Source: a virus (taxonomy: Duplodnaviria > Caudoviricetes). From it: 40,327 bases of DNA. The notes beneath the pieces are model-generated. The model saw only the letters and a program-made list of their open reading frames with translations, did not search any database and was not told where the DNA came from. Both the position numbers and the translations under genes were made by a program. The stretch's first letter is position 1. The number at the start of each line of letters is the position of its first letter. Below, piece by piece: positions 1-40,327 of this stretch. The DNA is taken from the IMG/VR virus record IMGVR_UViG_3300020181_000018, positions 1-40,327 of that record; one strand, written 5' to 3'.

Positions 1-510
1 CACGGGAGGCTCTTCGTCGTCACAAGTGACGCCCTCAATTGCCGGGTGGTTGATCGTACGCTCGGGAGTGACGATCTTCGTCTCCGTCCAAGCCTCCTTG
101 ACGAGCTTCTGTTCGGTGACAGCATCCTGCGCAGGAACTTCAGCCTTGATCAGCTCACCCTTACGAGTGTTTCCGGTCGAAGACCAGCCCTTGCTGTTGT
201 CGTTGCCGTCGGCGTTCCAGCCTTCCTTCTCCCAGCGAGGAGAATTCGGGTGGTTCGGGTTCTTGTGAACGAACTCGTACTCCGTGGCGTAGACCGCCGG
301 CTGGAATGCAACTGCCTCCTTGACAACGACAGTGGTGTACTCGGCCGGGTGATTCACCTGCTCAGTGACCGCGGGAATGATCTCCGTCCAGGCATCGACT
401 GCCTCGATCGGAATGCATTCATCGACGGTGGCGTTGGCTGCGGACGATCCGAAGACCAGCCCGCCCATGACAAGGAATGCCGTAACAGCAACCCTCAGAG
501 TCTTCATCAT
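1..510 (-). CDS. Secreted or cell-surface protein, truncated by the window edge
   Basis: Not in the ORF track because there is no stop in the window. SD AAGGAG. Translates MMKTLRVAVTAFLVMGGLVFGSSAANA-TVDEC...VTCDDEEPPV, a Sec signal peptide with an AxA site, and stays open to position 1. Confidence 0.8.
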   Translation of the reverse strand, partial: MMKTLRVAVTAFLVMGGLVFGSSAANATVDECIPIEAVDAWTEIIPAVTEQVNHPAEYTTVVVKEAVAFQPAVYATEYEFVHKNPNHPNSPRWEKEGWNADGNDNSKGWSSTGNTRKGELIKAEVPAQDAVTEQKLVKEAWTETKIVTPERTINHPAIEGVTCDDEEPPV

Positions 511-555
511 CAGTTTTCTCCTTGTTTGGTGAATATAGTGTTCAGTTGTGAGTGA

Positions 556-1125
556 TCAGAGCGCGTTCGTGAAGATCGCGTCGTCGTAGTCAAACGGCAT
601 GGGAGAGATCTGCATCGTGACGTCGGCGGGGTCTGCCACACCAAAGGCCGCGAACCATTCGAGCGTCTGGCCCGGAAGGATCGCGGCAGTCGGGAACATA
701 CCCAGATCGCCGTACTCGGGATTCCCCACATCGGCGATGTAGGTCGCCGGCTTCCCACCCGAGTTTGCCTGCGGAATGACGCCCGGCTCGAGAGGTTCAG
801 CGGTGTTGTTCGTCAGAACGATCTTGAAGACGAGAGGGATCTCACCCTCGCCGACCTGAACGAATTCACTGGATGGAGTGAACTCCCCAACGAGTGCGAC
901 GGAGATGCTCACACCATCCTCGTAGGAGACCACCTCACCGAACGGCTTGATGAGTTCGTTCTCCGCGGGAGCTTCTTCGACAGCTGCCGGAGCCTGCTCA
1001 GAAGTGGCCGGCTTGGCATCGGGGTCGACGGAAGTTGCGGAGGTGCCGCCACAGGCGGTGAGAGATGCGGTCAGCGCGATGCCGGCCAGGAGTGCTGCGA
1101 TGTACTGCTTCTTGATGGTAGCCAT
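556..1125 (-). CDS. Lipoprotein (DUF4352-like Ig fold suspected)
   Basis: Basic N-terminus, hydrophobic stretch and lipobox SLTA-C, then an Ala/Pro/Glu linker and a beta-rich domain. SD GAAAGGA. Confidence 0.8.
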   Translation of the reverse strand: MATIKKQYIAALLAGIALTASLTACGGTSATSVDPDAKPATSEQAPAAVEEAPAENELIKPFGEVVSYEDGVSISVALVGEFTPSSEFVQVGEGEIPLVFKIVLTNNTAEPLEPGVIPQANSGGKPATYIADVGNPEYGDLGMFPTAAILPGQTLEWFAAFGVADPADVTMQISPMPFDYDDAIFTNAL

Positions 1126-1158
1126 CAGAGGGATATCCTTTCAGAGATGTCACACGAA

Positions 1159-1198
1159 GCGGCGGGGTCTGAAACATTTCTGTAACAGACCCCGCCGC
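1159..1198. other. Intergenic stem-loop with a 13-bp perfect stem
   Basis: gcggcggggtctg (1159-1171) pairs with cagaccccgccgc (1186-1198). No strong U-tract on the minus strand. Confidence 0.7.
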
Positions 1199-1237
1199 GG
1201 AATTTTATGAAGTTGTATTACGACTGAGTGGGAGGAA

Positions 1238-1855
1238 TCAACTTGTCGCGGACCCTTCGGAGGTCTCGTCCTTCAGGTCGTCCTCGATATCCTGAAGAAC
1301 ACTCCCCAAGAAGTCGTTGACGAATGTCTCCAGGAATGATACTCCCCGATCGAAGAGATCAGCAGGGACTTCGGGGTTCTCCTCAGTGTGTACGACACCG
1401 CACGTGCAAACTGGCATCATCTCCACTTCGGTGAGGACGGCCCACTTGTAGTCGACGTTGTAGGTGCGGTCGCGCATCGTGCCGTCGGAGTAGATTGCAG
1501 TGAACTTGACGATGCGGCTGTCCGGACGGTTGTGCTTCGTCTTCACATCGGTGACGAGAGCCCAGCGAGCAGTCTCTTCGACTCGTCGACGATCATACTC
1601 GGAAGGGACAAAACCTTCCTTTCGTCTTTCGTTCTCCGGGGAGATATCGTTGGGGTTCGCGCGCTGCGTCACATCTTCGAGGACGACAACCATACCGTTC
1701 GCGAGTTGATCACCGCTGACAAGCAGATGTGTGCCGAGGATGGGTGCGAAAGTGTGGGGGACGTAATCCGAAGGGATCTTGACCTGAGCAACTTTGCGGC
1801 CGGCAAGCTCGAGATGGATGCCGTTGCTGTGGAGATCGACGACGCCAAAATTCAT
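1238..1855 (-). CDS. Hypothetical protein
   Basis: ORF 1238..1900 with the start trimmed to MNFGVV at 1855, behind SD GAAAGGA. Confidence 0.75.
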   Translation of the reverse strand: MNFGVVDLHSNGIHLELAGRKVAQVKIPSDYVPHTFAPILGTHLLVSGDQLANGMVVVLEDVTQRANPNDISPENERRKEGFVPSEYDRRRVEETARWALVTDVKTKHNRPDSRIVKFTAIYSDGTMRDRTYNVDYKWAVLTEVEMMPVCTCGVVHTEENPEVPADLFDRGVSFLETFVNDFLGSVLQDIEDDLKDETSEGSATS

Positions 1856-1898
1856 TTCATGTCCTTTCAAGACAGAGGTACTGCAATGTGGGCCTTGC

Positions 1899-1946
1899 AA
1901 AAACGAGAAACTGAAAGTATCTGCAGGTGAGTGCGGATACTTTCAG
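1899..1946 (-). terminator. Intrinsic terminator
   Basis: ctgaaagtatc (1911-1921) pairs with gatactttcag (1936-1946), followed on the minus strand by TTTCTCGTTTTT, just after the stop at 1954. Confidence 0.75.
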
Positions 1947-1953
1947 TGGGCCG

Positions 1954-2142
1954 TTACGACTGAGTGGCGTCGGTGACGGCTGTGGCTGCTTCCTCGACGA
2001 TGATCACGGCGGGCAGTGGGGCGTTCTTCTTCGTCAGGTACACGCCGGCAGCGACTGCTGCGACGGTGATACCAGTGGCGATGAGGGCCTTGGTGCGAGC
2101 GCCGTTTTCGTTCGTCCGGAGTGCGGTCCAGAGCTTGTTCAC
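1954..2142 (-). CDS. Small membrane protein, 62 aa (cassette gene)
   Basis: GTG start after GAAAGGAACCATC. One Ala/Val-rich TM segment (LIATGITVAAVAAGVYL) followed by KK. Confidence 0.75.
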   Translation of the reverse strand: MNKLWTALRTNENGARTKALIATGITVAAVAAGVYLTKKNAPLPAVIIVEEAATAVTDATQS

Positions 2143-2171
2143 GATGGTTCCTTTCAAGAGGTTATACGGTG

Positions 2172-2198
2172 TCATTATAGGCCTTGCAATTCTTGCGA
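2172..2198 (-). promoter_or_regulatory. Repeated promoter-like motif, copy 1
   Basis: Minus strand TCGCAAGAATTGCAAGGCCTATAATGA, with a TATAAT -10 box upstream of an RBS and ORF. Confidence 0.8.
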
Positions 2199-2201
2199 GG
2201 C

Positions 2202-2351
2202 TTACGTGACTGTTTCCGACCGCATTGCACGCTTTATTCGTCCGTCGATGTCGAATGTTTTAAACAGGATAAGAGACAGAACAAGTCCAACTTTAATCGC
2301 GTTCGGAGCATTCACTTTCTTAAGAACGAGAAGCGCTAATTCAGTATTCAC
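2202..2351 (-). CDS. Small hypothetical protein, 49 aa
   Basis: Hand-translated VNTELALLVLKKVNAPNAIKVGLVLSLILFK...ETVT*. GTGA overlap with the upstream stop, and it fills the gap exactly. Confidence 0.55.
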   Translation of the reverse strand: MNTELALLVLKKVNAPNAIKVGLVLSLILFKTFDIDGRIKRAMRSETVT

Positions 2352-2596
2352 GGCCAGTGAACGAGTTTACCGTTGACGTCATGATAATGGTTCTCGAGAT
2401 GGAATTCCCTACGGTCACACTTGGCGCCTGTGTCGGGATTGTCGAACTCGCAGATACCGTCCCAGTTGTCTCGAGCTTTAATTCGCTCCTGACGATCGAG
2501 ATCCTGAGTCTTGCGCCGCTGATGCAGCACGAGAACCAGAACTATGAGCGCAGCAATCAGAAGAATGATCAGCGGAACTACTTTTGGCCACATCAT
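2348..2596 (-). CDS. Membrane-anchored small protein with a Cys/His cluster
   Basis: N-terminal TM helix, then C-x10-C-x4-H-x3-H-x-H, a possible metal site. Confidence 0.75.
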   Translation of the reverse strand: MMWPKVVPLIILLIAALIVLVLVLHQRRKTQDLDRQERIKARDNWDGICEFDNPDTGAKCDRREFHLENHYHDVNGKLVHWP

Positions 2597-2751
2597 CGTA
2601 CAGGCTCCGATTCTACTTCCATGTCGGGGTGAGGGAACTCGCCGTGCTCCTGCTTGTACTTCCGACGAGCTTCGCTGAGGCTGGCTGCTTCGATCACGTG
2701 AGTGTTCTCCGTGTCGATGAATCGAAAGATGTTGTGTGTGCTCTTACTCAT
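2593..2751 (-). CDS. Hypothetical protein, 52 aa
   Basis: Hand-translated MSKSTHNIFRFIDTENTHVIEAASLSEARRKYKQEHGEFPHPDMEVESEPVR*. ATGA overlap with the next gene. Confidence 0.65.
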   Translation of the reverse strand: MSKSTHNIFRFIDTENTHVIEAASLSEARRKYKQEHGEFPHPDMEVESEPVR

Positions 2752-2783
2752 CAGCTTTCTACTCCCATTTTGAATGTTTTGTG

Positions 2784-2887
2784 TGCATACCCGGAGACTT
2801 GAACTCCGGATCTCAGAGGTTGTGTGTCGTAGGATTCAGGAATGGTTACCCGTCCTTGCCAACATGAGACGTCGCCGCCCCGTATGC
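2784..2887 (-). ncRNA. tRNA-like structured RNA (non-canonical)
   Basis: GCATAC/GTATGC acceptor-like stem, CCGGAG-TTCAAGT-CTCCGG T-arm, D-loop-like GCGGCGAC, and a GTCTCA/TGAGAT stem enclosing an insert of about 50 nt. Lies in an intergenic region. Confidence 0.6.
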
Positions 2888-2998
2888 GCCCCGAAGGGTT
2901 TGTCTATTTGAACCTTCAGAAACTCCGCTCAGGCCGATTCGAGGCTTACTCGAGTTCGCCGATACGACGGTCCATTATTTTGCGGAGGGTGTTGAGTG

Positions 2999-3205
2999 CT
3001 ACGACTTCAGCGAGTCCGCGAGCTCCTTACCGCCCGTCAGAAGCGCCTTGCCGGCGACAACAGCAGCCTGAACGGCGAAGACCGTCACGGTTGCTGCGAT
3101 GCCGACGCCGATCGACTTGATACCGGCGTCCTTGAGCTCCGGAAGTCCGAGGCTCTTGAGCGGGTTGTTGCTGGTGGTGTTGCTGGTTCCGGTGGACGTT
3201 GCCAT
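2999..3205 (-). CDS. Small membrane protein, 68 aa
   Basis: SD AAGGAG. Hydrophobic segment IGVGIAATVTVFAVQAAVVAG. Confidence 0.75.
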   Translation of the reverse strand: MATSTGTSNTTSNNPLKSLGLPELKDAGIKSIGVGIAATVTVFAVQAAVVAGKALLTGGKELADSLKS

Positions 3206-3247
3206 CAGTTTCTTCTCCTTGTTTGGTTACTGCGGTGGGTGGGGGTA

Positions 3248-4237
3248 TTACGGTACTGGCGTCGGGATCTGACCGAGAGACGTGAAGTCGTTCGGTACGA
3301 TGATGGTCTGAGACTTGCTCAAAGCATCGATCCAACGCTGCTGAAGGACCTGAGGAGTCAACGATGCGGACAGGAGACGGTTCGCCTCTGCCTCACCATT
3401 GGCACGAGCGATCTCCGCCTGTGCTTCACCGTCGGCCTTCGTCTTTGCGGTCTTCGCGTCTGTCTCAGCCTTCAGAAGGTCGGTCTGGGCGTTCTGAGCG
3501 TCCTTGAAGCGCTGTTCGACGTCGTCAGGATAACGGACGCCATGAATGTTCACATTCTCAACGAGAACACCTCGCTCGGCCCAGGATTCCCGAATGGTCT
3601 CTTCCACTTCCTGCCCGAAGCGCACACGCTCTTCGAACATCTGAACCGTGGTGAACGTGGAAGCTGTGTCGCGCGGAATTGACTTGACATCGTTCTCGAC
3701 GACCTTGATTTCGAAGTCGTTCTGATCGCTGAAGCCCTTCGTAAGATCCACAACCTTATCGGCCTTGATGGAGAACAAGACCTGAATATCCACGTCTGCA
3801 GAGATGCCGTCCTTGTCGCGAATCGTGATCTCAGCACCGGCGACCTGCTGACCATTGTGCGTGGTCTTTCCGTCTCCGGTAAACGTCACGTCCTGATTCT
3901 TGATGTCCCAAGCGATGTCGTTCTGCCAAGGAGCCTTGGTGTGGATACCGGCCTTAGTGACGGCTTCTTCCTGTACGACACCAGACCAGTCCTTGAGCAC
4001 GACGGACGATCCCGTATCGACCGAGAAAGTTGATGCAAAGATCGTGAAGATGACTCCCAAAGCAGCGAAAGCACCGGAGGCCAGAAGGAACCATCTCCGA
4101 CTTCCCCTGATCTTGATTTCTGTCGAATCGCCGAATCGGTCTCGTCGCGTTTCGGTGCGGCTCTTCGTACCCATGGTGTACATCAGTGCGAGACCGATGA
4201 TCGCCAGGATAAAGAAGATGATTGCGAATATGAACAT
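3248..4237 (-). CDS. SPFH / Band 7 / prohibitin-family membrane protein
   Basis: Two N-terminal TM helices, a GIHTKAPW motif, DGISADVDIQV, an Ala/Glu coiled coil (AEANRLLSASLTPQVLQQRWID). Confidence 0.9.
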   Translation of the reverse strand: MFIFAIIFFILAIIGLALMYTMGTKSRTETRRDRFGDSTEIKIRGSRRWFLLASGAFAALGVIFTIFASTFSVDTGSSVVLKDWSGVVQEEAVTKAGIHTKAPWQNDIAWDIKNQDVTFTGDGKTTHNGQQVAGAEITIRDKDGISADVDIQVLFSIKADKVVDLTKGFSDQNDFEIKVVENDVKSIPRDTASTFTTVQMFEERVRFGQEVEETIRESWAERGVLVENVNIHGVRYPDDVEQRFKDAQNAQTDLLKAETDAKTAKTKADGEAQAEIARANGEAEANRLLSASLTPQVLQQRWIDALSKSQTIIVPNDFTSLGQIPTPVP

Positions 4238-4261
4238 CGATTTTTCTCCTATTAGTGGATG

Positions 4262-4546
4262 CTACTTCTGATACCACGGAATATCGCGGTCCTCGCGTCC
4301 TTCCACGCAAGTAAACGGTGCACCATGGTAAGGGCCATACGGGGTTGAAATGACCTTGTTTAGGTCAGATTCGGATACGAGCTCATTGCAAGAAACACAT
4401 ACGACGGGTTTGCGCGTATTCCTCTCAAGGATCGCGTCCACTCGAGCGTGCTTCTCCTCCGGGGTTTCACCCCAATGAAGATTATCCGTCTTCTTCGGTG
4501 CGACGACGGATTCGCCACCGTTGGACAAGTTCGAGTCGATACTCAT
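4262..4546 (-). CDS. Hypothetical protein with a CxxC...H...C motif (start uncertain)
   Basis: The C-terminal part CVSC...YH...TC fills the gap before the SPFH gene. The true start may be further downstream. Confidence 0.55.
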   Translation of the reverse strand: MSIDSNLSNGGESVVAPKKTDNLHWGETPEEKHARVDAILERNTRKPVVCVSCNELVSESDLNKVISTPYGPYHGAPFTCVEGREDRDIPWYQK

Positions 4547-4814
4547 TAAGATTCCGATCTTCTGGAGTAGGCGGAAGAGAACGAACTTCCATTGGCGCGA
4601 ATTCGACGATGAAGTCTTCGTTGAAGGTGGCGACGACTCCGGGATCCTCGATGAGCTTCCGGAGAATATCGGCACGAACGTTATCGTTCTCCTCCATCAT
4701 TTGATCGAGAAGACGCTGTTTCGCGGACTTCGTTTCCTCCGATTCCAGATTTGGTTTCGGAAGAAGTTGGATTAGAGGAGCAGACGACTTGGGAAAATGA
4801 CCGCTGTAATCCAT
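4482..4814 (-). CDS. Hypothetical protein
   Basis: Start trimmed to MDYSGH at 4814, adjacent to the upstream stop at 4816, with a GGGAG SD. Confidence 0.7.
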   Translation of the reverse strand: MDYSGHFPKSSAPLIQLLPKPNLESEETKSAKQRLLDQMMEENDNVRADILRKLIEDPGVVATFNEDFIVEFAPMEVRSLPPTPEDRNLNEYRLELVQRWRIRRRTEEDG

Positions 4815-4815
4815 A

Positions 4816-5172
4816 TCAGTCTCCCAGTACGTCGAAGATGATGACGCCGTCATGCTCAATCTTGAGGGAAAGCTCTTTCGAATTCTCGTTTCGAGAGATT
4901 TCGATATGGATGTATCCGGTGCGATCCTTCGTCCAGCCGGCGATCTGTCCGACCATACGGGGTTTGATACCGAGATACTTGAGAAGATCGTTCAGGAAAA
5001 CGAAACCCTGAGCGTTGAGCAGATCATTGAAGTAGTTCTGCGCGGAGTTGATGAAGAAAACGTTGTACTCGTCCTTCGGGTAGAAGTTCGGGTTGTTCTC
5101 GTCGAAGATGTATTCTGTAACCGCGAGACGGCGCTCGAGTGCTTCGCGGTTGATGTTCATGACTCGTTCCAT
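4816..5172 (-). CDS. DUF6353-like C-terminal-domain protein, paralogue of 5259..6041
   Basis: Start MERVMN at 5172 behind GAAAGGA. GFVFLNDLLKYLG...GQIAGW matches GYVSLNTFLEYLG...GEVVGW in the neighbouring gene. Confidence 0.7.
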   Translation of the reverse strand: MERVMNINREALERRLAVTEYIFDENNPNFYPKDEYNVFFINSAQNYFNDLLNAQGFVFLNDLLKYLGIKPRMVGQIAGWTKDRTGYIHIEISRNENSKELSLKIEHDGVIIFDVLGD

Positions 5173-5196
5173 TTCGTGTCCTTTCAGGACAGATGA

Positions 5197-5237
5197 GGGG
5201 ACCCCCACATGTATTCGGGTTACATGCAGGGGTCCCA
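5197..5237. other. Intergenic stem-loop
   Basis: gggacccc/ggggtccc outer stem plus catgta/tacatg inner stem, between the two DUF6353-like genes. Confidence 0.65.
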
Positions 5238-5258
5238 GTCGTAATCGTCCGAGTCTCT

Positions 5259-6041
5259 TCAGAACGGACTGAGATAGTTCACAGATGGGGGTGTGATGTA
5301 ATCGATCGTGAGCACGGGCTTCTCGTCTCGAGCTGCGCCACCGATGCGAACTTCGAGAGGACGCTCGCGGGTCCAACCAACAACCTCTCCGGCCGGCGAA
5401 GTGGGCAGACCCAGGTACTCGAGGAACGTATTCAGCGACACGTATCCATCGTAAATGGCCTCACGGTTGGTGTCGTTTTCCGCGCGATGAATCTTCTCAG
5501 CATTGCTGACGAACACCTGCTTGGTGTGAGATTCGATCACCCAAACATCACCATCGTTGGGAAGACCGAGTCGATCGAACTCGGCCGACTTCTCATTGAC
5601 CTGATCCTGAATGAGTTCGTCGCGAACCTTCTGCTCCTTGGGGCGAGAGGTCGTTTCAACGATTTTCTGCTGATACTCGGAGAGAGCACGCTCAGAAATA
5701 GCTGCTGCGGAGATGAGCGCAAGCTGACGGTTGTTGCTGACACGGTTACTGCCGACGATAGCAACGGCGGTTGCGACTCCGACGATCGCCACGGGAATAT
5801 AGAACTTCCACGTGTCCTTGATGATCTCCTTCGGCGCCAGAGGCAGAACCTCTTCGTCGTCACTCGCGTTATCGAGACGCGCGGAAAATTCCGAGACAAC
5901 GTGAACGCCGGCCTTGTACCCAGCCTTCGATCCGAAATATGCGGTCGCGACGAGGCCCGCCACACTGAGCGTCGTGAGGATCTCCGGAGCATAACGCTTA
6001 GCGCCTACTGCGAGCTTGCTCATCTGATCCTGTACTGTCAT
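5259..6041 (-). CDS. DUF6353-like phage protein with an N-terminal TM helix
   Basis: KRYAPEILTTLSVAGLVATA start, a second hydrophobic stretch WKFYIPVAIVG, and C-terminal SLN...LGL...GW. Family assignment is from recalled motifs. Confidence 0.7.
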   Translation of the reverse strand: MTVQDQMSKLAVGAKRYAPEILTTLSVAGLVATAYFGSKAGYKAGVHVVSEFSARLDNASDDEEVLPLAPKEIIKDTWKFYIPVAIVGVATAVAIVGSNRVSNNRQLALISAAAISERALSEYQQKIVETTSRPKEQKVRDELIQDQVNEKSAEFDRLGLPNDGDVWVIESHTKQVFVSNAEKIHRAENDTNREAIYDGYVSLNTFLEYLGLPTSPAGEVVGWTRERPLEVRIGGAARDEKPVLTIDYITPPSVNYLSPF

Positions 6042-6316
6042 TACTTCTCTTCTTTCTGGTCATACACAGTGGTCTGGGGAGTCTTACGAACTCGAGTCGG
6101 GGGTCCGGTGAATTCGGCGGGGCGATAACGAATGATCGGATACCTGATGTCTCGCTGATGGTCTCGGATCACGACGATGATGTACGCGATCCAAACGACG
6201 ATAGCGAGGGCAACAATGAGCCACAGGGAAAGCGAGTCAGCTGCAGCCACGATCACGATGAGCGAGGCGAGTCCGAACGCGGTGAGGATGGTGAGCAGAA
6301 TATCCCGAATGCTCAT
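6041..6316 (-). CDS. Small two-TM membrane protein
   Basis: Two hydrophobic helices, SD GAAAGGAG, TAATG overlap with the next gene. Confidence 0.8.
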   Translation of the reverse strand: MSIRDILLTILTAFGLASLIVIVAAADSLSLWLIVALAIVVWIAYIIVVIRDHQRDIRYPIIRYRPAEFTGPPTRVRKTPQTTVYDQKEEK

Positions 6317-6317
6317 A

Positions 6318-6659
6318 TCATTCTCCTTTCAAGAGAGGGTATCGTGTCATCCACCGGGGACGACGTTCGTCAGCTATGAGATCGAATCCGAATCGCTCAT
6401 AGAAAGATACGAGTTGGTTGTTATCCAACGAGTTTCGCCAGTCGCCAAAGCGCTGAACTTCGAGCCAGATGGTAACACCGAGCTTATCCGCGTGACGCGT
6501 GGCTTCTAGCATTACTTCTTTGGCTTCTCCCTTACCTCGGCTCTCAGAATATAGGCCGATAAGTCGCGCAGTCGCATCGTCTTCGTACACGAGCGTTACT
6601 TGTGCATCGCCATAGTGAAAGGTAGTACGGGTAAGTCTACCGTGTTTGTCTCTAGTCAT
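6318..6659 (-). CDS. GNAT-family acetyltransferase
   Basis: Acetyl-CoA motif A (RGKGEAK) and C-terminal FYERFGF. Start MTRDK at 6659 behind GAGGAGG. Confidence 0.8.
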   Translation of the reverse strand: MTRDKHGRLTRTTFHYGDAQVTLVYEDDATARLIGLYSESRGKGEAKEVMLEATRHADKLGVTIWLEVQRFGDWRNSLDNNQLVSFYERFGFDLIADERRPRWMTRYPLLKGE

Positions 6660-6675
6660 CGACCCTCCTCTCAAG

Positions 6676-6740
6676 TCAAAAATAAGAAAGTGAAAGGCGC
6701 GTTCGCGCAGAACGCGATGTAATCCTTTCGGTTTACCCTT
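6676..6740 (-). ncRNA. Candidate sRNA of about 65 nt, or an empty expression cassette ending in a terminator
   Basis: Promoter copy 2 is followed by a GTAAACC-GAAA-GGATTAC hairpin, a CGCGTTC/GAACGCG hairpin and a U-rich tail. There is no start codon. Confidence 0.5.
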
Positions 6741-6767
6741 TCATTATAGGGCTTGCAATTCTTGCGA
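6741..6767 (-). promoter_or_regulatory. Repeated promoter-like motif, copy 2
   Basis: TCGCAAGAATTGCAAGCCCTATAATGA. Confidence 0.8.
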
Positions 6768-6769
6768 GG

Positions 6770-7102
6770 CTACGCGGCGATTTGAGGGTCTGTTTCTTCC
6801 TCAGGTTCTTCCAAGCCATTTCTTTCGAGATAGAGCGCGTATCGCTCTCGTGGGGTCAATCCACCGAACATTCCGTATCGGTCACTGGAGTGAGCAGTAA
6901 CTTCTTCAGTCATCGCTTTCTCGAGGCAATTTGAACGAACGAGGCAAGCACCGCAAACTTCTCGAGGAGGTATGTAACTACCGCCTTTATTGGGGAAGAA
7001 GATCTCGGGGTCTGTTTGAGCACAAAGTGCACTGTCCTGCCAGCGATGTTTCTGTGGGTTTTCAAACTCCACCTGATCGCTGTAAATTATAGCGTTTGGC
7101 AA
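6770..7102 (-). CDS. whiB: WhiB-family Fe-S transcription regulator
   Basis: WQDSALCAQTDPEIFFP...CGAC...C...YGMFGG...ER contains four Cys and a G[IV]WGG-like turn. Confidence 0.95.
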   Translation of the reverse strand: MPNAIIYSDQVEFENPQKHRWQDSALCAQTDPEIFFPNKGGSYIPPREVCGACLVRSNCLEKAMTEEVTAHSSDRYGMFGGLTPRERYALYLERNGLEEPEEETDPQIAA

Positions 7103-7114
7103 TGTACGTCTTTC

Positions 7115-7157
7115 GAGAAAAAGAAGAAGGCTCGCGGTTAGGCGAGCGTCCTTCTCT
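7115..7157 (-). terminator. Intrinsic terminator
   Basis: Minus strand AGAAGGACGCTCGCCTAACCGCGAGCCTTCTTCTTTTT, directly after the stop at 7159. Confidence 0.8.
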
Positions 7158-7158
7158 A

Positions 7159-7389
7159 TTACTTGTTGAGGGCGTGGTTCACGGATACTACCGCGATGGC
7201 ACCAGCAGTTGCTGCTCCAACCGTAGCGAGGGCCACGGCGCCGGCGCCGATGAAGAACTTCTTCCCGAGCTCGGTCGCTGCAGCTTTCGCTTCGGCAATG
7301 TAGTCGGGGGTGGGCTCTTGCGTCGGCTCCGTAGTCGTCGCCTTCTTCTTACGGGGGAAGAGGGTGATGGTGATTTCGGGCTTGAGCAT
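7159..7389 (-). CDS. Small membrane protein, 76 aa (cassette gene)
   Basis: SD GAAAGGA. C-terminal Ala/Gly/Val TM segment. Confidence 0.8.
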   Translation of the reverse strand: MLKPEITITLFPRKKKATTTEPTQEPTPDYIAEAKAAATELGKKFFIGAGAVALATVGAATAGAIAVVSVNHALNK

Positions 7390-7412
7390 GAGAATTTCCT
7401 TTCAAGTGGATG

Positions 7413-7439
7413 TCATTATAGGGGCTGTAAATCCTGCGA
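7413..7439 (-). promoter_or_regulatory. Repeated promoter-like motif, copy 3
   Basis: TCGCAGGATTTACAGCCCCTATAATGA. Confidence 0.8.
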
Positions 7440-7440
7440 G

Positions 7441-7482
7441 AAAGGAAAAGAAGAAAGCTCGCGATTAGGCGAGCACTCTTCT
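7441..7482 (-). terminator. Intrinsic terminator
   Basis: Minus strand AAGAAGAGTGCTCGCCTAATCGCGAGCTTTCTTCTTTT. The core is nearly identical to the 7115-7157 terminator. Confidence 0.8.
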
Positions 7483-7485
7483 TGG

Positions 7486-7665
7486 TTACTTCTTCTTGGG
7501 CTTCTTCACGTTGGTGATGACGTAGATCTTCTCGATCTTGATCGTTCCGGGGAGCGGCTTCTTCAGTCGGCGCTTGTTCACCTGGTTGGTGAGGACTGCA
7601 GCGCCAGCTGCGAGGGCAACTCCTCCAGCGGCCACGATGAGCTTGAGCTTGGTGTCTTCGTTCAT
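7486..7665 (-). CDS. Small membrane protein with a Lys-rich tail, 59 aa (cassette gene)
   Basis: Hand-translated MNEDTKLKLIVAAGGVALAAGAAVLTNQVNKRRLKKPLPGTIKIEKIYVITNVKKPKKK*. SD GAAAGGA. Confidence 0.8.
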   Translation of the reverse strand: MNEDTKLKLIVAAGGVALAAGAAVLTNQVNKRRLKKPLPGTIKIEKIYVITNVKKPKKK

Positions 7666-7686
7666 GATGTTTCCTTTCAGAGGGTG

Positions 7687-7713
7687 TCATTATAGGCCCT
7701 GTGAAAGTTGCGA
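7687..7713 (-). promoter_or_regulatory. Repeated promoter-like motif, copy 4
   Basis: TCGCAACTTTCACAGGGCCTATAATGA. Confidence 0.8.
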
Positions 7714-7720
7714 GCTAGCG

Positions 7721-7755
7721 AAAAAAGGAAAGGGCTCCGTTAAGAGCCCGATCCC
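7721..7755 (-). terminator. Intrinsic terminator
   Basis: Minus strand GGGCTC-TTAACG-GAGCCC followed by TTTCCTTTTTT. Confidence 0.8.
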
Positions 7756-7762
7756 GCTTGCA

Positions 7763-7888
7763 TCAGTACGACGGGTGGGTGACTTCGAAGTAGACGGCGT
7801 CGGCCTTCATCGTTCCGAAGAATTCGGTCATCAGCCCGTAGGCGGTGTCGAGTTCTTCGTCGGTGAGGAGTGACTGCTTTGTCTTCAT
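7763..7888 (-). CDS. Small acidic protein, 41 aa (cassette gene)
   Basis: Hand-translated MKTKQSLLTDEELDTAYGLMTEFFGTMKADAVYFEVTHPSY*. SD GAAAGG. Flanked by a promoter motif and a terminator. Confidence 0.75.
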   Translation of the reverse strand: MKTKQSLLTDEELDTAYGLMTEFFGTMKADAVYFEVTHPSY

Positions 7889-7921
7889 TTTAATCTACCT
7901 TTCAGAGGTGTTTGATGGATG

Positions 7922-7948
7922 TCATTATAGGGCCTGCAATTCTTGCGA
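7922..7948 (-). promoter_or_regulatory. Repeated promoter-like motif, copy 5
   Basis: TCGCAAGAATTGCAGGCCCTATAATGA. Confidence 0.8.
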
Positions 7949-7950
7949 GC

Positions 7951-7976
7951 GAAAAAGAAAGGCTCCGAAGAGCCCT
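7951..7976 (-). terminator. Intrinsic terminator with a cUUCGg tetraloop
   Basis: Minus strand GGGCTC-TTCG-GAGCCT followed by TTCTTTTT. Confidence 0.85.
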
Positions 7977-7979
7977 CCC

Positions 7980-8156
7980 TTATCGACCATAACGGTGTCG
8001 GATGTGATCCTGGGTTGCGAGGTAGATCAGCGCCTCCTTGGCGGCTGCACCGCCGAACTCCGATACCATGCGCTTCTGAGCGCGGTGGTATCCAACAGAG
8101 TAGGCGACGATGCTGATGCCAGCGAGGGCGAGTGCGATCTTAAGTCGTTCGTCCAT
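7980..8156 (-). CDS. Small membrane protein, 58 aa (cassette gene)
   Basis: Hand-translated MDERLKIALALAGISIVAYSVGYHRAQKRMVSEFGGAAAKEALIYLATQDHIRHRYGR*. SD GAAAGGA. Confidence 0.8.
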   Translation of the reverse strand: MDERLKIALALAGISIVAYSVGYHRAQKRMVSEFGGAAAKEALIYLATQDHIRHRYGR

Positions 8157-8177
8157 AGTGGTTCCTTTCGAGTGGTG

Positions 8178-8204
8178 TCACTATAGGGTCTGTGAAAAGT
8201 GCGA
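8178..8204 (-). promoter_or_regulatory. Repeated promoter-like motif, copy 6
   Basis: TCGCACTTTTCACAGACCCTATAGTGA. Confidence 0.75.
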
Positions 8205-8273
8205 AGCATTCATCAGGAAAACCCATCCGGGAAATTTTTGAAATGCGTGTTGATAATGCGAACCAAAACGGAA

Positions 8274-8311
8274 GGAGGTCCGGCGGCACAGTTACGTGCG
8301 TTAGGACCTCC
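8274..8311 (-). terminator. Stem-loop, possible terminator
   Basis: ggaggtcc/ggacctcc outer stem with a gcac/gtgc inner stem, followed on the minus strand by TTCCGTTTT. Confidence 0.55.
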
Positions 8312-8354
8312 TCCCATTTTGATGGTATCTGCCTTCTAGTGGCCGATGCCTGGT

Positions 8355-8642
8355 TCAGGGCTTGCGGATGAAGGTTGCTGCCTTCGAGGTGAACGAGTGT
8401 CCACGCTGTTCATAGATCATGATCAGCGCGATCCCACCGACAGACGCGATGACGGGGATCCAGTCCTTGAGCGTTGTACGATCCTTGGACTTGGGGTCCT
8501 TGATCTTGTACAGCTTGTCGAGCTGGTCCACACATTTAGCGTATTCGGCGGAATCTGCGGTGAGCGATTCCATTTCAGCGAAGACGGCTTTGATTGCCTC
8601 TTCGAGCTTGCTTTCTTCCTGCTTGCGGTTGATACCGAGCAT
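8355..8642 (-). CDS. Small protein with a C-terminal TM helix (cassette gene)
   Basis: SD GAAAGGAG. Helical N-terminus, then WIPVIASVGGIALIMIYE. Confidence 0.8.
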   Translation of the reverse strand: MLGINRKQEESKLEEAIKAVFAEMESLTADSAEYAKCVDQLDKLYKIKDPKSKDRTTLKDWIPVIASVGGIALIMIYEQRGHSFTSKAATFIRKP

Positions 8643-8667
8643 GTTGGTCTCCTTTCAAGAGATGATG

Positions 8668-8694
8668 TCACTATAGGGCTTGTAATCCTTGCGA
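8668..8694 (-). promoter_or_regulatory. Repeated promoter-like motif, copy 7, at the boundary between structural and accessory regions
   Basis: TCGCAAGGATTACAAGCCCTATAGTGA, immediately after the stop of the holin-like gene. Confidence 0.8.
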
Positions 8695-8695
8695 G

Positions 8696-9190
8696 TTAGT
8701 TCAGACCCTGACTCTGGTCCGGAACGAACTCGGCGATGATCTGATTCTTCGCAGCATCAGTCTTCGGGATGATAGCTCCCTGAGCCTTAGCGACGGCCTC
8801 AACCTTCTCGAGCTCCTGACTCTTACCGATGAAAACGGCAAGAAGCGAAGACAGCGAAGACAGAGCCAGTGATAAACCAGTCAGGAGAGCCGCATTCGTC
8901 TCGTCTGAGTAAAGACCGAAGAACACAAGAGACGGAGACACGGTAGCTGCCAACGAGTAGATCGCCGCTCGAACAACCGCCCAACCAGTGCCCCAATCAC
9001 CCTTACGAACGTTGACCAGGGACAGAATTGCCGCAAGGAACTGAATCACAGCACCCGCGATGATGAGTCCCTGCTCCGTCTGAGCCTGAGTGGCAAATCC
9101 ACCAAGAATCAGAAGAGGAGCGAGGGTACCGAGAAACAGCTGAATCTGCTGTCGACGCTCGGGTGTGAAGACCTTATTGAGGGTTTCCAT
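8696..9190 (-). CDS. Holin-like four-TM membrane protein
   Basis: Start METLNK at 9190 behind AAGGAG. Two tandem R..I[QY]...P.L...G two-TM units. Located at the end of the tail operon. Confidence 0.6.
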   Translation of the reverse strand: METLNKVFTPERRQQIQLFLGTLAPLLILGGFATQAQTEQGLIIAGAVIQFLAAILSLVNVRKGDWGTGWAVVRAAIYSLAATVSPSLVFFGLYSDETNAALLTGLSLALSSLSSLLAVFIGKSQELEKVEAVAKAQGAIIPKTDAAKNQIIAEFVPDQSQGLN

Positions 9191-9203
9191 TGATAATTTC
9201 TCC

Positions 9204-9923
9204 TTAGTTTCCTTTGAGTGCGGTCCAAACGCCACTCTTCTTTTCGTAAAGAATGGCTTGTCGCCAAGCGCCTGAAACCTTAACGTAGAGAATCATCTCT
9301 CGCCATACGCCAGCGACTTTAACTCTACCGCTAGAGAGTGTTCTACCTTCCGAACGAGAAGACCAGGGACCCCAGCCAACGTCATTTCGACCTCGAGACC
9401 AGAAATACCATGTTGTACCGATGGAGAGTCCACCGATGACCGAGGTACCACCAGAACCTACAAGATACTGAGCGGCGTTCGGATCGGTACCGTAACCGAT
9501 CTGCCATTCCCGAATCGGAGATCCACCATTACCGTTACCACTGAAACGATAACGCATATCGGTATGACCGATCATATCCACCCCAACCGGAGTCGGAGCG
9601 TCGGGAACGGTTGCTCGATGGATGTATTGCCAGAAGTCGGTGGGACCGCCAAATCCTTGAGTGTTGGATTTGTCGATGTGGAAGCACACTGATTGATTGT
9701 ACGTTGCCGCGTGAGCACCCAAATATCGCCATACTCGATTGGAGTAGTTCGATACGTTCGGCAGACCACGCCACACACCGTCGACATAAGCGTTGGTGCC
9801 GAATCCTGGAGTTCCGACAAATGTCTGTGACGAACCGGCTTGAATATGGAACTCGACCCAGTATCCCTGATCTCGGATGAGCATGACTCCACCCGCACCG
9901 GTGCCTTGTGTGTAGTCAGCCAT
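9204..9923 (-). CDS. Minor tail protein with an FN3 domain
   Basis: VPDAP...NGGSPIREWQI...WYFWSRGRNDVGWGPWS is an FN3 signature. C-terminal VKVAGVWR/YVKVSGAW repeats. Confidence 0.8.
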   Translation of the reverse strand: MADYTQGTGAGGVMLIRDQGYWVEFHIQAGSSQTFVGTPGFGTNAYVDGVWRGLPNVSNYSNRVWRYLGAHAATYNQSVCFHIDKSNTQGFGGPTDFWQYIHRATVPDAPTPVGVDMIGHTDMRYRFSGNGNGGSPIREWQIGYGTDPNAAQYLVGSGGTSVIGGLSIGTTWYFWSRGRNDVGWGPWSSRSEGRTLSSGRVKVAGVWREMILYVKVSGAWRQAILYEKKSGVWTALKGN

Positions 9924-9931
9924 GCGTCACC

Positions 9932-10174
9932 TCAGATATACCTAGCGAACCAGTCGCCATCGTCGCCGACCGTGTTAGCAGGTACGGCTGTTCCGATAGA
10001 CAAACCCGCTGCTGCGCGATATCCAGCTTTGCCGACGGGAATGAGGTCCATGACCTGTGCGACAAAGTCGCGAGTGCGATTAATTTCTCGAGCGCCCCAG
10101 CGGACGCGACCTTCCTCGCCCGTGTCGGGGACGAGAGGGAGGCCTTTCCCTGTTGCGCCATCACCTACAGCCAT
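9932..10174 (-). CDS. Small minor tail protein
   Basis: Position in the tail operon. C-terminal GTAVPANTVGDDGDWF motif typical of fibre adaptors. Confidence 0.7.
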   Translation of the reverse strand: MAVGDGATGKGLPLVPDTGEEGRVRWGAREINRTRDFVAQVMDLIPVGKAGYRAAAGLSIGTAVPANTVGDDGDWFARYI

Positions 10175-10196
10175 GTTCTCAACTCCTTTCCGAATA

Positions 10197-10547
10197 TCAT
10201 CCTGCGTCTACCCATTTACCATCTCGAATCCATCCGTGAAGACCACAACAACCGGGCCAATATACCGATGCTTCAATGTGTAGAGGTGATGTACTAATAA
10301 GATCATGAGCCCGAACTCCCGTGGGTTTCCATCCGACGTATCTGCTCGTCCAGTGATTATCCACGGGATTAAGATTCAGATCGCAGTCATGCCAAACCCA
10401 GAGACACTCGATGGTGTGCTCGTGATCAATTAGTTCAGGATCGCAGGTCCAAGAATATGCAACTTTGTCTCCCAGAACAATGACTTCTACGTAGCGACTA
10501 TCATGGAATGCCCATCGAACAAAAATGTTTTCACCCGCTTGAGGCAT
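10197..10547 (-). CDS. Cys/His-rich protein (DUF6527-like C-terminus)
   Basis: Start MPQAGE at 10547. WHDC...SPLHIEASVYWPGCCGLHGWIRDGKW. Confidence 0.6.
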   Translation of the reverse strand: MPQAGENIFVRWAFHDSRYVEVIVLGDKVAYSWTCDPELIDHEHTIECLWVWHDCDLNLNPVDNHWTSRYVGWKPTGVRAHDLISTSPLHIEASVYWPGCCGLHGWIRDGKWVDAG

Positions 10548-10557
10548 AGTCCATCCC

Positions 10558-11955
10558 TTACGACGTGGCCCAGGTTCCATCAGCAGTCGACCATGTCTGG
10601 TTGTAGTCCCAAGCAAACCAGGAGCCAGGTGTGATGAAGCGATCGATAGCAAGCGTCGGATATGAACGTTCGCCCTGACTGTCAGATACGAAGATTTGCT
10701 CTGTGACACGCATCTGATTAGTGATTCCATCATTATTCCGCATCTCTACTTTGTCACCAAGTTGATAGGCAATTTCATAGGGATATGGACTGGTCATTGG
10801 AAGTTCACCATCAAATGCTTGAACGGGGCGATTTTTAGCCAATTCATCTCGACCACGCTGTTGAAGAAAAGCGTTGATGTAAATGTTTTCGGCCGTGTTG
10901 TAGTCCCACGAGAAAGTACGAGCATTTGTGATGGATGTTTTTTCCCCTGCCGTAAGACCGACGTGAAGGAGCGCTGCCGTGATATTATCGTAATCCACTT
11001 GGATTAGACGCTCCTTCTGAACCAGCTTACGCATTGACGTTTTGCGATCTTCAGGAGCGTCGTTGAACGCGATATACTTATTGATTGCTGCTGTTTGATC
11101 AGCTGGAACTTCGTACTCGCGAGCAGGGACTTTGATGTCGCTCGCATCCACAACGAGAATCCGGCGATCAAGCCCCTCAACCTCAACAGAAACGCCATCA
11201 GCCGTAACGATCTGAACCGAAATAGGATGATACACGTAAGCGACATTTCGATAATTACCCGTCGATGTAACTTCGCTAATGTTAGTGAGGTTATCAAGAT
11301 TGGGCGCAAATACGACAGGAGCCAAAGTATCCTGAAGTGTAGTTCGATCATTACCCGAGTAAATATCGAAATAGAGCTCGGACGTATCAAAGTTACGAAG
11401 AAGTCGAAAGCCGAGATCGTATGCGTCGCAAATCTCCTTGATGATTTTGTACACCGTGGAGAGACCGATTTCGAGCGTGATAATCTCGCTGGGTTCTTCG
11501 ATAGTTCCTGGAGGAAACAGAGAACCCGGAACAAGAAATGGAATCTGGTCGTCAGCCATCAAAACGTTTGCCCGACAAATATCGTTAAACACTTGACGAC
11601 AAATATCTCCAGGCGTTCCAGTAACGGTCCATTTAGCGAGAGTATTGAGATCAGCGAATGTGTTTCGAGAAACTCGCTCATCCAAAATCGATTCGAGAGA
11701 ACGACCACTAACCTTCAGTATCTGTCGTCCATCGTCATCGACCGAGTTTTCCACGAGTTCGACCTTCATGATGCGATAAGATTCACTCATCGCCAAGAGG
11801 GTCCCCGCGGGGAGAACTCTGCGCATTTCAGGTGTAGAGAAAATGTGCAGTTCGAAATCTCCCCACGCGGAGAACCTCTCTGTCCAGATCATGGACTCAA
11901 ACCGATCGATTACCGATGCTCGTCGGAGCAGACTGTCGAGAGTGTAAAGTTCCAC
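10558..11955 (-). CDS. Minor tail / baseplate hub protein (ReqiPepy6 Gp37-like)
   Basis: IDRFESMIWTERFSAWGDFEL N-terminus, GRSLESIL, YQLGDKV C-terminus. Follows Dit. Confidence 0.85.
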   Translation of the reverse strand: MELYTLDSLLRRASVIDRFESMIWTERFSAWGDFELHIFSTPEMRRVLPAGTLLAMSESYRIMKVELVENSVDDDGRQILKVSGRSLESILDERVSRNTFADLNTLAKWTVTGTPGDICRQVFNDICRANVLMADDQIPFLVPGSLFPPGTIEEPSEIITLEIGLSTVYKIIKEICDAYDLGFRLLRNFDTSELYFDIYSGNDRTTLQDTLAPVVFAPNLDNLTNISEVTSTGNYRNVAYVYHPISVQIVTADGVSVEVEGLDRRILVVDASDIKVPAREYEVPADQTAAINKYIAFNDAPEDRKTSMRKLVQKERLIQVDYDNITAALLHVGLTAGEKTSITNARTFSWDYNTAENIYINAFLQQRGRDELAKNRPVQAFDGELPMTSPYPYEIAYQLGDKVEMRNNDGITNQMRVTEQIFVSDSQGERSYPTLAIDRFITPGSWFAWDYNQTWSTADGTWATS

Positions 11956-12786
11956 TTACAGTCCTCCAAACTTAGTGGTGTGTTCGATCTGATAAGGAAT
12001 CCCCGCTCCTTCCGCATAAACACGTAGTTTATTGTCTCCGGGGAAGAGGCTGATCCAGTCTGATTGCGGTGAAATCCCAAATAGGTACGAAGTATCCACA
12101 CCACCTCTAGTGAGTGTCGCAAACTTGTTCCCTGGGATGGTCGATATAGTCACAACATCCCCGGCTTGTAGAGGTGTTGCGGTTGCGAAATCGAGAGATC
12201 TCAACGAGTCGTCAGGAGGACGATGATAAATCGTAAACTCCGTCAGATTTGATCGATCGACCATGAGACGGAAGATAATTCCGGTCTCGACCGTCCCCTG
12301 ATAGGAACGAGTCGGCTCCACTGTACTAGCGGTAGTATTACCATTCCAGATTACGGGCGTGGGATTGTAGAAATCCGGATCGAAGCACAAGATCGAAATA
12401 ACCGCATTTGGTTCTCTTGAGAATTTCTCCGAATCGAACGACTCCACACGCCCGTAAATCTGAACGACCGGTTCTCCCGTCTGGAAGAAGCGGAGCAGCA
12501 CTCTAGACTTCGGCATGAAGAACGTGTAAAGCTTCTTGCGAAGACTTTGCACAGTACCCGACACATAATCAGGCTCATAACCAAGAGTAAGAAGGATGTT
12601 CCGCTTCTCCCGACGAGAGGATTGATACTGTTCACCGTCCATCGAGCCAAACGGTGACGACACAATGGTCGCCCTCACAGGATCCAGTCCAGTAATATTC
12701 TGAACTGAGTACCCTTGACTGATGTCCTGAAGGGGCAGCGTCAGAAGCACACCTTGTTCGGTGAGAACTTCAACTTTTTCAAGCAT
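11956..12786 (-). CDS. Distal tail protein (Dit, Sipho_tail-like)
   Basis: Directly after the tape measure gene. ITGLDP...KRNI...ISILCFDPDF...LFPGDN motifs. Confidence 0.85.
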   Translation of the reverse strand: MLEKVEVLTEQGVLLTLPLQDISQGYSVQNITGLDPVRATIVSSPFGSMDGEQYQSSRREKRNILLTLGYEPDYVSGTVQSLRKKLYTFFMPKSRVLLRFFQTGEPVVQIYGRVESFDSEKFSREPNAVISILCFDPDFYNPTPVIWNGNTTASTVEPTRSYQGTVETGIIFRLMVDRSNLTEFTIYHRPPDDSLRSLDFATATPLQAGDVVTISTIPGNKFATLTRGGVDTSYLFGISPQSDWISLFPGDNKLRVYAEGAGIPYQIEHTTKFGGL

Positions 12787-15700
12787 CCTTTGGCTGTCCC
12801 TTCTTTACGATGGTTGATAGTCCATTATTGGTTTGACGGTAGATCTCTACTGCGGACAGCTGCTTCGGAGAAGTGTTGTTCTGCGTGAAGTTGATGGTGG
12901 TGCCCGCAGGCTCATCATCGTCTCCACCGTAACGAGACTCCTCGAACTCCCGCTGCGATTCCGCAATGGACGCCGCGTAAGCGTAGCTGTCGTCGACCTT
13001 AAGGGTCGGCGGAGTAAGCATCCCACCAATAAGGGCGGAATTCTTCCGTACATTAGAGAGATCCAGAACGGGTCGAATGGTTGGATTGAAGTCCATATCC
13101 GTAGCGACCGCGTTCTTGAGGTTGGAAAGGGATTTCCGCATAGCAGTGAGAGCATCGTTGCCGACATTCTCCGCAGCACGTTCGACGACCGGAGCGGTCT
13201 TTTCGAGCCCGACAGCCATACCCTCAGTTGACCAAGCGCCCACCTTGAAGAACTCTCGCGATGGAGATTTAATACCAAGGAAGTTCTTAGCTGCATTGAG
13301 GGCTTTGCTGGCGACATCGGCCGCAGCCTTAATAACACGTCCGACACCACTGAACAAACCATTCGTCATACCATCGAGGATAGCTGTGGCGAGGTTTCCA
13401 GCAGCGGCTTGCATACGAGCACGGTTATTGTTGATACCGTCAGCAAGTCCCTGAACGAACGAAATAATAAGGTTTGCGCCCGCCTGAATGATTCGAGGAA
13501 GACCCGCCGCAACACCATTGATGAAGTTCACAATGATGTCCGTGCCCTTTTCGACCACCTTACCGATGTTTCGACCGATACCATCAAGAACACCAATAAG
13601 GATCAGCATACCAGCGTTAGCAATGGCTGGGATGAGAGTCACCATGGCGTTGATAAAAGCAAGCACAATGGTAATACCAAGGTTAACGATTTGCGGAATC
13701 AGCGTTTGCGCCGAGATCAACATTTCGCTAATCAGCATTGTCAGAGTCTGAATCATCAACGGCCCATTAGCCTGGAGTCCCATAAGGAACGCCTGGATGA
13801 GCGTGGTTGCTGCCATCGTGAACTCGGTGGCGCCGCCGGCGATCACCAACGCAAAGTCGATGAGCCCCTGAGCGAATGACGCCATCATTGCCGGAAGAGA
13901 AGCGGCTATTGTTTCCAGAGCCAACTTAATTTGAGGCGCTCCCATGGCTGCCACAGCAACCAAAGCAGCAAACCCAGCGGTGAACAGGAAAATAGCCTGC
14001 CCAGCCATAAGAAGACCACCGCCGATCATAACGATTGCTGCTCCGAGAAGCATAAATCCGACCGACGCTGGAATAAGGAGCAAACCACCTACCGCAAGGA
14101 TCGCCAAAGACGCTCCAAGCATGGTGAGCCCGCGACCTATGGCATCCCAAGACATAGTGCCGAGGATAGCCAGAGCGGGGGCGAGCATCATCAAACCAGC
14201 AGACACTACGAAGAGTGCCAAACCACCCAAAGCCACCAAAGGAATACCCATCAAGGCCATAGCACCGGCCAGAATCGCCAGCGAACCACCGAGCATGACC
14301 AGGCCGCGGCCGATCTCATCCCAACTGAAAGATGAGAATATCTTCATGGCGCCAGCAAGAACCGTAATGGCCGCCGAAACGACCAGCATGGCTGCCGCTC
14401 CGAGAAGACCCGGGCCTCCGAGAGCCCCCATAAGAGCCATACCGCCGACCATGACTGCCATCGCACCCGCAAACGCCACGGTGGCACGCAGAATATCGTC
14501 CCAACTCATCGTCGAGAAGACTTTCATTGCACCAGCGAGGATGTTCATAGCGACAGAAATGATGACCATTGACGCAGCAGCAAAGACCTTACTATGAACC
14601 AGAGCCATTGCTCCGACCATAATACCCAAAGCCGCAGCCAAGGTGGTCCCAGCTCGGAGAATATCATCCCAACTCATCGTCGAGAAGATCTTCATTGCTC
14701 CCGATAGAATGAGCATGGCTCCAGCCAGAAGCACAAGAGCGGGAGCTGTGAAATACAGCTTACCCGACACCTTGTTCATCATCATGGATGCTCCAACAAG
14801 GATGCCAAGACCCACGGCCATACCAGAGAGGCCTCGTGCAAGTTCCAACCAGTCCATGGTAGACATGATAAGAACCGCAGTGGACATCAGGATCATGGCT
14901 CCAGCCAGAAGCACGAGAGCACCAGCAACACCGATAACCTTATGTGTCTTAACAGCGGAGGTGAGCTTATCAATCGCAACAAGCATCGCCGAAAGCTGAC
15001 CGAACATGATCGTCATCGCCCCGAGGGTGATGAAGAGCTTGCCAGTGTCAACGAACGACAAGGCCACAACCGAAGCGGTGATGAGCGCAATAGCAATACC
15101 AATACCGATGAGCGTTGCCGACTTCAGAGTGTTCTGAAGTTCACTGAATGTATCAGTGATGGCTCCAAATACATTCTTAATCGTATCGATCATGCCGGGA
15201 CCGGAGTCACCCTTATCTCCGAAGAGAAGCCCCATGATACCCTTGCCCTTAAGGAAATCAAACGCCTTCTTTAGTCCGATTCCGATGGCGCCAAGTGCCC
15301 CAAAGTTCATCAATCCAACGAGAACGTTGAAATCAAGAGTCTTGAAGAAATCTCCAAGGACTTTCTTCGCATCACGGAAGAAATTACCCAACTCTTCCCA
15401 CACGGGACCGAGGAATTCACCAATCTTTCGGAACGCATTAGCAACAGCTTCCCATGCATCCGCAAGGTTCCATGTGCCAATCGCATCGATCGTCCAAGAG
15501 CCAAGCTCACGAAGCCTGTCAATCGGCCACTGAAGAGCGTCTCCCAAACTCGTGAAGAACTTCTCGAGTGCGGTACCGTTCTTGATCGCGTCGCGAACCT
15601 TGACCAGGAAATCGCCAATGGATGCCGTAACACCCAGCACGCCCCCGGCACCTTCCGTGGCCGCTCCGAAGAGACGACCGAAGAGACCGATGACCTGTTG

Positions 15701-17083
15701 GAGAACCATCCATCCAATATCCAGAACGGCAAAGACACCCATAAAGGTGCGCTTGAGTTCCTTCATGGTGTCAGCGGAAGGTTTCAGACTGTTAGCAAAC
15801 ATTCCAAAAGCACCGGCGATAGCCATGAGTCTCATGGCCGTAATGGGTGGGAAGATTTCTCTAAAGGCGCTCTGAATTGGCATAATGATCATATTGAACG
15901 CTTGCCAAATGGAAGAGAAGGCTTGAAGAATAACGTCTCGCCCACCCATATCAACGAAACTACGAATGAGATCGTTGCGTTCCTTAGCCATGTCGCCGAT
16001 GAGTCCACCGAGCTCGTTGTTGACCGCGGTCCACATGTCGGTAGCTGTGTTGAAGTCACCGATCAGAAGATCGAAGGTTTCAGACCAACCCGAACCAACG
16101 GATTCCTGCATGGTACCGAGGAGCTGCGTGAAGGTACGAACCTTCGTAGCTGCTTCCTCCGACATCTTCTGCTGGGCAGCAAAGCTTGCGATCTGAGCGT
16201 CAGACAGACCCAGAGAAGCCTGAGTCGCTGCGTCCATATCACCGGCCATGATCTTAAGATATGTCGACATGACATCGGCAGAGAGCCAGTTGTGCTCCAG
16301 TGAACCGTTGAAGTTCTCCGAAGCACCGATCGCGTCGATCGACTTACCCTCGAACGTGCCCATGGCTTCAGCGATCTCGATGAGACCATTCTGCATGTTC
16401 TTGTTGCCCATACCGACGTTCTGGAGGCTTCGCCAGTCCATGAGTCGGATAGTACCCGCAGAAAGTGCCTGAGAAAGCTGGTAAGCAGCGCCAGCAGCAC
16501 CCTGAGCCGAAGTACCCGAAGCCGCAGCCTCGTTGGAGAACCCCTTAATCATGGATGTTGCATCGCCGATCTTAATACCCGCGTTCGTGAACAGACCAAT
16601 GTTCTTGGTCATGTCACCGAAGTTATAGATCGTCTTATCGGCGTACTGGTTCAGCGCCTCGAGGTTAGCAGTAACCTCAGGAAGCTGAGTACCGTATCGA
16701 GCGGTGTTAGCAAGGATCGTCTGAATCGAGCCCATCTTAAGCTCATACTCAGCAAATCCAGCCCTGATCGGGTCGATCGTAAGAGACCGCATGATTGTGA
16801 GACCTGCGTCCACTGCTTTGTTGGCAATGTTGGCGAGCGCGGTAATTCCGATAACAGAAAGCGCTCCGAACTTGCCGGCAATGTCCTGCACCCCATTAGC
16901 AAGGTTTGCGAGGGAGAAGTTCTTTCCTGCTGCATCGAGATCGTTGAGACCCTTAGATGCCCCTTCGAGGTTGAGAGCCCTCTTCAGTTTGTCGAGTGCC
17001 GAGCTCGTGTCAGCGACGCCCTTCTGAAACTGGTCGCCGTTGAACTTCATTCCGACGATACGCTCGTCAATCTTGCTGCTCAT
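12779..17083 (-). CDS. Tape measure protein
   Basis: About 1430 aa, Ala/Gly-rich with periodic Trp repeats, N-terminal tape-measure domain (YQLSQALSAG), C-terminal LGIKSPSR. Start MSSKIDER at 17083 with an ATGA overlap. Confidence 0.97.
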   Translation of the reverse strand: MSSKIDERIVGMKFNGDQFQKGVADTSSALDKLKRALNLEGASKGLNDLDAAGKNFSLANLANGVQDIAGKFGALSVIGITALANIANKAVDAGLTIMRSLTIDPIRAGFAEYELKMGSIQTILANTARYGTQLPEVTANLEALNQYADKTIYNFGDMTKNIGLFTNAGIKIGDATSMIKGFSNEAAASGTSAQGAAGAAYQLSQALSAGTIRLMDWRSLQNVGMGNKNMQNGLIEIAEAMGTFEGKSIDAIGASENFNGSLEHNWLSADVMSTYLKIMAGDMDAATQASLGLSDAQIASFAAQQKMSEEAATKVRTFTQLLGTMQESVGSGWSETFDLLIGDFNTATDMWTAVNNELGGLIGDMAKERNDLIRSFVDMGGRDVILQAFSSIWQAFNMIIMPIQSAFREIFPPITAMRLMAIAGAFGMFANSLKPSADTMKELKRTFMGVFAVLDIGWMVLQQVIGLFGRLFGAATEGAGGVLGVTASIGDFLVKVRDAIKNGTALEKFFTSLGDALQWPIDRLRELGSWTIDAIGTWNLADAWEAVANAFRKIGEFLGPVWEELGNFFRDAKKVLGDFFKTLDFNVLVGLMNFGALGAIGIGLKKAFDFLKGKGIMGLLFGDKGDSGPGMIDTIKNVFGAITDTFSELQNTLKSATLIGIGIAIALITASVVALSFVDTGKLFITLGAMTIMFGQLSAMLVAIDKLTSAVKTHKVIGVAGALVLLAGAMILMSTAVLIMSTMDWLELARGLSGMAVGLGILVGASMMMNKVSGKLYFTAPALVLLAGAMLILSGAMKIFSTMSWDDILRAGTTLAAALGIMVGAMALVHSKVFAAASMVIISVAMNILAGAMKVFSTMSWDDILRATVAFAGAMAVMVGGMALMGALGGPGLLGAAAMLVVSAAITVLAGAMKIFSSFSWDEIGRGLVMLGGSLAILAGAMALMGIPLVALGGLALFVVSAGLMMLAPALAILGTMSWDAIGRGLTMLGASLAILAVGGLLLIPASVGFMLLGAAIVMIGGGLLMAGQAIFLFTAGFAALVAVAAMGAPQIKLALETIAASLPAMMASFAQGLIDFALVIAGGATEFTMAATTLIQAFLMGLQANGPLMIQTLTMLISEMLISAQTLIPQIVNLGITIVLAFINAMVTLIPAIANAGMLILIGVLDGIGRNIGKVVEKGTDIIVNFINGVAAGLPRIIQAGANLIISFVQGLADGINNNRARMQAAAGNLATAILDGMTNGLFSGVGRVIKAAADVASKALNAAKNFLGIKSPSREFFKVGAWSTEGMAVGLEKTAPVVERAAENVGNDALTAMRKSLSNLKNAVATDMDFNPTIRPVLDLSNVRKNSALIGGMLTPPTLKVDDSYAYAASIAESQREFEESRYGGDDDEPAGTTINFTQNNTSPKQLSAVEIYRQTNNGLSTIVKKGQPKDA

Positions 17084-17457
17084 GCAGTGGTCACCTCCGT
17101 CCAAAGGTCAGCTAGGATCTGTTCAAATATGGGCCGCATAACGGGATTGATGAAATCCTGCCCTCGGACGTAGCCGCCTGTGCCGGTACCGTGTCCGTAC
17201 TGGATGCCGATGACTACGGGGAATCCATTCTCGATGTCTGAGTTTGTCCAAACGATCTCGAACGATCCCCTGGAGCGTTTAATTTCATAGCCCCAGGAGA
17301 TCGATGCGAGACCTGAATCAACGGGAGTGGCCGCAGACAAAGCTTGGACCCCTTTTTGTGCCACGTTTTTAAGAACGTTCGCGAAGTCAAACTTAGACAT
17401 GCGCTTAAGGAAGCGATCGGTATTCCGAAAGTCTCCCTTATGTTCAAACGTGATCAC
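17080..17457 (-). CDS. HK97 gp10-like neck / tail completion protein
   Basis: TPVDSG...SW and QYGHGTGTGGYV...DFINP motifs. Confidence 0.75.
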   Translation of the reverse strand: MITFEHKGDFRNTDRFLKRMSKFDFANVLKNVAQKGVQALSAATPVDSGLASISWGYEIKRSRGSFEIVWTNSDIENGFPVVIGIQYGHGTGTGGYVRGQDFINPVMRPIFEQILADLWTEVTTA

Positions 17458-17476
17458 AGTTTACTCCCATTTTGAA

Positions 17477-17668
17477 TTAGTTTGTTGTGGGTTCCTCTAC
17501 GGGAGGTTCCTCTTCCGGAATGATTTCATACTGTCGAGCGAAGTCTTCTTCATTCAGAACGGCATAGACCATGTTGTCATCGATGCCGATAACGTTGATG
17601 ATTGGGACACCCATAGAAGGTCCCGGTTCGGTACGAAATCGCTTCTTAGATCGATACTCAATAGCCAT
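17477..17668 (-). CDS. Small hypothetical protein
   Basis: SD AAGGAG. Fills the gap in the tail operon. Confidence 0.7.
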   Translation of the reverse strand: MAIEYRSKKRFRTEPGPSMGVPIINVIGIDDNMVYAVLNEEDFARQYEIIPEEEPPVEEPTTN

Positions 17669-17677
17669 ACTTACTCC

Positions 17678-19213
17678 TTAAGGTATCCACATGCGTCCGT
17701 CCAGAGAATACCAGATATTGGAACCCTGCTGAAGGAGCACACCGCCTGCTTCATAGTGTCCCCCCTGAATTTCTCGAGTACTGCAAATGTCGATTCTTCC
17801 TCTTCCACCAGCAGCAACCGATGAGATGATGATTCGTCCATTATCAGGCCAGTACTCTTTATCCTTGAGAGAGAGTACCCTAGTGCCGAGTGTTCCGGAT
17901 CCGAGCAGCCCAGCGCTCATACGAAGTCCATCTTCTCGAAGAAGATAGGATGCTCGTGTGTAACTACTGGTATTATAGTTTATCCAACCGTTTATAAGAG
18001 CTCTTGGTGTCACCCAACCATTGTTTAGTCGAGCATCTGCGGTAACCCCTACCAGACCAGACAAGCCAAGCCACGCGCCGATTCCCCCGGGGTTATTAAT
18101 CTTGAATTGGATACCAACGGTTGGCGCGAATCCGAAGTGTGCAAAACCGTCGTTGCCGCAGCCTCGAAGATGTTGCGAGATATCTGCCCTATGGGTTGGC
18201 GGTAGAGTGAACATAATCGTATCATCGGCGCTAGTTGTGACTTTGACCTCAACAATGCCCCGGAACCATACCATTCCATATGGATCCTTCCAAAAGGAAG
18301 GTGCTCCAAAGGTGTCAACCCATAGTTGACGGGGACCAAAGTTAGCTCCCCATGCAGAACCGCCCTCCCCCACGGGCGTCCAGGTAGCAACCCCTGCTGC
18401 AGGCCATGCTAGTCCATCTAGAGAAATATATGAATTTGTGGCGGGCGGGCCTTGAAAGAGTATTGCACCGTCGGAAGCCCTAATACGGACAGTCCGAGCA
18501 GTATCTCCCATTTCACAGGCAATGATCAAATCTTTATCGGGAACACAATCCATCGAAATGTATCCCAGTACTGTATCCACAGTAACAGTGCCCACCAAAG
18601 CAATCAACCCGGAGAGAACTACGATTCCAGAAGGAAGTCTGACTGCTCTCGGAAAGGTGGAGAATACGTTTATTTGATTCTGTTCCCCATAAGTAGTGGC
18701 TGCAGCAGTCAGCTCAATGGGGTATGTTCCGTCCTCGACTTGACCAAGAATCACCCAGGTCGGTCCGCTTTTGAGAAGGCGAACCATACGTGACCCATTG
18801 GGTACATATTTACTGGCCCACTTGAGCTCGGTGTCTGTCCACACACCATTAAGCATCTTAACGAAAGTGTCTCCGCCTCGATATGCTGGCGGCAACATTC
18901 CGACCACTGTCTGGTCCGGAATTCTAGCCAAGTCGAACACGCCAGAATCTACCGCACTGGCAGGAATCTTCTTTACTTCAGCTTTGATCTGAAAAGGGCT
19001 AATATCACTACCGTTACCGCCTACAGTAACATCAACGGAAGCACTATCTTCAGCAACCATCTTGGCATTTGAAGCAATGCTTCCCGCATCGATCTGATCA
19101 CCGTTTCTCTGGGTGAGAATAAGGTGATTTTGAGGATCAACTTCCCCCGTGACGACGGTGGTATCTTCGATCTGCTTCATTCGAGTAGAATCGAAAAATG
19201 TTGCGGATCCCAT
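17678..19213 (-). CDS. Tail fibre / receptor-binding-like protein
   Basis: N-terminal HLILTQRNGDQIDAG, then three beta-rich repeats ([RK]..G[IM]V.[LF][SR]G...[FG].LP/P) typical of fibre heads. Confidence 0.7.
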   Translation of the reverse strand: MGSATFFDSTRMKQIEDTTVVTGEVDPQNHLILTQRNGDQIDAGSIASNAKMVAEDSASVDVTVGGNGSDISPFQIKAEVKKIPASAVDSGVFDLARIPDQTVVGMLPPAYRGGDTFVKMLNGVWTDTELKWASKYVPNGSRMVRLLKSGPTWVILGQVEDGTYPIELTAAATTYGEQNQINVFSTFPRAVRLPSGIVVLSGLIALVGTVTVDTVLGYISMDCVPDKDLIIACEMGDTARTVRIRASDGAILFQGPPATNSYISLDGLAWPAAGVATWTPVGEGGSAWGANFGPRQLWVDTFGAPSFWKDPYGMVWFRGIVEVKVTTSADDTIMFTLPPTHRADISQHLRGCGNDGFAHFGFAPTVGIQFKINNPGGIGAWLGLSGLVGVTADARLNNGWVTPRALINGWINYNTSSYTRASYLLREDGLRMSAGLLGSGTLGTRVLSLKDKEYWPDNGRIIISSVAAGGRGRIDICSTREIQGGHYEAGGVLLQQGSNIWYSLDGRMWIP

Positions 19214-19225
19214 TGATCCTCCTTC

Positions 19226-20005
19226 CTACAGAGAGCTGATGTGATAAGTGTGTACTCCGGTTTGGACTACAGAAGGCCACGGACCAATTTCCCAGAGATC
19301 TATTCCGATCATCTTGACAATATCATCGGGACCATCAATTGTGACGGTTCCATCCCCATGATTTGTCACACGAAGAATAGAAGCATTCTCGAACAGATTC
19401 AGGACTTCGGTTATGCTTGGAAATCTCGATTCGTTGTTGGCCGAACCATAGATAATGTCCTCGAACATAGCTACAGCCCAAGGATATGCGATGGCCGTGT
19501 TAATAATGAGATGTGCTGAAAATTCCCCGGAGGGAAGAATCTCAGGGACTGTTTCCAACTGCCATTCAAAGGGAATTGCTTCGTTGTTCGCGCCGATCGT
19601 GGAGAAGCCACGAGTGGAAGGCGACACCACGGCGTTATACACAAGATGAATGAGATGATGAGAATTGGAAGAGTGATCGTTTCCGACAGTTGTTCGATAC
19701 GACAGATTGAACATTTTGCGACGCTGTTGAGTTTGCCCCGAAATATCCAAGCCGTCATATCCTTCGAATTCTCGAGGATATGTATATGCTCTAATCAGAG
19801 CTGAGAAACTTCCATTCAGTCGTTGCTGTCGAAATTTCTCACCGTCAAAATAACCTTGACTAATGTCTCCTCCGGAAGGAGCCTCTGAAACTGCAATGAG
19901 GCCATTCCACGGGACTCCTACCCCTTCCACAGGATAGAAGACACCCCGGTCAATGCCGGTCTCGTAGAAGCGCTTGCCGGGCTCTCCCCACGCAAGTCTT
20001 GACAT
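19226..20005 (-). CDS. Major tail protein paralogue 3
   Basis: LAWGEPGKRFYETGIDRGV...WNGL...AYTYP...LSYRT...HLVYNA aligns with 22351..23235. Confidence 0.85.
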   Translation of the reverse strand: MSRLAWGEPGKRFYETGIDRGVFYPVEGVGVPWNGLIAVSEAPSGGDISQGYFDGEKFRQQRLNGSFSALIRAYTYPREFEGYDGLDISGQTQQRRKMFNLSYRTTVGNDHSSNSHHLIHLVYNAVVSPSTRGFSTIGANNEAIPFEWQLETVPEILPSGEFSAHLIINTAIAYPWAVAMFEDIIYGSANNESRFPSITEVLNLFENASILRVTNHGDGTVTIDGPDDIVKMIGIDLWEIGPWPSVVQTGVHTYHISSL

Positions 20006-20030
20006 GCAGGAGGCTCCTTCCGGTGGTTTA

Positions 20031-20945
20031 TTAAATGTACGTCCCGCTGACTTGAACTCCAGCGCTAACCGGGGTTGTGTTATTCGCCTGGGCTTCTTGC
20101 GTCATGGCTATAGCAAGCCCCGTAGTAAATCGCTTCCCCAAGCGTCCGAATATATGCACGTTGGTAAAGTTGGGAGAGATCGTGGCGATCGGCACATCTG
20201 TTCCCACGATAGGCGCACTGGCTTTATCGTAGAGTTTAATATAAACTTCAAATCCAGTCGGGTTGAATACCGAGAGTTCAAATAGATTACACGGCGAAGA
20301 CCGTAGCAATGTGGCGTTGGTGGATGCAGCCGAAATCAATGCGAATCCAGTCCCCGTCGGAGAGTTGGCTGTAACCGACCCACTAACGTTGAAAGTACCA
20401 GATCCAGTCACCGCATGAGGCTGAATACCAGGTATGGGTTCAGACGCATAGGTTCCGCGAATGATAGTCCACAGTGCAATTGCGTTGTTGGTCACTGAAG
20501 TTGTGCATCGGACTCGAAACCATCGAACCGCGTTAACCGAAAGCTCCCAAGCATATCCCTGACCCGTCCCCACAGCCAAAGAAGAAGCAGCGCGACCATT
20601 TTCAATGGTGTTACTGTCACTTCGAACTGCCTGAAGTGCGAACCAGGTACCGTCAGAGCCATCTGTCGAGTCGACAGATCCCTCAAAGACAAAAGCACCT
20701 GCAGCCATCGCGGCTGATCCTGTGTTTTTCACATGGAGCATCACGTTGGATGCGTCAGACACATCGGCAACAAGAGTGTTACCAGACGTCGTCAGTGCTC
20801 CCGAGATCGGTGCAAAATATCCCGGCTTAGTAGAAACCCGAAGCATACCGTTCGGATCGAGGGTTATAGGACCGATCTCGCCATCTACCATCACGGGCTC
20901 GACGAGCGTCGCCTTGGCTGCGAGAATGAGGTCTGTTTCAGCCAT
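20031..20945 (-). CDS. Minor tail or accessory structural protein, beta-rich
   Basis: Start MAETDL at 20945 behind AGGAG. FEGSVD...W...VRWFRVR suggests a jelly-roll-like domain. Confidence 0.7.
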   Translation of the reverse strand: MAETDLILAAKATLVEPVMVDGEIGPITLDPNGMLRVSTKPGYFAPISGALTTSGNTLVADVSDASNVMLHVKNTGSAAMAAGAFVFEGSVDSTDGSDGTWFALQAVRSDSNTIENGRAASSLAVGTGQGYAWELSVNAVRWFRVRCTTSVTNNAIALWTIIRGTYASEPIPGIQPHAVTGSGTFNVSGSVTANSPTGTGFALISAASTNATLLRSSPCNLFELSVFNPTGFEVYIKLYDKASAPIVGTDVPIATISPNFTNVHIFGRLGKRFTTGLAIAMTQEAQANNTTPVSAGVQVSGTYI

Positions 20946-20947
20946 TC

Positions 20948-21754
20948 CTACTCTCCTGTTACTAGAGTCAGCTTGGCGTAAGAGCCAGCTGAAGTGTCGA
21001 GCCACAGGACAGACTGTCCCGGGGCGGGTGTGGGTTTGATCGAGTGTCGGATAGCCGGTACCTTCTCGAATGCGAAAGTTCCACCCAACTGTTCACGATA
21101 CAGCTCGACTGTAATCAGCGAGTTGAATTGCTCAAGGATTTGAGGAACTGTAGGCAAAAATGGATCTGTCCCACCGCTACCATACAGCATTCCCTCAAAT
21201 TGTGACATGAGCGTCTTCGGGGTGTATCGAGAATCGATAATGAAGTGAGCACTGGGCCGATACCCAGTAATCTCCGGAGGAGTGGTCGTAATATCCCAAC
21301 TCATCGATGCCACCTGAGAGGAAGAATCAATCGTACGATAGTCGCGAGAAGTAGAAGAAGCAAGAGCGTTGTAAATCAAATGGATTTTGTACCCATGATC
21401 CACTCCTTCTTGATCGTTACCCACTCGAGTTCGATATGACAGACCGAACTGTTCCCGTCGCTGCTGAGTGATGAAGAGTCCGTTAAGGATACTCTGAGTT
21501 CCATCACATCTAGCGAATTCAGGCGGTGCCGAGAAAGCGGTGAGGCTAGCGGCGTACTCTTCCGACGAGGTCAAGTTGAGGTACTTGAATCCGTCCGCGT
21601 AAAAAGGTCGAGGCTGTCCGCCATCGGGTCTCTCATTGATTCCTGTAAGACCATTCCACGGAACACCCGGGCCGACTCGAGGATAGAGAACTCCTCGGTC
21701 GATACCGGACTCGAAGTAACGCTGCCCGATACCGCTCCAAACAAGCTCTGCCAT
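20948..21754 (-). CDS. Major tail protein paralogue 2
   Basis: LVWSGIGQRYFESGIDRGVLY...WNGLT...YADGFKYLNL...LSYRT...GYKIHLIY. Confidence 0.85.
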   Translation of the reverse strand: MAELVWSGIGQRYFESGIDRGVLYPRVGPGVPWNGLTGINERPDGGQPRPFYADGFKYLNLTSSEEYAASLTAFSAPPEFARCDGTQSILNGLFITQQRREQFGLSYRTRVGNDQEGVDHGYKIHLIYNALASSTSRDYRTIDSSSQVASMSWDITTTPPEITGYRPSAHFIIDSRYTPKTLMSQFEGMLYGSGGTDPFLPTVPQILEQFNSLITVELYREQLGGTFAFEKVPAIRHSIKPTPAPGQSVLWLDTSAGSYAKLTLVTGE

Positions 21755-21772
21755 TGGTTACTCCTTCCTGAG

Positions 21773-22312
21773 TCAGCCCGAGGTTCCGTGTTGTTTCTGT
21801 CGCTGCTTGTTAAGAGCGTGACGCTCAGCAGCACTCATCTTTGGCCTGTTCTTCTCAGGCATGTTCTTGAGGTTCATCACCTTGATAAGGGTGAACAACT
21901 GATTTAGATGACGAGTTTCATAGTCGAGAGGAATATTAAACGAGATCATCCAGTAACGAATGAGTTCGTTCGTAATCTTCTCTCGAGAGGGCGCATTAGG
22001 AATCTCCCTGAATGTGGTTGCCGTCATCTGATCTTCGATGTAATCGTTGATCTGTCTGACATTCTCTTCAGACAATCTAAGAAGAACTGATCCATCGATG
22101 TTTTCGTCCAAACACATAGCGTGAATGTACGCAAGTGTCTCTTCGGAAGTCTTTTCTTCCCTACCAAGAAAGGCTTTATGAAAGATTGACTCCCATTTTG
22201 AAAGGGAGACCAGGGAATGCTCGAGCACCAGAACAGTATCTTCGGTGTACACAAACTTTTCAGTTGTTTCGTCGAAGGACTCGACGCCTGGCACTGTAAT
22301 GCTAATGGGCAT
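21773..22312 (-). CDS. Tail assembly chaperone
   Basis: Follows the major tail gene. LEHSLVSLSKWES and ITNELIRYWM...HLNQL motifs. Confidence 0.75.
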   Translation of the reverse strand: MPISITVPGVESFDETTEKFVYTEDTVLVLEHSLVSLSKWESIFHKAFLGREEKTSEETLAYIHAMCLDENIDGSVLLRLSEENVRQINDYIEDQMTATTFREIPNAPSREKITNELIRYWMISFNIPLDYETRHLNQLFTLIKVMNLKNMPEKNRPKMSAAERHALNKQRQKQHGTSG

Positions 22313-22350
22313 TCCCCGGTCTCCTCTCTCAGATGTGGATCACCCCTTGA

Positions 22351-23235
22351 TCAAGCGGTGCGAGTGAACGACCAGTCGTCGTCCGAGCCCGCGGCGAACT
22401 TGTACGCACCCGATGCCGGCGTGGCACGGATGACGAGCGACTGACCGGCCGTAGGGATGGTAACGGTACCAGTGACGGCAGCGTTGTTGTCCGCACGACG
22501 GTAGGTGACACCGGTGACAGTCGGAATGGTGATGACACCGGTGGCCGGCACGAAGTCGGGCTCAATCGGAGTCACGTCATCCTGACCACCAGCGAAGATC
22601 GCGATGACCTCGTCCGGCAGGGGGAGGCGAGCGTTGGTACCATCGGTACCGTAGAGCGCGTCCTCGAGCGAGGCAAGGTTTTCGGCCGACACCTTGGTCG
22701 AATCGATGGTGATGATTGCGGTGGGCTTAAGACCGGTAACGGGCACGGGGGTGGTCGTAACCTCCCACGAGAACGTGATGGCCTCAGGCGAATCATTGAT
22801 GGTTGCGAACGCCTTCTCCGACGGTGCGGCGAGAGCGCCGTACACGAGGTGCAGCTTGTAGCCGAAATCAGCACCGAGAGTGTCGTTGCCGAGGCGGGTA
22901 CGGTATGAGAACCCAAAGGTTCGACGAGCCTGCTGTCCGATCGACACGCCCTCGGAGGGACGCGCGGTACCGTCGACGAGCGCAAACTCATCAGGATACG
23001 TGTACGCCTCAATAGTTGCGCCAAACTCTTCGGCGGAAACGAGGTTGAGGTACTTGATGTTGTCGGCGTAGAGAGCTGTGGCCTCGGCACCCGAAGGCGA
23101 CTCGGTCACGGCCGTCAGACCATTCCACGCGTATCCGGTGTCGTAAACACCGTTTGTGGGAATGTACAGCACGCCTCGGTCGACACCGGTCTCGTAGAGA
23201 CGCTCACCGGTCCCGTCCCAGGTAAGTACAGCCAT
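22351..23235 (-). CDS. Major tail protein with a C-terminal Ig-like domain
   Basis: WDGTGERLYETGVDRGVLY...YADNIKY...EAYTYPDEF...TINDSPEAITFSW. Strongly GC3-biased codons. Confidence 0.93.
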   Translation of the reverse strand: MAVLTWDGTGERLYETGVDRGVLYIPTNGVYDTGYAWNGLTAVTESPSGAEATALYADNIKYLNLVSAEEFGATIEAYTYPDEFALVDGTARPSEGVSIGQQARRTFGFSYRTRLGNDTLGADFGYKLHLVYGALAAPSEKAFATINDSPEAITFSWEVTTTPVPVTGLKPTAIITIDSTKVSAENLASLEDALYGTDGTNARLPLPDEVIAIFAGGQDDVTPIEPDFVPATGVITIPTVTGVTYRRADNNAAVTGTVTIPTAGQSLVIRATPASGAYKFAAGSDDDWSFTRTA

Positions 23236-23248
23236 GATTACTTCCTTT

Positions 23249-23584
23249 CTAGAAGTAGAGAGAGTAAACTCGGTGGTTCAGGCCTTCCGATGCGAATGCA
23301 CGGCTGAATGTGCACATGGGAAGGTTTTCGACCAGACGAGACGCCGGAACATCCGGATTCCTGTCAATAATCGTTACCTGATACCGATCAATTCGACGAT
23401 GGGGACGATTGTCTGCATAGATGACATCTTGATTATCCATCTCATACACGATTGCCGGGTAGTGAATGAAAATCTTGTCATCGGGCTGGAAGTAAACCTG
23501 GCGCGTCCCCAAGAAAGACACAAAGATCTCGTTGAGTTCTTCACGCTTAGTTATCGGGGGCGTTGGAGGCGGCAGTGGGACCAC
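23249..23584 (-). CDS. Tail terminator
   Basis: VYFQP...YPAIVY...RYQVTIIDRNPD...GLNHRVY. Lies between the stopper and major tail genes. Start uncertain. Confidence 0.75.
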   Translation of the reverse strand: MVPLPPPTPPITKREELNEIFVSFLGTRQVYFQPDDKIFIHYPAIVYEMDNQDVIYADNRPHRRIDRYQVTIIDRNPDVPASRLVENLPMCTFSRAFASEGLNHRVYSLYF

Positions 23585-23891
23585 GGTACACCTCCCCCAG
23601 ACTGAAAATGAGTCGGGGTCGCTCTTCGTCGACCTTCGTCACGTACCAGAGAACGCCCTTCCATTCGACGAATCTAATGGCATAGACATTCTCAGATGCG
23701 TAGTCGTCGGCCAACACACTGATACGGTTCGTCGTTAGGGTATTACGATGAACCTGGCCGTCCTCGTTAAAGGAACGGCCGGGGCGGAGGACGTCACCAT
23801 AGAGCGAGCGCTCAGTGATGACGTCCTCCATAACACCCGGACGAACTTCTACAGTGTGGCCGAAGCCGACCCTACCATAGAATCGTGCCAT
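23547..23891 (-). CDS. Head-to-tail stopper / head closure protein
   Basis: MARFYGRVGF...NRISVLAD...WKGVLWYVT...RPRL. Directly after the capsid gene. Confidence 0.75.
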   Translation of the reverse strand: MARFYGRVGFGHTVEVRPGVMEDVITERSLYGDVLRPGRSFNEDGQVHRNTLTTNRISVLADDYASENVYAIRFVEWKGVLWYVTKVDEERPRLIFSLGEVYRGPTAASNAPDN

Positions 23892-23912
23892 TTTGAAGGA
23901 TTACTCCTGGTC

Positions 23913-26231
23913 TCAGACCTTGAAGAACCAGTCGGCGTCCGTGCCGTGCGGGAACGAGTAGCCCGATGCCGGGCGAGCCTCGACCTCGGTGGACTCGGTG
24001 ATCGCAGGCAGTGCACCAGCGGACTTCTCGACGTTGTCGACGAAGTACTTCACACCCGTGGTGTTCGGGATGGTGATGACCTTCGTGTCCGCGTTGTAAG
24101 CGGGCTGCGTCGGGGAAACGACGATACCGGCGTCCTTCTTGATGACGATCGCCGACTTCGGAACCGTGAGAGCACCCGAGACGCGAGTCTCGATCAGGTA
24201 CTTGTACTGGTTGTAGTCGATGTCGAAGTCATCGTACATACCAATACGGCCGCCCGCGTCAGCACCGACCGTGTAGTCGGCGAGGTTGACGAGGATACCG
24301 ACGACGTTCTCGTCCGTGTCCATCACGTCAACCGTGACAATACGACGCACGCGAAGAGCGGCAGCCAGTGCCTGCTCGGTCTCGAACAGACGACGGCCCA
24401 CCTTGTCCTTCTGGAGGATCAGGTCGGTGAGGATGGCGTCCGTGGTGTACAGCGTCGGGTTACCCGTGCCACGGTAGTGGCGGCGCGAGTAGAGAACTGC
24501 CTCGACGATGTCGTTCGCCTCGGTGTCCGAAGCGAGCTCAACAACGTGAGCGTAGAACTCGTCGTCGTGTGCGACCGGGCGGATGTGGTCCTCGTCCACC
24601 TTGTCCTCGTCGTCGACCTCGCGGCCGTCACCGATGAGGATGGCGCGCGCGAGCTCCTCGTCCAGCATGAGACGCATCTCAGCCTTCAGCCACGCGATCA
24701 CATTGAAGTCGGTGATGTCGATCGTGTCGTCACGGTCGAGCTTCTGCTTCTTGTAGATCGTGGTGGGCGTGGTCGTACGCTTCAGGAGCTTGATGACCTC
24801 GTCCTTCTTGAGGTTACCCTTGACGTAACCCTTCGCGCGGGCCTCGTCGAAGGTGAGGTCCGCGACGACGGTCTTGATACGCGAGAACGGCGTGGTGCGG
24901 ACAGACGTCAGGACGTCGTTGACCCACTCGGTGCGACGCTTGAACGTCTGCGGCGTGCCATCAGGGTTCTTGGCGTCCGGGAAGAGGATATCGATGTTCT
25001 CGAATCCATAGTCAGCCGCGTGAGCGAGGGCATCCTTCAGCGAACCGTTGTGGTTGTTCTTCGCCGCGTCGATGAGCGTGGAGAACTGAGCGTGAGTCAG
25101 CGTGCCACCGATCTCAGCGCCGTTGTGAGCGACGTTGCCGTTCTGCTCGAAGAGGTTCTTGTGCATTGCGTTGAATCCTTCCTGGATCTGGTTGTCGAAG
25201 TGCGCAAGGAACTCTTCCTTGTCCTCTTCAGAAATACCGGACTGCTTGAGCTCTCCGGCGTCGGCTTCGGCGGCGTTAATCGCCTCGCCAATCATGAAAT
25301 AAACGACAGACTTCTGCTCCTCCGAGAAGGAATTGAAGACGTCCTGGACCGTCTTATCGGCGTGCTCCAGGTTCTCGTCGTTGGTGGTAGCCATGTTGTC
25401 TCCTTCAGACAGTTCTTCGGCGTGAGCGAGAGCTTCGCCAATAAGGTGATGCACCACGATCTTCTGCGTTCCTGTCAGAGAGTCAAAGACGTCTGCCATG
25501 TGTGCGTCGGCGTGGGCGAGTTCATCCGCCTGGTCAGGCGAAAGAGCGGCATTGAGAAGGCTGTGAACAACGTCCTGCTGTTCATCAGTCAGAGAGTCAA
25601 GGACTTCCTGAACCGACGTGTCTTCGTCAGTAACCTCTTCATTGTTGGTCTCGACGACCTCCGCGACCTCGGAGTTAGGCTCCGGAGTCTCAGACTTGTC
25701 GGTATTATCGGTAGCGATGACTTCCTCCTCGGAAGAACCCGCTTCATCGCCATGCATGAGCTGGAATCCTTCGTTGTAGATGTATGCCTCGTCGTCGATC
25801 GTTTGGAACGAGTCGCCGTGAACAATGTTCACATTCTCGATGATGGCACCGGGATTGGCTCCGACAAGAACGAGAGAAACCTCACGAATGTTTCCGTGAT
25901 AAACCTCGCGTCCGCCGTTGACACGACGCTCGTTGAGGTTGTTCGCGAAAATCGAGAGACACTCGACGTCCTTGTGCTTAACCATCTCCTTAGCCTGCAA
26001 GCCGGCCTCGGTGTTGTTGAAGTATCCATGACAGAACACACCGAAAGCACGATTCTCGAGGACTGCATGTCCCAGAACCATATTCGGGTCGTTGTGCTGA
26101 TGCTGCCAGACGAGAGGAACCTTCTTCTGATCCATGTGCGCAAACGCACCAGACATAATGGTTCGACCGTCGGAGCACTTCTGGTCATTGACACTGGCCC
26201 AGCCGCTAAAGTCGGGCTTCTGGTCTCCCAT
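23913..26231 (-). CDS. Fused prohead protease, scaffold and major capsid protein
   Basis: N-terminal HK97-type protease (FSGWAS, PLVWQH, LSI, IREVSLV...GANP), an acidic repeat scaffold region, an HK97-fold capsid (LDEELARAILIGDG, DFDIDYNQYKYLIETR) and a C-terminal Ig-like tail. Confidence 0.95.
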   Translation of the reverse strand: MGDQKPDFSGWASVNDQKCSDGRTIMSGAFAHMDQKKVPLVWQHQHNDPNMVLGHAVLENRAFGVFCHGYFNNTEAGLQAKEMVKHKDVECLSIFANNLNERRVNGGREVYHGNIREVSLVLVGANPGAIIENVNIVHGDSFQTIDDEAYIYNEGFQLMHGDEAGSSEEEVIATDNTDKSETPEPNSEVAEVVETNNEEVTDEDTSVQEVLDSLTDEQQDVVHSLLNAALSPDQADELAHADAHMADVFDSLTGTQKIVVHHLIGEALAHAEELSEGDNMATTNDENLEHADKTVQDVFNSFSEEQKSVVYFMIGEAINAAEADAGELKQSGISEEDKEEFLAHFDNQIQEGFNAMHKNLFEQNGNVAHNGAEIGGTLTHAQFSTLIDAAKNNHNGSLKDALAHAADYGFENIDILFPDAKNPDGTPQTFKRRTEWVNDVLTSVRTTPFSRIKTVVADLTFDEARAKGYVKGNLKKDEVIKLLKRTTTPTTIYKKQKLDRDDTIDITDFNVIAWLKAEMRLMLDEELARAILIGDGREVDDEDKVDEDHIRPVAHDDEFYAHVVELASDTEANDIVEAVLYSRRHYRGTGNPTLYTTDAILTDLILQKDKVGRRLFETEQALAAALRVRRIVTVDVMDTDENVVGILVNLADYTVGADAGGRIGMYDDFDIDYNQYKYLIETRVSGALTVPKSAIVIKKDAGIVVSPTQPAYNADTKVITIPNTTGVKYFVDNVEKSAGALPAITESTEVEARPASGYSFPHGTDADWFFKV

Positions 26232-26273
26232 TTTGAAGATCTCCTTTCCGTCTATTGATGATCTTCACACGCT

Positions 26274-27560
26274 TCAAGGTAGGCTCCCCACGGGAACTTC
26301 TCCGGCAGTCTGCGGACCCTCGATCGCCAGTTGTTCTGGCGGAACTTGGATCAACTGAGTGTCAGCTTGAGGCATGTTGGAGTTGATAAGCTGATCAGCC
26401 TTCGGATCATCGGTAACAGGCTTGTAACCAATGATTCCACGAACCTCATTCGACGAGAGAATCTCGTTACGAGTGAACTTATCCGCGATTTCAGCCAGCT
26501 GACTGATCGGAACGAGCTTGAACGGATCGCGCATGAAATCAACCGACTGGCCCTGAGTACGCGCCGTCTTGGTAATGAAGGTACGATTCAGAGCTTCGGT
26601 GATTGCACGCAAAACCGGTTCAATGGTTCGGTTGTAATAGTTCAGCATTGTTGCCTCATCTGCAGTTCCGTCGAAGACGGACTTAGTGAGGCCCAGCTGG
26701 TTGTAAAGCTGTTCGGTGAGAAATTCAATCTGCTTGAGCATGTTGTTCTCAGCAGGTCGGTTCAGCTGCGTGATCTTTTCAGCACCGTCGGTGTAGACGA
26801 TGCCGTACTTGTTCCGTGACATCTGTTCTTCGATGTCACTCTGACGCATCTTGGCCTGCTCACGCCGCTCCTCAGTCTTAATGACGTAGGGGAGTTGCAC
26901 GATGAGGTCGAGTTTTCCGGAAGCCGACACTTCGTCAACCTGATCGAGAAGGTGAAGCTTTCGAATCAGTCGCTGAAGAATCGAGTTCTGCTCGTTCATG
27001 ACTGCGTAAAGAGGATTCTCTACGATGGCCACGATTCGCTTGGGAAGAACGAGTTCGTCATGACGACCCATCTTCTGGTTCCACAGCTTCACGCGAACGT
27101 GTTCTGGAAACCAACCCACGACCTCTCCCACTCGAAGAGAGCGGATGTCGTACCCACCGGTATAGCGAGGGCTGATTGTGGTGTCAACCGGAACAATCGC
27201 AATCACACCCTTATCGAACAGGCTCATAGCCATGTCCTGTCGGAATGCAGTTGCTGCTTGATCCAGATTCGCTTCGACGGTAAGACACTCATTCAGGCCG
27301 GAATTAACCTGTTCGAGATACCGACCGTTTTCGTCACGTCGAATATGACGAATGAAGACAGACGCGACATCAACCCCAAGACGGGTGTAGATTGCGGAAA
27401 TGATCGAGCCTTCGCCGGAAATTCGAACTCGAGGACGATCAGGACGCAGTCCGTAGCTGGCACCAAAAGTGTCAGCATACTGCAGCTGATAATCGCTGTT
27501 GTTCGCTTCGTTCTCTACGAACGCGTTCCATGCATGAGATATGCGATCACGAAATCCCAC
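26274..27560 (-). CDS. Portal protein
   Basis: 428 aa, between terminase and capsid. LTVEAN, KLDLIVQLPY, RNEILSSNEVRGIIG. Confidence 0.92.
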   Translation of the reverse strand: MGFRDRISHAWNAFVENEANNSDYQLQYADTFGASYGLRPDRPRVRISGEGSIISAIYTRLGVDVASVFIRHIRRDENGRYLEQVNSGLNECLTVEANLDQAATAFRQDMAMSLFDKGVIAIVPVDTTISPRYTGGYDIRSLRVGEVVGWFPEHVRVKLWNQKMGRHDELVLPKRIVAIVENPLYAVMNEQNSILQRLIRKLHLLDQVDEVSASGKLDLIVQLPYVIKTEERREQAKMRQSDIEEQMSRNKYGIVYTDGAEKITQLNRPAENNMLKQIEFLTEQLYNQLGLTKSVFDGTADEATMLNYYNRTIEPVLRAITEALNRTFITKTARTQGQSVDFMRDPFKLVPISQLAEIADKFTRNEILSSNEVRGIIGYKPVTDDPKADQLINSNMPQADTQLIQVPPEQLAIEGPQTAGEVPVGSLP

Positions 27561-27591
27561 AAGCTACCTCCTTTCTTAAGTGATGTCGCTC

Positions 27592-28131
27592 TTACTCCCA
27601 CAGACCCTTAGTGGCGTTGAAGGAGAGCGCGACCGTTGAATATGAGGTCAGACCCTTACTTTCGGCGAAGAGCTTACGTGCTGCTTCTGCTCCGCGCTTT
27701 GTATTGATGCTATTGGCCAGGTTTGAAAGCCCCTGACTAGTAGCGCCAATTGCGATAGGGGTGGCAAGAATGGCTGCGCCAACGGCGAAACCACGAGCTG
27801 TACTGGATGCCCGCTCCTTAAAGCGAGCGGTCCCAATACGTTCGCCGTCTGCAATTCGCTTCTCGACGCGTCGCGTTCCACGAACACCAATATCATCGAT
27901 GTCCAAATTACGCATTCGAGAAGTGTATCCGGCGTTTCGAGCAGCCTCGAAATTGGCTTTACGCTCCGCCTTTACGACTTCACGCTTTTCCCTACTTCGC
28001 TGAACTGCATCACGAACTCCGGCGTTCACCGAGGAAGTCGCCGAGGCGATACCGGAGGCAGCCTTTCGGACACCCCAACGCATGCCCTTCACGCCATAAT
28101 GAGCGAGAAAATCGTCTGCGTTGTTGGTCAT
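27592..28131 (-). CDS. HYGVKGMRWG-tag protein 4 (DUF7211-like), basic
   Basis: MTNNADDFLAHYGVKGMRWGVRK. Arg/Lys-rich with one hydrophobic stretch. Confidence 0.8.
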   Translation of the reverse strand: MTNNADDFLAHYGVKGMRWGVRKAASGIASATSSVNAGVRDAVQRSREKREVVKAERKANFEAARNAGYTSRMRNLDIDDIGVRGTRRVEKRIADGERIGTARFKERASSTARGFAVGAAILATPIAIGATSQGLSNLANSINTKRGAEAARKLFAESKGLTSYSTVALSFNATKGLWE

Positions 28132-28134
28132 GAG

Positions 28135-28539
28135 TTAACCGTTGTTGGCTCGTGCGGCGCGCTCGGTCGTGACTGAGGAAACTCCCGTGGCAAGCGAAGC
28201 AAGACCAGTACCAAGACCCGCCACACTGAGAATGTTACTCGCAAGAGCTGCCCCGGCCTTAACCGATGGGTTGTTCGATCCCGCGGCAATACTCCTAAGG
28301 CCTGTACTGGCAAGGTTAGAAGCGAGAGATGTCGCAAACAACTTCCCCGCTGTGCTTCGCTGCTTGAGTGCCTTGGGGTCCGAGAATCGACCCTTGCCGT
28401 TACCGACCGCTCCCAGGAGAGCGGCTCGGGCATAGGAAGGGTTCTTCGGGCCCGCAGAAGGGTCAACGGCCTTGCGCTTCCCCCACTTCATTCCCTTCAC
28501 ACCAGCGTGCTCGAGGAATTCGTCGACCTTATCGGTCAT
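28135..28539 (-). CDS. HAGVKGMKWG-tag protein 3 (DUF7211-like)
   Basis: MTDKVDEFLEHAGVKGMKWGKRK. Ala/Gly/Ser-rich hydrophobic C-terminus. Confidence 0.8.
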   Translation of the reverse strand: MTDKVDEFLEHAGVKGMKWGKRKAVDPSAGPKNPSYARAALLGAVGNGKGRFSDPKALKQRSTAGKLFATSLASNLASTGLRSIAAGSNNPSVKAGAALASNILSVAGLGTGLASLATGVSSVTTERAARANNG

Positions 28540-28597
28540 GATTTCTCCTTATAGTTTAGAAGCAAGGAAACATTTACGTCGGTAGACATAAATCTCC

Positions 28598-30349
28598 TTA
28601 CCCAAATGCGTCTTTATTGAGCTTATAGGCGACCCATGCGTCGAGCAGTGCCGACACGTTATCGATCTTCTGATCTTGTCGCTTCTTGAGAAGCTTGCGG
28701 TTACCGTTGGTGTCTTCCATCGTAATGGCGTTACCCATGGCAAACTGCATCAGGCCCTCATCGAAGATGAGCTCACCTTCTCCGGCAAGCTTCTTCAGTT
28801 CCCCCAGAGGAACAGACTCGGTGCGAGCACCTTGAATGACCTTCTCGATACCGAACGGACCATTCTCACTTTCCCAACGAGTAACGAACTCCTTGGCGTT
28901 ATAAGGGTCATACCCAAACGCTTCGACAGTGTACTCATTAGCGATGATGAAACGATCGAGGTCGTCATAGACGGCCATCATGTCCAGGACGTTACCATCG
29001 AGCACCACAAGAGAGCCCTCTTCGAGGAATTCCTGGTACTTGATGCGCATCGAGGCCTGGAGCTTCTTCATCGTAAGCTCGGAGATATAAGATCGAGTCC
29101 GAACGCCAAACGTCCCGTTAGAAAGCGGGAAGAGGAAGGTGAAAGCACAGAAGTCATCACCCTGAGAGAGGTCCGCGCCCATGGCACAAGTCATCTTCCA
29201 GAATCGACCCTCTGCGTACGGGATCGGCTTGGTTTCATCGTAGGTGAAGAAGTAGGTATAACCCTCCATGGGAATGCCGAAGCGCTTCGCAAGGATGTCA
29301 TTACGAGCGGCAGGAACTGCTTCCATTCGCTCAACTTCTTCGTGGTAAGTGTCGTAGGTAACCGTGTGTCCGAGGTTCGGCTGAGCCTTTGGCCACATAG
29401 CGGGGAAGGCAACTTCCTCCACAGAGTCAAGCTTGTACCACCAGATTGAAGTCTGAGGAGCCCAGTAATCGCCCTTAAGGATGTTCTGGAGTTCCATTTT
29501 GATGGTATCGCCGGAACCGTTACGAACGGTACCTTCAGAGGAGATGGCGACAATCCACCAGCCCTCTTCCTTAGCTGCACCCTGCTCGAGAGCACCGATA
29601 ACGTCTTCTCGGACGTCACCAGAGAGCCACTCGTCCACGGTATTGTACTTGTTCCGATACCCCTGAAGCTTGTCGATTCGCATCGGCAGGATCTCAAGGA
29701 TCGACGCAGTCAGGAAGTTCTCGATGCCCTTCTTAGTACTAACCAGCTTCTGTCGGAGTGCTCGGTTCCCAGTGGTGTTCTGGAGAGAGCCTTCTGTGAG
29801 GAACTGGAAGTACGGACCGCGTGCTCGGTTGATGGCAGTACGGAACGGCGAGAGAACCTCGTCGGCCTGCTTCATTGTCGGAGCTGTAGCGATCTGATGC
29901 GTGGTCGAAGTATCGACGGTGAGGAAGTAAGCCTGAAGTGCCGATGCGTACATCGACTTGGCGCCACCTCGAGCAACGATCAGATACTGCTTCTTCGTAA
30001 GTCGTTGTTTCACCATCTTGCGGACGTAGTGTCCGCCGTGGTTGTCAGGAGTCGGTTCGTAAACCGTCTTCTCCTTAAAGGTGAACCACGCGAGAAGGTC
30101 TTCCGCCCACAGCTTGAACGTGTCAAGCAGCTTCATGTCGGAACCATCGGTCAGCGTGAGTTCGTCCTCGCAGAACATGATGAACCCGTTGATTGCGAGA
30201 TCATCGTAATAGTAGCGAGGGTCCTTGATGCGCTCATCAATACGAAGCATCTGCAAAGAAATCTGTTCGTTAACAGGAATTTCTCCACGCATGACCGCGT
30301 CGCGGAACATGCCGTAATACAACGGCACAGCCGTGTTTGACAGAGCCAT
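28598..30349 (-). CDS. terL: Terminase large subunit
   Basis: Walker A VARGGAKS, Walker B NTVDE, nuclease GADLS...D and KIDNVSALLD. Confidence 0.95.
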   Translation of the reverse strand: MALSNTAVPLYYGMFRDAVMRGEIPVNEQISLQMLRIDERIKDPRYYYDDLAINGFIMFCEDELTLTDGSDMKLLDTFKLWAEDLLAWFTFKEKTVYEPTPDNHGGHYVRKMVKQRLTKKQYLIVARGGAKSMYASALQAYFLTVDTSTTHQIATAPTMKQADEVLSPFRTAINRARGPYFQFLTEGSLQNTTGNRALRQKLVSTKKGIENFLTASILEILPMRIDKLQGYRNKYNTVDEWLSGDVREDVIGALEQGAAKEEGWWIVAISSEGTVRNGSGDTIKMELQNILKGDYWAPQTSIWWYKLDSVEEVAFPAMWPKAQPNLGHTVTYDTYHEEVERMEAVPAARNDILAKRFGIPMEGYTYFFTYDETKPIPYAEGRFWKMTCAMGADLSQGDDFCAFTFLFPLSNGTFGVRTRSYISELTMKKLQASMRIKYQEFLEEGSLVVLDGNVLDMMAVYDDLDRFIIANEYTVEAFGYDPYNAKEFVTRWESENGPFGIEKVIQGARTESVPLGELKKLAGEGELIFDEGLMQFAMGNAITMEDTNGNRKLLKKRQDQKIDNVSALLDAWVAYKLNKDAFG

Positions 30350-30375
30350 CAAGGACCCTCCCTTCTATATAATCG

Positions 30376-30831
30376 TTACTTCTTTAGTTTCGGAATACTT
30401 CCGGCAAGCCCTGTAGCGAGAGTTTTCACAGTCGCCTTGGTTGCAGCGCTGTCAGCAAATCCGCTCTTACCGAAACCACCCTCAAGAGCAGTCTTCACAG
30501 CCCAGACGCCCGCGCCCGCAAGTACTGTACCAGCCACTTTCGTTCCCGCATTTGCCAAGAGTTTCTTGGTGGCAGTTCGACCCGGAGCAAGATCCTCGTC
30601 AAGAAGAGCCTTAAGCTTCTTCTCCTGCTCGAGACGCTTTACCAGCTGATCGAGATCCTTATCCTTGAGAGTCTGACGGCGACGCTTGGCATCTTTCCGC
30701 TTAGCTCGAACCTTGTCTTCACGGGAGGTCCGAGCCACTCGGCCGTTTACGACGCCCTTGCGGACTCCCCATTTCATACCTCGCACACCATAGTGTGCAA
30801 AGAAATCATCTACAGAATCGGACACGGACAC
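30376..30831 (-). CDS. HYGVRGMKWG-tag protein 2 (DUF7211-like), very basic
   Basis: DDFFAHYGVRGMKWGVRK...LKDKDL...RLEQEK, then hydrophobic VAGTVLAGAGVWAV. Confidence 0.8.
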   Translation of the reverse strand: MSVSDSVDDFFAHYGVRGMKWGVRKGVVNGRVARTSREDKVRAKRKDAKRRRQTLKDKDLDQLVKRLEQEKKLKALLDEDLAPGRTATKKLLANAGTKVAGTVLAGAGVWAVKTALEGGFGKSGFADSAATKATVKTLATGLAGSIPKLKK

Positions 30832-30851
30832 CTCCTTTCAGTTTCTTAAAA

Positions 30852-31853
30852 TTATGAAGAGACCCAGCTGACAACGCCGTCTACGCTCTGAAGAGTGTAG
30901 GTTCCCGAGGTTGGGGGTTTCGGAACGACGATGTCAGACTTCAGCGCCAGTTCCCCAGACTCGACGGGTAGAGTCAACTCTATGTCTTGCCCGCCAGGTA
31001 GATCCGTCGCGGTACGAATACTCGTTTTCGTTGGATTCGAATTCGTATAGACTTGAAATTCGATCTTGTCTTTGCTAAACAGTGACCGAATATTCTCTAC
31101 ATAACTGAGAATCTCTACTCCAGCGTTCTGGATCGTCGTTACGTCCTGATCCATTCCGCCGCCGAAATTAATAGGCATTCTGAAAGACGGATATAGTTCA
31201 GCAATGTCATTCAGCGTCGGAGTCAGAGAGGCATTCGCCCACTCTGAATCCCAAACGCCGTTTGTTGCCTGTCGAGCAAATAAACTCGTTCCTGTAAACG
31301 TCTCCGGGTTAGTTCCTATCAAATAGTATGTTTGAAGTTTGGTATCATCCAAAACGATACTACCAGTGACGAAGGAAAGAATTACTTCCAATCCCGGCAC
31401 AAGAGGCTGATATAGTCTAGAAACATCAACGTTACCCACAGCAGGACCAGTAATATCGAGAAGCTCATCCTCAGTAACCACACCGTCGATAACCTTAGGC
31501 GCCGGTCCGGTGTTGCCCCCTTCGCCGCCAGTCCCATAAGCAACAAATGTTGATGGATTGACATCTACGAGATCTTCCCAATCGACACTAGTGATGTCCG
31601 GAATCTGAACAAAGCGAGGAAGATTGTTGGGTCCGGAAGGAATAATCTCAAGCTTATAGGCCTCGTTAGATTCTGTAGGCTTGAGATTCATATGGAACAA
31701 GCCGTCGTCATCCGGATGGAAAACCTTAGACAGGACAACCTTCACGATATCGTTAGGACTGTCTACTTGAAGAAGTCTCGCGACCACATTCCTTACAGCG
31801 GAGCTGCCGCCTTCAGATGATGGCTTCTTAAAGCTAGCTTCCACGACGGTCAT
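30852..31853 (-). CDS. Putative structural fibre or decoration protein
   Basis: 333 aa, in the pre-terminase structural cluster. Gly-rich linker and a C-terminal PPTSGTYTLQSVDGVVSW of the kind seen in phage fibre proteins. Confidence 0.55.
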   Translation of the reverse strand: MTVVEASFKKPSSEGGSSAVRNVVARLLQVDSPNDIVKVVLSKVFHPDDDGLFHMNLKPTESNEAYKLEIIPSGPNNLPRFVQIPDITSVDWEDLVDVNPSTFVAYGTGGEGGNTGPAPKVIDGVVTEDELLDITGPAVGNVDVSRLYQPLVPGLEVILSFVTGSIVLDDTKLQTYYLIGTNPETFTGTSLFARQATNGVWDSEWANASLTPTLNDIAELYPSFRMPINFGGGMDQDVTTIQNAGVEILSYVENIRSLFSKDKIEFQVYTNSNPTKTSIRTATDLPGGQDIELTLPVESGELALKSDIVVPKPPTSGTYTLQSVDGVVSWVSS

Positions 31854-31872
31854 TGTCTACCCTTCCAATTTC

Positions 31873-33822
31873 TTAAGAGGACCAGAGAAGCTCTGAGCCC
31901 AAATATACGGCTTCCGCCTCTTGAGCCCCCACATAGACCGACTCCCACTCCTGACCATGACCTGCATCAGGAGTGAAATCCATCGTTACGTTAAAACGCT
32001 CGACCTCAGTGGGTGCGCTATTGGTTGAGGAATAACCTTTGGCGGTGGCTGTAAGATACGTTCCGTCATCAACCAACTCGAGAACGGCATACTGCCTAGA
32101 CGAATCGGTTTTGACAGGAGGCCACGATGCTTCAGCCGGGAGACCGTATGGGTTTGCTGTGGTATGAAACGGCGCAGCATTGACAGTAGGGAAACCACCA
32201 AATGCATTGTTTAGTCCCTGGTCCACTGCAATGGCATGACGATCACCATTAGCTCTGAGAATTCTCTGATCAACTCCTGAAGCCTGAAGATATGCAACAA
32301 TCTCTTGTCGCTCCGCGTTGTATCGAGCCCATTCGTTGCCGGTTCCAGTGTTATTACTGGCAGCATGGAAGGGGCCGTCGCCAAGCCATACGACCGCTTG
32401 GTTCTCAGCCGCGGCAATATCGATCTGCTCCTTAAACCAAGCAAGTTGTGTAGCACCCAGCTTAGTTTTTCCAGGGACATCCGCAGCAGCTTTAGCACTA
32501 GCCAAAGTGAGTTCATCAGTAATGATGATACGCCAACGCTTCCAGACAATAACTCGACCTTGATTGTCCGCCATGGGTAATTCGCCATGGGCATAAATCT
32601 GTCGATGAGCACTCTGAACTGCGCCCGATGTAAAACCGATAAAGGTGCTATCGCTGTTTGCACCAGCACCATCTGCGTCAGAATATATGCACACCGAGGG
32701 CGTTTTAGCAAAGAGTGACTGCACAGGAGTTGATCGAAGCATCGGCTCTTTCAAAGCGCGAATCTCCGAAGCAACTCCGGGAGCTACTGGCCCCGCAGGG
32801 GTGTTGGAGGTCCAGAAATATCCGAGATCTCCACCACCGAAGACAAGATCGGGATCCTGAGCTACGGCATTGGCGAAAAATCCACTGGTGTAGACGTCGT
32901 AGCAAGAGCCCAAAAGAATCCTCAGCGTATCTCCTGACGGAAGCGTTCGAGTCGTCTCTGTTCGACGAACCGTATCATCAACAATGACTTGATACTCTAC
33001 GCTCTGTCCAAGACCGATAGCACTAGATGCTTTCCAGTAACCATCAGCGTCCAAAGCAGCGGGAACAACGTCTCCATCAAAGGACACCTGTACTTCAGCT
33101 GCACCAATGGCTTTTCCGGAAAGAATAAGCTCATCACCAGTTTGATTCACCGTGACATTGCTCACAAAATCCAGCGTTCCTGGAATCGGAGCGGCATCCA
33201 ATCGACCGCCATCTGTCATCCAGACGTCATACACGATCATGTCTGTGCTGTCGGCCGTATCGGGAAGCATAAAGATGTTGGTTGGTAGCGCCGACATAGT
33301 TACGGGACCCCACGTATACGTAGGTGTACCCGAAGTATCTACACTATCCCAGACGTACACAGTTACCGAAGTACCGTTCCAGTAAACCTCAACACTCCAC
33401 TGCTCATTGGCAAGCATGGGGTTTCCGAGAGCCTGCATCGGCGGGTTGCCGTAGTTGAAGGCATTTCGGGCGGCCATTTCTCGAGTACCGGAAGCGTTAC
33501 GCAACCCATTATCCCAAAGAATTGTGCTGCCGTTTCTAAACCCCATCAATTCTGCATATGTAGTTGTAGCTCCAACTACTGCAAGAAATTTAACCTTATA
33601 CCCGATTCGTCCTTCAGCTTCGTGACCGGCTAGGGACTTAGCGACGTTGGCATATCCCGTTGTTCGAGGACGCATGCCAATAACCCCCGGGGAAACTTCT
33701 GCGGCCGTGATATACCCCGCTGGAGCATAACCCATATCGAAGAAGTTTGCGGTGTTAGCCGCGGTGATGCTGGCCCCCGGAGCTATACTGGATAGATCAA
33801 GTTCTGCCCATGGTTCGGCCAT
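31873..33822 (-). CDS. PhoD-like metallophosphoesterase with an N-terminal lectin-like domain, probably virion-associated
   Basis: LRILLGSC, PDLVFGGGDLGY, SDAD, LGATQLAWF and NGDRH match PhoD / purple-acid-phosphatase motifs. C-terminal VYVG...AVYLGSELLW. Confidence 0.75.
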   Translation of the reverse strand: MAEPWAELDLSSIAPGASITAANTANFFDMGYAPAGYITAAEVSPGVIGMRPRTTGYANVAKSLAGHEAEGRIGYKVKFLAVVGATTTYAELMGFRNGSTILWDNGLRNASGTREMAARNAFNYGNPPMQALGNPMLANEQWSVEVYWNGTSVTVYVWDSVDTSGTPTYTWGPVTMSALPTNIFMLPDTADSTDMIVYDVWMTDGGRLDAAPIPGTLDFVSNVTVNQTGDELILSGKAIGAAEVQVSFDGDVVPAALDADGYWKASSAIGLGQSVEYQVIVDDTVRRTETTRTLPSGDTLRILLGSCYDVYTSGFFANAVAQDPDLVFGGGDLGYFWTSNTPAGPVAPGVASEIRALKEPMLRSTPVQSLFAKTPSVCIYSDADGAGANSDSTFIGFTSGAVQSAHRQIYAHGELPMADNQGRVIVWKRWRIIITDELTLASAKAAADVPGKTKLGATQLAWFKEQIDIAAAENQAVVWLGDGPFHAASNNTGTGNEWARYNAERQEIVAYLQASGVDQRILRANGDRHAIAVDQGLNNAFGGFPTVNAAPFHTTANPYGLPAEASWPPVKTDSSRQYAVLELVDDGTYLTATAKGYSSTNSAPTEVERFNVTMDFTPDAGHGQEWESVYVGAQEAEAVYLGSELLWSS

Positions 33823-33834
33823 TAGTCACCTGCC

Positions 33835-34014
33835 TTAAGGAATAGGAGTCGGCTTAACTACATAGACGACATCGTCGTCTTTTACAGGAATTGCATCGAA
33901 CTCAGCTCGAGTTCCCTGCCAAAGGCCCTTCACGCCGTTGAGAGCAGAGACTCGGCTCTTAAGTTGCACAGCAATTTCCGCAAACACATCGTCAAGCTCC
34001 TCTCGAACACTCAT
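33835..34014 (-). CDS. Small fibre-associated protein, 59 aa
   Basis: Hand-translated MSVREELDDVFAEIAVQLKSRVSALNGVKGLWQGTRAEFDAIPVKDDDVVYVVKPTPIP*. ATGA overlap. WxGTxAE[FY]DAI..KD motif. Confidence 0.75.
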   Translation of the reverse strand: MSVREELDDVFAEIAVQLKSRVSALNGVKGLWQGTRAEFDAIPVKDDDVVYVVKPTPIP

Positions 34015-34532
34015 GCGAGCGCCGCCAGGAATACGTCACGATAGGAGTGCGCCGGATCTCCAAACTGCACGAGCGAAACAGAACCGATGTTGGCGTTGGC
34101 CTGAACTTTCTCACCAGCTGTGAGAGTCTGCGCGGCATCGAACCGAACACGGTTACCAAGAGCGGTTGTCAGAGCGGCGATGGCGTTGTCATCGGCCGTG
34201 TCGGAAGACGTCAGAAGATCTGCGATCTCCTTAAGCGTATCAACGGTCGGGCCTGCGCCGCCAAGGATCTCTGTCTTCAGTGCTGCGCGAGCATCAGCGA
34301 TCTGAGAATCCGTCTTAGTCGAAGAATATACGGTTGTGGTACGGGCCGTCGTGTCGTCGATCTGTGCGCCGGCGCCCGCCGTCTTAGCATTGACCTCGTT
34401 GATCGCGGCCACGAGGTTTGTCTTGTCAGTGGTAGACAGTGACGCAAGAAGACCCATGATAGTGCGATCGTTCTTGAACTGTGTACCGATCTCGACCATA
34501 ACGAGGTCGAGTTCCTCCTGAGTAGATGCCAT
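34011..34532 (-). CDS. Fibre-like coiled-coil structural protein
   Basis: LSTTDKTNLVAAINEV, DTLKEIAD and QTLTAGEKVQANANIG motifs common in phage fibres. Confidence 0.75.
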   Translation of the reverse strand: MASTQEELDLVMVEIGTQFKNDRTIMGLLASLSTTDKTNLVAAINEVNAKTAGAGAQIDDTTARTTTVYSSTKTDSQIADARAALKTEILGGAGPTVDTLKEIADLLTSSDTADDNAIAALTTALGNRVRFDAAQTLTAGEKVQANANIGSVSLVQFGDPAHSYRDVFLAALA

Positions 34533-34735
34533 TATGCCATTCCATTCTGTAGCATGGTGACAAACCGACCTGCTGCCAGATTGTCATAGACAGGGTGAGG
34601 AGTGGGATCTGCAATATGAGCTGCCAAAAGCGGCTCTTCGCCGGATCCACCGTGCTCCTCAAAGTACTCTTCCACCCCCGCTGCGATCTCTTCCTGAGTC
34701 GGCTTGAGGGAAAAGAGGGGAATACGGGTAGCCAT
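34532..34735 (-). CDS. Small structural or hypothetical protein, 67 aa
   Basis: Start MATRIP at 34735, with TAATG coupling at both ends. HIADPTPHPVY motif. Confidence 0.7.
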   Translation of the reverse strand: MATRIPLFSLKPTQEEIAAGVEEYFEEHGGSGEEPLLAAHIADPTPHPVYDNLAAGRFVTMLQNGMA

Positions 34736-35223
34736 TATCGCTTCCTCCACACATTTCCGCTGGGCACATAAATACCCAAGTCTCCAGACTCTGCTTCGTG
34801 AGGCCACACATCTTCAGCCTCGAGTTGCCACATGAAGGCGCCACCGGTGTAGATGGATCCGTCCTGGGCAAGAAGTGGCTTGTCGGCAGCGACGTTGATC
34901 AGCCACTCAGCTTTGTCGATCTGTTCCTTCTTAGCGGTCAAATCGAACGATGTCGTGGGCGGATCAAAAAGCATGCGTACCGAGAGATACATGTAACTCT
35001 TGACCTGATTAAGCAGCTTGTTACCGCCGAGATAATCAGACCAGACCTTAGTGCTATCCTCAATCTCAAAGCCATCCTTAGGACCGACGCCGAGTTGAGC
35101 AAGTCGCGCGAAAGTAGAGTTGATGTGAATGATGATGTCGGGGTCAAACCGCGTATAATCGTATTCGAGACCAAGGAGTTTCTTGGTCGTGTCCAAAATG
35201 CTGTTCGGAACTGCGGGCATCAT
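34735..35223 (-). CDS. Head-to-tail adaptor with a C-terminal extension
   Basis: SILDTTKKLLG...FDPDIIIHINS...QLGVGP...VKSYMYLSVRMLFDPPT. Confidence 0.75.
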   Translation of the reverse strand: MMPAVPNSILDTTKKLLGLEYDYTRFDPDIIIHINSTFARLAQLGVGPKDGFEIEDSTKVWSDYLGGNKLLNQVKSYMYLSVRMLFDPPTTSFDLTAKKEQIDKAEWLINVAADKPLLAQDGSIYTGGAFMWQLEAEDVWPHEAESGDLGIYVPSGNVWRKR

Positions 35224-35248
35224 CTCTCCTTTCGAAAATTAAGTGTGA

Positions 35249-35283
35249 ACGGTCAGGCTTAGCGAATCCTGTGGCCTGACCGT
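35249..35283. other. Intergenic stem-loop
   Basis: acggtcaggc (35249-35258) pairs with gcctgaccgt (35274-35283). No U-tract. Confidence 0.65.
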
Positions 35284-35308
35284 CCACGTTCCCAAGGTAG
35301 CGGGACCT

Positions 35309-35719
35309 TTACCAGAGCTTTGTATCGCCTGGAGTACGTTCGGTCCACTGCTCTCGGAGGAGTACTCGGGATCCGAAGTGAATAGCGTTATGGGTCTCGT
35401 GCGAGACGAGAACCAAGTTGTCAAGATCGAGAATAAGAGGGTTGAACTCTTCGAAGTCTTTCGGCGTCATCGGAATGATGTGATGCACGATAGGTTTGTC
35501 GAAGATCGGATACCCTTCAAGGCCCAGATCCATACCGTTCTCACGAGATATGACATCCCGTCGAACCGACTTCCATTCAGATGACTGATAGAATCGCTGG
35601 TTCAAATAACGGTCGTGTGCGAAGGTATCATGTCCGACTCCACCACCTAGGACAAGGTAATCGAATCGCTCTTCGAAGGTATTGAGCTGACGCATACCAG
35701 AATAAGTCCTGTTACGCAT
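35309..35719 (-). CDS. HNH endonuclease, packaging-associated
   Basis: Start MRNRTY at 35719. FYQSSEWKSVRRDVISR...VHHIIP...NLVLVSHETHNAIH. Confidence 0.9.
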   Translation of the reverse strand: MRNRTYSGMRQLNTFEERFDYLVLGGGVGHDTFAHDRYLNQRFYQSSEWKSVRRDVISRENGMDLGLEGYPIFDKPIVHHIIPMTPKDFEEFNPLILDLDNLVLVSHETHNAIHFGSRVLLREQWTERTPGDTKLW

Positions 35720-36074
35720 AGTACTCCTCGCCCTCAGGGGGAAGCTCTTCTCCAGAATAACCCTTGAAGGCACGAACCGCGCGCTCAAGAAGCTCTTCCA
35801 TACGATCGCCCTTACCCATCTGCTCTTGGCGAGCATCAAGAAGTCTGTTCTCCTTACGGAGCTTTTCTTCCTCAAGACGTTCACGTGTAGCGCCACGCTT
35901 GAGGAAATAGGTGGTCTCTTGTGATGTCGCAGTACCATCCAGGAGTCGTTTCTCGACCAGATCATAAGCTAGCGCAGTCAGCTGCTGCTCACGTTCCTCT
36001 GGAGTGGTTGCCGGAGGACCGGTGGGCGCATTACTCTGCGTGCTTACATCGGTGGCCTTCCGGCGCGGTGGCAT
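35712..36074 (-). CDS. Terminase small subunit (putative)
   Basis: 120 aa, helical. PATTPEEREQQL..LAYDLVEKRL.DGTATSQ. Upstream of the HNH gene. Confidence 0.65.
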   Translation of the reverse strand: MPPRRKATDVSTQSNAPTGPPATTPEEREQQLTALAYDLVEKRLLDGTATSQETTYFLKRGATRERLEEEKLRKENRLLDARQEQMGKGDRMEELLERAVRAFKGYSGEELPPEGEEYYA

Positions 36075-36094
36075 CTAGAGATCACCTCCTTCTA

Positions 36095-36928
36095 CTAATA
36101 AGTTTCGTTTCTGAGTCTCTCAAAGATAGCAGAACTATCCAGAGCTTCAGCTCCCTTAATAATCATGGCGTGAGCGCCATTTACGAACATCAAAGGTGCT
36201 TTTGCGGCGTAAGAACCACGGCGCTGATCCATCACATCTTGAATACCGTCGTAACCCTTAGACGCAACATACTCAAGGAAAGCACTCTTCTTTGGATCCG
36301 AAATTTGTCGGGTTCGATTGTTAGCGATCATTCGAGCAGTAACGTTAGATCTGACAGTCTTGCGTACACCATTGATGGTAACGGTGGATTTTGTCTTAGG
36401 GACGATTCCGTTAAGGGCTTCATACTCTTTGAAGAGTTTTCTCGCCGTTGCCTTACTAGGAATCTTGATGTCCTTGACGGCTTTCAACTCCGTAGCATAT
36501 ACATCGTTGCTCTTACGTCCTACACTACGAAGAAGTTCCATTGAAAACTTGTCCCTATAGAGGGCATTATCCTTGGGCTTAAACGTAGCAAAGGTGATGC
36601 GATCCAGGTCGAAATCAGTACCGTGCTGATTAACGTTCTGAAGAGAGGATCCCTTAGGAAGATTAATGGGTGCGAACTCGGTATGAAGTTTCTTACCGAT
36701 AACGATGCTCGCGGCTGCAGCTACAGCTATTCCGCCGGCTATCAACAGAGTCTTCTCGGTCCGAATGCGGGCATCCGCTTTAGTCTTAGCTTCCACGTCA
36801 GACATCTTAGTGCGATACGCAGCTTCAAGACGCTCTCGTCGGGATGCTCGAGGGGTTTTCTCTCGAGTGACGCCCCAGCGCATTCCCTTCACGCCATAGT
36901 GTGCAAGAAATGTATCGACGTCGGTCAA
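36095..36928 (-). CDS. HYGVKGMRWG-tag protein 1 (DUF7211-like) with a TM segment and a C-terminal GYDG domain
   Basis: DTFLAHYGVKGMRWGV, LLIAGGIAVAAAASIVIG, KGYDGIQD. TTG start behind AAGGAGGT. Confidence 0.8.
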   Translation of the reverse strand: MTDVDTFLAHYGVKGMRWGVTREKTPRASRRERLEAAYRTKMSDVEAKTKADARIRTEKTLLIAGGIAVAAAASIVIGKKLHTEFAPINLPKGSSLQNVNQHGTDFDLDRITFATFKPKDNALYRDKFSMELLRSVGRKSNDVYATELKAVKDIKIPSKATARKLFKEYEALNGIVPKTKSTVTINGVRKTVRSNVTARMIANNRTRQISDPKKSAFLEYVASKGYDGIQDVMDQRRGSYAAKAPLMFVNGAHAMIIKGAEALDSSAIFERLRNETY

Positions 36929-37009
36929 GAGATCACCTCCTTAAAAGTATCGATTCAAGCATTACTTAGAGCAATACTTTGAGTAAGTCATGAAAGCAAA
37001 TTTTGAAGG

Positions 37010-37160
37010 ATCTGTTTGGGGACTCCCACAAGGGACGCCAGACTTCTAACACGCGCCATAGCGCGAGCTCTTGAAAGGAGAGACCGGGAGAGGGGCTGAT
37101 GAAACCCACGACGGTCTACTTGCGAAGACTGGCGACCCATGAAGGAGTCCCCAAACAGAT
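37010..37160 (-). ncRNA. Candidate structured RNA of about 150 nt
   Basis: 17-bp perfect terminal stem atctgtttggggactcc/ggagtccccaaacagat, continued by GGG-CGCCAG-CTTC helices into a multibranch loop. G-U pairs favour the minus strand. Confidence 0.7.
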
Positions 37161-37696
37161 TACTCGTCCGGATCCTTCTCCGGAACCCAACTAGCGCCGT
37201 CAGGTTCATCGGAGTCTGAATGAGGTCGGACCAACTGTCGCATCCATGCAGGCCTTTCAGGAGGCCCTGGTGGATACGGAATAAGCGCTTCTAGAAGAAG
37301 CACATGTGTGATTGCCTCGTGTCTCTCGTCTTCCAACGATCGGACTCTACGGCTTAGTTTATTAGCCTTTTCCTCCGCAGCTTCTGCTTTGGCGTTTGCC
37401 TCGCTCGCTTTGATTTCAGCGGCGTTAGCTTTTGCCTCTGCGGTTTCTGCTCTCCCCGAAACGGCCGCAAGGGACCTTTCGAACCCCTCGATGATCGCTT
37501 GGAATTGATGCGTCTCGGCTTCCGTTTCCGAAATCGCGACGCTTTTCTCGGTGGTCTTCTGTTGTCCTTTATCACGAAGACGCTGGACAATGCCTGTGGA
37601 GACGACACCGAGAAACACAAAGAATGGGGCAGCCAGAACTAGGAAGAGGATCAAAAGGGGAAAATCCCTAAAGAACTCGATTAGTTCCGGTGACAT
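37160..37696 (-). CDS. Membrane protein with a coiled coil (lysis cassette)
   Basis: N-terminal TM helix, Ala/Glu/Lys heptads, C-terminal PYPPGPPERP. Confidence 0.75.
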   Translation of the reverse strand: MSPELIEFFRDFPLLILFLVLAAPFFVFLGVVSTGIVQRLRDKGQQKTTEKSVAISETEAETHQFQAIIEGFERSLAAVSGRAETAEAKANAAEIKASEANAKAEAAEEKANKLSRRVRSLEDERHEAITHVLLLEALIPYPPGPPERPAWMRQLVRPHSDSDEPDGASWVPEKDPDE

Positions 37697-38207
37697 TACC
37701 CATCACCTCCTTGATCGCTTTGATTCGCTTACTAAGGAGATGCACTCTCAGTATAGGGAAAATAAGGAACGAAAAAGCCATAACTGCCTGAGCACCCGTC
37801 TTGAGAAGATCTCCATCTACGGATCGAAGAATCAATAGGATAGGATAAATCCCAACGAATGAGACGAGAATATATACAACCCCTCGCTCAAGCGTCTTCT
37901 TTGTAATCTGCCTCATCCATTTGGTTTCGAAGAACACAAGCGCCGCTAGAATTGCTGCCGTAATCGACAAACATCCAATGACGCCCGACCAAGCAGTCTG
38001 ATACCAATCGGGAGTGAACTGGGTAATCGTAGGAAGTCCCAGAATAAGTGACGCGACTCCCCACAAGCCATATACGAACCACAATGTGATATACGCAACA
38101 TCCAACCAGCGATCCACGATAAGCGGATCGGAAGGCTTGATTTGCAACCTCATGAGGTTCTTCTTACGTTCTTGTGGGGAATCGTTGTTGTCACTCGGCG
38201 AGCTCAT
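37668..38207 (-). CDS. Four-TM membrane protein, holin candidate
   Basis: Four hydrophobic helices, directly downstream of the endolysin. Confidence 0.7.
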   Translation of the reverse strand: MSSPSDNNDSPQERKKNLMRLQIKPSDPLIVDRWLDVAYITLWFVYGLWGVASLILGLPTITQFTPDWYQTAWSGVIGCLSITAAILAALVFFETKWMRQITKKTLERGVVYILVSFVGIYPILLILRSVDGDLLKTGAQAVMAFSFLIFPILRVHLLSKRIKAIKEVMGNVTGTNRVL

Positions 38208-40062
38208 TCAGCTCACCCGCCAGATCAGTGAACTCCGTCGCAAGGCCCTTAAGGTAGGACTTCTTCACGGAGACCATCTCCTCGACTGGGGGTTCTGGAT
38301 CTACAGGAGGCGTAACCACCGGAGCAAGACCCGTTGCGGGATCGAGCGCACCAGTACGGAAAGCCTCGGCGTAGTACCGTACCTTTGCCTTATCCAGCTG
38401 CGAACAACTCGTCGCGTTGAATTCCTTGTGATGGCGAATCGGCTCGCCCTGAAGTCCCGGGTTGAGCTTCTCCACAAGATAGTGAAGATAACCCATGGTC
38501 CGATAACCCAGCTCGTTGTTAGAGAGTTCCGTAATCATCGGATCGTTCTCACTCTTCCAGGCAAATGGATTGCGCTGGCCAGTCGTGAGTGCGATCTTGT
38601 TGAGAGGGACCATGAGAGTTACGCGTCCCGCCGAAACAACGAAGTTCACCGAGAGGTTGTTCGTGTTTCGAATGTAGGAAACATTGTTATCATGAGAGCC
38701 GCCCTTGCCGGGCTCGCCCCACCAGTGGACATGAGACTCAACGGGATTGTACGGCTTGCCGTAATACTCAGCGAACTTCTTGTTGTGATCAACCGCCTGG
38801 CCGTCCGAATCCAGAACCGTCTCGAAGCGGATCCACGAAGGGAAGTCCGCAGCGGTAGGCGAAGTAAGATTGGGCGTAGCAGCTGCTTCATCAGCAGGAA
38901 CATTCGGCGTAGTCGGATTGGTCGGATCGGGGTCTGCAGGAGTCGGAGGCGCCGGAGTAACCGGAGCGGTCCACGCTGCTTCCCACGTCTTCGTACCGAT
39001 AAGGCCGTCTGGGTTAAGACCCTTCTCCTTCTGGAAGGCGACCACAACTTCTGCGGTGTTACCCTGAGGAGTTGTCGCACCCTTCGGACCATACAGTCCA
39101 TCGACCGTGATTGGCCAGCCGCGATCCTTCATACGCTGCTGGAACATCTTCAGTTCCGCGTTGTACGAATGCCATCCAGAAATACTGTTGTCGCCGCCAC
39201 CCTCAGGTCCGAACCATTTACCCGCGGGAAGCGGGAATGGAGGAACGGTTGGCTGCGCAACGAGCGACGCGGCGAACTTCTCGTGAGAGGCTTGCGTACC
39301 AGGGCCCCACTGACCATCGATGTCGCCGGTGTAACCCCACGCACGAAGGAAAGTTTGATAGCCCTTGATCGCAGCTTCCGTCTTCGGACCCCAGACGCCA
39401 TCGGCTCCGGTGTTACCGAGATCGTAGCCTCGAGAAATAAGCCAAGCTTGCTGAGCCTTGAGAGCTTCGTCAACGGGATTGTTAACTGCGGCGTAGTACT
39501 TAGCGTGAGCCGCCTGAGTACCGTCTCCCCAGATACCGTCGATGTCGCCAGTGTAGCCGTAAGCTCGAAGGAAGGTCTGATACTTCTGAACTGCCGCTGC
39601 ATACCTAGGCCCTGCGATACCGTCAGCACCTGTAGGACCAAGATCGTAGCCACGAGAGATGAGCCAGTTCTGCTGAGCCTGGACCGACGCGCTCGGAGTT
39701 GCTCCGCCACCGTTGCCGCCACCGACGTAGTCGAAGTGGACAGGGTCGCTGTCGGGGAACGAGTGCTTGAATCCGTAGTTCCCACAAATCTGAGCGAAGC
39801 GTCGCCAGTCCGCAAGGTCGACAGCAACGCCCCCGTTACGAACGTGGTTGGATGCAGTCGCCGGCATAGCAGGACGATAAAGATAGGGAGGACGATTGGC
39901 TGCGCCTCCTCGGTTCCATCGATCGATGAGACCCTGCTGTTCAGCTACCGTTCGGCCTGCGGAGTTGACAATAAAGATTCCGTGATCGGCTTCGGCCCTG
40001 TCGAATGCAGCAGCCGCGTCATCTCGCAGCCAGAAGTTGCGGTGATTGCGTAGAGTTGCCAT
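38191..40062 (-). CDS. Endolysin: M15/VanY-like peptidase, PG-binding repeats and an amidase_2-like domain
   Basis: SAGRT...SNH..G.AVD...DPVHF (M15-like). Repeated DG.[WA]G..T PGBD units. Pro-rich linker. HVHWWG...SVNFVV...HHKEFNATSC (amidase-like). Confidence 0.9.
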   Translation of the reverse strand: MATLRNHRNFWLRDDAAAAFDRAEADHGIFIVNSAGRTVAEQQGLIDRWNRGGAANRPPYLYRPAMPATASNHVRNGGVAVDLADWRRFAQICGNYGFKHSFPDSDPVHFDYVGGGNGGGATPSASVQAQQNWLISRGYDLGPTGADGIAGPRYAAAVQKYQTFLRAYGYTGDIDGIWGDGTQAAHAKYYAAVNNPVDEALKAQQAWLISRGYDLGNTGADGVWGPKTEAAIKGYQTFLRAWGYTGDIDGQWGPGTQASHEKFAASLVAQPTVPPFPLPAGKWFGPEGGGDNSISGWHSYNAELKMFQQRMKDRGWPITVDGLYGPKGATTPQGNTAEVVVAFQKEKGLNPDGLIGTKTWEAAWTAPVTPAPPTPADPDPTNPTTPNVPADEAAATPNLTSPTAADFPSWIRFETVLDSDGQAVDHNKKFAEYYGKPYNPVESHVHWWGEPGKGGSHDNNVSYIRNTNNLSVNFVVSAGRVTLMVPLNKIALTTGQRNPFAWKSENDPMITELSNNELGYRTMGYLHYLVEKLNPGLQGEPIRHHKEFNATSCSQLDKAKVRYYAEAFRTGALDPATGLAPVVTPPVDPEPPVEEMVSVKKSYLKGLATEFTDLAGELNELAE

Positions 40063-40133
40063 GGGTTCAACCTCCCTTCAGAGTAGTTGTCTCCTAGTTT
40101 CGTGCAACTCTTTGAAAGTTACAGAGTAGTTTG

Positions 40134-40211
40134 TGGGACCAGTAGGATTCGAACCTACGTGTGGTATACCTGATTTACAGTCAGGCGCAGTCGCCGCTGT
40201 GCCATAGTCCC
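40134..40211 (-). tRNA. tRNA-Tyr (GTA), CCA not encoded
   Basis: GGGACTA/TGGTCCC acceptor stem, CCTGA-CTGTAAA-TCAGG anticodon arm, GTAGG-TTCGAAT-CCTAC T-arm. The 3' end reads ACAA. Confidence 0.93.
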
Positions 40212-40327
40212 TAGTGACTTGCTTGAAGCAAGTCATGAATGCAAAAGGATAGGACGAGAACCCCACAACCTCTAGGGCTATAGGGTAAAAGTACCCCCAA
40301 AAATGTCCCCCGGAGCATTTTTTAGGA

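Follow-up and report, generated by a model that had tools for sequence, protein, structure and literature searches.

An RNA element with an open anti-ribosome-binding-site loop recurs across a phage group and may act on early genes in trans

Introduction

The shut-off of phage early genes upon the onset of late transcription is mostly explained by proteins. The locus described here raises the question of whether, in one group of phages, an RNA could take part in it. The window, by which we mean the whole stretch of DNA analysed (40,327 nucleotides), is the left 40 kb of a siphophage genome in reversed orientation, with the main genes all on the minus strand. An earlier note on this DNA had drawn attention to a structured RNA in its late region, a loop of which would pair with the ribosome-binding sites (RBSs) of early accessory genes and shut off their translation; a structural RNA for packaging was named as the alternative. 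What is this element, how widely is it found, and which genes could it address?

Genomic setting

Read from the left end of the genome, the genes of the window encode a tRNA, an endolysin and two small products, after which come the element, a DUF7211 gene, phrog_4259, HNH, the large terminase, the portal, a protease-capsid fusion, the tail genes and the holin. Past the holin lie small genes behind promoter-like repeats, and the right arm with the replication genes is outside the window. The element begins at the stop codon of the preceding 178-aa gene (37160-37696), behind the lysis genes and 3.2 kb from the left end. Its earlier placement just upstream of the packaging module is true only loosely: the next gene is that of DUF7211, and the large terminase starts 6.7 kb further on. 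In the gut members of the group, only some tens of bases separate the element from the left end, and the HNH and terminase genes follow it. The features that concern the setting are as follows.

37010..37160, minus strand: structured RNA element of 151 nt, with a ~34-bp interrupted basal stem closing a multibranch loop
36095..36928, minus strand: DUF7211 / phrog_7502 gene, next downstream of the element; its RBS pairs with the element hardly at all (-0.1 kcal/mol, opening costs included)
35712..36074, minus strand: phrog_4259 gene, the usual gene right behind the element in relatives; candidate small terminase by position

A fold model of the phrog_4259 product and a search with it gave no significant named match. 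The large terminase of the window phage is 87% identical to that of Microbacterium phage Count, and terminase matches extend to 251 GenBank records, including phages of Arthrobacter, Gordonia, Streptomyces and Lactococcus and the Faecalibacterium phage oengus. The passages of PMC7302621 that deal with Count group it with clusters AM, AU, BI, CC and DJ and give its genome ends as 3' 9-base cohesive ends; oengus is described, in the pertinent part of PMC10159846, as a member of the candidate family 'Sisseviridae', found in 80% of infants.

Several other observations were made on the window and its relatives. The tRNA gene at the left end (window 40134-40211, the left end being 40327) is placed as is the tRNA-Tyr gene of Count, and the terminal sequence is of the same type as in the GenBank relatives. 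Seven promoter-like repeats of the form TCGCR-N11-14-TATARTGR head the small non-structural genes at 2165-8698; none was found in the first 24 kb of ten actinophage sequences. Another motif, TCAAAATGG, recurs 7-16 times, mostly in the structural region, in five genomes including the window and relatives, and is a candidate late promoter or processing motif. Relatives also encode, among the last genes before the left end, phrog_4291, labelled as an RNA-dependent RNA polymerase. One 372-base contig of a relative was found in two sequencing runs, both probably of DNA.

Fold, strand and covariation

The 17-bp closing stem (37010-37026 with 37144-37160) and the helices nested within it, as first described, are present, and the stem is the longest of the 741 inverted pairs in the window. 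When both strands were folded, the minus strand gave -85 kcal/mol (z -9.70), a value as low as which was reached by none of 200 shuffles; the plus strand was nearly equal (z -9.61), so that the window alone leaves the strand unfixed. It is the relatives that decide: 18 G-U cells were found there against 1 A-C cell, which favours the coding (minus) strand. The claim that wobble pairs point to the minus strand thus stands on the relatives and not on the folds. The parts of the element are listed below.

37081..37117, minus strand: inner helix AGACCG/CGGUCU, in which 3/6 pairs covary
37068..37081, minus strand: anti-Shine-Dalgarno (anti-SD) seed UCUCCUUUCAAGAG, with core CUCCUUUC and a CAAGA extension common to the actinophage members
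37052..37065, minus strand: variable hairpin arm CGCGC/GCGCG, not conserved in sequence
37093..37107, minus strand: small invariant hairpin with CAU (anti-AUG) in its loop, from the alignment of relatives

Six sequences were aligned for covariation, namely the window, four metagenomic loci and Count (mean column identity 82%). In these, 14 of 45 pairs change on both sides and 99% of cells pair; 0/500 shuffles scored as high and slid controls came nowhere near, these controls being lenient since the structure was derived from the same six sequences. Both the expected covariation in relatives and the expected conservation of the seed are borne out. The sequences that are invariant across all six are the seed core with its CAAGA flank and the CAU hairpin, the loop of which is a possible second seed. 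The CGCGC/GCGCG arm, present as described, belongs by contrast to the variable part.

The seed was said to lie open between the arms, and this applies to its interior: the predicted unpaired probability is 0.42-1.0 for the inner eleven bases but 0.05 for the first and 0.19 and 0.03 for the last two, so the first and last one or two bases are predicted to be paired.

The element is uncatalogued, there being no Rfam model for it. A search of the window at E<=1 returned one tRNA and two chance matches elsewhere, and searches at the gathering score with 13 and with 10 loci of relatives returned tRNAs only. Neither a sigma-70-like site nor a terminator was found at the element on the minus strand, phage-polymerase promoters lying outside the scope of that search. 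A minus-strand 73-aa open reading frame (ORF) over the element (36988-37209) was considered as a gene and rejected: it belongs to no family, and the relatives have stop codons in differing frames across the element, together with 1-2-nt indels. No conserved small ORF, by which a cis-antisense RNA or type I antitoxin would be recognized, was found opposite the element.

Spread across the phage group

To see how far the element extends, loci of the phrog_4259 gene were collected: 12 at the outset, then the best 80 of 377 viral loci, the best 80 of 398 metagenomic loci and all 34 genome loci, with Count and Eevee also taken in. Removal of the window's own contig, exact duplicates, near-copies and loci with <150 nt upstream left 134 non-redundant loci. 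Among these, which include the best-ranked viral and metagenomic sets, CTCCTTT occurs 20-260 nt before phrog_4259 in 77, as compared with 2-12 loci when six permutations of the word are searched and 1 when the opposite strand is; 57 loci are without an exact seed at that place. The median distance of the seed from the phrog_4259 start is 104 nt. Of the 77 seed-bearing loci, 71 fold at z -3 or lower, 73 have a seed more open than the rest of the fold and 73 have at least 20 pairs enclosing it.

The sequence itself is kept to a far smaller extent than the shape. Stem sequences are unrelated between phage groups, and the 8-nt core, with C at its eighth position in 90% of the 77, is the only sequence kept family-wide. 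A CAT 5-9 nt before the seed shows a modest family-wide enrichment (22 occurrences over 5 positions in the 77 loci), and in the actinophage members an anti-AUG lies 7-9 or 18-19 nt upstream of the seed. The element is present in Count, Camille, Eevee, Gordon, Circum, Michelle, oengus and the dairy phage 1706; searches of the first 50 kb of ClubPenguin, Bing and Tanis, and of G017, all of which share the terminase, did not find it. It is a real and widespread element that recurs across the Count/Gordon/Circum/oengus/1706 phage group.

Inspection of these loci yielded a number of side observations. In the leaders that lack the element, those of Bing (L274:100-150), L049, L054 and L076, the first gene is preceded by a C-rich tract, which may be a regulator of another kind or a degenerate one. 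Eevee has an unannotated stretch after the element (L015:2040-2130) that is tRNA-like by eye, and the right arm of Camille contains the seed a second time, in antisense (L273:39979). Annotated coding sequences overlap the element in Count (gp7, L013:2502, for which a start at 2685 is more likely) and in Circum (gp2, L138:372-569, which may not be a gene), and these are two probable annotation errors. Tanis has, in its early arm, a 171-nt long-stem RNA (L255:36001-36171) with a C/U loop that holds a 10-nt complement to the holin RBS, possibly a regulator working in the reverse direction; as an RNA that addresses early RBSs it was rejected, since it does not match those of Tanis.

Seed and predicted targets in the window

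The exact partners that had been given for the 14-mer seed were both found, and each is an RBS. The three shorter sites were found as well.

8648..8661, minus strand: predicted target RBS, 14 nt; 95-aa phrog_5818 gene (8355-8642), the first after the tail/holin block
6322..6335, minus strand: predicted target RBS, 14 nt; 91-aa gene 6041-6316, upstream of DUF6353
2149..2160, minus strand: predicted target RBS, 12 nt; 62-aa gene starting at 2142, behind a promoter-like repeat
1862..1872, minus strand: predicted target RBS, 11 nt; 205-aa gene starting at 1855
7397..7406, minus strand: predicted target RBS, 10 nt; 76-aa gene starting at 7389, behind a promoter-like repeat

The list was not complete in presenting the targets as early accessory genes throughout, as it missed an 11-nt match at a structural-region gene with its start at 35223/35220. 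Complements of at least 11 nt to the element occur in 5/61 start regions of the window, a number that none of 798 other 151-nt windows reaches (maximum 2). With opening costs included, the top four of the 61 candidate targets are the genes at 8642, 2142, 6316 and 6659 (-12.2 to -8.3 kcal/mol), all of them non-structural; the rank test over all starts of the window is weak (p 0.04). The top-ranked target is the RBS at 8648-8661, which lies right behind a promoter-like repeat and is matched in all element-carrying actinophages. It begins at most ten bases from the promoter-like -10 box and so would sit at the 5' end of the mRNA. No named look-alike was found for the phrog_5818 protein that it serves.

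The RBS of the gene starting at 22312, with a 9-11-nt fit to a strand of the inner helix, was considered as a further target and rejected: the relative G013 keeps this RBS and changes the helix on both sides, so the fit is no target signal. The same gene (phrog_4338, 21773-22312) presents a different feature, a long-range stem at ~22200-22330 in which its RBS and start codon are predicted to pair with its own codons ~90 nt downstream. The stem, which varies in sequence, is predicted for the window and for 13 of the 14 other genomes that the motif identified (G010 being the exception), and is probably a cis control of dosage for this tail-chaperone-like gene.

Partner genes across genomes

Does the preference for non-structural genes hold in the relatives? 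For 17 genomes (G013, which is without its early arm, was excluded), the longest perfect match of each gene start to the genome's own seed was recorded, with starts from a home-made caller and 'early' assigned by position and promoter-like repeats. Matches of at least 10 nt were found at 25/152 non-structural starts of five actinophages against 1/131 in the structural region, and at 62/509 against 10/252 in the 12 other genomes, the threshold and the early/late borders having been set after viewing the maps and starts between the borders excluded. GAAAGGA is used by 160/661 early genes, against 54/383 in the comparison set, and because the seed core is a generic anti-SD, part of the early-gene signal is the commoner use of this word.

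The best-matched orthologues include phrog_5818 (13-14 nt in 5/5 actinophages, 0 in the one gut member) and the DNA polymerase (8-12 nt, 8 genomes); in gut members (G003, G004, G006, G011 and others) the seed matches the start of the polymerase half of the primase/polymerase over 8-15 nt, which places this gene among the best matched. There is also phrog_4282 in the structural region, behind the major tail gene of gut members, with matches of up to 13 nt.

Own RBSs fit the seeds better than foreign ones in the 12 non-actinophage genomes (permutation p 2e-4 by length and 9e-4 by energy), with the cognate set ranking first in 5/12 rows. When the flanks were shuffled with the core fixed, 13/23 seeds passed at p<0.05 and 10/23 failed. 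The passes comprise 7/7 actinophage seeds, which share one sequence and are not independent, and 6/15 others; the second loop of phage 1706 fails, and several gut members have no flank specificity. Phage 1706 itself provides what appears, by its complementarity, to be the clearest case of seed/RBS matching: the seed matches orf27 over 20 nt, orf52 over 17 nt, orf47 over 14 nt and orf56 over 12 nt, 13 of the top 14 matches lie outside the structural block, and a third loop matches 12 nt across the start codons of orf23-25. In G015, matches of 16-17 nt were found to four non-structural genes.

The extended RBS and the element also tend to be present and absent together. Among actinophage sequences that extend into the early arm, 7/7 with the element have TCTTGAAAGGA 2-8 times; 4/4 relatives without the element have no copy. 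Three of these four were checked, and all three retain the orthologous first early gene with a different RBS. A quick terminase tree puts this co-loss at one or two events, and as an event count it is therefore weak.

Alternative explanations

The reading of the element as an RNA that acts in trans on RBSs finds strong comparative support in the open seed, the non-structural bias, the cognate fit and the co-loss with the extended RBS. Several other readings have to be weighed against it. The simplest would make the loop a copy of the 16S 3' tail that damps any mRNA with a GAAAGGAG-type RBS, those of the host above all, so that the early genes would be incidental. That the core alone is kept family-wide, with its near-constant eighth C, and that flank specificity is missing in those gut members speak in its favour, and the core is presumably like the 16S tail, as a remark in the paper on the start-associated sequences (SAS) of mycobacteriophages suggests. 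Late genes of the same phages, such as capsid and portal, also use GAAAGGAG, however, and the own-genome fit and the matches of 13-20 nt call for phage-specific partners, which makes this an unlikely account. It is improbable too, in our estimation, that the RBS pairing is real and serves another end, be it RNase III decay of the duplex, the fine-tuning of a few genes or a protein that reads both loop and tag. The evidence is one of complementarity, and nucleases could act on duplexes of 14-20 bp; for recognition by a protein, copies on opposite strands that change together in a phage-specific manner would be unnecessary.

Two readings draw on position. A late leader acting in cis, the loop pairing with the SD of the next gene to time its translation, would suit the short distance between seed and phrog_4259, a gene that has a GAAAGGAG SD in many gut members. 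Yet the phrog_4259 RBS is poorly matched (mean 4.6 nt to its own seed and 4.7 nt to foreign seeds, 17 genomes), the next gene of the window hardly pairs at all, and the gene after the element varies (DUF7211 here, orf1 in 1706, a 218-aa gene in G015) while the seed stays; we regard this reading as highly improbable. Packaging, whether through a pRNA-like RNA or a DNA cruciform near cos, is suggested by the place of the element in gut members, near the left end and ahead of the HNH and terminase genes. In the window, by contrast, it lies well inside that end, its stems share no sequence with those of other groups, the G-U pairs point to a single RNA strand, and ClubPenguin, Bing, Tanis and G017 do without it while sharing the terminase. 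A phi29-type pRNA was looked for by family model and by conserved scaffold, with neither found, and the RBS matches would be left unexplained. The alternative offered at the outset has thus become very improbable indeed. That the functional unit is on the opposite strand, where an SD and ATG would start a small antisense peptide, strikes us as hardly credible: an ATG does follow an SD-like word in 12/12 actinophage elements examined, and Circum gp2 is annotated as such a reverse gene, but the frames in these 12 run to 11-66 codons, have no common sequence and shift among close relatives, and the strand evidence favours the coding strand.

Proposed mechanism

We consider it probable, on grounds of sequence comparison, that a late-transcribed RNA represses the translation of early genes in trans by way of the anti-RBS loop. 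The grounds are the conserved open seed, the bias to non-structural genes, the better fit of cognate than of foreign RBSs and the loss together with the extended RBS. Late timing is suggested by position: here the element begins with the stop codon of the gene before it, and in gut members it is found only a little way inside the left end. It would be transcribed with the lysis/virion transcript of the left end, possibly by the phage's own single-chain polymerase (phrog_4291 in relatives), which may be akin to YonO. The long stem would protect the RNA and may be cut out by RNase III, a release that the length of the stem makes plausible; alternatively, the RNA could act inside the mRNA. The CUCCUUUC core would cover the SD, and the flank, CAAGA here, would read the bases upstream of it and thereby select a tagged set of early RBSs over late ones, with the CAU loop perhaps adding a start-codon contact. 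Blocked loading of 30S subunits on the targeted mRNAs would free ribosomes for virion proteins, and in gut members DNA polymerase synthesis would be damped as well.

The anatomy would fit an antisense mirror image of a translation start, comprising a U-rich stretch, an anti-SD core and a phage-specific flank. The bases upstream of the SD with which the flank would pair are presumably beyond the reach of the 16S tail, and another partner is therefore needed. The host 16S tail was sought in one genome, G018, with no match.

A wider claim may be ventured tentatively, as possible rather than probable. In it, the phages of the whole family, whether they infect Actinobacteria or Firmicutes, would set phage-specific tags beside the SDs of their early genes, and the first late RNA would read the tag, and in places the start codon, to switch the gene class off; the three loops of 1706 would address three classes of RBS. 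It could also account for two cases discussed below, namely the orphan SAS copies in reverse orientation in cluster K mycobacteriophages and the non-coding RNA that SPbeta has in its late leader, and RNA-based early shut-off would then be a general phage strategy.

Were the trans-repression reading true, this very common phage group, to which oengus, the dairy phage 1706 and many actinophages in culture belong, would have a further, post-transcriptional switch in the form of a late RNA that recognizes early RBSs by their tags. Cultured phage-host pairs (Count or Camille with Microbacterium, Circum or Gordon with Arthrobacter, 1706 with L. lactis) make the reading open to direct test, and the RNA would offer a natural scaffold for programmable RBS silencing in Gram-positive hosts.

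Comparison with known systems

The packaging RNA of the phi29 type is of similar size and lies next to packaging genes. The element differs in belonging to cos-type siphophages with a large terminase and in having the anti-RBS loop as its conserved feature. No description of it was found in the literature searched; it may be listed among the 8,495 candidate structures of PMC10690425, in PMC5737381 or in the material of Weinberg 2017.

Several phage small RNAs are treated in the relevant part of 10.1101/2024.10.31.621285. OOP, PreS, LPR2, StxS and VpdS act by base pairing, and two of them, LPR2 and StxS, originate in the region of the late operon. OOP has a single mRNA as its antisense partner; PreS depends on Hfq and has host genes as its targets. 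For none of the five does that account speak of an anti-SD loop that reads a class of the phage's own early RBSs. In SPbeta, an unannotated non-coding RNA is placed at the start of the late operon transcribed by YonO (PMC5467207, in its account of that operon). In SPbeta (L275), a phage unrelated to those treated here, we find a multibranch hairpin ~100 nt before yonK; its open loop contains UUUCAU-CUCCUUU, an anti-SD/anti-AUG sequence similar to that of the element, and it may be the RNA of that account. Partners of the SPbeta 12-mer are no more numerous in the SPbeta genome than in the control (4 matches, itself among them, against 4).

A close precedent for the tag is the SAS of cluster K mycobacteriophages, which the sections of PMC3203893 that define it present as a 13-bp extended RBS limited to non-structural genes. 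Some of its conserved bases are unable to pair with 16S rRNA, the argument made here for the flank, and its authors leave the binding of RNA or protein open; four genomes carry one copy in the opposite orientation (PMC3203893). An extended RBS of non-structural genes together with one reversed copy is what the element-bearing phages have as well. Sequence and phage group are different, those sections describe no hairpin RNA, and the tag here, (C)TCTTGAAAGGA(G), is unlike the 13-bp SAS consensus.

RNAIII and RsaE of S. aureus are trans-acting small RNAs that cover SD sequences with C/U-rich loops. The element resembles them in its open C/U-rich seed on a structured scaffold and in its several, here predicted, RBS targets, and by this analogy it is likely to work as they do. 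It differs in being phage-encoded, in lying within a presumed late transcript and in being aimed, as predicted, at the phage's own genes, and its scaffold is one long stem without conserved sequence.
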